A stretch of 63,182 nucleotides of DNA, counting the filler, from Neoconidiobolus thromboides FSU 785 (taxonomy: Eukaryota > Fungi > Entomophthoromycota): NCBI GenBank assembly GCA_025603075.1. It is 7 parts of 7 records of this genome, joined end to end, with 100 filler letters (N's around TTAATTAATTAA, not from the genome) between each part and the next. Parts side by side here need not be neighbours in the genome. Positions count along the whole stretch, not along the records: positions 47,211 to 57,209 come from MU626650.1; 6 more parts are not named here. One strand, given 5' to 3'. How positions within the stretch are numbered: the stretch's first letter is position 1; each line of letters starts with the position of its first letter. The notes under the pieces were generated by a model. The model saw nothing but the letters and a program-made list of their open reading frames with translations. It had not been told where the DNA came from and made no database searches. Of this stretch, positions 1 through 63,182 are shown piece after piece. A program made the position numbers and the translations under genes.

Positions 1-290
1 TCCTCCCTATTGTATTGAAATTTTCAAAAATTCGATTTCGAAGTTTAGTTATGAAAGTTTGCATTTTATTTTTATTTCAACAAAAAATAAAGTCAAATAA
101 CTGTATTTATATAATCATATAATTATGTATTTATATATTAAATATCAATTAAATATCTAACAGAAACAACACGAAATATATAATTAGAAAAATTAGCTAT
201 TTAAGAAAAGGAAATAACTAAAATAAGTTTTAAATTTAGAATTTGGATTAACTTCTAAGTAAACTCTAAAACCAATCCGGACAACCCCAT

Positions 291-914
291 ATGCTATTTT
301 CAATGGTTGTTTATTTACCCTTATATTATCGAATTGTATATGGAAATCAGATATTGGTTCGGGTTTGGAGCTATCAGTTATTATATTAGATGCAGTTTCT
401 ATGTCTATTGGTACTGATGCTGCTATTGCTAAAACAGGTATTTATCGTCCTTTTTCTATATATGGTGCTGTAATAGGTATTATCGGTACTGCTCTTATGG
501 GATCTTTAATGCAAGTTGGTATCTCAAAATCTGAATTGATTATTCTTTCTTCTTTAATTGTATCAAGTATTGGTCTTTGTATTCAAGTTAATACAATTGC
601 ATTAAAAGCTGCTGTAGATATGAAAGATACAGTTATTGTAACTTCAATGACTAGTTTTTCACAATTATCAGGTGATATAATAGGAGTCATAGTATTAGAA
701 AACATATCAAAATGTATTAACCTCTTCATTAACTAAAAATACGCCAATTATCAACACTAAGGTATTACTTTATTATTCAACTTATATCCAAAGTTTAGCT
801 CCAGAGGTTAAAGGTTCAGTAGTTGAATCTTATGTTAAAGATCCCCATGCTATGTTTTTGACTGAGATTGCTTTCTTTTTAGTTTCATTTATAGCTGCCT
901 TTTATCTAAAATAA
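291..914 (+). pseudogene. Frameshifted C-terminal fragment of a DHA2-type MFS transporter (paralog of 17078-18706)
   Basis: Three frames give MLFSMVVYLPLYYRIV, ...KTGIYRPFSIYGAVIGIIGTALMGSLM... and STYIQSLAPEVKGSVVESYV...FIAAFYLK*, collinear with the last third of the intact MFS. There are two frameshifts and no N-terminal part upstream. Confidence 0.85.
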
Positions 915-1456
915 CTGTTGCTACTCTAATAACTACATTGAATATAAACCTTAATCATTGGAAACTTATATAAATTATATTTATACTATTGAGTTCTGGT
1001 CCATCTGAATTATTGAAGTTCGCGTAAGGTATTCAAAATTACGCTCATATATCAATTTGAAACTTAAAAGGTAAGATGCTATTAAAGTAAACTTAACTAA
1101 CCAAACAGGGTATATTCCTATCTTATAGTACTATGGATATATCTCAAGAAATGAGTTTAAATTTAAAATTTATTTGATTTCAAAATCAAAGTTAGTAGTT
1201 AAAGGAAACTTTGAGTCAATTATAAAATCAAACTTGATAAGCTTGTTTATATAGTTGATTCAATACCTTAAGATAAATTTATTCTCCATACTATCGGAAA
1301 TCTCCCAAAAACAGTAAAGAATGATATACTATTCTGCTGCGCAAATTGACTTCAAACTCTTGGCAATTAAATTTATTATAAAGACAGACAAAATTAATAA
1401 TATTTCTTTTTAATTAAAATCATCTTAAAACAATTTTCAATAAAGATATTACAACT

Positions 1457-2394
1457 ATGGGTTTAGAAGAAGTAGTTTGTTCCAACGAATATTCCGGCTT
1501 ACCAACTTATGAACAAGTAATTGAAGAAAGCCTTGAATTTACCGAAAGTAACGGTAAGCAGATATGAATAAATAATCAGAGCAAGCAATTAATAACATAA
1601 TAACTTAGAGTCTCATTCACTACCAACTAATTTAGAGATTGAAATCTCACAGAGTGGGGTATTATCTCATGATGAACGATTAAATCAAGATCCTATCTTA
1701 TTAAAAAACTTTATCTATACACATAATGTTAAACCTGAAATGAAAATTCATATTGAAGGTAATTATCATAACTTTAATTTTCTACAGATAGTAATTTTTA
1801 AATATTAATCTAGGAAAACGTAAAGAAAGTTATGAAGCCACTGAAGTTTATTATGAAAATAATGAAAAAAAAGAACGACAAGTAAAGATGACTAGACATA
1901 TAATTGATTTTAGTAAAGTATTTGATTTAACGAATTATATATCACAAAGGGGTGAAATTTATAGTACAAATAGAGCTGAGGACTCGGAATTCAAATTAGA
2001 ACAAGAAATTAATAATTATATTCAATCAGAAGCTACATTAAAAGAATTCAAACTCATAAAAGAAGTGATATGGGATTATGATTTATTAGCTAAAAAAATC
2101 AAAAAAGTATTAAGAATGGAAGGTTATCGACATAAAATTTGTATTTATTATACATTTAACAGAAAAGAAATCATTATAAGAAAAAAAAATTGGATCAACA
2201 CATTTATTAATAACCCTTTATTTGTGGCACTTAATGTGGTATCTCTCGCTTTCATTGTTACTTGGCCTTTATCGACTATCTTTAAAGAAACTTATTGCGA
2301 TAGTTTAAAATCCAAATTTACTATGAATATATCAACAAACACTTGGTTTCAAAAAAATCTTTTTGATATTAAAGAGATTATTTATGAGATTTAA
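1457..2394 (+). CDS. Uncharacterised fungal membrane protein with LPTY (PY-like) motif, paralog A; exons 1457-1553, 1609-1758, 1814-2394
   Basis: GT-AG introns join an open frame: MGLEEVVCSNEYSGLPTYEQ...SHDERLNQDPILLKNFIYTHNVKPEMKIHIEG|KRKESY...VTWPLS. Collinear with paralogs B and C. Confidence 0.75.
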
Positions 2395-2811
2395 AGAGTT
2401 ATAATAATATAATAATTATTATTATTGATCAATTATTAATCAACTATTATCCTTCATTTATTTCCATTTTTTCTTTATATAATTGAAGTTATCTTGATGC
2501 TTTCTTTTTATAATAAAACATTAGGTATTCTATTATGTTATTTTAATTAATAGATAATTACTCTTATAAATTATATGACTATATATACAAAGTATTTATA
2601 CTTTAAAAACAAAAGATTTTTTATTGTATTTGGTAGTGCCTCATTATTCTAAATTAATTAGCTCTTAATGAGTTTATCGGTTAATATAAATAATCAAATT
2701 ATCAGCTTTCTGTTACTGCGTAATTCATCCAAACTTTGGAAAATAGAAGTTGATGTATTTAAACTATAAAAGTGTGTTAAAAATCTATTAAAAATTTTTA
2801 CATTTTTAAAA

Positions 2812-3776
2812 ATGATTTCCAATGAAAACATTTCAAAGATAAACGAAGGAGAGATAGCTTGTTGTAGTAAACATACAGATTTACCAACTTATGGAGAAGT
2901 AATTGGGTGTACGCCTAAAGTCTTAGCAGATAATAATAAAAAAGGTATTAAGGGATCAACTGAATCAAACGAGGATGTTATACCTGATTTAGAACTTCTA
3001 GCATTACCAAGTGACTTAGAAGTTGAATTTTCTAATACTGGAGTAATCTCACAAGATAAAAGGTTAAATGAAGATAGTTCATTATTGAAAAGCTTTATTT
3101 ATACATACAATGTAAGACCTGAATTGAGAATATATGTCCAAGGTAACTATATTCGATTAATGGCTTACAGATGCTAATTTTATATTTTATCCTAGGGACC
3201 CATAAAGAAACATATTATACCACTGAGACTTACTATGAAAATAAAGTAAGAAGAGAACGTTATGTAGAGAAAACGCGTGATATAATAGATTTTGCAAAAG
3301 AATTTGATTTAACATCATTTATATCACCAAAGGGCAAGATACACAATCCAGATAAATATATAAACTTGGAACAAGAATTAGAAGAAGAGATTGAAAATTA
3401 TATTAATTCAGAAGCAAAGTTAAAGGAACTTAAAATAATAAAGAAAGTAAATTGGGATTATGATAAGTTGAATCAAAAAATTAAAAAATTGATAAAAATG
3501 AGTGGCTATCCCCACACTGTTACTATTGATTACAGATTAAATAGAAAGCAAATTAGAGTTAGAAGTAACAATTTGGTTAATACTTGTATCAATAATCCGT
3601 TTTATATAGCTTTCAATATTGTATCTTGTTTATTTATTGTTACTTGGCCTTTGTCAATGATCTATAAAAAAGAATATGGTAATCAATTGGTATCCACTTT
3701 TGAAATGGATATCTCAGTAAACACCTGGCTTACAGAGAATCTTGAGTATATTAAGGATATTATTTATGAAGTTTGA
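2812..3776 (+). CDS. Uncharacterised PY-motif membrane protein, paralog B; exons 2812-3142, 3196-3776
   Basis: Two ORFs are joined by a 53-nt GT-AG intron at the same (V/I)xG| position as in A and C. C-terminal hydrophobic segment FYIAFNIVSCLFIVTWPLSMIY. Confidence 0.85.
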
Positions 3777-3897
3777 TAGTTGTCGATGTTTTGATTCAAT
3801 TGACGGATAAGCTGTAGATATTTTTCTTATAATTAAATTATTTCATATTATTTTTTAATAAAAATTATCAACTATATTACTAAATTTTAATAAAAAT

Positions 3898-3991
3898 GGG
3901 AATATATTTTTGCTTTTAAGAATTTTACTAACAATTTTTCCACTTAAATAGTGCTGAAAAAAGAAAAAAATAAAGCCAAAAAAACATCCTC
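3898..3991 (+). mobile_element. ~97-bp GGGGATG MITE
   Basis: Family match; AAAT/AAAT flanks. Confidence 0.8.
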
Positions 3992-4206
3992 AAATATTTT
4001 TTAAAATACTGATTTTTATTCAAGAGTGATAATTTTTTTGACTTAGTTACTGGTTACAATAGCGATTATTTTTAAAAATCTCACTAAATAGGCATATATT
4101 TACTGAATTTTAATTAAACAATAAAAAACTAAACTTAAAAACCAAACATATAAAAATACTACCCAAACCTTTAATTTTAAAGTGGTAATCTTAACTGAGG
4201 ATAGAT

Positions 4207-4301
4207 GGGGATGTTTTTGTGTTTAAGAATTTTACTAATAAATTTTCCGCTCAAATAGTGCTTAAAGATGGAAAAAGTAATGAAGCCAAAAAAACACTCT
4301 C
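4207..4301 (+). mobile_element. GGGGATG MITE
   Basis: Family match; AGAT/AAAT flanks. Confidence 0.8.
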
Positions 4302-4515
4302 AAATATTAAATCTCATTATTAATGTTTATTACTATAAACCAATTTGCTTAAAAGCAATACTTATATAATTACAAATAATTCAGGTTAATGTGTACTGCT
4401 TAATTGTTGGTTTCATAAAATAATTTTAAATACAGAGCTCACTGAAGACTAAGGGGATTGACTAAGAAATCAGCTATACAAGTAGCTGAATAAAAGTTCA
4501 TGTTTAATAAAAAAA

Positions 4516-4587
4516 AGGTCCCACCGAGAATCGAACTCGGATTACAAGGATCAAAACCTTGGGTGCTAACCATTACACCATGGAACC
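4516..4587 (-). tRNA. tRNA-Gln (anticodon TTG)
   Basis: Reverse complement GGTTCCATGGTGTAATGGTTAGCAC-CCAAGG-TTTTGAT-CCTTG...GTTCGATTC...TGGGACCT folds as a cloverleaf and is followed by an oligo-T terminator. Confidence 0.97.
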
Positions 4588-4764
4588 AACAACTAATGTT
4601 TACTGAGGTTTGAATATATATAAACAGCTTCAAATTTAAATAAATAGAAGTTAAATAGTTATTTAAAATAATTTATTAGAATATATTCAATTATCCTTTA
4701 GGAACTTTGCTTTGTTAAACCATATTATAAGACATGATTACCATAAAAGACCAAAATGTGAGCT

Positions 4765-5722
4765 TTACCAAACATTAGAAACTTTGTCACAAATTGCTTG
4801 TACATTTTGATCAAACCAAGCATTGGTTGAAATATTCATTGTAAAAGTGGATCTTAGAGAAGCAGCGTAATTCTTTTTCAAAAAATAAGCCATAGGCCAA
4901 GTAAAGACACAAAGACAAGAAATAACTTGAATAACTTTACAGTATGGATCATGGATACAGGTATTTGCCCAATTATTTTCTTGTATCTTAATACGTTGAT
5001 TAGCCATTGGATATTCAACTGTTATATAATTACGGTACCCTAATCGACGTATCGTATTAGTTATAGCTTGTGTCAACGCTTCATAATCCCATGATACTTC
5101 TTTAACAACTTTGAGTTCTTTTAAGTATTTCTCAGATGCTATGTATTGTGAAATAGCCTGATTCACTTCTTCTTCTGCTTGTCCTTCCAATTTCGGATTG
5201 TGAACCATCCCTATTTCAGAAATGTATTGACTTACATCAAATGATAACTCAAAGTCAATTTCTTTAACTTCTCTTAATTCTGTTCTTGATTTAGTTTCAC
5301 CATCTTCTTGATAATAAACAATTTCACTATAACTTTCCATTCTATAACCTATAAAAATAAGTATTATATATATATAATTTGATATATTTACCTTCAATAT
5401 TTATAGACATTTTTGGCTTGGAATTATTGGAATAGATAAAATTTTTCAACAACTGCTCATCTTTATTTAATACTGGATCTCTTGACATTATTCCTCTTTT
5501 TGACACCTCAAACTCAATATCCTTTGGCACTGGCGTATAACTTGGTGGATAATTTGGACCTAAATTTCCCAATTTTTCCGTAGCATGAGAAAGTGAGTTT
5601 TCAATCTTTAAAGGTGTTTGTATTCCTTGCTTTATTGCTTCTTCATAAGTTGGTAAACCCGTATTATCCTTACTACCTTGCTCCTCATTGCCATTGTATG
5701 GCCCAAACTTATAAGCTACCAT
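4765..5722 (-). CDS. Uncharacterised PY-motif membrane protein, paralog C; exons 5722-5392, 5348-4765
   Basis: LPTYEE and PPSY motifs, SRDPVLNKDEQLLKNFIYSNNSKP. A 43-nt intron lies at the conserved IEG| position. Confidence 0.85.
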
Positions 5723-5985
5723 TTTTTAATTTTATCAAAACAACTTAGTGCTCAAACTTATGCTTATTAAATTTTATAACACAGCATTTACGAAAAATCT
5801 GAGCAACCAATTATTTTCATTACACTTCATTTTTGTTCTTTTTACATTAGTGATAGAATATCAAATGACTAATGAAAATAAGGAAAGAAGGCTTGAGCGT
5901 GATTGGATGAAATTGAGGGATATAATTACCTTTTGCTAAAATATAAGGACATCATCAGAAATTTGTTTGACTTTTAGTTTAAAAT

Positions 5986-7139
5986 ATGGAAGAAAATAAA
6001 GTTCTTGAACGTGTAGAAGAAAAAAAAGTAGAGACTAAGGTGATCAACCCTGAAATAAGCACAAAGGTCGAAGCTGAAATAAAGGATTCGAGCATTGATG
6101 ATGATATTCGAGAAGAATTAATTGATTCAGCAGTAAACTTTCTAACAGATAAGAATGTAAAAAAGAGCAGTTTGAATAAAAAAGTAGCATTTTTAGAGTC
6201 CAAAGGTTTAACTAATATTGAGATTCAAGAAGCTTTGGCTAGGGCCAATGCCTCTAACAAACCAACTAAGCCTCAAAATCAATCTCAAGGTCAGTCTCAA
6301 GATGTTAAACCTACTCACCATCTTGCCCCACCACTTCCTTCCTATTCTTCAATGCCGCCAGCTTTGCCTCCAAAATCAATGTCCTGGTTGGAATATTTCA
6401 AGGCCTCCGCAGTTACTGGGGCAGTAGCTTATTCTATTTATGGATTAACTAAGGTAATAGTTAAATTTTAAGAATAGAAATTAATTAATAACAATTGAAG
6501 ACATTTATAGCACCATTATTTATTGATAGTGATGATGAATTATATGAAAGAGAAAAGAAAGAGTTGGATTCACAATATGAAGAAGCGTTTAAGGCTATAA
6601 GTGAGCTAAAGCAAGATACTGAAGGGAATTTGAAGAGTATTCAAGAGCAGAATGTTAAAGTGGAGGAAAGCTTAAAGGAATTAAATACCACATTAAAAAA
6701 CTTAAAGGATCAAGACCAAAGCAGATATCTAGATATGGAAAAACTATGGGAAGAAATAGAAAATGTAAAAAAAAAGATACCAGAAACATTTGATCTTTCG
6801 CATCAAAGTCAAAAAGCAATGATTGAAGATTTGAAGCTTGAACTGACGAATTTGAAAAATAGTTTGAACAAGTTTTTAAATAAGGACAGCACGCCAGATA
6901 ATGAAAACATCCACAGGAGTAATAGCTTTAATACTATTCATTCGAATAGCTTAGAGCCAGAAAAGTCAGAAAAACCAATCAAAAAATCCATCCCTGCTTG
7001 GCAATTATCCATGTTTAATGCTAATAAATCAGATAAAATTAATGGTACTGAGAATGAAGATAAGGAGCAAACTGATAGTAATAATTCCCTTGGCCAAAGC
7101 CCTGAAACCATTGAAATTGAGGAACCCAATAGTTCTTAA
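5986..7139 (+). CDS. PEX14: Peroxisomal docking protein Pex14; intron 6454-6500
   Basis: Pex14 N-terminal motif REELIDSAVNFLTDKNVKKSSLNKKVAFLESKGLTNIEIQEAL, then a Pro-rich linker, a hydrophobic segment and a coiled coil. Confidence 0.92.
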
Positions 7140-10100
7140 TTCTTATTAAAAATTATTTTAAGTAATCTGATATTGCTTCATTATCTTTTAATAATACATA
7201 AACCATCTAAAGATATTAGTCGTTAGTAATTTTAAGAGGCATTTAAATAAGATTTTAAGTTTCGTTTTAATGTGTAAGCTAAAGACGTTTTTCTAAACTG
7301 AAAAAGTTCCTTTTAAATGTCCACAATGTATCAAGTGGATTTGTATTCTAACTTTAATTAAAAAATTTTAGAAGTAAGGATATAAAATATTAGAAGGTAA
7401 ATGAATAATACTATAGCTTTCATAGTGTAAATATGTAAAATACTTTTAGATACTTTGACTTAAAGAGTGTATCTAGTAAACAACACTGTAACCAATCCTC
7501 ACTGACAGGAACTAGATAGTTCATGTGATGCTCTTAAAAAACTGTAATGCAATTAATATAGCTGATGTACTCTTGATTTAAAAATAATAAAGGCCATACT
7601 ATATTTCAAAAACCTACCAAGAATCAAGCTCGGGTTATAAGAATCAAAGTACTAGGCATTAACTATTACTCCATAGACCCGATTAATAACTGGACGTATC
7701 TTTTATTAACACATTGGTTTAGACTATGATTTGTGGGTTAATAGATTTTTACCCAAATATTGATACAAAAGGTTATATTATATATTAAAACAATTTATAA
7801 ATGCTCCTGATTATACTTTTAGCTATTATTGTATTTAAACAAAACGTTTACTTTTCACTAGATTTTTTTAAACGTTGATAGTACAACATTGGGAGATCAA
7901 ATATTAACTTTGTCGTAAAAAATTAGTCCTTTGTAGTATATATTTATTATTTAAAAGTGTGAAAAATAAGCATAAAATTTAAAGTAAAAAGGTTAGAGGA
8001 TATAGTAAGCAATTTAATTAGCTATAGTATAGCCGATTGTGAAAGCATATTTGAGAGGTTCCTAGACCTTTTATACATAACAGCTAGCTTTTTATAAAGT
8101 AGCAATCAAGCTTGAGTCCTCATCACTGTTGTTTAGTGAAGCAATAAACTCACCCCTTTTATAAAAATAATCAGTTAAATCATACCAATGCTTGAACGCC
8201 GAAGAGCATCCCTAATAAGTTTATATATACTATGGGTATACAATGTGATCATTTAAGAAAGTAATGAAGTTAAGTTTTAATACTAAAGCAGTAATGAGAT
8301 AAATGAAACTAGTTGCATACCAGGCTCATGATTTTCGAAATTACAAATTGATCGGCTCATAAATACCTCAATACTACCAACGATCATTACAATGTGGTGT
8401 GATAACCTAAATAAAATTATTATCTTTATATTTTCAAAATAATAAAATTAAACTACATCCTAAGCGCCTCCTTTTTAAAACTTTTTAAGTCTTTCAGAAC
8501 CATTTTCATCTTACTAAATTTGATGTAGTTGATTTTCGTTTTTAATTAATAAGCGATATGTATTAAAACCAATACACGAGCAAACAAATAATATATTAAG
8601 TATATGATTCCACCAAACTGTTCCCTTCGAAGTTAAATACGTCAGAAAAAACTTCATTTCCACTAATAAGGCAGCATCCAGTAGCTTCAATTAGCCAAGC
8701 AAACTAGTTTCTAGAATAAACGATAGTTATTGTCTATTCATACATAAACTAAAACAGTAATTTACCAAGTGAGGACAAATAGACCACCAAAATAATTAAG
8801 ATGGATCCAACTCAATACCCTATTTCTATTTTTTAAACAATATCAATCTTATAGATAAGCACTAATTTTATCTTAATGACAATGGCTAATATTAAGAAGA
8901 TTCTCAAACTAGACAAGAAAATAGCCATATATTATACCATGAGACAGCGGTTTTTGGTTCGAAAGGCATCTATAAAACTAGATAATGATTCCTAGAAGCT
9001 GAGGAGTTAAGTCAGAAAGCCAAATTATTCATAAATTTAAAATTAGTTACTCAACGAGACAATGACTAGCATTACCATGCCGGTTAAGATGGGAAATTTC
9101 AAACAGTTGCCCATAGATAGCAATTGAATATATAGAACAAGAAATAAAAATCATATCGATTCTGATAAAAATACCAAAAATGGACTTTTAGTTTGATCAT
9201 AATCAATAATTGTATCTATTCATAACCATGGTGGATATTCTTAACTTGCCAATTATTTAAACTTGAAAATTTGACTTTATGGATTCCAATATTTGAAGTT
9301 GAGTTCTTAGATATATTTGGTAAATTGGAAATGAGTTGGGTTCTTGATTACGTATTGATGAAATTTAGCTTATTAGAAAACTAAATTTTCTTTTTTATAA
9401 CATAAAAAATTGTGTTATTTTATATTAGCATTAAATTACTTTGATATTTTTATTTACATTTAAATATGTGGAGTATGAATTTCCATTGTGAATTTTATGG
9501 ATTTCTATAACAAGCACTATTATATTATAGTCCATGATAAATTAGACTTTATTAGCTCATTCTCAAGTTAATTTTAATTAGTTACTTTAAAAACTTAAAG
9601 ATTAATAGTTGACTTATTCTATGTTTCACTAAATCAAATTAAAAATCTGACAAGTTCGTCTCAAATTGGAAACTCATACCTATTACCACAATTCTATATG
9701 TGACCCCCACCTATTTATAACCAATGTGTCATAACTTGAGATAGCCTAAATTCTCGCATAATTATATATCCTTTCCCTCTTATTAATGGAAAGTTTATGT
9801 TACTTTAGACTTACCTGATATCTTTTATGGAAGAGCTTAGAGTTGAATGTGTCATAGTTACAACTTTTATCCTTGAACATCTTTTCTTAAATTAGACATA
9901 CGTCGGGAGCTACCACTCTGCACCTTTGAGTGAAACATGCTTCAATTGATAATTGAGGACTTTTAATACATAGTCAATAATAATTTTATTGGAATATATA
10001 ACAACTCTTTTTTATTAACTCATTAATTGACCTGTATCTGATTTTCTAATATCAAAAAAGATCTTGTTGGTATTAAAATAATTTCCACAGTAGATTCTAT

Positions 10101-10673
10101 CTTATTTTAAAAACTACTTTAAATTTCAAGAACTGGATTCACATTACTTGATTTTTTATTTGTGGCAATTTATTTCCAAATCCTGAAAAGTTGTATTGAT
10201 AAAAGAGTTGAGTTATTTAAGAGAATGTAATATTTCCATTTTTGGCGCTGTTCTTTTATTTTAAATTCGAGGTAGGATATATCTTATAAGAAATGGATGA
10301 GGCTACAGTGTTCTGGTGAAGGTTTAATTGTATAATATTAATGTTTATATCTTTATTTATAGTAATTCATCTTTCGAGTTTAAAGGAGCATGATGTTAGT
10401 TAATAAGATGATTTATCCCAGTTATGCTTATCCAATTTGAGTTAAATTATTTTTTCGAAATTTAAAGAATCAATTACAAATTTCATTGCTGCAGAAGCAG
10501 TCTGAATTATTACATTATTAACAATAAATTTTATACTGAAATAACAACCTACTTTAACTTTAGTAAATAATCAAAATACAAATATCAGTTTTATCACATC
10601 ATAAAAGGAGAACTACTATATTGACAACAATTTAAATAACTTGAAAATAAGTTACCTAATTTAGAAAACAAAT

Positions 10674-10769
10674 GGGGATATATTTTGTTTTTAAAAATTT
10701 TACTAACAATTTTTCTACTTAAATAGTGTTAAAAATGGAAAAAGTGATGAAGTCAAAAAAAACATCTCC
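10674..10769 (+). mobile_element. GGGGATG MITE
   Basis: AAAT/AAAT flanks; lies 27 nt beyond the stop of 10796-11188. Confidence 0.8.
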
Positions 10770-10795
10770 AAATGATATTCAAATTAATTTTTATT

Positions 10796-11188
10796 TTAAA
10801 GCCAAATACATACTAAATTCATCAACACCACCAAGGCAACTATATAGATATTATATATACTTCTTAATCCATAAGCTTCACTAGCCTTACTGCTAGTAGT
10901 CTTCATACTAACACTCTGTTTTGAAGTAGCGGTAGTGGAGATCTGAGCTGCTGTGGTAAGAGTAATAGGCGTTACACTTTTAGCAGAACCTGTTGCTACA
11001 GTATTAGTCGAATCTGTTTGAAGGGGCGATAAACTAGTTTTAGTAATTACGTCCAAGTCTCTTGTCGTTGGAGAAAGTAATGAGGTGTCTGAACTAATGG
11101 TTAGATCAGATTCTAAGGCTTTAGCATTAGTTGTTTGAAGAGCGATTAATAAAGCAATTAAGAGTATAGTAAAATAATTTTTGACCAT
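10796..11188 (-). CDS. Small secreted Ser/Thr-rich, probably GPI-anchored surface protein
   Basis: Signal peptide, S/T-rich core and hydrophobic C-terminal tail. Confidence 0.75.
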   Translation of the reverse strand: MVKNYFTILLIALLIALQTTNAKALESDLTISSDTSLLSPTTRDLDVITKTSLSPLQTDSTNTVATGSAKSVTPITLTTAAQISTTATSKQSVSMKTTSSKASEAYGLRSIYNIYIVALVVLMNLVCIWL

Positions 11189-11536
11189 TTTGTGTATTTT
11201 GTTGATTTCAGGATTGTTATCAATTTATAGTTTTTTTACATTTTCACCCTTACTTTTTAGTTCTTTTACCCCCTATTGCTTTTTAAATTCTAGGTTTAAG
11301 CTTCAGTTTAATTCTATGGTTTAACTTAAACTGCTTTAATTTTTGTTTCATTTCCTAAAACTTGTTATCCATAAAAAATTATTTGTGTATCAAGATGTAC
11401 ATTGCCCTATTTTTGAAGAAGACTTATATCCACCATCACTATTGATGAACCGAAGTCCTTACTATTGAAAATTGCATTTAAAAAAGTAAGCTGACCTTAT
11501 TAAAGGTGATTTATTTAAATAATAAATAAAATGTAA

Positions 11537-11608
11537 AGGTCCCACCGAGAATCGAACTCGGATTACAAGGATCAAAACCTTGGGTGCTAACCATTACACC
11601 ATGGAACC
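11537..11608 (-). tRNA. tRNA-Gln (TTG), identical to 4516-4587
   Basis: Same 72-nt sequence and cloverleaf. Confidence 0.97.
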
Positions 11609-11842
11609 ATCTGCTAAGTATGTTTTTTAAAATATTTAAATAAAAAATAATCAGATATTGTTAGTAAAGTAAAGCAGTTATCAAAAACAACAAAAACAAA
11701 CAAATAATTGTATAAAAATCAACTGAATTAGCTTTAATAAAGAATAAAACAAAATAATAATAATGGTAATTAGAGAAATTAACTAATACTAAAAGATGAA
11801 ACTGGATTTGAAGTTAAAATAACAAAATTAAGGAAATTAGAG

Positions 11843-13317
11843 TTATTTAGCTACTTTAAACGAAACATGTGAGGTAGCATTGGTGGCAATAGGAAAAGCA
11901 GGTAATGATTTCCTTCTAGGATGAATATTGTCAGTAATGTGATAAACCATGGGATTATTTTTTAATCCAATCGAGCTTGTTTGTTGACCAAACTGTAGAT
12001 TTTCAGGTATAGAAATCAAAGAAGCAGTAGAATTCAAGGGTTTAATACGATTGGGCAGAGTCGGCAATGGCTTTGGTTTACTAGTATTAATAATGAGGTT
12101 GCTATCGGTGATATTTGATGGATCATTTACTTCATACTTTAATAAGCTGCCTCTACGTTGCCTATTGGCAGCGTTGGCATATAATTCATCAGACTCAAGT
12201 AAACTTGCTCTTCGTTGAAAGTTAAGTTTGTTATCATTATTGTCAAGGGACAGTAAATCTAAGGATGACTTTGGTGGGGTATTTGATTTATGTAAGGGAA
12301 GATGCAGCATCTTTTTAGGAGTAGGTGGGGTAGGCTTATTACTCTTTTTGAGGTTGAATAAGGGTCCTTGTAATGGGGATGGCAAAATGGTACTGTCCTT
12401 ATTTAAATTGACAGACTGCGCCATTTTTTGCTTAACTTCTATTGCTTTTGTATCAATATCCGAATCACTATCCATTTCAAGGTCGCTTAAATAAATTTCA
12501 CTACTAAGACTAGATAATTTATTAGAGTTGATATTTGTAATATTCTTTAATTTTATTGTGTTGCTAGTTGGCTTTTTATTTAGGATATATCTGATACCAC
12601 ACTCATAACTCAATCTATATCTCTTTGAATCTAAGCATCCAACATTAATCAATTCAGTATGCAATTTATTGTCCAATAAGTCTACTAACTCATACCATTG
12701 CGTATAAGTCACATTCAAAGTAAAGTTTAAAAAATAAATTAATTCAAACTCCATTCGATTCACTTCATTCAACTTAAATATCCCCTGAGTTACTTCCGCC
12801 CATGTATGATTATGATAAGCATCATCATACAAATACTTGTTTCCTACTATTAAGGCTGCTAAAAACAAACGATGACCTGAACCATACCCCCCTTTACATG
12901 AAGGATGCTTTTGTTTTAACCTGATTAAATAAAGGATGGCCAATATTACATTAGCAAATGATAGTTGGCATCTATGTATGATCATCCACCCAAAATCACT
13001 TAAACTTGGTAACTCATTGTTTTCCAGATTACCCTCTGTCTTTCCACAACAAAATAAGTTATCTATAATCCTTTCAGCTAGATCTAATAAATGGTTTAAT
13101 ATTATAATTAAGGATATTAAGCAGGATAAAAAATACCTAAAAAATCTGCCAATAATTGCTGACGTATCTTCTTCTGCTCTTTTTTATCCCCTACTGGAAG
13201 TACTATTTTTTCAATCGGTGTTGTGGCTGAGCTTGAAGCATTTAGAAATTGATCAGAGTCTAAAATATTAAAACAAGATGGAAGTGATGTAGCTAAATTT
13301 TTTTGAATATGTAACAT
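11843..13317 (-). CDS. Pho85-type cyclin (PCL family); intron 13136-13078
   Basis: Cyclin box LPSLSDFGWMIIHR...ILAILYLIRLK...RLFLAALIVGNKYLYDDAYHNHTW...EVNRMEFELIYFLNF, followed by a low-complexity C-terminal tail. Confidence 0.88.
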
Positions 13318-14722
13318 AATTAATTAAGTAGTTGTCTATTGTCTATATAGTAATCTATAGTAAAAAGTAAAAAGAAAGAAAGAATAATATTAACTTGAAG
13401 ATGTAAAACTAAAAGATAAAAAATAAAAGATAAAAGATAAAAGATAGTAGAATAGAATAAAATTATACAAAACAAATTTATTTATTTAATTCTATTATTT
13501 GTTGACTTTTTTTATTTTTAGTTAATTTTTAGTGATTTTTTTAATATAACGTATCCAATTTTTTACTTGCCCGTTTCACCCATCACTAACTTTAACGATT
13601 ACCAATCTTTTTTTGTATTTTAAACTTTAATTCGCCCTCATCCTGTCACCGCCATAATTTCGGAAATTTAAGCTTAACACTTTAACGAACCAATTCGATA
13701 ATTTTGTGAAATTTAGTTTTTTGATTACTTGTCCATAAGGACTTAAGTTTAAAGCTGTTGCAACTCTCTTGCGATTTTTTTCATAGTAAATTTTATAACT
13801 AAATATTTGTATACCCAATTTTTTTATGTCTAGTCAAATTACTCTAGCCAAATTCAGCATAATTTATTTCTTAAATAAGTAGTCAATTAAGTCTCAAAAG
13901 AAGTGCAACAGTTATTATAAACCAATATTTTTATTTTCTACCTTTTGTAACTTAATTCATTTAAACATTCTTTTCTTTAAATATTATTTCCGTCCCTTAT
14001 TGAGTTATTTTATGACCCTTTTTAGCCTGTCTTTTTAAAAAAGTGTAATCTTATTGCGCTTTACTGACAATGACATCAGCTTTTAATAAAAATTTAATCA
14101 AATCTTTAACAAATCATTATTAGACGTTATAAAATGTAGGATAAGAGGTACTGTATAGTTTCAAATCATTCCAAATAAACAATGATAATTTGAAAACTTA
14201 AAGTAACTGATAGCTTAGCTCAATCCTTGATAAATAGAGATATTGGTATTGATATTAACAAAAACTACTTGTAAAAGTATTATTTAATAAAAGTTCAAGT
14301 TTACAAAAATTCATTTTAAGGTCCTTACTATAGGAAATAGAGATATTTTATAGGTATAATAAAATATAAAGGATTTATTAAAGATCGCTTTGAGAACAAC
14401 ATCTATAAAGTTAAACTTTATAAACGATGTAGTTAATAGTATAAATATTTTCTCTAAGCTAAGCATCTATTAAAATACCTATCGAAAGCTCCATCTTTAA
14501 CTGGTTCCTAAAAAACTTTAAAGACGACTGGTAAGAGTGAAGTAGCAACAAAAGCCCAGGTCACAATATTAAATATTATACATCAAGAAGTATTAGCAAA
14601 GGTGTTGATCCAGCTTTTTGATCGAAATATAATTCATTTTTTCCTTAATAGATAGCCGAAGGCGGTAGTATGATAACACACACCCCTTTTTTAACCTTTT
14701 TTAATCTTTTTGGTCAAGATAT

Positions 14723-14823
14723 GGGGATGTGTTTTTTTGTTTAAGAATTTTACTAATAATCTTTCCACTCAAATAGCGCTTAAAAAAATGGAAAAAATAA
14801 TGAAATAAAAAAAACATCCTCCC
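14723..14823 (+). mobile_element. GGGGATG MITE abutting the TGTGAAAT fragment
   Basis: Family match. Confidence 0.8.
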
Positions 14824-15063
14824 TGTGAAATCTGGTACTCAGTGTTTGGAGCCAAAAACAGCTATTGGCTGGTTGACTACACTATAATTCAAAAGGTCTT
14901 AGCCTATGTGACTAAGGTAGACTTAGATTATGAAGAATAGCACGTAATAGGTTACAGACTATATAAGACAAATATAGTAGACACTTCTAATGTAAAATCT
15001 ACGTAAAACACTATTAATAAAACTTAGTGGATTTATTAAATGTTCGAGATATCAGGGAATAAT
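14824..15063 (-). mobile_element. Truncated copy of the TGTGAAAT element (right half)
   Basis: Reverse complement of about 20785-21023, starting TGTGAAATCTGGTACTCAG. Confidence 0.8.
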
Positions 15064-15207
15064 GAAACTTTTTGATTTAACTTTTTCTTACAAAAAATTA
15101 CCCCAGATTTATAAACTTAAATTTTTAAATTGCCTGGTAATAATAAGAACTCTGAGCTATTTAGCTTATATTATCTATTTATACTAGTTTTTTATATTTT
15201 TATTATT

Positions 15208-15303
15208 GGGGTTGTTTTTTTAGTTTCATTATTTTTCCATTTTTTAAGCGCTATTTGAGTGGAAAGATTGTTAGTAAAATTCTTAAACAAAAAAACACAT
15301 CTT
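15208..15303 (-). mobile_element. GGGGATG MITE
   Basis: Inverted relative to, and very similar to, 14723-14823. Confidence 0.8.
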
Positions 15304-17077
15304 GGCTGTTATTTACTAAACATTTGGATGTTTTTCCATTAACACTCATTATAAATAATTGACTTTAAGTAATTTAATAGTACTTTTAATATCATAATGT
15401 AAAAACAATCTAGTTTTTGACCTTTTGTAATTTTATATTATTTTTTAAATAAAATTAGTAGTTTAATATTTATAAATGTTTAAATTTTAAGCAGCTTAAA
15501 AATTATAACTGTTCAAATTAAATCAGTACATATAAAAAAATCTTTTTGAGCTATATTGTAACTTTATATATATATCAATTTAATATAAATAATCTAACTC
15601 TGAGATTTTTCAGGTTTTAACCTTTAAGTTTGCAAAACTGAACATTTAAGATTTAAATATAATTAATAAATTAAAACGCTATTTAGTAAATAATAGGAAT
15701 ATATAAAGTATGGTTCTGATTGTGTGTATGAACATTAACTACTAAATGATTTGAATTTGATACTAATTCGTTTGCAAAATATTATTTTTGAACTTACAAT
15801 TTATTTTTAAAATTTCTTATAATTTATAACGTTTGTTATATTTGAGATTATAGTAATTTGACCTAAAATTAAATTGAATTAAATTAAATTTATTTGGATT
15901 TTGTGATTAGTTTAAGTATAAGTAATTAAATGTTATAATAAGTTTTATATATAATTACAATTTGTCTTAAATTTATAAACACATTAATGAAAAAATTCTA
16001 TTTTTTTTGAAATTATTTTCAAACTTTCATTACTAAATTAGCTTCAAATAAAGTGCAATTATAAAATTTTATTATTCAAATAAGATGTTTTATTGTGTAT
16101 CAAAAACAGTAATTTATGCCAATTATATAATCAAAATTGTACAAAAAATAACTTAGAAACATTCTAAGGTTCGACGTTTTATGGCTTTGTCAAGTGCATA
16201 TTTTATTAGTAATTTAACCAAAATTTTGGGTTAGTTATTAACTTAAAAATAAAAAGTTACTAAAATACTGATGCATTTTTATATAAAATAATTGAATATC
16301 AACTTTATTTTAATTTTAGAATAACAGGAATGCTCTTAGTTGTTTTATTACTTTATTGTTTTATTGTTTTAAATAGCTCCATTTATTTCTACTCATAAGA
16401 AACTAATGTATTCCGAATTTGGGGTTTTCATTAGATATTTGACAAAAAATAAAGCCCAAAATCCTATTAGTAAATTTGACTTTCGACTATAAATCTAGGA
16501 GCAAGTATTCCAATTTGAAGTTTTAATTTTGAAAGCTATACTTTAGTATTAATAGCCTAAGGACCCTTACCCTTAGAGCATATTTTCGCATGAAGCCATG
16601 TGTATTCAGGGATAAATTTTACAAGGGATGATTTTATTTATTTTTGTGGTGCTTACGTTTTGCTACCTACTTAAACATGGCTATTTTGATGTATTAACAA
16701 ATGCCTCGTGTTTGGGCTATAAATACATTAAATTTACTTTATAGAATTCTGATCATATACCTGATATACTATATATAACTAGGAAACAAACTGCAGAGTT
16801 TGATCTCGGATGCTCCGCTAACACAAAAGTTATAAACATAATTAGTAAGTAATACAACAATATTTTAGTTTCAAACCTTTTAAAGTTATATATAAAAATT
16901 AATATTACAAAATAAGAAATTATCATATTTTATTAATTGGTAAAAATAACTCTAGAAGAAACAAACCCAGAGTAACTATAAAATGTTTTTAAAAACAATC
17001 AAATTTATTCTAGGATTAATTAAAAAAGCAAGGATCGTCCTAAGTTATATATATAATACAGTGCTATAAGTATAAAC

Positions 17078-18706
17078 TTATTTGGAAGGTTCTTGAGGAG
17101 CTGGAGGTCCCATACTTCTTAAAGGAATGTGCTTCAAACAAAGGGCAGCTATAAATGATATAGAAAAGAAAGCAATTCCAGTTAAAAACATAGAATGGAA
17201 ACCATCAACATAGGATTGAACTACTGCGGCTCTAAGTTCTGGTGTCAAGGTTTGAATATAAGTCGATGATTGAAGCAAAGCCCCAATATTTACAGTTGGT
17301 GCGTTTTTGACTAAGGAAGAAGTTAATACGTTTTGATATACTGCTCCTAACACTGCGATTCCTATTACTCCACCTAAAGATTGTGAGAAACTGACCAATG
17401 ATGTTACAATGGCTGCATCTTTCATACCAACAGCTGCTTGTGATACAATTGTGTTGGTTTGAATACAAAGACCTACACCTAAACCAATTAATAATGAAAA
17501 CACAATCAGTTCTGCTCTTGAGATATCGACTCTCATTAAAGATCCCATAAGAGCAGTACCAATAATACCAATAGCAGTACCAACCATGGAAAGTTGGCGA
17601 TAGATACCGGTTTTAACCATAAAAATGCCAGAACCAATTGACATGGAAACTACGCCTAACATAGTAGCTAAAAGTTCCAAACCAGAGTTAATGGCTGATT
17701 CTTGATGGACAATTTGATAATACAATGGTAAATAAATAATTGTTGCAAAAAATACACCTCCATTAAAAAAGGCAGTGATATCGGCCGAGATAACATTGCG
17801 AACTAAAACATGAGCTGGAATGATTGGTTCTTTGGATACTTTCCATTGAAAGAAGATGAAAAGAAGTAAAAAAGCAATACCTAAACAAAGTGAAACAATA
17901 ACTGCTGCAGAATTCCAAGGATACTGCTGTCCACCCCAGTTTAAGCCTAATACTATAAGTGAAGTAAAGATGAGTAAAGTAATTGAACCTAAATAATCGA
18001 CTCTGGCTAACTTTTCTTTCATGTTTTCTTTAGAAGTAGGTAAGCGAAGGAAAAATCCAATAACAAACATAGCTATTAAACAAATTGGAATATTAATATA
18101 GAAACACCACCTCCAACTAGCTTTTTCGGTAAGAGCACCACCTATCAATGGACCAACAACTGAAGCAACAGCAAAGTTAGCTCCAACCATACCCATAAAT
18201 ATGCCTCTTCTTCTTAATGAAACAATATCGGATATAATAATAACTGAAAGAGATATAAGACCACCACCACCGATACCAGCAATAGCACGACAAATAATTA
18301 ACATCTCAATAGTTTGTGCAGCACCACATAGTACTGAACCAACTAAAAAGATACCAAGGGCAAATAACATAACAGCACGTCGACCAAAAATATCAGAAAA
18401 CTTACCATATAAAGGTTGGAACGCAGTTGAGGATAATAAATAAGAAGTAGCTACCCAAGTTACTTCATCAAAAGCATTAAAATCGGAAGTAATGTTTGCT
18501 AAAGAGGTAGCAATAATTGTATTGTCTAAAGCAGCTACGAAAATGGATAAAACTAAACCAAGGATAATTAAACTGAATTTTGTTTTTGATAAGGCTACTC
18601 TTGGTTCATCAATGTTTGTTTGATTGACTCGAGCTTGATTTTCTATTTCTTTCTCATTGCTCTGAATTGCAAATGCTTCATTGACTTGAGTGTCAGTAGA
18701 TGACAT
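17078..18706 (-). CDS. MFS drug:H+ antiporter (DHA2, 14-TMS type)
   Basis: AALDNTIIAT, motif A GKFSDIFGRR, antiporter motif GPLIGGAL, WRWCFYINIP; many TM helices in 542 aa. Confidence 0.93.
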   Translation of the reverse strand: MSSTDTQVNEAFAIQSNEKEIENQARVNQTNIDEPRVALSKTKFSLIILGLVLSIFVAALDNTIIATSLANITSDFNAFDEVTWVATSYLLSSTAFQPLYGKFSDIFGRRAVMLFALGIFLVGSVLCGAAQTIEMLIICRAIAGIGGGGLISLSVIIISDIVSLRRRGIFMGMVGANFAVASVVGPLIGGALTEKASWRWCFYINIPICLIAMFVIGFFLRLPTSKENMKEKLARVDYLGSITLLIFTSLIVLGLNWGGQQYPWNSAAVIVSLCLGIAFLLLFIFFQWKVSKEPIIPAHVLVRNVISADITAFFNGGVFFATIIYLPLYYQIVHQESAINSGLELLATMLGVVSMSIGSGIFMVKTGIYRQLSMVGTAIGIIGTALMGSLMRVDISRAELIVFSLLIGLGVGLCIQTNTIVSQAAVGMKDAAIVTSLVSFSQSLGGVIGIAVLGAVYQNVLTSSLVKNAPTVNIGALLQSSTYIQTLTPELRAAVVQSYVDGFHSMFLTGIAFFSISFIAALCLKHIPLRSMGPPAPQEPSK

Positions 18707-19870
18707 TTTTTAAGTTAAAGTAATAATTAAATTGATAAAGTGAAAAGATAGAATTTTTTGCTTTTATATACTTTTGGTTATTTCTAAATAATTCATTTTT
18801 GTATTAGAAATTATTCCTGATTTAACCCGATAGTCCGATAAATATTTTACAAATCTGATTTTCCTAAAATAAGGATATTTATAAAGCAATTCAGTTTTTA
18901 TACTACTTATCTAACTTTTTATAAACTAAAGTAATAAATATTGAAGAACCTATACTATATTTGTATATTCAATATGAAATTATACGTATTACTATGATGT
19001 TATATTTATTTACAGTCTTTAGCATCGGAAAACTAAATCAATTTTATTGGCAATCAGACTGTAATTACACGATCGATATTAAAAAATTGATAAATGACGC
19101 TTAATCTAAATCTGCTTAAAAAATCGAATTTGCCAAAATTGTAAAAACCTGAACTTACACCCATTATTATGAATTCGCAAGAAAAATTAATGAGCCGAAA
19201 GCATTCTTGAATAATAAATTAAATCTAGTGTCTAAGCAAAAATCTAAGTAAACTTTAATAAATGTTTAACTAAAGATAAACTAAATTAATAATATCATGT
19301 GGAGTATCATATAAAAATATCTTTAGAGTTGAATAATGACTTTATTTTATCATATATAATAAAAACTATAATTCTTTTAAAATTTCCAATATCAAGCCCT
19401 GATTAGATTAGCTAGGCAGTGGCTATTATTTTTAATGAACTTATTTAAATACTGTTATTTTTGCTTATAAATATTTTATCCTAAAATTTTATTAAAAGGA
19501 AGGTCCATGTAGAAGATATCATTTGATATGGATCTGGATTGATATAATTAAATCAAGAACTATAAGTAAACGTCAACAGGATCAATCACTAATATAAAAC
19601 TATAATCCCGACAATAATTCAACAATTCAATTAGAAATAAATTTTTCCCATTCTTTGTTTTTATTAATAGAAATTAAGAGCCTCTTTTAATGATTTTTCT
19701 CATAATGTCTCCTTACTTTTATGCTTTATTAAAAAATCGGCTTAAACTTTTAAAACTCAACTTTTATCGGTGTTCTAAATATATTTTTATGCAAATTTGA
19801 ATTTGTAATATCATTACTCTATTCTGCGATTACATGAATATTCTTTTGATCTTTAAAAAGTACCAAAAAT

Positions 19871-19962
19871 GGAGATACTTTTTTTGTTTGAGAAATTTGC
19901 CAGCATTTTTTCTGCGTAATAGTACTTAAAATGGACAAATTATTATGATAAAAAAATAGCTT
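19871..19962 (+). mobile_element. Degenerate GGGGATG MITE
   Basis: Weak family match. Confidence 0.5.
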
Positions 19963-20559
19963 TGTATGATTTTAAAAAATAGTTATATTCAAATTATACT
20001 CTATTGTAAACAAATTAATAATCTAAAGAGCTATATTGGACTGTCATGTCATTTTTTTATTAACTCTAAAAAGCGAGAAATTCTAGGTGTTTTATTTTTT
20101 AGAGATAGAAAAAGAAGGACAAGTCCACTATTGATAAAGGGCTTAACTTAGAAATAAAATGCTTGTAGCCGCCTAGTAACCATTATGAAAATTTATAGGA
20201 AAGTTAAATGTTATATTTTAGTAAATTATTGATAGGAGTGATATTATCCATTTGAAGTTCAATACTTTCAAATCTTATATTATCTTAAATTATAAAATAT
20301 AGTTTTTTAAACATTTTGAAATTTTAGCTTACTAAAATTTAAAAGTTTTTTGTACTGCTTTTAATTAATTTCCAAGCTTTTATCATTTTTTAATAAATCA
20401 TAAAAATTTACTTGGTATCAAAAGATTAAAATAAGCTTTATAAAGATTTTTAAGCAGCCATTAGTATTACAAAAATGAATTTATATTTATATTTGTATTT
20501 ATTATTTATAGTCTAAAGGATATTAATATGGTTATATTATTTTTCACTGAAAAGTGTTA

Positions 20560-21023
20560 TGTGAAATGTCGCTTTGTCAGCCCCATGGTTAATTGTAGCA
20601 TAATAATCGCCTAAGCTGTCATGTTCTCGATTATAGAGACAATTAATCCCATGCTTTTATTCTGATTTGCTAAGATAATTTCTATCTTCGTCTCAAAGAA
20701 TGTTATCCTCTCATTTTGATATTTATACTTGTCGGAGTACAAAAGAGATTCTAAAACATAATAGCTCGAGGCTTTTTAACTGAATTATTCTTTGATATCT
20801 CGAACATTTAATAAAGCCACTAAGTTTTCTTAATAGTATTTTACGTAGATTTTACATTAGTATTGTCTATTATATTTGTCTTACATAGTCCATAGCATAT
20901 TAAATGCTATTCTTCATAATTCAAGTCTATCTTAATCACATAAACTAAGACCTTTCGACTTACAGTGTAGTCAACCAGGCAATAGCTGTTTTTGACTTTA
21001 ATCACTGAGTACCAGATTTCACA
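20560..21023 (+). mobile_element. Complete ~464-bp TGTGAAAT...ATTTCACA element (solo LTR or Ginger-like non-autonomous element)
   Basis: TG...CA ends, 8-bp terminal inverted repeat, flanks GTTA/ATTA, and homologous pieces at five or more other sites. Confidence 0.75.
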
Positions 21024-21250
21024 ATTATGTAGATTATAATCAAATTGATTATAAAGCTATTACTAGTTTCATAAATAAAGATGTTTATTACACTATAACC
21101 AATTATAAGCCCAATAAAGTAACGTTCCAGCGAATACTTTAATTTGGAAATATACACAAATATTTGAATAATAATTTCACCTCAGCTAATCAGTTTGAAA
21201 AAAAATACGTTTTAAAGAATATTATAGTTTTTTATATTTTCTTATCATAT

Positions 21251-21346
21251 GGGGATGATTTTTTTATCTTATCATTTTTTCCATTTTTTAAGAACTATTT
21301 GGGCGAAAAAATTGTTAGTAAAATTCTTAAACAAAAATATATCCCT
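21251..21346 (-). mobile_element. GGGGATG MITE
   Basis: ATAT/ATAT flanks. Confidence 0.8.
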
Positions 21347-21498
21347 ATATTTTATTTTAGTATATTATTTTTGTTTTTATTACTTAATCAGTTACATTAT
21401 TAAACTCAAAGCTACTAAAAAATATTTTTTCCACCTTATCTAGGATTAAAAAATAAGGAGGGATCTCTTTAAAAAAATGAAGGTTAAGTCTTACATAT

Positions 21499-21590
21499 GG
21501 TGATGTATTTTTGTGTTTAAGAATTTTACTAGCAAATTTTCCGCTCAAATAACGCTCAAAAGATGGAAAAAGTAATGAAAAAACATCCCC
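21499..21590 (+). mobile_element. GGGGATG MITE
   Basis: ATAT/ATAT flanks. Confidence 0.8.
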
Positions 21591-22519
21591 ATATTTTAAC
21601 CAAGTTATAGACTTTACCAAATATTTAAGCTTATACTTTGAATAACTCCTAAAGCCAGTGATTTTCCATATGTTGCTAATGACTATGAATTGCTATATTT
21701 TGACCAATGATGAATTTATTACCACTGACGTTGATGTAAAGCATATTAACAATTTGTATTTTAGTTTATAAGTATTTAAACAAAGAAATAGCGTATTATT
21801 TAAAATTTTGTAATCTATAGGTTACCAGTTGTTTAAAAAGCCAAGGTATTAAAAATAACGGTATGTCAAGTATATCAACTTTAAGGCAGTTTGATTGATT
21901 TGATTAGAGAAATGTTAATATAGGCATAAATAGGGTGATGAAACTTTTTATTATGATCAATTTTCCAAAGGTTGTCAGTAATTTCTCATTCGAGATTTTG
22001 TTATGTACGTTTTCTTATAATACGCATCATTGAATGATATAGAATCATTAAAAAGATAAAGAATCTGACGGAGCTAATTATTATATTAAAAGTACCAATA
22101 ACATTGGTTCCTAAAGAGTAATTTACTGAATCAGATAATTATCTGAATACTGTTGATATTGACAATGATACAAAGTTAGTTAAGAAGAGTATTATTTATG
22201 GTAATTATCTCTTGTATTATTTATTAGAAAAACATGTTGGCAAATCTATCCCTAATTAGTAAACTAACATAATATAAGCCATAATTTCACAACAATTTAC
22301 AGTACTACTAAAGCAAATTGAGCTGTTCTATTACATGCAGCTCTAAATAAGTAATACAAATAATAAACAACCGCTTAAGTTTTAAATAATTCATAACTTT
22401 CATACTTTCCTATTCTTAAAAAAGAAAAATTGTTTATGTTTAGCAAAATACAAAATTAATTTTATTTAATTAAAATAAGTACATAGTAAATTAGAACTAC
22501 AGGATTGAATATATACTAG

Positions 22520-23140
22520 TTATTGGATGGATATCCTTATTTTCTTGTCTTCTTTCTTAACTCGCTTTGGAATTATTAGATTCAATACTCCATCAGTTAG
22601 ATCTGCTTGAATCTCTTCAGCTAAAATATCATGTTTGACTTTGAAGCTTCTCTTAAAACTCTTCTTTGACCTTCTTTCTGTAAGTAAATGCTTTCCATCA
22701 TCAGTAACACTTGATGTGCTTATAGAAGCATTATCATCTTCATTAGTTTCATCCGCTTCTTCTACTATAACAATATGCTCATGTTTCTTTGGTCTATAGA
22801 CATACTCTCCTTTTAAAGTAAGTGTATTATCGACGTTATCAAATGAAATATTAATGTCTTCTTTTTTAAATCCGGGTAATTCAGCTTCAATAGTATAATA
22901 ATTTGGAAACTCTGTTATGTCAACATATGGCCATTTCTCTTCTTTAGGCTTAGTAGTATTGATTGTGACGTTGTTGTTAGTATTTATAGTTTGTTTCTGT
23001 GGATTGTTCTCTTGTGGAGTAGTTGGTGTTGTATTTTTCTCATGATGATTGAAAGGAGTATAATGCTCAGGAGTAAATACAAAAGGATGGAATTCTTTAG
23101 GATAATATACAAATGGGTTGTTATTTAAAGCAGCGAACAT
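22520..23140 (-). CDS. Small heat-shock protein (HSP20/alpha-crystallin domain), copy 1
   Basis: PYVDITE...IEAELPGFKKEDINI...LTLKGE...FKRSF...IQADLTDGVLNLIIPK, ending in an IRISIQ IXI-type motif. Confidence 0.93.
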   Translation of the reverse strand: MFAALNNNPFVYYPKEFHPFVFTPEHYTPFNHHEKNTTPTTPQENNPQKQTINTNNNVTINTTKPKEEKWPYVDITEFPNYYTIEAELPGFKKEDINISFDNVDNTLTLKGEYVYRPKKHEHIVIVEEADETNEDDNASISTSSVTDDGKHLLTERRSKKSFKRSFKVKHDILAEEIQADLTDGVLNLIIPKRVKKEDKKIRISIQ

Positions 23141-23311
23141 TGTTTGATGTTGAGTTTGGTATTTAATTTAATATTTAGTTTGATATTTAATTTAATATTT
23201 AATTTAATTTTTTATAATTTTTGTAATAATTTATCACTTGCTTTTATACTTTTTTTAAAATTATTTTTAAATTGATGGATTTTACTAAACTTTACCAAAT
23301 TTTTAAGCAAT

Positions 23312-23326
23312 TATCTAGAAATTTCG
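23312..23326. promoter_or_regulatory. Heat-shock element upstream of HSP20 (also at 47996-48010), with TATAAAA on the minus strand at 23242-23248
   Basis: tATCtaGAAatTTCg is a three-unit inverted nGAAn array with one mismatch, about 65 nt upstream of the TATA box. Confidence 0.55.
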
Positions 23327-23393
23327 ATAATAATTGTAACGTTGAGTCCAAATTAGGAAATTTATTCAGGATAATTTGTAATATTAATTATAT

Positions 23394-23493
23394 NNNNNNN
23401 NNNNNNNNNNNNNNNNNNNNNNNNNNNNNNNNNNNNNTTAATTAATTAANNNNNNNNNNNNNNNNNNNNNNNNNNNNNNNNNNNNNNNNNNNN
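23394..23493. other. Assembly gap with TTAATTAATTAA spacer (same at 47111-47210, 57210-57309, 59546-59645, 60714-60813, 61914-62013)
   Basis: N44-TTAATTAATTAA-N44; artificial, true gap size unknown. Confidence 0.97.
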
Positions 23494-24330
23494 TGTAGCT
23501 ATACCAACCTCAAATATATATTTTTTATTGATGAGGGATATATAAAAAGGTAGAATTAACTTGAAAGCTTTACAAAGGCTCCTAATAGTACCTTTAAGCT
23601 TATTGATATAATTACAAATAATATCTTTGTATAAATTAGAAACTATACATATATAACTTGAGCATTTAAGTAATAAAATTACTACTATATAATAGCTAGT
23701 CATATTATTAGCTAAAGTAGTAGTTAATATTTATAACAATTTACAAATTAGTCGAAATTACCATAGTATCCACTTATACAATCTACTGCTGTGTTAACTA
23801 TATCAACACTATACAATGGTATTAAAACATAATTGAAAGATAATTTGAAATTAAAATAATTCAAAGCATTTACTATCAAAAATATGGAGCAAAGGATATA
23901 TCTCAAATTACTATTATAACTATTGGAAAGTTTAAAATAATGCAAAATAATTTCTTCAATGATATGAAATATGAGAAGGCATTTACTTAAGATATTTGAT
24001 AATATCTCATTAATATTGTAATAGTTTGAATATTTTAGGTCGTGATTGATACGTTTTCTTATATTAATATAACTAGAACTAATAATGTAAAATATTGGTG
24101 TTAAAACTATAATAACTGTGAGCATCTTTAGCTTACAATAATGTCCTCTTTCTCCACTTTAATTGTTTATATTTTTAATTTATCTCTTTCTTTACGCAGT
24201 TTTCTATTTTTAGAATAAAGCCTCTTTTTTCACCATGCATATTTCTTACACTAAAAATATCTTAATATCTGCAGCTATTTTAGACACTATAGTTATCTAG
24301 TTCTTATAATAAAACATTAGAGGATTTTTT
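23494..24330 (-). repeat. Left arm of a long inverted repeat (partner at about 46280-47110)
   Basis: 23494-23999 is the reverse complement of 46605-47110 with 2 mismatches seen. Weaker homology continues inward for roughly 300 nt. Confidence 0.9.
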
Positions 24331-24883
24331 TATCAATTTAATATACTTCCAGCATAATTTAAGCTACAGTCTTTTAGCGTATTATTAGTTTCTTGGATTT
24401 ACTCATCTAAATAACCAAATAGGATAGGATTTTTATAAACGATAAACTATTGTTATAAAGCTAACAAGAGGTCTAAAAAGTCAAAAGCCTTAAACCGACC
24501 ATCCTTATATTGTGTATTACTAACGTCATCATAGATTGTATATCCCTAATAGCATTGTTAGCTTATATAGTGATATTATACATTATACCATGATATTAAT
24601 CGAAAAGAAGCAAAATATCAGATTAATGCGCTACAATTATGTTTCTATCAACTAGAACATTGGATTTTATTGAAATTTTCTTTAAACTATCCGCTTGTAA
24701 TACCATTAAGTTTTTTTTTGAGGGTTGAACATAGGAATCCTTGTGGCATGAAGATAAGATGTTTATTATTTTATTTATAGATTGTTTGACGATTTGGATT
24801 ATAATTTTGAACTAAATAGAACAAGTTCTTTGCATGATAAGCAAAACATTAGTTACACCAACAAAATGTCGATAATACTATAT

Positions 24884-24981
24884 GGAGATGTTTTTTTACG
24901 TTTAGGGATTTTACTAAGAATTTTTCCGCTCAAATAGTGTTTAAAAGGTGGAAAAACTAATGAAGCCAAAAAAACACTCCC
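24884..24981 (+). mobile_element. GGGGATG MITE
   Basis: Family match. Confidence 0.8.
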
Positions 24982-27393
24982 AATATTATTTTTACTCTAA
25001 TACTTTACAGGTATGATTCAAAGGTCGTAAAAATTAGTATACTAGCTAAATTAAAAAAATGCAATGATCATCCTTTTTTGATTAATTTTGCAACAAGAAT
25101 ATTATAATAAAAAATGGAATTTTATAGACCAAAAGCAGTCCTCATAATAGTAATTAGCACTGCTGTTTAATCCTAAAAATCAGTTTTTAGCTTTTTGAAA
25201 GTTTATATGCTGGTTAATCGGCTAAACAGCATTTTCGGGCTTCTATTCAAAACTTGATTGGGATTTATTTTAATACTATCCCTCAATTTTTAAATTGGAA
25301 TTTATTTACTATATTTGTTATACACCTATTCTTTATTATTTTTAGTTGTTTGCTTAAATAATTTATAGCTTATTTAATAAATTAATAATCCAGGTAAATA
25401 TCATAAATACAATATGGCTTATATTTAAATAATGCCTAAATTATTTTTTCAATGATGTTGTTTGAATGCTAATAAGATTTGCTTTGAATAAGAATATTAA
25501 AGAATATACAGAAGTATTATTCTGCAAACTTCATAGCGTATTTTTCCATTTGCAAATTCTTATATATAGCTTTAAGTAATAGTTATTCCCTAATTATAGA
25601 AGTTGTTTAATAGTTCTTTTAACAGGTTTTTAGTTTATTTTCATTATTACTTTCGTTTCCATTAATTTATAGATTTATATAGATTATTTTGTTGTTTATG
25701 ACTAATATGCCTATAGCAATTCTTTTATATATTTATCAAAGATTTAAATATTTGACTTAGAGAAATAGTATTGGTATTTAATTAGACTGCCTTTTTGTTC
25801 ATTTTTTAGTATACTAGCATTGTCTGTCTTATGGTTTGGATGTATCTAAGTGTAAAAACTATTTGAGTTGCTAGTGGCTTTAGAACGCTGATAGCTTTTA
25901 TAGCAAAATAGTAAAATTTATTATTAGGCAAAATCTGATTTATATTACGTTTCCACTATTTTATTTAAAGTTCAATTTATAACTTTCAATACTTTGTTAT
26001 TATGGTTGTAGATAAAAAAGATTAAATCAAATCACAAAGTATATACCTTTTAATTATATTGACTGTTTTAAAACTCAAAAATTAAAACAAGGTTATAAAC
26101 AGTTGCTTCTTTATAAGGTTGACTTACGAGGGTTTTAGCCGAAAATGTACATATTTCTTATATCCTGGAAAAACAAATAAGCAAGAGAAATAAGAACCGG
26201 GTAATTAAATTGTTTAAAAGAATCGGCTTCTATGTTGACCCTATTTCAACCTAGGCATATGTTCCTGAATGTAAATATTTTCTGTATAACCAACTTATTC
26301 TTTCCTCCTTCAGGTTCAGACAGACTAAGAAGGGATACGATATCCTTGTGCAAGACGCACTTAGACCTAGTATTACTTATTATAATGACCAACTAGCTTT
26401 ATCTATAGCAGAATTCCTTTGTTATCAAATCACCAAATAAATACTACTATAGGCACATGGTTTCTAAAAAAAACATTCAAAGACATCCAAAAACAGCTAT
26501 TTTAAAACTTTATATCTATTTAAATACCATAATAAACAATAAAGAGATTTGGATCAAATAACGCCAATTTGATATTTAAATCACTTTAACCTATAAATAT
26601 CGCTGATTTTATATTATAATCAGATAATAGAATTTCAATAACAGTAATAAGTATACGCTATTTGAATCCACATTTATTAAAGTAATAGTACAAATGCCAC
26701 CATCACACTTTCTATCTATTTAGATTTTCCTTGTTTGGCTTTTATTTTATTTTAAAGAATAATTAATATACAATTCATAAAATAGTAGTTCAAATGGCAT
26801 TTAAATTCTAGAACGATATTCATTTAATTTAAAATCTTACAATTTAAGGTAGGTCAAGTTCTGTTTTAATGTTTTAATATATTATTGTAAAAAGTTTTTT
26901 TTAACTGTCTGAGAAAAGTACTAAATTTAGTTATTTAGCTAAGTAACTTGGCATATTATTAATCAAGTATAATCTAAATAATAAATTAAGCCAATAAGAA
27001 GTCGTTTGTATTTACAAATTATGATATATTATTAATTATATTAACAAAGATAAAATTATTTGAATAATCAGTAATATAGAATACAATTATTAATATAATA
27101 CTATAAATCTATTAGACATACCAACATTTTAAATATTATAAGAAATTTTATTATATATCTGAAGTAAATTAGTTAAATTTATACTATTAATTTAAATGCA
27201 TTTAAGATGTAAATTTCCCTTGAAAAGATTATCTTCCAAAATTAAGTTTAGAAATAAAGTAATCATTTGTAAGTATTTCATCAGGCTTTGTTCATTTTAA
27301 TGTAGAAAGGCTAATTTATGGATTCAATTTACCCAATAAAATTTACACTATAAAAGAAGATTGATAATCTTTTTTTCAGTTTTAACTTTAATT

Positions 27394-28173
27394 ATGTATT
27401 ATAATACCACTCAAACTGCTGGTTATTGGGGAGATATCACATCTTCTGTAGATTGGTGTGAACCAAATTATGTGCACTCCCCTTATGTGGCTGAAACATT
27501 TAACACTTTATCATCATTAGCTATGGTACTAATCGGAGAACTAGGAGCAAGGATGAATCATTCAACACATTGGAAACAAAAGTGTACATTTCATATGATA
27601 ACTGTAATCGGTATAGGAAGTATCTTATTTCATATGACCTTGAAGTATTACACACAAATGTTAGATGAACTTCCAATGGTATGGACCTCTTCCATGATGT
27701 TCAATTTGACTATAGAAACTAGATTTCAAAACTGCCCAAGTTGGGTATCGATGCTTATTTTTCTATATGCTGTTTCTTCTACACTAATTACTTCGATCTT
27801 CCAAGGCGATCTACAAGTTATATTATTTCGTGTCTGTTTTGCAATAACTACATATACTTGTGTAGTTTTAGGATTTCAAAAGTTTCTAGAAACTGAAAGG
27901 AACACAGAAGCTGGTATTGTTTTTCAACGAGGGTTCTGGTTATTTTTAAGCGCCTTTTCATTATGGGTGTTTGAAAACAGTGCTTGCTCTAGCTTTTTAG
28001 GCAATGGAATTTATCCAACTTTCCATGGCCTTTGGCATATTCTTGTATCACTTGGAATATATCATCTGATTGTCTACTCAAATTATCTACATCAAAATCG
28101 CTTTAAAATGGTTCCAAGTAAAATTGAGTTTTACTACTGCGTACCATTTTTGGTCAAAATATTAAATTATTAA
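27394..28173 (+). CDS. Alkaline ceramidase-like protein (CREST family), paralog 1; ATG at 27394
   Basis: YWGDITSSVDWCEPNY, AETFNTLS, GIGSILFHMTL, QMLDELPM and FHGLWH motifs; intronless, 7TM-like hydrophobicity. Confidence 0.92.
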   Translation: MYYNTTQTAGYWGDITSSVDWCEPNYVHSPYVAETFNTLSSLAMVLIGELGARMNHSTHWKQKCTFHMITVIGIGSILFHMTLKYYTQMLDELPMVWTSSMMFNLTIETRFQNCPSWVSMLIFLYAVSSTLITSIFQGDLQVILFRVCFAITTYTCVVLGFQKFLETERNTEAGIVFQRGFWLFLSAFSLWVFENSACSSFLGNGIYPTFHGLWHILVSLGIYHLIVYSNYLHQNRFKMVPSKIEFYYCVPFLVKILNY

Positions 28174-30094
28174 TAGTGACTGAGTATTTCTATAATTCCA
28201 AGATAGAAAGTAAGCCAATAATTGTACAATATTCTATACATTATCTCACTTTTAAATATTACATTAATAAATCATATTTTTCACATCTTATGTCGATATT
28301 TTATCTTAGTATTCCAGTAACTGACCCAAAGTTTTGTCTACATTTTTATGAAAATTAATATGAGTTGCCACATTCATGGTTATTTATTTAAGCATAAACT
28401 TGTTTACAGATGTTTTATTATTATTATTATTATTGAACTAATTTTGAATTTACTAAAAATGAGAAAATTTGTTTTATCATATCCCTGAAATGATGAATTG
28501 GTTTAATTTTCAATGATTGGAACCATTATAAAGTAGTATTATTTAACAATGTTAATTCTATTCTAGCATTTCAAAGCTGGAAATTGATTGGTTATCTTTT
28601 GAAATTTTAAAGCTAATAACATTGCTTTGAGGCTTTTAAGCTTAGTGTCAAATTGGGCTTAAATCATTTTTTACTGACGTATTTAGTTGTAAAATTTTGA
28701 AAAAATATTTGTGTACTTTAATATAGAGCATATCGATATTAGAATGTATATAAATACTCTTCAAGTTGAACAATAGAAACAGTTTTTCAGAAACTTTATA
28801 TATTGGTGTCATGAGCAAATAAAAGTCTGTATAGTTTCAACTACATTGAAAAACCTTAAACTCTACATACTTAAATTGAATTTTTAATAAATGGTAAAAA
28901 CTAAGCTATCCTTTATCAGATAATCTTATTTAGGTTTGTTCTACTGATAATAGTCTGCTATAATTATTACTTCATTTTAAAACAAAAGATATTCTATGTT
29001 ACAAATCTCAATATATCCATTTGAATTTTTTTAACTTTTTAAATCTTGAAGAGTCAATAGAGTTCAAAGGGACTTTGTTGCTGCAAGAAAAAAAGTCTAA
29101 AGGAGAAAAGGGAGGAGATAGAAGTAGGGGGCGGTTTACAGCTAATATAGCTTTATTAAAATCCAACTAATGGCTTATTTGAGAAAGAATTTTGCTAAAA
29201 TCAGGCCAAAAGCTACATACTAGGCCTTAAAAAGCCAACCAAACCACTGATCCTAAAAATCACGCAAATTAGGTCGTAATAGAGTTACGGCAGTCATGAC
29301 TATAGTTTACATTTTAGGGATCAACACTAACAGAGAACAACTATTTATTCATTTTCTTTTTAATTTCTTACTTGTTAAGCATACAAAATAAGAGGTATAA
29401 GGGTATATTTTGTTTCATTTTTCGTGTAACAAAAATTGAGCGATTTTTGATAAAATTCTTAAAAGGCCACCACCATCCATCCCCTGCATAAAATTTATGT
29501 AACAATCGTCTCAAGAAAACTAACTTTTAATTTATTTAATTTACTAACCATATGTAAATATCATGATTAATAGTCTAGAATTCATTATACCGTAATAATG
29601 CTTTATATAAGTATCATTATATATGCTTAACAATTAATTTGGAAAATATTTTTTTTGATGGCTAGACTAGTCGTTATGAAAATAATGTTTAAATTAAATT
29701 TTTAAAACAATAATGCTATAGTAAACTCAAAAATCGGAAATTTGACATTTAGTAATAATAATCAAGTAATTATAATAAATTTGACAAATATGGGAAATTC
29801 CTGTAGTGTTATTAGTAAAGTTAGATTATTTAAATCATCGCTGATTTACTCTAAATACTTTATATCAACCTTGTTACTTTTAAATTAAACCATAATCAAA
29901 CTTGATGCAAATATCGGAAAAGGGACATTGAAATCACTCATTTCGTGGCGAAATGTACACAAAAGATACCTTAAAGAGATAAAAAATAACTATATAGCCT
30001 TGAATGACTATAATATCATTCTGCTAAAGTAAATAAAGTAAGTAAAGTAAAAAGCATTGTTTTCAAAGACATTCTAATGCTTCGGTTACTATAT

Positions 30095-30192
30095 GGGAAT
30101 CTTTTTTTGGCTTTATTACTTTTTCCATCTTTTAAGCACTACTTGAGTGGAAAAATTGTTAGTAAAATTCTTAAATACAAAAATACATCCCC
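30095..30192 (-). mobile_element. GGGGATG MITE
   Basis: ATAT/ATAT flanks. Confidence 0.8.
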
Positions 30193-30942
30193 ATATGATA
30201 TATTGCTATATAGACTCATTACCAAAGCCTTAAAGAAGTTTAAAATTAAATTTCCTCAAAAAAGTTACCATTTAAGCTTAAACCATCCTTCATTTATGTA
30301 ACAAAGCAAAATAAAATTCAGATGTGAATGCTATGAGTTATTTCTGAAGAAGTTACTCTATTCTCTTAAAACAGAATATGACTAATAAAGGGATCAATTC
30401 AACCTGCAATTGTGCTTCAGGCTCAAATGGATTGAGTAATAAATCTGACTTATACTCTTCTGTCGGCCTTTTTATGCAAAATATTAAATGATATGAGTGC
30501 TCATTTAAATAATTTCAACACCTTCATGTATCTTCATAGCAATATTATTGATATAGATTTATATTTAATTAGCCATTTTTATTTTACTAACAAAAAAGAT
30601 ATAGCTATTTTTCATGTAGACATGATATTAAATTTTTAAAGGATAGTTGAATCATACCAATAAGTTACCACTTTTAGTCATATTTATACTGACTTTATGC
30701 CATTTGCCACCATTAAATTTATACTATCTACTACCAGTCTATATTATATGTGTAGAGAATTTACCTAATCAAATAGTTGCTCTGTCAAGCATACCAACTT
30801 GACTTGTAGTAATTACTATTATATTTTTATGAATACATTATGCTCTTTTTTTCCCTTGTTACATTTTCTAGCGTTTTATCAAAAGCCTTAGAATATTATA
30901 GATCATTGAGTACAATACTTTGATTCTTTTTCTTTAAAATAT

Positions 30943-31040
30943 GGGGATGTTTTTTTGACTTCATTACTTTTTCCATTTTTTAAGCGCTATTTAAGTGGAA
31001 AATTTGTTAGTAAAATTCTTAAATATAAAAACACATTCCC
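30943..31040 (-). mobile_element. GGGGATG MITE
   Basis: ATAT/ATAT flanks. Confidence 0.8.
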
Positions 31041-31241
31041 ATATGATGCTTTTTTAAATCAGTAGTGTATATTTAATTAATTAGTTAAATCTTAAATTAT
31101 TGTTTATAGTTTTTTACCTTTATACTATTTTGACCCTACTTAATCAGATATCACTCTTGCGATCACTACCAATTTATATGTGATTTCAAATTAAATATTA
31201 CAACTTATTTACACAAGAAACATCAGAACTAATATAAATAT

Positions 31242-31339
31242 GGGGATGTATTTTCTTGTTTGAGGGTTTTATTAATAATCTTTCCGTTCAAATAAAGCTT
31301 AAAAAATGGAAAAATAATGAAATCAAAAAAATCATCCTC
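31242..31339 (+). mobile_element. GGGGATG MITE
   Basis: ATAT/ATAT flanks. Confidence 0.8.
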
Positions 31340-31933
31340 ATATGTTTATATTCATTTGATTCAGTCTCCGGCTAATTTGAAAGTAACAAACTGTATAAGA
31401 AAGCTGTTAAAATTAATATTTCAATAGAAGACTACAATACGTTTGCAAGTTAACAAAGCAGCATTTCTGGAAATTTTACAAGAGCAAATCAAAACATTTA
31501 TCATAAAATAAATTAAAACATCCCCCCTTTATCATATTTTCTTTCGAAGCGTTATTTTGGCTTATCCATCAATGTCCACAGTCTCTAAACACCAAATCCT
31601 CCCCACCAGTTCATAAAACTTGTAAAGAAACTTTACGTTTTATAGCTTGACCCACTTGATGATCCGATTTGCCCTTTAACTTCAGCCCTCTCTTCATTTA
31701 ATTGGAAGCCCTTTATAGACCAAAAACAAAATGGATACTACTTGAATTTTTTGATTCTTCTAAAGTAAAAATTTGTTGAACATTGTTCTTGCTTTATCAG
31801 GTGGCCTCTTAAATGGATCAGTTCATTAAGCTCCACTGGCTTAGCTATTTCATAATTTCTATTTTGGTTTATGAAATACAAGATTATCGCATTACAAGTG
31901 AAAAAAATAAGGTAAAAATTCAAAAAATCAAAT

Positions 31934-32031
31934 GGGAATGTTTTTTTTGACTTCACTATTTTTTCCATTTTTAAGCGCTATTTAAGCGGAAAATTTGTTA
32001 GTAAAATCCTTAAACACAAAAATACATCCCC
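31934..32031 (-). mobile_element. GGGGATG MITE
   Basis: AAAT/AAAT flanks. Confidence 0.8.
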
Positions 32032-32614
32032 AAATGGTAATGTTTTCAAGGTCATTAAAACTAAAGCTACAAGAGTTCTAGATAGCGTTCTGGCTATAAT
32101 CCATCTTTATATCTCAATCTTAGAAATCAAAATATCAATAATATTCTCAGAAAATGAATGAACTAGTCAATCACAAACTGTCAATAAAAGGATATAAGAA
32201 GATTAAAAAGAGGAGGACAAAACAAGGCAGATAGTATTTTTACTTTCAGATTCTTATAAATAGGTAAAAGGTGATTTATAAAGTAATCTGACCTTTTGGG
32301 CTAAAATTAATTTTAAAGTTGTTGATTACAATAGCAAATATTTTTTGTCCAGAAATAAAATAATCTCCATTAAAAAAGTAAACCTTAACAGTCCTTTACC
32401 TTTAGCAAAACGGATTTACCTAAGAAACCAGATTACTTTATAAATTACTTTATAATTCATAATTTATATAGTCATTTGTTATAACAATCAGACCACATAA
32501 AAAGCATTTGAAGTGATTAATTAACACTAATGTTAACAAATTTTTATGACTTAACTTTAACAACATATTTAAAATAATGTGATGTGAATAACTCACTTAT
32601 AATTAATATCAAAT

Positions 32615-32710
32615 GGAGCTATGCTTTTGTTTAAGAATTTTACTAACAACCTTTCCACTTAAATAGCGCTTAAAAAATGGAAAGATAATGAAACCAAAAA
32701 AAACAGTCCC
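32615..32710 (+). mobile_element. GGGGATG MITE
   Basis: AAAT/AAAT flanks. Confidence 0.8.
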
Positions 32711-32834
32711 AAATGTTGTTTTATAACTTTTCTTTTTAGGTAAACTCACAGTTTTCAAATAATAAAAATGGTAAATACAAAAGATACTAATGAGCAAAGG
32801 CTAAATTATTTATAATTTAATTTAATAGTAGAAG

Positions 32835-34367
32835 TTAGACTAAAGGCTTAAATACAACATTAGGCATAGGGATTTTAAAATCCCCAGTATAAAATGGCAT
32901 CTTTTCATTATCTTTAGTTTCGATCCTATATTTTTGTAATAATGTACAAACAAGAGAAGTAATTTCTTGAACAGCAAAAAATCTACCTGGACAAGCATGT
33001 TTCCCCATACCAAAATTTAAAAAATCTTGAGTTACCCTGGTAGCTTTTACTTTTGGTTTTACAAATTGAAATGGATTATATTGTAATTCAAGTGGTAGTG
33101 AATTGTCTCTAGTTTTCGAATTAATCTCTTTAGATCCATAAACTTCAGGATTAAAATGGATATTCGGTAAATCAAGTGCCATTATAGTACCCTTTGGTAT
33201 CTTCATACCATTAGGCAAAACTCTATCCACCTCTGTATATCTCCAAGCTTCTAAATGATTGGCGCGGTGACGTAAAGTCTCTCTTATAGTTGAATTTAAA
33301 TACTCAAACTGATCAATCTCTTGTTTGGTTAATAATGGGCTTCCAGTTTCATCCTTTTCAGCTGTTTCTATTATCTTTTTCTGTTCTTCCCTTAAAATTT
33401 TAAAATATTCTGGAAAAGCTAATAGATCAGAAATTAAACAAGTAGCATTTCTTGTGGTAGTAGAAATCGATGCAAATCCAAGTACCATAATCGCTTGAGC
33501 AATTTGATTGATGGTGTATCCCTTATCACTTAAAGCATCAACAACCCCACCAGCTTCTAATTCTTCACCATTTTTAATTCTTTTCCTTCGACTTTCAATA
33601 TACTTTTCAATCCTATCATAAATAAATTTTCTTTCTTTAACTGAAGGATTATCCTTTTTAATCATATATCTGACAATTGAACTTCCAAAGAAAGGTATCA
33701 AATGCCACATCACTCCTTTTCTTAAAGTAGCATCAATTTTATTAGCATAATCCCTCAACAACTCTATCAGCTCATTATCTTTTTCTAACTCTGGTCCAAG
33801 TAAAAGAACCGCAACTGAGTTTGCTATCACTTTAGAAACAAAAAATTCCAAATCAACTCCTTCTTTTCCAGTACCTTCTCCAATTTCTTTCTGTATAACT
33901 TGATTCATTTTTTTCAAAACTTTAGGTAATGTTGTTTTTAACAATGGGTTAATAATTTCTTTAACAATAACAATAGCATTTAAACTAACTTTTGGTTTTC
34001 CAGAAGAATCTATAGCTTCCCCAATTAATTCCGATACAAAAAAAAATTGATCCCTACCTTTAGAAGTATCCATATCTATAGCTTTAGTTAAATGTTGCAT
34101 AGCTGCAGGACTAAATACGGTTACTTTTTTCCCTAAGAAATGGATGCTAAAAATATCTCCATACCGTTGTCGGCATTGAGATAAAAATTCACGTGGCTGA
34201 GCTTTTAGCTGCAAAGTGTGACCAAGAATTGGTATGTATGGCACCATTGGTGGTTCATCCGTTGGATAATAATGTACGTAAATAATATAGGTGAGATAGA
34301 ATAGAAGGGAATAGATAAATAATTTATCTAGGGATAGATGCAAAATAGTTAATATATCGGATAGCAT
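32835..34367 (-). CDS. Cytochrome P450, intronless
   Basis: N-terminal TM anchor plus PPMVP, I-helix GFASISTT, ETLR and heme motif FGMGKHACPGRFFA. Confidence 0.93.
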   Translation of the reverse strand: MLSDILTILHLSLDKLFIYSLLFYLTYIIYVHYYPTDEPPMVPYIPILGHTLQLKAQPREFLSQCRQRYGDIFSIHFLGKKVTVFSPAAMQHLTKAIDMDTSKGRDQFFFVSELIGEAIDSSGKPKVSLNAIVIVKEIINPLLKTTLPKVLKKMNQVIQKEIGEGTGKEGVDLEFFVSKVIANSVAVLLLGPELEKDNELIELLRDYANKIDATLRKGVMWHLIPFFGSSIVRYMIKKDNPSVKERKFIYDRIEKYIESRRKRIKNGEELEAGGVVDALSDKGYTINQIAQAIMVLGFASISTTTRNATCLISDLLAFPEYFKILREEQKKIIETAEKDETGSPLLTKQEIDQFEYLNSTIRETLRHRANHLEAWRYTEVDRVLPNGMKIPKGTIMALDLPNIHFNPEVYGSKEINSKTRDNSLPLELQYNPFQFVKPKVKATRVTQDFLNFGMGKHACPGRFFAVQEITSLVCTLLQKYRIETKDNEKMPFYTGDFKIPMPNVVFKPLV

Positions 34368-35053
34368 TATTATAAAATTATAATTATTTAAGGTAGGAAT
34401 TTATGAGTTTATATAGTATTTTAATTACTTGCTTTATTTACATTATTGTATTTAAATTTTGTTTATTACAATAATAATTATACATAATTTAATCAAATAA
34501 TGAGGTTTTTATTTGCATTGAGACAATTTCAATCCAAATGTGCTATTGGCTAAAATAATTTTAGTTCTTTTTTAAACTCATAATTAACATTAAAGTTTCA
34601 AAAGCATTCATTTCATTGTGTGTGAGTATACCAACTTTTAAATAATGACATACTTTTATCTAGGTATTTATTTAATGTTTATAATGATTGCAGACAAAAA
34701 ACAGGCATTATCTTCATTTTACTTTACCTTTGTTTAGATTCTAATTTATTTCAATTATTATAAGTAACAAGTCACCCCAACTGTATCAAATCTTATAAAA
34801 AACTTTTTTAGCCCAATTTTAAAGTAAACTATATAACAAGTAATTCTAATGTCATAATATTAAAGCGTTGAGTTAAAATGTAATTATTACTTTTCTATTG
34901 TGATAACAATGACTTTCAAAAATATTTTTTATAAAATTATCTTTAGTTTCAAAAATGAACTTTATAGCACACTTTCACAAACGTTTTGTACAATGATTTA
35001 TTGCATTATATGAACAATTGAAACGAATTTTTCAACAAAGTATAACACTATAT

Positions 35054-35449
35054 GGGGGTGTTTTTTTGTGTTTAAGAATTTTACTAACAACCTTTCTACT
35101 CAAATAGCGCTTAAGAAATGGAAAAATAATGAAATCAAAAAAAACATCCCCATATGGGGATGTATTTTTGTATTTAAGAATTTTACTAACAATTTTTCCA
35201 CGCAAATAGCGCTTAAAAGATGGAAAAAGTAATGAAGCCAAAAAAAACATCCCCATATGCTGTTAAAAAAGTAAATTTAATTTTATTAAAAGTTAGTTTT
35301 ATTTTAAACAAATACTTAGCGCTTAAAAATGGAAAAAGTAGTGAAGTCAAAAAACACTCCCAAATATTGACACACTTTGACCTTTTTACAAATTTCCATT
35401 TAAGTGGAAAAGTTGTTAATAAAATTCTTAGGCACAAAAATACATTTCC
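35054..35449. mobile_element. MITE cluster: two direct tandem copies (35054-35151, 35156-35254) plus half-copies at about 35310-35361 and 35395-35449
   Basis: The tandem copies share a single ATAT. Confidence 0.85.
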
Positions 35450-36646
35450 ATATTAATAAATTATCAACTATCAAAAATATCAAATGTTTGGACTCCTTTA
35501 ATCCATATTGCGCCAAGTAATCTAATTATAACTATAATCTATAAATTTTTTAAAAGAAATTAATTATCAATTTATCAACAATCATTAAGTTGCCAATATC
35601 GAAAGCATGTAGCTTCAATAAAAAATATCTTATTCGAAAAGAATAGGATCATTGAAGAATCCTTCTAAGTATTCAATAAGCTTCCAACAACAATAGATTT
35701 GCCCAAAATAACTTGGAAATTTGGTCAAATTCTTGGTAGAATTTAACTATTATTTTGAATACAGATATGACTTGAAAGCATATTTGATTTTAATTCCTAA
35801 TTTTTAATTTTTTAGAACACTTCAAAGGATCCAAAGGCCTTACTTATTTATTCCTAAAGATACCTTAAATAATGATTAATTAATAGAGACACCAAGAGAA
35901 AATAGATTTGTTTTTGGTGGTGTAAAGTTTTCTATGGTAAAATGGTAAAATCAAAAAATAGCAAATTTAATTATTGGGAAGTGTAAAAAAATTCAACATA
36001 AATTTGAAAACGAATTTCAAATTGTAATTTTAGTCAACTCTGAATAGTCTTGAATTAAAGCAAAGAAGAACTAATTATACTTTATAATTATTAACTGATA
36101 CTTCTACCATCATCATCATCTTTCAAATAAATTAATAGCTTAATAAACTATAAACCTAATATTCTTTTTAACTAAATTCACTGATTTATGATGTCATCTC
36201 TAGCCAATTATTACTACTACTTTTAAGCTTAGGATAAACTAAAACTTAAAATATGTTTTGCCATGGATGAAAGTTAAAACATCTTTAGCAATTGATAAAT
36301 ATAAATAATGTTATATAAAAGTAAGCAGGAGTTGGATGTATGTTTTTGTTACACAACTTAATATAAGGTTAACGAAAATATAATAAATCATAGTAATAAA
36401 ATGATTTGTATTAATTTATTAAGTTTATTTAATAAGTAAACGAGATTTTTAATAAGGCTCATATTAAATAACCATGTAATTCTAAATTTGGAAGTTAAAC
36501 GTAACTAAAAAACTCAAACAAGAAGTTCAAGTTTAGAATTTTATTAAATCAATTAATCATTAAATGATTAGAAATCAACTATTGAAAAGTATAAAAAGGA
36601 AAAAACTCACCTTCACTTATTTAATCTTCACTTTCAAAAGTTAGAC

Positions 36647-37441
36647 ATGTTTTTAAACACAACCTCTTCTGCTCCAGGCTATTGGGGTGAAATCACTTCC
36701 TCTGTTGATTGGTGTGAACCAAATTATGTTCATTCTCCATATGTAGCTGAAACCCTCAATACTCTTTCTTCTTTAGCCATGGTGATTATAGGCGAAATGG
36801 GAGCACGTATTAACCATAGTACACATTGGAAACAAAAATTCAGTTTTCATATGATAACAATAATAGGAATCGGAAGTATCTTATTTCATATGAGTCTAAA
36901 ATATTATACTCAAATGTTAGATGAATTACCTATGTTATGGACTTCCGCTTTAATGTTTAATTTAACTTTAGATACTCGATTACAAAATTGTCCTAGTTGG
37001 GTATCTTTATTGATATTTTTTTATTCTTTGTCAGCAACGGTAATTACAGCTGTGTTTCAAGGGGAATTACAAGCTAATCTTTTTAGATTGTGTTTTGTTA
37101 TTACTACTTATATATCAATCTTTATGGGGTTTCAACACTATTTAAAAAACGAAAGACAATCAAATGCTGGTAAATTATTTAAAAGAGGGTTTTTGTTTTA
37201 TTTTATTGCTTCTTGTGTTTGGATTATTGATACTAAAGCTTGTAATTGGTATATTCAAAACTTAGGTTATCCAGCTTTTCATGCTTTATGGCATGTGTTT
37301 GTTTCTTTAGGAATTTATCATTTGATTATTTATTCTAATTATTTACATCAAAATAGATTTAAATTTATTCCTAGTAAAATTGTATTTTATTATGGTTTAC
37401 CATTCTTAGTTAAAAGTAGTAAGGAGGAGTTAAAGATATAA
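36647..37441 (+). CDS. Alkaline ceramidase-like protein (CREST family), paralog 2
   Basis: DWCEPNY, GIGSILFHMSL, DELPM and FHALWH motifs; clearly homologous to 27394-28173. Confidence 0.92.
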   Translation: MFLNTTSSAPGYWGEITSSVDWCEPNYVHSPYVAETLNTLSSLAMVIIGEMGARINHSTHWKQKFSFHMITIIGIGSILFHMSLKYYTQMLDELPMLWTSALMFNLTLDTRLQNCPSWVSLLIFFYSLSATVITAVFQGELQANLFRLCFVITTYISIFMGFQHYLKNERQSNAGKLFKRGFLFYFIASCVWIIDTKACNWYIQNLGYPAFHALWHVFVSLGIYHLIIYSNYLHQNRFKFIPSKIVFYYGLPFLVKSSKEELKI

Positions 37442-37589
37442 CTGAAGTTTAAGAGTAATGTTTAATTCAAATTAATATATTTTATTATGTTATATTAATA
37501 TAATCTCAGTCATCACATCATATCATTTTATCAAAGTTTACGAATAAACAAAAGTATATAAACTATCAATATTTTAATATAATTTCATT

Positions 37590-39588
37590 TTAATTTATTA
37601 AAGATGCATTAACAATTAAAGGAGTATCCAAGGCCAAAACAACATGAAATTTATCATTAATTTCCAATTCTTGTTCCAATTTGAAATTAAAGTTAAAAAG
37701 TAAGGATGCTACTGTAAGATATAATTCTAACCAAGCCAAACTAATATTATTATAATAAAAATATTAATTCAGATGTATAAACAATGTATAAAAATCAACT
37801 TACTTTCTCCCAATACAAGCTCTTGGCCCAATTAAAAAAGGCGAATAATTTTTTAAAGATTGGAGCTTACCATCTTTAATCCATCTTTCAGGTAAAAATT
37901 TATCAGATTGCTCCCAAAATGAAGATAATCGATGTAAAGCATATAAATTGACTGCTACTGAAGTCTATTTTAAAAACAATCATTATTAATATTGATCTTA
38001 TTTGATTTTTATGTATTAAACAAAATAAATTTACCTCTTCTGGTAAATAATAATCTAAGATAGTACTTCCACCCTTGGGTACCATTCTAGGCAAATCACC
38101 TGCAGCTGCTGGATATAATCTTAAAGTTTCATTGATTACAGCATTCAAATAAACACATGATTCTTTACATTGAGAGTAATTTATATCCTCAATAGTATTA
38201 AATTGTTGTTTTATTTCATCCCTTAATTTTTTCATACATTCCGGGTTTTTCAATAATAAATAAAATACCCTTTTGAAAGAGTTTGGATTAAGCTATTGTA
38301 TGACATTAAAATATAAGATAAACTTACCAACTTAAAGTATTAGCAGTGGTATCAGTACCTACAAGACTGCAAAAGGATTAAGTTAATATAAAATAATTTA
38401 AATATTATTAGTAATATAGTATTACATTTGAGCTAAAGCTTCTTCTACAATTTCATCATTCGTTAATTTTTCATTAGTTTCTGAACTTTTTCCATTGATA
38501 ATAGCTTGTAATATTGTATTCTTTTTTGGGTTTGAGTTTTCGATTGCTTGATGGGTAAACTAAAATATAACAAAAATAATTAATTTAATTAATAATATAA
38601 TAAATTGATAATTGTATTTACTTCATATAACTTCTTTACCCCATCTAATTGATAATTTTTAAAAAAAGGGAACACAATGGTCTACATTAATTTAATCTAT
38701 TTAGTATTGCGATTGTTATTATGTAAAGTGTGTTCTTACTAAAGCTGAATAAATCAATAAACTTTTAATATAGCTTAAAATGGGATGATGTCCAGTTTTT
38801 AATATATCAAAATTTTTACCAAAACATAATTCCCCTATCATGTCCTATTATGATAAAGTAAATATATTAATAAAAGAATACTATTAACATTAGTATATAT
38901 AATATTCACCATAGTTAAAGAATTAAAATATTTAGTTAAATCAACCGATTGATTTTGATTAATATTAATTTCTACTTTCTCTATTATTGTAGTAATCAAT
39001 TGTTTAATTGTATTCTCATAGCCTAATATATTTTGATTGGAAAAACTTGGACCAATGATGGATTTCTAATATAAACAAATAAACAACTAATTAATAGTGC
39101 AAAAAAATATAATTTCTAAAATTACTCTTATTCGATGAATGGATTTATCCCTTAAAAAAGCATTAGTAATTATACATAAAAACACCTTATATCTTATATT
39201 GTTACCTAGTAGTAAATATATTTTCTCCATTAATATCGAAATCTGAATACATTCTATCTTTTTTATAATTATAGGTAGAATAAATTTGTTTCATTGCCTC
39301 TTCATCTGAAAATGACACTCTATTCCATCCTAATCGGATTACTTTTCCATACTCTTCATGTAAACTTAATATTTTCTTATGACTGCTTCCTAAGATTATA
39401 TAAATATTCATCATATACGGGAAGATCAAGTGAGAGATTGGACCAGGTATCTTGCTCAATGGATGGTTGTAAATGACATTGTATAACTAATTGCACAGTA
39501 AGTTTGATGTTGGATTACACTTTAATAAATATGATTTTACTTTATAAAAATAATAGCTAGTTAATAATAAACAGAGGAGTGTCAACAT
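37590..39588 (-). CDS. Cytochrome P450, about 11 exons (CYP53-clan-like style)
   Basis: Spliced frame MLTLLCLLL...|LYNVIYNHPLSKIPGP...AQI|LVGTDTTANTLSW...ETLRLYP...FLPERW...PFLIGPRACIGR|NLAWLEL...*, using GT-AG introns throughout. Confidence 0.88.
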
Positions 39589-42246
39589 GGTTTCAAAAGT
39601 TATTATAACAAAAATGATAATTTTTTTAAATCTTCTTACTTGAATACTTTTAATGCTTTATTTATATATTCTCATCATCTTGACACTTTTCATATCACTT
39701 ATTAAAACTCAAACTTACCACAAATAGCCATTTGATATTTGATTTGGTGTTTAACTTCACTTTTCTTACAAATCTTTAAATTTCGCTGTTTTTAAAATTT
39801 CCAAATCCAGCGTTTTAACAAGTTTATTCAATAAAAATCATAACTGTAATCATTAAAAGTATCCGAGAAACCAGAAGAGATTCTTAAGGCTCACTTTGTT
39901 GTGAGATGAAATATACCATAGGAAACCCCTTACTTCTATTCTTTAAATGATAACAACACAAGAAACTACCTTCCCCTAACTCACATTATAACTTCACAAA
40001 TAAAGTTAATCTAATACTACCAGATAATAACATCAAACTATTAGTAATCCCAACTTTTCTTTTTAGCTGATACTTATGAAAAAAACCATCCCAATTTATT
40101 CCTTAGTCCAAAACAAATGATTACAGCTACTGCTGCTTTATTGAGACCTAATTAACTACTTATTTAAGAATAAAATTAAAGTCAAAATCAAGTCGAAACA
40201 TGAATTAGGCTTCAAAAAAATTAATAGAACAAACGGTTGACTCTAAAAATTACCGCAACTTGGGGCTTCAATAAGCTGGAACGCTTGTATCAACCTTAAT
40301 TTTGGATTTCATAATTTAATTTGAGCCCAATAAAGTAAGATTGAGTTAAAGTATAAAAAATATGATAAAGTAAAAGATAATCAAAAGGTTGAATAAACCT
40401 CATTATTAAAAAAATATATCACCAGTTTCTCGAAAATTTCTAAATGCGGGAAAGGGTTAAGGTTCAAGAATAGTACAACTATATTTGATATCTTGATGGA
40501 TTAGGTGTCACCAGAGGATAACATGGATTGAATTAATAATATAAGAGAAATAACAAGTTTAACAGAATTGAAGAATAGGTTGATTAGATTCTATTTTAAT
40601 GATGGTTAGTTATTGTTTGAGATTAGTTTATGCTATTTATGGAGGGATTCTGAAGGCTAATTTTTTCATAGTTTATTTGTTTCAAGATGTTAAGATGTTG
40701 GGATAAAAAGGAATTAAGATAAAATTATATACAATAAATATTAAACACTCGAACCAATTATATCTTTTCGAAAAGCTCACTTCGATTATATTAATATTAT
40801 GTAATTAACTTTATTGCTAAATGTTTTAAAATAATAACAAATAACCTTATAAACTCATTAACTCGCTATTACTATTATTACTTTAAAAGACAATTATGTT
40901 GCCAAATTTAAAATATCTAATTTTAAGTTGACATTTTTTAATTAAATTTGAAATGTTCGTTAATATTTTTTTAGCCTTTTATAAAAAAATAATTCATGCA
41001 GAATTTTAAAATAAGCTTTATGTTAAAATGCCACTACTTACTTTTATTTACATTCAAATGTACAGTTTTTTGAAGACTCTTCGGCTCTTATTTCTAGTTG
41101 TTTCTTTCAAAGCCTAATCCTCTTAACTTTCAACAAGATCTATATCTAAAAATTTACCCTTAAATGAAAGGTAGAACTGCATAAGTAAATAATAAGAGTA
41201 TTCAAGCTGTAAAAATGACTAGCTTTTGAATAACTCAAGGGTTATTTCTTTTTATTAAGTTGTTTTTTCTTTTATTCATCTGTTAATTAAAATGAAACAT
41301 CCCAGATTATGTGAATTATAATTTCTTTAACATTAATATTGGGCTTTATGGAAATGAAATTATTTTAGATACTTACTGTTGTAGTCAATAACCTTATCAT
41401 TTTTAACAAAATAATTTTTTAAAATATTGACAGCAATAGTTGGTGATTAATTCAATAATAGCAACTTTTTGATTCTTTTAATAAGTAAAGACGTTATTAA
41501 TGAATGTTACCATATAATTTTTAATGAATGATTTAAGGATATCAATTTTTTAACATTTATTTTTTATGGGTATTTAATTTCCCCTTGAGCTTAGAAACCT
41601 CAAAGTTAAATAAAAATCAAAGCAAGCTCCGTGGACTATTATCTAACTTGTATCAACTATATAAACAGCTAAGAGTAAATCAATTTAAACAATATAACTA
41701 AACTATCAATCTTATTCAAATATTTAGTTGATGTTACACTTAGATTCAAAATTAGAGTGTCAATGTGCTAAATCATAGATTAATAAACTTTTTAAACTTT
41801 TGAGTTTATTAAGCAAACTAAAAATAGATTTTATTTATTACACCTGTTCTAGTCTATAGTTTCGGAAAAATAAAGTTAGTCGATTTGTATAAAGTTTTTT
41901 TGTAAAAATGAAAGATATTCGATATATCAATATAGCTAAAAATAAAGTAATAAGTAGGCTCATATAGTATGTATATAATCTTTAGATTAAATGATAGTTA
42001 AAAATTTACTAAATATCAACAGCTTAACTATATACTTAATATATTAAGATATTTTAAAGATTCAAAAGACGGCATAATTCAGAATAAATCAAATATTATT
42101 CAATCCTTAAACTAAAAACTAAATTAAATGGTGAGCATTTATGGATTTGAGGAGAAAAAACCTAGAATGAATAATTATATAAACATCACTTTCTATTTCC
42201 AAGCCCATAATTTTATTTAAAATTAATATATTAAACAATATAAAAT

Positions 42247-42927
42247 ATGGCTAACTCTAGTGATTTAAGATTAAAAACATTTATCAGAAGGGGACGTTTA
42301 CTGTCCCGATCCTTAGATCTATTATGTAATATGTTTATTGTCACAACTGTATCCATTATGTTGGTATTCTATAACATGTATAAAGATGCTACTTTCACTT
42401 TTATCGATGCGAATGACAACACTCAAGTCCAGAATTTGTTTCCTTCCACTCTTAACTTAACACCCAGTTATGTATTATTAGGCGTTGCTTGTGTAAGTTG
42501 TCTCTTTTCATGCTTAGTCATGTTATCTTATCTACGTTCTAACAAATTGGCCGGTAAAATAAGCACCACTTCATTAATTGTAGAAATCATTGGAGCCATT
42601 GTATTCTCTGCTTTATGTTTTTATGGATCCTCTGTATTCCAAATTCCTAAATCACGACAATTGGCTAGACATGATTTATGGGCAGCTACTTGTATGCCAT
42701 TAAGAAATCCACCAGCTCAACTTCAACCAATGCCAAAGTTTATTTATGATATTATTTATCCAATGTGTAGTGCTGGTGATTGGAGTGTTATTTGTGGTTT
42801 TATTTCCGGGGCGTTACAAGGGTTACTAGCAATTATTTTACTCACTTCGTCCGTGAGACTGTATCTTAGGTTTAAAGCTAAACGTAGAGAATCTCAAATG
42901 TGGGAAAGACAGGCATTAAATTTTTAA
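42247..42927 (+). CDS. Hypothetical 4-TM membrane protein
   Basis: 226-aa intronless ORF with four hydrophobic stretches; no family recognised. Confidence 0.7.
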   Translation: MANSSDLRLKTFIRRGRLLSRSLDLLCNMFIVTTVSIMLVFYNMYKDATFTFIDANDNTQVQNLFPSTLNLTPSYVLLGVACVSCLFSCLVMLSYLRSNKLAGKISTTSLIVEIIGAIVFSALCFYGSSVFQIPKSRQLARHDLWAATCMPLRNPPAQLQPMPKFIYDIIYPMCSAGDWSVICGFISGALQGLLAIILLTSSVRLYLRFKAKRRESQMWERQALNF

Positions 42928-43741
42928 GATTTTTCTAGATAATAAAGAATTTTTTGTATATCTACAATTATTTTTATCGCTATACAATCAAGGACTTTAC
43001 TATGTTTTTCTCATGTTTTTTCATATTTTATTAGGCTTGTGCCAATAGAGTTTTAGTCTTCTTAAGTTGATCTTAGAACCAGTGTAATTACTTTAGGTTT
43101 CTTTAACATAGGTAATTGTTTTACTTGATACAGGTATAATATGCAATATATAAAAAGGTAGTTCTATAAATAGACTATTTTTAGTTATCTATTTTTAGAA
43201 TTTTTATATTATAATTTTAGTGAAGTGATTATTTCTTGATTATGATAATGACTAAATTTTACTTTGCTTATTCTTTTTGATAAAGACATTTTTGTAATTG
43301 ATTTGATTTAAAAAAATTTATTAATCAAACCCAATTCAAGAATTGCTTTTTTTGCTACAATTTTGTTAATTTGATTGCAAAAATTTAAGTCCTAATCAAA
43401 CTTTGTTTGCAAAAATAACTTTTAAAAATAAGCTTTCATCAATAACTTTACTTGTATAGAAGGTATTGATAGAATAATGAATAACTTTTATTCTCACTCT
43501 TTCAATTATTAAGCTACTGGTTTAGCTAGGGAATACAGTAGCAGTAGCCTAATTATTAAAAACCATTATTTACTTGCTATTGAAAAAATAGGGTGAAAAA
43601 GCAGAAGGAAAAAAGCAACCAATCAAATCAAGTATATTAGAAAAAAAAGGATAAAGAAAGCAAGATTTTGTAATTTTATTTTTTGATTTATTTTCAAACA
43701 GGTTAAACTTATTAGTAGTTTACATTAATAAATTTTTTACA

Positions 43742-45670
43742 ATGGCTGACGATTTAGATCTTGAAAGTTGGTTAGAAGCACCATATAAGGTAGGCTTGTT
43801 TTTTGGATTCAAAAGCTAGCTGTTAATCTATCTTTATTAGAATGATAAAGCTTCCAACTCGAATATGGTTGTAGAAAATACTGACGACGCTACAAAGGAT
43901 AAAAAACCGGAAGTAGCTAAAGAAAGTGAAAAAGAAGAGCCTAAGGGAGAAGATAAAGAAAGGCACAGGAGTAAAGACAAAGAAAGAAGCAAAGATAAAG
44001 ATAGAGAATCTAGTAGCAGGTACAATTTCTTAATAGTAATTTTATTAAATTCTAATAAAATTATTAGACATCGTAGTGACTCTCGTTCACATACTCATCG
44101 TTCTTCTAGACATCGTTCTAGATCAAGAGAAAGAAGAAGCCATAGGTCTCGCCGTTCTCCTTCTAGAGAAAGAAGACATAGAAGAGAAAGATCACGAGAA
44201 AGAAGGAGAGATGATCGAGATGATAGATATAGAGAGTCACGTCGTCCAAGATCTCCAGTAAAGCCAAGGTATGAATATATTTTTATATACAAAGGTAGAA
44301 TTTTTAAAAAAACAACTAGATCACCATCACCAATCGTTGATGAACATGATCGCGACCAGCGTACTGTATTTTGTACTCAGTTAGCAGCCAGACTTACCAG
44401 CAGAGAACTAAAAGAATTTTTTTCACAAGTTGGAAAGGTAAGAGATGCACGCATTGTTTCAGATAGAAATTCTAGAAGATCTAAAGGGTAATTTTTTTTA
44501 CAATTGTACATAATACAAAATACTGAACATTTAATTAGAGTGGGATATGTTGAGTTTTACACGGTATCATCGGTGGATCCAGCAATTGCACTTTCTGGAC
44601 AAAAATTGTTAGGTATTCCTATTATTGTTCAGGCTTCAGAAGCTGAAAAAAATCGATATGCTGAGGCTAATACTGTATATAATGCAAATAGCTCCTCATC
44701 AGTGCCATACCATAGATTATATGTAGGAAACCTTCAGCCTAACCTTACTAGAGAAGATTTAAAGCAGCTCTTTGATCCATTTGGTCCTATTGATTTTATA
44801 GAGCTTCCTACTGATATAGCTACTGGGCGCGGAAGGGGCTATGCCTTTATTCAGTAAATAGTTATTAAATTGAGGTATCATATCTAATTTATTTATAGAT
44901 ATAGAAGGATGGAAGATGCTAGGACAGCTTTAGCTCAGATGAATGGATTTGAGCTTGGTGGAAGACCAGTAAGTTTAATTTCTAAATTAATTATAGCTTT
45001 AAATAAACATTTATAGATTAAAGTTGGGCTAGTTTCAGATAAAGGGAATAATGCTGGATTTAGCCTTGATGAAGCTGGTAATATTTTACTTTGATAAGCT
45101 GATAACATTTTTAATTTTATATAGATTCTGGATTAGCATTAAATTCTCATTCACGTACTGAACTTATGAAAAAATTAGCTAGACAAGATGATATTGTGGT
45201 TGAGGGTGAAAAGTAACTAACATAGTTCATTTTTGTCGTTAACTAATTCACTTTAATAGATCCTCAAGCTCGCCTTCTATCTCTCGCTATATCTTGTTAG
45301 AGAATATGTTTGATCCAGAAACGTAAGTTATATTTACTTTACATACTTATGTAATTTTATGTCGTCTTTTAGTGAAACTGAACCGAATTGGGAAACCGAA
45401 CTTGAAGAAGAAGTTGAAGATGAATGTAACAAATTTGGCAGAATCCGTCATATCTCTTTAGATGGAAAATCAAAGGTAACAAAGTTTGAAAATAGTATTT
45501 AAAACTGCTTTAATACCAATCTATAGGGCAACATCTATATAAAATTCGATTCAACTTCTGGAGCACAAAGAGCCATTCAAGGTTTACATGGTCGTTGGTT
45601 TGGTGGACGCCAAGTGGTTGCTAAGTATCTCACAGAGAAGATATACTATTCTCGATTTCCTGAAGCTTGA
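43742..45670 (+). CDS. RBM39: Splicing factor RBM39/CAPER-like (RS domain, two RRMs, UHM), multi-exon
   Basis: [16 protein letters not shown] start, RS-rich region, RRM1 RDQRTVF...RNSRRSKG|VGYVEF, RRM2 RLYVGNL...GRGYAFIQ, C-terminal UHM (NMFDP...GRWFGG). Confidence 0.92.
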
Positions 45671-46279
45671 GCAAACATAAATAATAATATAAACTTACAT
45701 TATTTGTTAGATAGTAATTGGCTCTAAATCTTTCGCTCCAATATCCTAAGTATCAGTAAAACTAACAATTAAAATATTTTATATTTGATCTTTAAGTTGA
45801 TTTTAATTTAATTTTAAATTATTTAGGAAACAGAGGTTTATAAATGGGTGGATATATAATTGCGATAATGAAAAAAATTGGTCTTATTTTTAATAATTTT
45901 TAGATTTTTATAAATTGATTTATAGGTATTATCCCTTTGGTCTAATTTTATTCGATTCAAATTTAAAAAGTGGATGTTTAAAAACTGTTTTGTTAATATT
46001 CTGTACTGATTTAGAATATAAATTTGTATATTATTATAGCTGTCATTAACTAATATTTGATTAATTTATATTTAGATAAATTATTTTTTAATCTACCAAC
46101 ATTTATAGAAAAATACAAATCTTTTCTTAGAAATTTTAAATTTTGAATTACCAAAAACCTAATACATTGGCCAAATCATGATGTGATTTATAAGTAGTAT
46201 ATGGCATTGACGTAAATAGCTATTATGTCAAAATATGTATTGTGTTATGTGATTTTAATATATATATTATATCATGCGT

Positions 46280-47110
46280 AGTTTTATATGTTATTATAAG
46301 AACCAGATAACCATATTTTTTAAATAAAATTGTAAATTCAAAAGGTGGAGTATATTATAATAAATATGCCAAGTAAAAAACTGAGAACTTGTTCCAAAAA
46401 TAATAGACTGCGTAAAGTAAACAAAAAATTAAAAATATAAATAGGCAAGGTGTAGAAAGATAAATTCATTATAAACTGTATATGTTTATAATTAGTATAG
46501 TTTTAACACCAATATTTTATATCATTAATTTTAACTATGTAAATATAAGACAGTGTCTTAACCAACAACCAAAGTTATTTTATTTCAATATTAGTGAGAT
46601 ATTGTCAAATATCTTAAGTAAATGCCTTCTCATATTTCATATCATTGAAGAAATTATTTTGCATTATTTTAAACTTTCCAATAGTTATAATAGTAATTTG
46701 AGATATATCCTTTGCTCCATATTTTTGATAGTAAATGCTTTGAATTATTTTAATTTCAAATTATCTTTCAATTATGTTTTAATACCATTGTATAGTGTTG
46801 ATATAGTTAACACAGCAGTAGATTGTATAAGTGGATACTATGGTAATTTCGACTAATTTGTAAATTGTTATAAATACTAACTACTACTTTAGCTAATAAT
46901 ATGACTAGCTATTATATAGTAGTAATTTTATTACTTAAATGCTCAAGTTATATATGTATAATTTCTAATTTATACAAAGATATTATTTGTAATTATATCA
47001 ATAAGCTTAAAGGTACTATTAGGAGCCTTTGTAAAGCTTTCAAGTTAATTCTACCTTTTTATATATCCCTCATCAATAAAAAATATATATTTGAGGTTGG
47101 TATAGCTACA
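46280..47110 (+). repeat. Right arm of the long inverted repeat
   Basis: Mirror of 23494-24330; paired coordinates sum to 70604 in the near-identical part. Confidence 0.9.
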
Positions 47111-47210
47111 NNNNNNNNNNNNNNNNNNNNNNNNNNNNNNNNNNNNNNNNNNNNTTAATTAATTAANNNNNNNNNNNNNNNNNNNNNNNNNNNNNNNNNN
47201 NNNNNNNNNN

Positions 47211-47824
47211 ATGGATATCCTTATTTTCTTGTCTTCTTTCTTAACTCGCTTTGGAATTATTAGATTCAATACTCCATCAGTTAGATCTGCTTGAATCTCT
47301 TCAGCTAAAATATCATGTTTGACTTTGAAGCTTCTCTTAAAACTCTTCTTTGACCTTCTTTCTGTAAGTAAATGCTTTCCATCATCAGTAACACTTGATG
47401 TGCTTATAGAAGCATTATCATCTTCATTAGTTTCATCCGCTTCTTCTACTATAACAATATGCTCATGTTTCTTTGGTCTATAGACATACTCTCCTTTTAA
47501 AGTAAGTGTATTATCGACGTTATCAAATGAAATATTAATGTCTTCTTTTTTAAATCCGGGTAATTCAGCTTCAATAGTATAATAATTTGGAAACTCTGTT
47601 ATGTCAACATATGGCCATTTCTCTTCTTTAGGCTTAGTAGTATTGATTGTGACGTTGTTGTTAGTATTTATAGTTTGTTTCTGTGGATTGTTCTCTTGTG
47701 GAGTAGTTGGTGTTGTATTTTTCTCATGATGATTGAAAGGAGTATAATGCTCAGGAGTAAATACAAAAGGATGGAATTCTTTAGGATAATATACAAATGG
47801 GTTGTTATTTAAAGCAGCGAACAT
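47211..47824 (-). CDS. HSP20 copy 2; last 7 nt of the CDS fall in the gap
   Basis: 47211-48077 matches 22527-23393 (offset 24684) with no differences found by eye. Confidence 0.75.
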
Positions 47825-48517
47825 TGTTTGATGTTGAGTTTGGTATTTAATTTAATATTTAGTTTGATATTTAATTTAATATTTAATTTAATTTTTTATA
47901 ATTTTTGTAATAATTTATCACTTGCTTTTATACTTTTTTTAAAATTATTTTTAAATTGATGGATTTTACTAAACTTTACCAAATTTTTAAGCAATTATCT
48001 AGAAATTTCGATAATAATTGTAACGTTGAGTCCAAATTAGGAAATTTATTCAGGATAATTTGTAATATTAATTATATATTATAAATCTTGACAAAATTAG
48101 TAATATTGCAACTGTAAACTATTTACTAATAACAAAAATAAATATCCTAGTATTTTAATTACTAATGCATTTTTATAATTTTCAACTTTAATAAACAATT
48201 TTTATTAAATAAATTATCTTTGAAAAGTGTAAATTTATCAAATACATTCAATTAGTTATATACTAGATTTGAAAAAATAATAATTAAACAACATAGAAGA
48301 TGATGATGATTATTATATTATTTTTAACTTGTATATATACACTTAATAAAATAACTAAAGTTTCTAAAAAGCAAAAAAGTAATTTATCAACATTAGTAGT
48401 AGACCAAACCTAAGGAGCTATTAAAATATTTGCATTGGATTTTTGCAAAAATCCAATTACTTCCTAAATTAAATCTTTAAAAAAACAATGAAATATCATT
48501 TTCTACCTTGAATAAAA

Positions 48518-50086
48518 ATGGATAACGACGAAATGAATGAAGTAATTGACCATAAAAATATTGATAAAATGTTGTTAAACTATATTAGGACTTAATGAAA
48601 ATAGTTGAAGAATATGCTGAAGAATATTATACTGAACTGGATCAACTAGATATGACCAATAAGTTGGAGCTAAGATCCTTGGTGGCATTGAGTAATTGAA
48701 TTAATTTGAAAATATCAATAAAAGATATTTATATTGAAATTTCTAGGTTGTCTTATGGAAACTTATATTGAAGAAGAAGTTGAAAAAGAATTAAATCCAA
48801 GTAAAAAAAGAAAGATTGAGTTTGCGAACAGTAAAACTCCAATGTATATCAGTAGCTCAGATGAAGAGGAAGTTGCTGAAGAATTAGGTCGTTTGTTACA
48901 AGTTAATAATTCTGGAATATCAACATCAGAAGAAAAAAATCAGGCATTTAATTATTCAATTAACAACTCTGGTTTATTGGCGAAAAAGTCGAGTAACCAA
49001 ATGATGGATGATTTAAATGACGCTTCTGAGATAAGAGTATCTAGTGAGCAAAGAGAAACTGCTAATCAAAATGAGTCAACTAACCAAAACGATAACAATG
49101 ACAAAGATTTCGTTCTAATAGAATCTAATGATGATGGAGTAATGGGTTTCAAATTTAATAATACGGAAATAAAAGATGAGGAGGAAACAACATTGATTAA
49201 AAATGAAGCAGAGTTTAATTTTATTAATGATAGTTTGATTACTATTGATTATAGCAGCGAAGATAGTGAAGAAAACGAGGAAGAGAGAGGAGGCAGTGAG
49301 GAGGATAGCGAAAGTGAGGAAGAAAGTGAGAAAGATATTAGTAGTGATATAACTCAAATTGAAAATGAATCAATACATTCATTGAGCAGTAATTATAAAG
49401 ATGTAATCATAATTGAATCAAGTGAGGATGATATAGCATCTATGACTGAGGATGATCAGGTGAAAAGAGAAGCAAATAGTGATGATGAGTCAAATAAAAA
49501 TAACAATTTAGTATTTAATGACTTAATTAAACAAGAGAATTTCATCCATGAAAATAGAACAGTTAAACAAGAAAGGTTAAACGATGAAGATATAGCAAAC
49601 CAAAGTAAATCCAATGAAATACTAATTAAAGTAGAGGATATTAAAAATAAAAATGGAATTGTAAAACAAGAGGTAGTCGAAGAAACTTTGGTTGAAATGG
49701 AACAAGTTCCAATTAAACAAGAAGGAAGAGAGATACAACTACAAAATGGTAATGATAAAGAAAGTGAAAATGAAAATGAAAGTGAAAGTGAAAGTGAAAG
49801 TGAAAATGTAAATGTAAAGCAAGAATCAGTTGAGGAAAGTTTTATTGAAACTGAACAAGCCATAACTAAGCAAGAAATGGAAACTCAATTACAAATCGAT
49901 TATAATAATATAAAGAGTGAAAATAAATTTGGTATTAAAACCGAAAATATAAAACAAGGATCAAGAAGAAACAAAAGAGATTTAATAAAGGAAAAAGATA
50001 CCAAAATGGAATCACAAGATAAACATAGTAGTGATAGTAAAAGCTCTTATGAATTATTTAAAAGTGAAGATGAACTAGAGATATAA
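48518..50086 (+). CDS. Acidic low-complexity protein with an Rrn10-like N-terminal motif; exons 48518-48541, 48589-48691, 48747-50086
   Basis: Two GT-AG introns give MDNDEMNE|DLMKIVEEYAEEYY...LELRSLVAL|SCLMETYIEEE, followed by about 430 aa rich in E/S/N/D, a KKRK basic motif and repeated IKQE/VKQE. Confidence 0.7.
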
Positions 50087-50096
50087 ATAATTATTT

Positions 50097-50191
50097 GAGG
50101 ATATATTTTTTTGTTTAAAAATTTTACTAACAATCTTTCCGCTCAAATAGCGCTTAAAAAATGGAAAGTGAAACCAAAAAAAAATATCTTT
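50097..50191 (+). mobile_element. GGGGATG MITE between convergent stop codons
   Basis: ATTT/ATTT flanks. Confidence 0.75.
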
Positions 50192-50210
50192 ATTTATTTA
50201 AAATAAAGAC

Positions 50211-51545
50211 TTAAATAAGGGTCACTCTTGTACGTACCAAACCATTAGTAAAATTTCTTAATGGCAACCTTCGATTAGCTTGTAAAATTCTAAAAGCTTC
50301 GTGAATATCCGCTTTTTCTAAAGGTTTATGGCTACCTTTTGGAGGATCAAAAATGGAAGGTATATTGTCATCATTAGGTTTATCTTCAATTTTTTCCACT
50401 TTTTCATCTTGTTCATAAAATTCAAATAAACTCTTAATATCCTCATTTTCCCTTTTAACCTTTTTATAATGTGTGGAGTTTAAGGAATTTTTCAAACTTT
50501 TTTTTAAATTCATTCGACTTTGTTGCTGTTGTTTTAATTTAATATCAATAGCTAATTCCGTTAATCCGCCCACCATTTCAAATGTTAAAAAACCAAGAAT
50601 ATCAATTAAATCATCATTAGCTTTAGTATCCATGTAACTCGCCATATGACACCATTCTTTAAATTTTTTACTTTTTCGATAGGTAAATGAAGCTTGTCGA
50701 CATTCTGAGTAAAATACATATTCTTCTCGACTCATCAATTGAGTAATGGCATCTGCATTCTATAAGTAAATTTATATTTAAGAATAAACCAAACTAAACT
50801 AAAACTATTTCATTTACCTTTAATCTTTGTAAACTATCATTAAAAGCGTCTCTGCTCTCCTCATCCCCTTCACTATCACTATCTAATATACTAGTCAAAG
50901 AGTTCAATAATTCCCAAGGTAATTTAACTGACATTTTTTTTAATGCTGGTTTATCTAAACGTTTTAAAACTATTAATTTCCTTTCAACAAAAAGAACCAT
51001 TAAAAAACTCACCAGCTCCATCTTCAATTAAGTCTTCTACCGCTTCATTACCCCCAGATTCTTTTGTATTTTTTCGAACATCTTTCCATGCTAAAAAAGT
51101 ACGTAACCGATTCACTTTAGCTCGATCGCGTCGTATTAAAAATATTAAATCTTCTGGTGAAACACTACGAGTATTTCGATTATTCGCTAATTTACTCGCC
51201 GAAACTACCTAATAAATGAATCAGTATAATTGATTTTTATCCCATTTCGACTCAAATTTATAAACCAAATACTAATAGTTATTACAAAATATAAATAGGA
51301 CTAATAATAAATAGAAATATTTATAAAAATTACCATTTCAATTACTTGAGTACGTACAATATCTTCAATTAACATAGCTGTTTCTGTTAATGCATCATTT
51401 TTTTCACCAAATACAAACATCATCTGCTGGATTTCACTAAGGTATTTATATTTGCTCTAAATATTTGAAACTAAAGTTAGTCCATTTGAAACATAGAAAG
51501 GTAGATTGAAATTACTTGCTTTTCGTCATTATCTACTAAATCCAT
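50211..51545 (-). CDS. SPT3: SAGA subunit Spt3, multi-exon
   Basis: KYLSEIQQMMFVFGE...LIEDIVRTQVIEM, EDLIFLIRRDRAKVNRLRTFLAWKDVRK, MSREEYVFYSECRQASFTYRKSKKFKEW, DILGFLTFEMV. Confidence 0.93.
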
Positions 51546-51665
51546 GGTGATATCTTCTCTAAGGAAATAAAGTTAAATATTAATAAAGGAAATCAACGTA
51601 ATAAAGTTTCAAGTTTGAAAAATCAAGAACAGATTTAAAAATTTAATAAAATCGTATGGTAATGC

Positions 51666-51737
51666 GGATCCATGGTGTAATGGTTAGCACCCAAGGTTTT
51701 GATCCTTGTAATCCGAGTTCGATTCTCGGTGGGTCCT
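51666..51737 (+). tRNA. tRNA-Gln (TTG), acceptor-stem variant
   Basis: GGATCCATGGTG...TTTTGAT...TGGGTCCT, followed by a T run. Confidence 0.96.
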
Positions 51738-51866
51738 TTTAAGTACGATTGAAATTTTTTTTAGCTTATTATAATATTAAATAATTCTATAAAGACAATA
51801 AGTAAGATATAGAAAAATGATATCAAAATACAAAAAAATAACAATTCTATTTATTTATTCATTTTT

Positions 51867-53328
51867 TTAAGGTACAAATGGACTTTCTTTAATCTTAGCC
51901 ATAGGTTCATAAAACTCTCTACCTAATCCAGCTTGATCTCTAGCAGGATAATTAAAAGGGGGTTTTAAAGTACCAAAGAAATGTTTTGATACAAAAGCAT
52001 GAAAATACTTGGCATTAGGATCTATCTTATTTTCTTTAACTAACATATCTTCAGGTAATTCTAAATCTATAGTTTCAGTTGAAGTTTCTTTAAATTCTGT
52101 TTTGTCTTCTGTGTTTTCACTCTTTTCCTCTCCTTCTTTTACACTCAATGCTCCTATCTTTTCTTCCAATTCCATTTCTTTTTTCAATAATTCATCCATC
52201 CTATCTCTGTTTTTATCACAGTAATATTTAAACCATCGAGTCCCAATTTCCACATGAGTTATTTCATCTTCGTAAATTTTTTCTAACATAGTACTTGATT
52301 CAATATCCCCATGTTTTTTGAAATTATTAATTGTACTTGGGTTCACGTCAAGACCTCGTGCTTCATGAACCATATGTACAATGGCCATACGAGCAGGCAT
52401 GAGATGCTTAGTTTCTGCTGCCGATTCCCAGATGCCTAGAAAAGGGAAGATGAGATTAGTAACAAGTTAAGGAAGGGAAAATAACTATTTGATTTTAAAA
52501 ACTAATTGTTAAATATTAACTTACCAGCGTGGATAGGTATATCACCAAATTTAGCATCCAAAGCATCAAGTCGTTGAATCAACCAATTAAAATGCTATTA
52601 TAAAAACTGATTAATAATCTTCTATCAATTACTAGTTTTTTTTAATTTAAATCACATCCTTTTAATTAGAATAAAATTTTAAATTGAAATCAAAACTTCA
52701 TTTACCTTAGCTTCATCTAAGGCCATTTTTACAAAATCATCATAGTATCCTTTTGGAAATGGTGGATTATTGGAGTTCTCTTCGATTTTACCAAAACGTG
52801 CTATATTATCCCAAGCTGTATCAATAGCCCACTGTTCCACATTAGCTAATGCATGTAAAATAGTGATTCTAGAAGCCTATTGAAAAGGAGAAAGGGATTA
52901 ATATTAATATTAGTTTTAAATTTTGTATTCTTTTAATTATCATTTTAAAAAAGATCAAAATATTTAATATTAATACTTACTAAACTACCTGCTTTTCCTC
53001 GACGAGGTGCTCGTCCTGGTTGTACGATATCAAAATTACTTGGGCGGGGCGGTATATCAGGGATACTCTCTTCTCTTCCTATAGGTAAATTCTCTTTATT
53101 TCGCCACCATTCTCCTGCCTCATTTGTTAATTTTACTTTTTCTATTGGATCTTCAGTATATAGTATTTTAGCTGCCCATTGGCATAAAGTAGTTGGAGTA
53201 ACTATTGTTGGGGGTGTTGTCATTCGATTGAATTTAGGTGGTAAATAAGTTAACGGATTATAGTTTTGTTTAGTTTTAATAGATTGATAAAATTTAGTCA
53301 ATGTAGTGAAGTGGGATTTAAATATCAT
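51867..53328 (-). CDS. DUF455 ferritin-like di-iron protein, 4 exons
   Basis: ILHALANVEQWAIDTAWDIIARF, DEAKHF, VHEARGLD and DEITHVEIGTRWF motifs; start is 53328 or an internal ATG near 53223. Confidence 0.88.
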
Positions 53329-53457
53329 AAAGATAAAAAGTAGAAATTTAGATTGAAATTTTTATTAAATGGAACTTAAATTTGAAATAAGAATAAATTA
53401 AAATGAACAAAATTAATAAAAATACAATTCAACTTTAATAAATAAATATACATTTGA

Positions 53458-56400
53458 TTAAAAGGATAAATCTACCATAGTTTTTGTAGTTGGATGCATT
53501 TGTAACCCATAAACTGTTTTTGTAAATTTCAATTTTCCCCATGATTTATAAATATATAATCGAAGACTAGCATACATAATTAAAAATACTCCTCCTACTA
53601 AAGGTATCCAAATAAAATCGAAATTCAATTTATAAGAGGATCCAAATACTATATTTAAAAATGGAACATAAACACAAATGAATCCAATTATTAATCCGAA
53701 TCCAATACCTGCAAAATTCTTCCAGTTTGAAAACATTTGACGACCAAATGGGTATTGTAAATATGCTTTTACAGCAAATAGATTGAAAGCTTGCATAATC
53801 ATAACAGATAATAAAAAAGCAGATTGACCTTGAGCATTAATATCTAATAAATCACTTGTTGTATACTCTTTTCCAACACTTGAAATAAATATTTGTTGAC
53901 TATCATCAAAATTACCTTGCTTTGATGCTAAATAAATATCACTTAAATAAATCTCTTTTCTATAGAATGTCCAAAAAAAGGCAATAAATCCAACAATCGT
54001 TTCAATAATACCTGCTTCAAACCAAGACCAAAAAACAAGGTCTTTATCAATTAAAAACTCTCCTTCATTCTTTTCAAATAAATATTCTTTTAATCCTCCA
54101 TTAAACAACCACTCTAGTTTGTCTTTTATCTTTTGTAGAAGATTAGGTTTTATAATTTGATTTGATTCTAAATCTACTTTCATTTGGAGCTTTCTTTTTT
54201 GTCGCTTTCTAAATTGTTCAATTGTAGTTTTATTCACTGGATTTCTAGGTTGTAATCTCATTAACCCTGCATCTGAATCAATCTTATCCCAAGCAAAAGA
54301 TAATGAAGTACATAAATCAAATCCTAAATCAATGACCAATGTTAATGCAGTTGACATAGCAGCAGGTACTGAAAACAAAGCAGGGGCAATTTGTGGTAAT
54401 ACTTCTGGAAATGTATGTGTACAAGTTAATTTAATACATTTCTTTATATTAATGAATGTTCTTCTACCTTCTTCGATACCCTTAACAATAGTTGAAAAAT
54501 TATTGCTTAACAAAATAATACTAGCAATTTCCCCTACTACTTCAGAACCTGAATAAGCCATTGCTATTGATAAATCAGCTTTTTTCAAGGCTGGTGCATC
54601 ATTAACACCATCCCCTACCATACCAACAATATGTCCGATAGATTGTGCTCTCTTTATGATCTCTAATTTATGTGTAGGTAAAGTACTTGCAAAGATAATT
54701 TCTTCATTATCAAATATGTCATCCCATTCATCATCTGTTAAGTTGCTAATTTGATTACCGTTAATAACTACTGAAGTATATTCGTGAGATTCAATTAATT
54801 CAATGTTTCTTCCTGTTCTTTTAGCTATTTTTTCTTTTGTCTCCATTACCATCATATTTGTTTTTCTTGCTATTGCTTCAGCACATAAAGGATTATCATC
54901 CGACACCATTATCATTTTAATACCTGCAGTACGACAACGTCCAATAGCTTCACGAATTCCATGCTTGGGTGGATCTTCTAATGCTAATAAACCGTTAAAA
55001 CAATAACCAGATAATGGATAATTTTTAGTTCTTAAATCAAATTTATAATTTATATTATATATCTCATTGGATAATTTCAGTTGTGCAAAAGCAAACACTT
55101 TATAACCTTTACTTGATAAATTGGTATTAGATTCAATCACTTTTGTTCGGTTTTCTTCAGTTAGCCCGATTTCTCTATCTTCATAATTCATACTTGTGCA
55201 TAAATTTAGTATACCTTCCACTTCTCCTTTAACAAATAATATAAAATGGCCATCTTCATGTTCTATTTTATGTATGTTTAGATTATATCTTTTTCTTATA
55301 TTGTACCCTGTTTCTAATACTCTAGGATATTCACTTAATAAACTATCGAACGAAGTATCGTACTTATAACAAAAATTCAATAACCCACACTCTGCTGGAC
55401 CCCCAATTGTATTCCTATGATCGATTTCTAGATCATTGCGATCAAATGTAGCAGTTGTAGTTAACCCAACATTTCTCAATAATCCTTTCATTCCATCCAT
55501 TTCTGGATTAAAAGATAAACAATGACCTATCCTCCCCTTTTGAGCGACACTGAAAAGCTCTAAATTATTATAGACAATTGAAACAGACATTTCATTCCTA
55601 GTTAATATACCAACTTTATCTGTAATTAACATAGTTACACTACCTAACGTTTCAACGCCCTGAAAATCCTTAACTAAGATCTGATTATCAGCTAGAGATT
55701 TCACTGCTATGGATAACATTAAATTGATGGATGCAGGTAAACCTTCAGGCACCCAAGCCAATAACAAACCAGCTGAGAATAAAAAAGCTTTAACTACATT
55801 ATTTGTACTAACAAAAACCAAAGAAAAAAATATAGCTACAGTAATTAAATCAATAGCATAAATAGCTAGTACAAAAGATTTGATTTCTTTGGTTAATCTA
55901 GCGGATTTTTTCTTTTCTTTATTAGTCAATTGCAAAATTCTACCCAGCATAGTCTGGTTACCTGTCCTAATAACAACACCATATCCATCACCACTGACGA
56001 CATGGGTACCTTTAAAAACAATGTTTGTGGCATCAAACACATAGCTAATTTTATTACTACTCTTTTTTTCTAAAAACTTAGTTTCTCCAGTCAAAGAAGA
56101 GTTATTAACAATTAAATGATCAGTATGAAATAATCGAATATCTGCTGGTATTGTTTCATTTTGTTTTAATAACACAACATCCCCTGGAACTAAATCTTTT
56201 ACTGATACCTTTAATATATCTGAATCTCTTAACAAGTAGCAATACTCGGGTATAATATTTCTACAAGATTCTAGTATATTCTCACTCTTTTGCTCCTGTA
56301 TGTAGTCTAGGGTAGCATTAAACAGCGAAGCTCCAAGTAACACAGAGCCTAAATAAATATCGGGTATAATTGAACCATAATCTTTTAAAATTAACAAAAA

Positions 56401-56688
56401 GCAGATGATACCAAACAATACTAATGGGAAATTAAATACGGAGAATAAATATTTAAGAAACTGTATGATGCGTGAGGATTTTTTTGTGAATGTTAATATA
56501 TTTTCTCCATAAATTTGTCGTCGTTGTTTTTGTTCTTCTAATGAAAGACCTTGACTGAGGTAAGGTTGGGCTATATTGATCCTTGTTTTTAATCGTTTAA
56601 TGACATCAATAATAGGTAACCTATGTTCAACAATCTTGTTGTTGCCATCATCTTGTTTCCTTTGTTCTGACGATTGTCTTATTGCCAT
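53458..56688 (-). CDS. Type IIC (Na+/K+-ATPase-like) P-type ATPase with altered catalytic motifs
   Basis: NSSLTGET, VPEGLP, DKVGILT, DPPK, GDGVNDAPALKKAD, GRRTFINIKK, IDLGFD; 1076-aa intronless ORF with 10-TM architecture. Confidence 0.92.
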   Translation of the reverse strand: MAIRQSSEQRKQDDGNNKIVEHRLPIIDVIKRLKTRINIAQPYLSQGLSLEEQKQRRQIYGENILTFTKKSSRIIQFLKYLFSVFNFPLVLFGIICFLLILKDYGSIIPDIYLGSVLLGASLFNATLDYIQEQKSENILESCRNIIPEYCYLLRDSDILKVSVKDLVPGDVVLLKQNETIPADIRLFHTDHLIVNNSSLTGETKFLEKKSSNKISYVFDATNIVFKGTHVVSGDGYGVVIRTGNQTMLGRILQLTNKEKKKSARLTKEIKSFVLAIYAIDLITVAIFFSLVFVSTNNVVKAFLFSAGLLLAWVPEGLPASINLMLSIAVKSLADNQILVKDFQGVETLGSVTMLITDKVGILTRNEMSVSIVYNNLELFSVAQKGRIGHCLSFNPEMDGMKGLLRNVGLTTTATFDRNDLEIDHRNTIGGPAECGLLNFCYKYDTSFDSLLSEYPRVLETGYNIRKRYNLNIHKIEHEDGHFILFVKGEVEGILNLCTSMNYEDREIGLTEENRTKVIESNTNLSSKGYKVFAFAQLKLSNEIYNINYKFDLRTKNYPLSGYCFNGLLALEDPPKHGIREAIGRCRTAGIKMIMVSDDNPLCAEAIARKTNMMVMETKEKIAKRTGRNIELIESHEYTSVVINGNQISNLTDDEWDDIFDNEEIIFASTLPTHKLEIIKRAQSIGHIVGMVGDGVNDAPALKKADLSIAMAYSGSEVVGEIASIILLSNNFSTIVKGIEEGRRTFINIKKCIKLTCTHTFPEVLPQIAPALFSVPAAMSTALTLVIDLGFDLCTSLSFAWDKIDSDAGLMRLQPRNPVNKTTIEQFRKRQKRKLQMKVDLESNQIIKPNLLQKIKDKLEWLFNGGLKEYLFEKNEGEFLIDKDLVFWSWFEAGIIETIVGFIAFFWTFYRKEIYLSDIYLASKQGNFDDSQQIFISSVGKEYTTSDLLDINAQGQSAFLLSVMIMQAFNLFAVKAYLQYPFGRQMFSNWKNFAGIGFGLIIGFICVYVPFLNIVFGSSYKLNFDFIWIPLVGGVFLIMYASLRLYIYKSWGKLKFTKTVYGLQMHPTTKTMVDLSF

Positions 56689-57012
56689 TTTTAATGTTAA
56701 AATCGGTTAGTATTAAGTGTATAGATAAAAACAATCAAAGAAATAGAAAAACTTTGACAGAAATGGCGGGATATTTTTACTCATGGGGATTAATTGAAAA
56801 AAGTGGAGGTTAAATATGGATAAATTGATGGATTTCTATTAAGAGACAAGGAATGACTTAATAATATTTTTTGATTGGTTTAAATTTGATTGTTCTTGAA
56901 ATCAAAGTTAAGCCTAAGATTATTAACCAAATTTGGCAGTACTCATGCTATCCTTTGTTCATCTTACTTTCTTTTATTTGATTGAGCACCTAATTATAAA
57001 ATAGTACTATAT

Positions 57013-57209
57013 AGGGATGTTTTTTTTGGCTTTATCACTTTTTCCATCTTTTAAGCATTATTTGAGTGGAAAATTTGTTAGTAAAATTCTTAAACACAAA
57101 AATACGTCCCCATATGGGGATGTATTTTTGTGTTTAAGAATTTTACTAACAAATTTTCCGCTTACATAGCGCTTAAAAAATGGAAAAAATAATGAAGTCA
57201 AAAAAAACA
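57013..57209. mobile_element. Head-to-head MITE pair (57013-57111 minus, 57116-57209 plus)
   Basis: The copies share a single ATAT; the second runs into a gap. Confidence 0.85.
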
Positions 57210-57309
57210 NNNNNNNNNNNNNNNNNNNNNNNNNNNNNNNNNNNNNNNNNNNNTTAATTAATTAANNNNNNNNNNNNNNNNNNNNNNNNNNNNNNNNNNN
57301 NNNNNNNNN

Positions 57310-58011
57310 TGGTGGTTGCTATATTGCAATAGTTAGTGGTGGTGAGCAGAAAATGAAAATGTTTGATTTCTTTGGCGCCCAAATTTGGAGATTATTAGCA
57401 ATTGTATACCTCATAATCGTAGTAGTTGCTGTAATGATGTCCTTGAAAAAAGAGTCCATTCTAGTGGAAAATAAATATCTACGAGGCACAAAAACCTCAA
57501 TGAAAGCATTGAAAAGTGTTAAGCTTTTAGCCTATAGAATGTAACAAATAATATATATATATATAACAGTCTAATTGAAATTTAGTTTATTATATCCTTT
57601 AGTAATGATAATTGGTAACACCGCAGGAATTTTGTCTCAAACTCATGATGCTTTTAGTAATACTTCCAGTCCATTTTTAGACTCTTGGACTATGCTTACG
57701 TTTCCTCTTGTTGGGACATTGAATTTTGTTGCCTTTTGCTCTGATCCAACCGTCCATTCTGCTATTAAGAAAACTTATTTAAGACTATCGTTTTATTATT
57801 CATATGGAAGAGAGATTAGAGTAGAAAACAATAGTAAGCTGATTTTAGAACTCTAGATTTATTAACCATATATTTAGATAATGATGGAACCTTCGAGCTT
57901 GTTAATGATACCTCCACAAATAATAGTAATGTCACTGAAATTGGCGATGTTCCAGAGAGTGCAACAGAAAATGAAGATATTTTACTTCAACGTTTTGTAA
58001 GCACCTTATAA
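57310..58011 (+). CDS. 3' part (TM5-TM7 and tail) of a GPCR-like 7TM protein; 5' end lost at the gap; introns 57541-57585 and about 57834-57877
   Basis: Spliced frame ...YLIIVVVAVMM...AYRI|LLYPLVMIIG...GTLNFVAFCSDP...RFVSTL*, with a TM6 YP motif and a TM7 GxLN...DP motif. Confidence 0.7.
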
Positions 58012-58300
58012 AGAGTAATTAATAAAATTTGAACTTAAGTTCATAAACATGCATTTTTATTAAATTTTTGAAATAGTTATTTTAGTAACGTTAGATTTTG
58101 CATTCATATAAATAGGTAAATTTAAGAAACCATCAAGTTAAAAATAGATTCCACGAATCTGAATATTTATAATTTATATAACCAATTCTAAGCTAGGAAG
58201 AATTATATATTCTTGTCCTGTCTATCTTTAGCTAATAAAATCCTTACAGTAAGACTATAAGAAAATGAACTTTGCATATAGACCAACTTAAGTACTATAT

Positions 58301-58398
58301 AGGGGTGTTTTTTTGATTTCATTACTTTTTCCATTTTTCAAGTCTTATTTGAGTGGAAAAATTGGTAGTAAAATTACTAAATACAAAAATATATCCTC
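58301..58398 (-). mobile_element. GGGGATG MITE
   Basis: ATAT/ATAT flanks. Confidence 0.8.
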
Positions 58399-58853
58399 AT
58401 ATATATTTTTAGATCTCTAAAGTTTGAGACTCAGTTATGAGATTTATAAAACTAGAACATTAGAGTATACGTTTAAGTTCTATATTTGATTAAAAATATG
58501 ATGTAAAAAAATAAATAATAAAATCAAAAAACTATCAGTCATGGTATAATATTATTGGTTTATCTAATTATCAGAATATTTTATTATATCCGAGCGTTTT
58601 TTATTAAATATGTATCCCTTGAAAGGATTATTCTCGAATCACCTGCTAGAACAAATAAAGTTGAAAAAAATACTTGAGCATTGAAAATAAACTACCCCAT
58701 GGGGCAATAATATGACAGATTTGAGAATTAAAAAGAAATATTGTAATTCTTTTTTAGAGATTTTACTATCTTTTGAATGGAGTTACAATACAGGAAATAG
58801 ATTTTTTTTTGAGAATATCCTAAAGTTTATAAATTACAGTCCATGTAGTATAT

Positions 58854-58951
58854 GGGGGTGTTTTTTTGACTTCATTACTTTTTCTATCTTTTAAATCCCA
58901 TTTGAGCAGAAAGATTGTTAGTAAAATTTTCAAACACAAAAATACATCCTC
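58854..58951 (-). mobile_element. GGGGATG MITE
   Basis: ATAT/ATAT flanks. Confidence 0.8.
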
Positions 58952-59137
58952 ATATCTTTTTCTCTTAGTTACTTTTTTGTTTTTTAAATTTGAAAACCTG
59001 AAGAACAATTAAATCGTCAATAAAGATATATCTATCTGTTGGGTTTATTAATTTTAAGTTTTATTGTTAGATTTAGTTTGTAATATTACAATTTTAGAAT
59101 TTTTGTTTTATATCCTATATTATTTTATAAAGTATAT

Positions 59138-59235
59138 GGAGATGCATTTTTTTGTTTAAGAATTGTACTGACAATCTTTCCGCTCAAATGGGATTTAAAA
59201 GATAAAAAGTAATGAAGCCAAAAAAAAACATCCCC
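59138..59235 (+). mobile_element. GGGGATG MITE
   Basis: ATAT/ATAT flanks. Confidence 0.8.
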
Positions 59236-59449
59236 ATATATATTTTTTAATTATCCCAAATTTTTATAAAATTGGTTACATTTAAATACTTTTATTCTTT
59301 TAAATTTGTTATTGATCTTTTTTATAACAAATTTATAAGCTATATATAATGTTCTAATTTATCAACTTACTATAAAAGAAATTAAAAACAAAACGATTGA
59401 AATGCAACTTATTTTAAAAATTCCTTTTTCATCTTAAAATTTTGTTTGT

Positions 59450-59545
59450 TGTGAAATATCGCTTTGTCAGTCCCATGGTTAATTATAGCATAATCGCTTA
59501 AGCTGTCGTGTTCTCGATTATAGAGACAATTAGTCCCATCCTCTT
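59450..59545 (+). mobile_element. Left end of the TGTGAAAT element running into a gap
   Basis: TGTGAAATATCGCTTTGTCAG... matches 20560 onward. Confidence 0.8.
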
Positions 59546-59645
59546 NNNNNNNNNNNNNNNNNNNNNNNNNNNNNNNNNNNNNNNNNNNNTTAATTAATTA
59601 ANNNNNNNNNNNNNNNNNNNNNNNNNNNNNNNNNNNNNNNNNNNN

Positions 59646-60713
59646 CTTATTTTTTTATTTTTTCAAGTTAAACTTTATTCGAGTTATTATTTTTATCTTC
59701 CTTATTCTAATAAGTGGTATAGATAAAATTATGGCTTCTTATCGAATAAAATTCTCAATCCTTTTAAATTGACTTATTCAAATAGCACTCCTATTAAAAT
59801 TGCAAACTTTAAGCGATTTTATTGTAGTGTTTATAGGTATATAAACATCCTTCGAACTTTTATTTAAATGACTTTAACAGTTTCCTCCAACACCCAATTT
59901 TCAAACCCTCTTACGCTCTCCAAGTACTACTTTTGCTCAAACATTAAATGAACATCAAAAATTAGTTTATCTACTATCCTATTATTCAAGATTTTTGATA
60001 CTCTTATATCTTTGTATTGAACATTAGGCTTCACTCATTTAAATTTCAAACGTGTTTTAACATCATTTTAGATATTTATTGAAATTAAACCTTTTATAAG
60101 TACTTTGCTACATCGAGTAGTCTAGTTCATCTACGCAGCTTTTAAATAAATGGGGATGTTTTTGTATTTAAGAATTTTACTAGCAATTTTTCCACTCAAA
60201 TAGCGCTTAAAAGGTGAAAAAAGTAATGAAGCCAAAAAAACATCCCCAAATTTAATATAAATCTATCACAGTTTCTCACCTTGTATCAATAGTATTTCTA
60301 GAATAGAAAAATCTTTTTGCAATGGAGCTACAATAATTATATAAAACAAGCCTCATGTGTAAATAAATAATCTGAAAAAGTGTTTTCAATATTATTTAAA
60401 ATCTTTTAATAGTCTATCATTTAGAGTTGAATAATATATAATATAACTATCAGTATATTTTGATTAGAAGTTAGTTTATGCTTTGGTACACTTCGTTTAA
60501 ATTAAAACATCAAGCCATTTCAAAGGGGTCGTTCTTAAAAAACCATTATTTGACTATATCAGAGGAATTGATATTTAAAAAACTACTTGAAGTAGTTTGA
60601 ATGTTTTGTTCGATTGACAAGAAGCCATAATTTTATCTATACCACTTATTAGAATAAGGAAGATAAAAATAATAACTCGAATAAAGTTTAACTTGAAAAA
60701 ATAAAAAAATAAG
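59646..60713. repeat. Gap-bounded contig with perfect 95-bp terminal inverted repeats
   Basis: 59646-59740 is the exact reverse complement of 60619-60713. Confidence 0.9.
60152..60247 (+). mobile_element. GGGGATG MITE
   Basis: AAAT/AAAT flanks. Confidence 0.8.
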
Positions 60714-60824
60714 NNNNNNNNNNNNNNNNNNNNNNNNNNNNNNNNNNNNNNNNNNNNTTAATTAATTAANNNNNNNNNNNNNNNNNNNNNNNNNNNNNNN
60801 NNNNNNNNNNNNNTCAAAATAAGA

Positions 60825-60918
60825 CTTGGGATTGATTGTCTCCGAACTCGAGAACACAACGACTTAAGTGACTATTATGTTATAATCAATTATAGAGCTG
60901 AGAAAGCGCTATCTCACA
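60825..60918 (-). mobile_element. Diverged left end of the TGTGAAAT element
   Basis: Reverse complement aligns to 59450-59540 with many substitutions. Confidence 0.65.
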
Positions 60919-61214
60919 GAAACTTATCTCCAGAATTGCCAGATTCCAATTAAGAACATGCCAAATAAAATAATGCATTTTATGTAAAATTAATTTAAAT
61001 AGAAAAGTTTCAGAATTGATTTAAGTTTTTAGTAACTTTCAATAATTTAACAAAGTAATAAAACTATAAAAACTAATTTTATAGTCTATATCTTCGTTAT
61101 TCAAACATTATATTTTGTTTTTACTAAAACTTTCACTTTTAACTTGATTTGTTTTTTATTATGTTTATTTTTATTATTTCATATAATTTATTTTAGTTAT
61201 ATGAATTAATTTAT

Positions 61215-61321
61215 GGGGATGTGTTTTTTTATTTAAGAATTTTATTACAATCTTTCCACTCAAATAGTGCTTAAAAAATGGAAAATTTGTTAATAAAATA
61301 CTTACACAAAAATACACACCT
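61215..61321. mobile_element. Fold-back variant of the MITE
   Basis: The left-arm sequence is present at both ends in inverted orientation. Confidence 0.7.
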
Positions 61322-61710
61322 ATATCAGTTTTTATTAAACTTAAAAAACTTAAATAAAGGCTTATTTTTATTATTATTTTGAATAGTTGATAGTAATAAG
61401 TATTTTAATAATTTAAGAAATAAAGTAACAGTTAGGTTAATATTTTTCAAACATATATTAAATAATTTTGAAAATGTAGCAAAAAAAAACAGGCTTTTAT
61501 ATGTATGTATTTAATATATAAAAAAAGCTATTTGAAAATGAAATAAATACAGGGATAAAAAATAAAAACAAATTCAATAAAGTTAAATTATTATAATAAG
61601 CAAGCTATATTAGTATTAAAGTTTAACATTTTATATTTAAAGAATAACAAATTAATAAGCAAAGTTTATTTTAGTTATTTATCTAAAATATTAAATTATA
61701 ATTCGTATAT

Positions 61711-61807
61711 GGGGATGTTTTTTTGGTTTCATTGCTTTTTCCATGTTTTAAGCGGTATTTGAGTAGAATAATTGTTAGTAAAATCCTTAAACAAAAAATA
61801 CACCTCC
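61711..61807 (-). mobile_element. GGGGATG MITE
   Basis: ATAT/ATAT flanks. Confidence 0.8.
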
Positions 61808-61818
61808 ATATATAGAAG

Positions 61819-61913
61819 TGTGAAATCTGGTACTCAGGGTTTGGAGTCAAGAACAGCTATTGCTAGGTTGACTACACTATAAGTCGAAAGGTCTTAGTTT
61901 ATGTGACTAAGAT
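61819..61913 (-). mobile_element. Right end of the TGTGAAAT element running into a gap
   Basis: TGTGAAATCTGGTACTCAG... Confidence 0.8.
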
Positions 61914-62013
61914 NNNNNNNNNNNNNNNNNNNNNNNNNNNNNNNNNNNNNNNNNNNNTTAATTAATTAANNNNNNNNNNNNNNNNNNNNNNNNNNNNNNN
62001 NNNNNNNNNNNNN

Positions 62014-62128
62014 TTGTTCATAATTCAAGTCTATCTTAGCCATATAAACTAAAACCTTTCGACTTACAGTATAGTCAATTAGGCAATAGCTGCTTTTGAC
62101 TCCAATTATTGAGTACCAAATTTTGCAG
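62014..62128 (+). mobile_element. Right end of the TGTGAAAT element after a gap
   Basis: Matches about 20915-21023; the terminus is degenerate. Confidence 0.75.
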
Positions 62129-62192
62129 TTTTTTGTATAGCTTATTAATGATATAGTTTATTTATTTTACACAATCTATTTAGTTATCATAT

Positions 62193-62291
62193 GGGAGTGT
62201 TTTTTTTGACTTCATTACTTTTTCCGCCTTTTAAGTGCTATTTGAGCAGAAAGACTGCTGGTAAAATTCTTAAGCAAAAATATCCACCTCC
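62193..62291 (-). mobile_element. GGGGATG MITE
   Basis: ATAT/ATTT flanks. Confidence 0.8.
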
Positions 62292-62751
62292 ATTTGTTAA
62301 ATCTATATTCTATCTTATTATTAACGGTAAAATATTTTATTATTATTGTCCTTGTGGGAATTATTTATTTGAATAATTTTTAGCAACAAATCTATGGGTG
62401 GTTCAGCAAACCATTTGATAGCTAAATTCAATAATATATTAAAAATAATTTTTGTGTTTTATAGCCCAAAAATCAAACTAATATACATATATATAAACAA
62501 AATACCTTTATAATTAAAACCTAAAAAGTGATATTAGCATAATATTTTGTAAATGTTTTATGATATTGTTAAATAAGTTAAAATATTTTAAAATCAATAA
62601 GTAAAGTTATAATTAAATTTTTAGTATTTAAATTCTAAGTTGTATGAACACTATTATAGCTTTTAATATATATGGATGCCCAAATTAGTTTCAGAATTTA
62701 CTTAAAAGGTAATTTAAACTTTTAGTTTTCAAATTTGTAAATCCTTAATAT

Positions 62752-62852
62752 GGGGATGTCTCCCCTTTGGCTTGATTACTTTTTCTATCTTTCAAACGCT
62801 ATTTGGATGGAAAAATTGTTAACAAAATTCTTAAACATAAAAATATATTCCC
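62752..62852 (-). mobile_element. GGGGATG MITE
   Basis: ATAT/ATGT flanks. Confidence 0.75.
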
Positions 62853-63068
62853 ATGTATAATTAGTTAAATTTAAAAAGCCTAAAATTAGATAAAAAAGTT
62901 TAAAGACTTATTTTATTTATTTTAATTATTTTGTTTTTTTAAAATGTTTAGTAGATATATAACATATAAATATATAGCTATTTAACTTTAACTTTTATTA
63001 AGATAAAAAATAAAATACAAACTTTTATAATTAAACTTTGAAGTAGATTTTTAAAAATTTTAATATGT

Positions 63069-63182
63069 TGTGAAATCTGGTACTCAGTAATTGGAGTCAA
63101 AAGCAGCTATTGCCTAATTGACTATACTGTAAGTCGAAAGGTTTTAGTTTATATGGCTAAGATAGACTTGAATTATGAACAA
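63069..63182 (-). mobile_element. Right end of the TGTGAAAT element at the window end
   Basis: TGTGAAATCTGGTACTCAG... Confidence 0.8.

Follow-up and report, generated by a model that had tools for sequence, protein, structure and literature searches.

The window analysed here is a stretch of 63,182 nucleotides from assembly GCA_025603075.1 of Neoconidiobolus thromboides FSU 785, an insect-pathogenic fungus. The gene under study, P0001, is located on MU626650.1, a scaffold of 9999 bases that terminates in a dispersed repeat. It consists of a single exon of about 3.2 kb with approximately 30% GC. Five Pfam domains were detected in the encoded protein, all above cut-off (Cation_ATPase_N, E1-E2_ATPase, Cation_ATPase, Hydrolase and Cation_ATPase_C), and the best PDB matches were the alpha chains of Na,K- and H,K-ATPases (E ~1e-135), followed by SPCA (1e-75) and SERCA (1e-64). 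No beta-like gene was found within the 10-kb piece that holds P0001. From the 5' end of the gene, the features are:

56689..57100, minus strand: 5' leader, covered by the RNA contig of the open reading frame, which ends within a dispersed palindromic repeat
53458..56688, minus strand: open reading frame P0001, a divergent fungal type IIC P-type ATPase paralog of 1076 aa, uninterrupted, with Pfam and PDB matches
56080..56091, minus strand: TGET of the A-domain, Ser replaced by Thr, dephosphorylation Glu202 kept
55738..55749, minus strand: PEGL, the M4 cation-site motif, kept in the alignment
55600..55620, minus strand: phosphorylation loop DKVGILT, residues 357-363, with T359V and T361I; Asp, Lys, Gly, Leu and the last Thr kept
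55390..55404, minus strand: GGPAE for GDA(T/S)E, with D430G and A431P; Glu433 kept
55288..55308, minus strand: GYNIRKR for PFNSxNK in the adenine pocket of the N-domain, with P461G, F462Y, S464I and K467R
55216..55230, minus strand: KGEVE for KGAPE, with A489E and P490V; Lys487, Gly and Glu kept
54964..54975, minus strand: DPPK, kept by motif reading
54892..54909, minus strand: MVSDDN for MVTGDH, with T596S, G597D and H599N; Asp598 kept
54667..54690, minus strand: ASTLPTHK for ARTSPxxK (ASTLP at 54676-54690), with R668S; Lys674 of HAD motif III kept
54598..54615, minus strand: GDGVND, HAD motif IV with the Mg2+/phosphate ligands, kept in the alignment
54316..54420, minus strand: cation-site segments THTFPE (M5) and IDLGFD (M6), near the fungal type IIC consensus

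Few enzymes are conserved as rigidly as P-type ATPases. We aligned P0001 with 109 full-length relatives from fungi to animals using MAFFT, and its substitutions stand out against this set. DKTGTLT and KGAPE are present in all 109 relatives, as is the Arg of ARTSP, P0001 being the sole exception in each case. MVTGDH is found in 108 relatives and MVTGDF in one, so that TGD is unvaried in the whole set, and GD(A/G)(T/S)E occurs in 107. Conversely, DKVGILT, MVSDDN and KGEVE are present in none of the 109, and among 267 relatives fetched P0001 is the only full-length protein without both DKTGT and TGD. With Val at D+2 and Ile at D+4 it departs from the P-type ATPase signature D-K-T-G-T-[LIVM]-[TIS] (PROSITE PS00154). 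At HAD motif II, normally TGD(N/H), it reads SDDN, which retains the Asp and a hydroxyl residue but has Asp for the Gly. The Arg missing from ASTLP is the hinge Arg (SERCA R678) and not the one contacting the beta-phosphate; the latter sits in GERV, where P0001 carries the conservative change R530K (Lys530). The TGET variant is mild, since TGEA, TGEN and TGEV occur among relatives and the catalytic Glu of TGE is present. A previous sequence-only reading had described these degenerate and kept motifs in an intact frame of 1076 aa and had called the DKTGT Thr and the TGD Thr and Gly near-invariant; each motif and coordinate was reproduced.

The residues responsible for the chemistry are retained, namely Asp357, Lys358, Thr363, Ser596, Asp598, Lys674, Asp693, Asn696, Asp697 and Glu202. 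P0001 also contains GDGVNDAPALKKAD, its HAD motif IV, and the Lys of THK in motif III. In the membrane domain, the cation-site motifs of M4 (PEGL), M5 (THTFPE; xPE in the consensus), M6 (IDLGFD; IDLGxD/E) and M8 (MQAFNLFAVK; Q..FN..K) all align with the fungal consensus.

The Pfam matches and an AlphaFold model (pTM 0.70) both yield the A, P and N domains together with a ten-helix membrane domain. In Foldseek the model matched Na,K/H,K-ATPase structures (E ~1e-65), with TM-scores against E1-state structures of 0.70-0.76 (model length) and 0.76-0.83 (chain length). The predicted fold is that of a complete, E1-like P2C ATPase. Within the P-domain core, residues 694-728 were modelled with pLDDT below 50, in comparison to only 3 such residues in the corresponding region of P0002, the canonical paralog, whose model was built from the same 37 sequences after their realignment with it. 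This difference is modest and the region is weak in P0002 as well, making it at best a weak hint of decay in the model.

The letters of the altered motifs were compared with contigs from other sequencing runs. DKVGILT is covered without any other letter by X7 record 20 and by X9 record 28 (55440-55699), and the same holds for MVSDDN in X9 record 25 and for KGEVE in X9 record 26. X7 record 19 (54512-55377, contig depth 45) differs by only 2 letters, which we read as the synonymous sites 55237 and 55261, since these are the only sites listed in that span at the full depth of 45; if so, the contig provides further confirmation of MVSDDN, ASTLP and KGEVE. In a different study, one RNA contig (X2 record 9; 3657 nt) spans 53458-57100 and is collinear, with 7 other letters and no gaps. 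X2 represents RNA, since the 104-nt GT..AG intron of the neighbouring gene is spliced out and the contigs stop at gene borders. P0001 is transcribed as a single unspliced message. The altered letters do not stem from misassembly: contigs of other runs carry the three motifs unchanged, and one RNA contig runs across the whole frame.

Two haplotypes about 6% apart were used to examine selection. The test covered 33 sites among the 40 listed differences, out of about 390; a further 352, counted over the whole compared stretch and all four runs, lie beyond that list. These comprise 23 synonymous and 10 nonsynonymous differences; with random placement of 33 differences, 7.9 synonymous ones are expected, and 0 of 2000 simulations reached 23. 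Within the headpiece (codons 336-745), 9 of the 11 listed differences are synonymous and 2 are nonsynonymous (P ~1e-4). Indels near the N-terminus have lengths that are multiples of three. The listed haplotype differences support purifying selection on P0001, the degenerate N/P headpiece included. P0001 is a functional gene, not a pseudogene. The view that it is a retained pump homolog is upheld by a single unspliced message, by purifying selection that extends to the headpiece and by a canonical paralog beside it in the genome. The other half of that view, catalytic impairment, stays a suggestion, the chemistry residues being kept.

The canonical paralog, P0002 (K502DRAFT_293275), is encoded on MU626373.1 of the same assembly and retains every canonical motif. 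Like P0001 it is a single-exon gene of about 3.2 kb, it belongs to the same clade, and it shows the top identity to the query (42-43%). It differs in its ordinary pace of evolution (its identity to the Massospora sequence is 69%) and in keeping all catalytic motifs. Phylogenetic analysis placed P0001 within the fungal type IIC clade beside entomophthoralean sequences, a position subject to a long-branch caveat, as sister to P0002 plus Massospora (SH-aLRT 92). A species-specific duplication, with P0001 sister to P0002, was not rejected by the AU test (p-AU 0.21), on which long-branch effects also bear. The terminal branch of P0001 measures 2.72 compared to a median of 0.29, approximately nine times the median. 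P0001 is best explained as an old duplicate of the N. thromboides fungal type IIC (Na,K/H,K-like) P-type ATPase. Orthologs sharing its substitutions, which the sequence-only reading had suggested looking for, did not turn up: no ortholog was found in a word-indexed search of 5.8 billion proteins or in an exhaustive HMMER scan of 1.84 billion representatives, and the closest matches in both searches had 39-49% identity, the highest values belonging to fragments. P0001 is so far known from one species complex only.

Departures from conservation were counted at 167 near-invariant columns (at least 95% conserved). P0001 departs at 38 of them, the next worst sequence at 12 and the median sequence at none; the motif changes therefore exceed what chance would give. 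Radical replacements account for 14 departures, 12 of them in the N or P domain, and 18 of the 38 score above 0 in BLOSUM62, among them T596S, F462Y, K467R and R530K. Comparing the two paralogs, 293 changes are unique to P0001 and 83 to P0002. The FYMINK/GARP ratio is 1.94 in P0001 compared to a maximum of 1.59 among the 109 others and 1.32 in P0002. Between 24% and 44% of conserved columns are broken in every domain of P0001. An excess in the N+P headpiece was significant neither for broken columns (27/106 versus 11/61, p=0.34) nor for radical changes (12/106 versus 2/61, p=0.09), and with every domain affected we dropped the idea of a decay targeted at catalysis. The acceleration is gene-wide without singling out the catalytic site, and the motif changes may be part of it. 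By our own count, 4 of 14 key chemistry residues are replaced, compared to 23-32% of ordinary conserved columns. Replacement of chemistry residues about as often as of ordinary conserved positions is expected if catalysis has lost its special constraint.

A pseudoenzyme combines the loss of catalytic residues with expression and purifying selection. In P0001, invariant residues of the ATP/phosphate site are replaced while the nucleophile and the Mg ligands are kept, and the gene yields a full-length RNA contig and shows the synonymous excess described above (23 versus 10; 9 versus 2 in the headpiece). We consider it somewhat more probable that P0001 has lost ATP-driven pumping than that it has kept it. 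The most far-reaching reading, with a probability of roughly 0.5, is that it represents a natural pseudo-pump, a free-standing, full-length P2C alpha subunit without ATP-driven pumping that would be selected for a non-catalytic job. After duplication, this copy evolved several times faster than P0002 in all domains, drifting toward the AT-biased amino-acid composition of the genome. Near the ATP/phosphoryl site it lost otherwise invariant side chains: both Thr residues of DKTGT (D+2 and D+4), the TGD Gly and the Ala-Pro pair of KGAPE, and likewise the GDATE Asp, the ARTSP hinge Arg and several pocket residues of the N-domain. The protein would retain the ten-helix fold of a P2C alpha-type subunit and its cation pocket, MgATP binding and autophosphorylation would be poor or absent, and the gene would be kept for a role without a fast ATP-driven cycle. 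It might, for example, bind or sense cations, let them pass slowly or passively, or act as a scaffold or regulator for the canonical paralog.

A less probable but serious alternative is that P0001 is still a working ATP-driven cation pump with a remodelled active site. The enzyme would then tolerate, or compensate for, Val at D+2, Ser-Asp-Asp in the TGD position and Lys instead of the beta-phosphate Arg; it could differ in kinetics, in its affinity for nucleotide or in the phosphoryl donor it uses, and could serve a particular life stage or cation. All the side chains of the phosphoryl chemistry named above are kept, many changes are conservative, the cation-site motifs match the fungal consensus, the model shows a complete E1-like fold, and purifying selection acts on the N and P domains today, which could reflect nucleotide binding still present in the headpiece. 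In SERCA and Na,K-ATPase structures, the backbone provides several of the contacts to phosphate and Mg; together with the kept chemistry residues this makes a slow or altered cycle possible. Against a working pump, DKTGT, TGD and KGAPE are unchanged from fungi to animals, radical replacements at near-invariant columns concentrate numerically in the N and P domains, the chemistry residues have been replaced about as often as ordinary conserved positions, and the P-domain core is modelled less confidently than in P0002.

That P0001 is a young or decaying pseudogene, its frame open by chance, is very unlikely. Such a reading could draw on the extreme divergence, the AT-biased composition, the lost invariant motifs and the canonical paralog in the genome, and on +1 insertions at 55823 and 56478 in RNA contigs of organism E. 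These insertions, however, lie within A7 and T7 runs at a depth of 5-7 in one run only; X7 and X9, which carry the divergent haplotype in other parts of P0001, have no such insertions reported. In a neutral-drift simulation of this 3.2-kb frame at about 30% GC, it was still open at 5% amino-acid change in 0 of 300 runs. With the open frame, the synonymous excess among the listed differences and the full-length transcript, the pseudogene reading is largely refuted. An assembly or sequencing artefact, such as a chimeric or error-ridden contig, has a still smaller, almost negligible probability. The scaffold is short and ends in a dispersed repeat, but the same sequence is found at a word share of at least 0.70 in 9 runs from four organism codes and six studies, and contigs identical over the motifs are present in three runs besides the likely source run.

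Fungal type IIC (P2C) ATPases form the branch of the Na,K/H,K-like alpha subunits that belongs to fungi (Corradi and Sanders 2006, PMC1479386) and include the NK1/NK2 genes of Beauveria bassiana (PMC7588218). P0001 shares with them its domain architecture and length, an insert of some 55 residues that is specific to fungi and separates M6 from M7, the fungal M5/M6 motifs and the C-terminal GLxMHPT motif. It is alone among them in lacking DKTGT, TGD and KGAPE, with about three times more near-invariant departures than any other member. Two known systems provide a precedent for altered signature motifs or pump-independent roles in P-type ATPases. The P4-ATPase modules of guanylate cyclase chimeras (P4GC) in alveolates and stramenopiles are kept and needed, their motifs being altered in some lineages; DKTGT and A-domain motifs are affected, and the authors raise a possible loss or change of ATPase activity (PMC13466520). 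These modules are P4 flippase-type and cyclase-fused, and some lack the Asp, whereas P0001 is a free-standing P2C protein that keeps it. For CATP-1 of Caenorhabditis elegans, a Na,K-ATPase alpha-like P2C protein, a pump-independent role was proposed by Ruaud and Bessereau (2007), as cited in PMC11631496, which gives its loop as D-K-S/T-G-T. CATP-1 differs from P0001 in that its D+2 residue still bears a hydroxyl and its other motifs are kept, and its pumping matters in other contexts. No usable report on mutagenesis of SERCA Thr353 was found in the literature searched.

The significance of P0001 is bounded by its occurrence, so far, in one species complex and by the candidate status of the pseudo-pump role. 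The gene breaks DKTGT, TGD and KGAPE and is nevertheless transcribed and maintained. It offers a naturally occurring test of which side chains of the active site a pump cannot do without, and of the uses left to a pump scaffold once pumping is gone, with P0002 in the same genome as a ready-made control. An active P0001 would show the D+2 Thr and the TGD Gly to be replaceable. Should the protein be inactive, it would count as one of the rare free-standing pseudoenzymes in the P-type ATPase superfamily, with the P4 modules of the guanylate-cyclase chimeras as its main parallel.

The piece derived from MU626650.1 (47211-57209) has a GC content of ~28%. Its coding sequences include:

53458-56688, minus strand: ORF of the divergent ATPase P0001 (the query), 3231 bases, 1076 residues, stop-free
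48734-50086, plus strand (L001 7124-8455): 443-aa gene (ORF of 450 aa in the window), with no recorded Pfam family

The exact query protein is encoded on MU626650.1 in the NCBI assembly GCA_025603075.1. The sequence-only reading had described a type IIC P-type ATPase in an uninterrupted 1076-aa frame, and both points were borne out. Pfam reports a complete cation P-type ATPase domain set, and among solved structures the query is closest to Na,K- and H,K-ATPase alpha chains (E ~1e-135), the matches to SPCA (1e-75) and SERCA (1e-64) being far weaker. The AlphaFold model (mean pLDDT 79.6, pTM 0.70) resembles Na,K/H,K-ATPase structures and fits E1-state entries best, with TM-scores of 0.70-0.76 (model length) and 0.76-0.83 (chain length). 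Taken together, these results show that the type IIC assignment is right. By descent, fold and architecture the query is a fungal P2C member, yet it fails the family signature at DKTGT and TGD.

Motifs were counted in a MAFFT alignment of the query with 109 full-length fungal and animal relatives.

Signature motifs in the relatives and in the query
DKTGTLT: 109/109 relatives; query DKVGILT
KGAPE: 109/109 relatives; query KGEVE
MVTGDH: 108/109 relatives; query MVSDDN
Arg of ARTSP: 109/109 relatives; query Ser (ASTLP)
GD(A/G)(T/S)E: 107/109 relatives; query GGPAE

For all five motifs the query is the sole exception, and its TGET is a mild variant. All motif readings and coordinates proposed earlier were reproduced from the sequence, and PEG (M4), DPPK and GDGVND, said to be kept, are kept in the alignment (PEGL at M4), as are the Lys of motif III and the cation-site motifs in M5 and M6. 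The altered motifs are only the tip of a larger divergence: the query departs at 38 of 167 near-invariant columns (≥95% conserved in the family), against 12 for the sequence that ranks second and a median of 0. The N-domain adenine pocket reads GYNIRKR for PFNSxNK, GERV has become GYKV, the Lys of DVSK is Gly and LLDDNF is LLSNNF. Among 267 fetched relatives, no other full-length protein lacking DKTGT or TGD was found.

The best match of the query is P0002 (K502DRAFT_293275, scaffold MU626373.1, GCA_025603075.1), a second type IIC gene of the same N. thromboides FSU 785 genome, in which all canonical motifs are present. In a maximum-likelihood tree the query falls in the fungal type IIC clade, with P0002 plus Massospora as its sister group (SH-aLRT 92); its terminal branch measures 2.72 changes per column compared with a median of 0.29. 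A species-specific duplication, with P0002 alone as sister, was not rejected (p-AU 0.21), and the long query branch hampers dating. No closer relative was found in a word-indexed search of 5.8 billion proteins (best identity 43%), and an exhaustive scan of 1.84 billion representatives gave best identities of 39-49%, highest on fragments. The query gene is so far confined to one species complex.

The query stretch is present in nine sequencing runs (four organism codes, six studies) at a word share of at least 0.70. In the neighbouring DUF455 gene, whose start codon (ATG 53328) lies only ~130 bases downstream of the query stop, a 104-base intron (52876-52979; CT..AC, minus-strand GT..AG) is spliced out in runs X2, X7 and X10 but the joint is absent from the DNA run X9, showing that X2, X7 and X10 contain RNA. 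X2 contig ends coincide with gene borders, and a single X2 contig of 3657 bases spans 53458-57100, the entire query ORF and a ~410-base leader, with no gaps and seven bases differing from the window. The query gene is thus transcribed without splicing, and RNA from an independent study confirms its bases.

This transcript contig terminates within a 192-base near-perfect palindrome at 57018-57209, whose arms (57018-57113 and 57114-57209) are 89% complementary. A half copy, one arm of 75 bases with 88% identity, lies at 50093-50167. In both DNA and RNA runs the contig depth summed over the palindrome exceeds that of its flanks by a factor of thousands, and strand-switch joints are numerous; the palindrome resembles a MITE-like dispersed repeat of very high abundance. 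The remaining neighbours are a TFIID-18kDa gene and, at the piece edge, an HSP20-like gene adjoined by a short tandem array (47826-47896), in which an AT-rich unit is repeated in four overlapping copies with a period of 12 bases.

Over 52600-57000, two versions ~5-8% apart occur together in X7 and X9 (organisms C and D), and X2 (organism A) and X10 (organism E) contain one each, which points to isolates that are heterozygous, hybrid or mixed within this species complex. The X10 version, also present with the other in X7 and X9, differs from the window by ~6% (124 differences, no gaps over 53495-55668). Selection was assessed on the best-supported 40 of ~390 differences, 33 of them within the ORF. 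Among these listed differences, 23 of 33 are synonymous and the 10 replacements are mostly of the Val/Ile type; random placement of the same mutation types gave 7.9 ± 2.3 synonymous changes and reached 23 in 0 of 2000 simulations. In headpiece (N+P domain) codons 336-745, nine synonymous changes stand against two replacements among those listed (P ~1e-4). Simulated neutral drift closed the ORF in 300 of 300 runs by 5% amino-acid change. N-terminal indels are multiples of three (TTG repeat 56635-56646 in the N-terminal tail; +TTG in X9, −3 bases in X10). The retention proposed earlier is borne out by the full-length RNA contig, the synonymous excess, headpiece included, and the drift simulations: the gene is live, expressed and selectively maintained. 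A pseudogene or artefact is highly improbable. The +1 insertions at 55823 and 56478, in A7 and T7 runs of X10 only (depth 5-7), are probably assembly errors; if real, they would frameshift the organism-E ortholog.

With fungal outgroups as reference, the query has 293 unique changes and P0002 83. Outgroup-conserved columns are broken at 24-44% across every domain, most in the N domain (0.44) and least in TM7-10 (0.24). Near-invariant columns are broken at 27/106 in the headpiece vs 11/61 elsewhere (p=0.34), radically at 12/106 vs 2/61 (p=0.09); this headpiece excess is a trend and no proof that catalysis was singled out. Composition has drifted to AT-coded amino acids beyond any relative compared (FYMINK/GARP 1.94; P0002 1.32; maximum of the other 109 relatives 1.59), which fits prolonged weakened constraint.

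The query is a complete P2C-type protein that is expressed and maintained by selection, and its cation pocket is intact. The functional-group side chains for phosphoryl transfer are all kept (Asp357, Lys358, Thr363, Ser596, Asp598, Lys674, Asp693, Asn696, Asp697, Glu202), and a still-active, remodelled pump is a real possibility, although not a probable one. Replaced despite invariance in the relatives are the D+2 Thr, the TGD Gly, KGAPE, the hinge Arg, the GDATE Asp and residues around the adenine-stacking Phe. In SERCA and Na,K-ATPase, structural and mutagenesis work places these residues along the MgATP and phosphate site, where the D+2 Thr hydrogen-bonds the phosphoryl group. MgATP binding and autophosphorylation would then be strongly weakened, and the protein may be kept for a role other than fast pumping. 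By our own count 4 of 14 key chemistry residues are replaced, compared with 23-32% for ordinary conserved columns; such a near-ordinary rate is expected if catalysis lost special protection, and it makes the kept Asp uninformative either way. The P-domain core (694-728) was modelled at pLDDT <50, while only three residues of the corresponding core were so in a P0002 model built on that set of 37 sequences after realignment with P0002, a weak sign of weakened catalysis. Catalytic impairment is plausible, and we put the probability of a pseudo-pump, a retained but catalytically impaired pump homolog, at roughly 0.55.

Among early-diverging fungi, type IIC ATPases constitute an established lineage (PMC1479386). 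Deletion of the two type IIC genes in the insect pathogen Beauveria bassiana had little phenotype (PMC7588218), which fits duplicates free to drift. Like the query, the P4-ATPase module of alveolate guanylate-cyclase chimeras has altered P-type signature motifs, and the module is still required (PMC13466520); CATP-1, a P2C protein of C. elegans, has been proposed to play a role that does not depend on pumping (PMC11631496). A text search of a 2023 review on unsolved questions in the family gave no match for 'inactive' and no pertinent one for 'pseudo'. The query is a clean pseudo-pump candidate with a built-in control, the canonical P0002.
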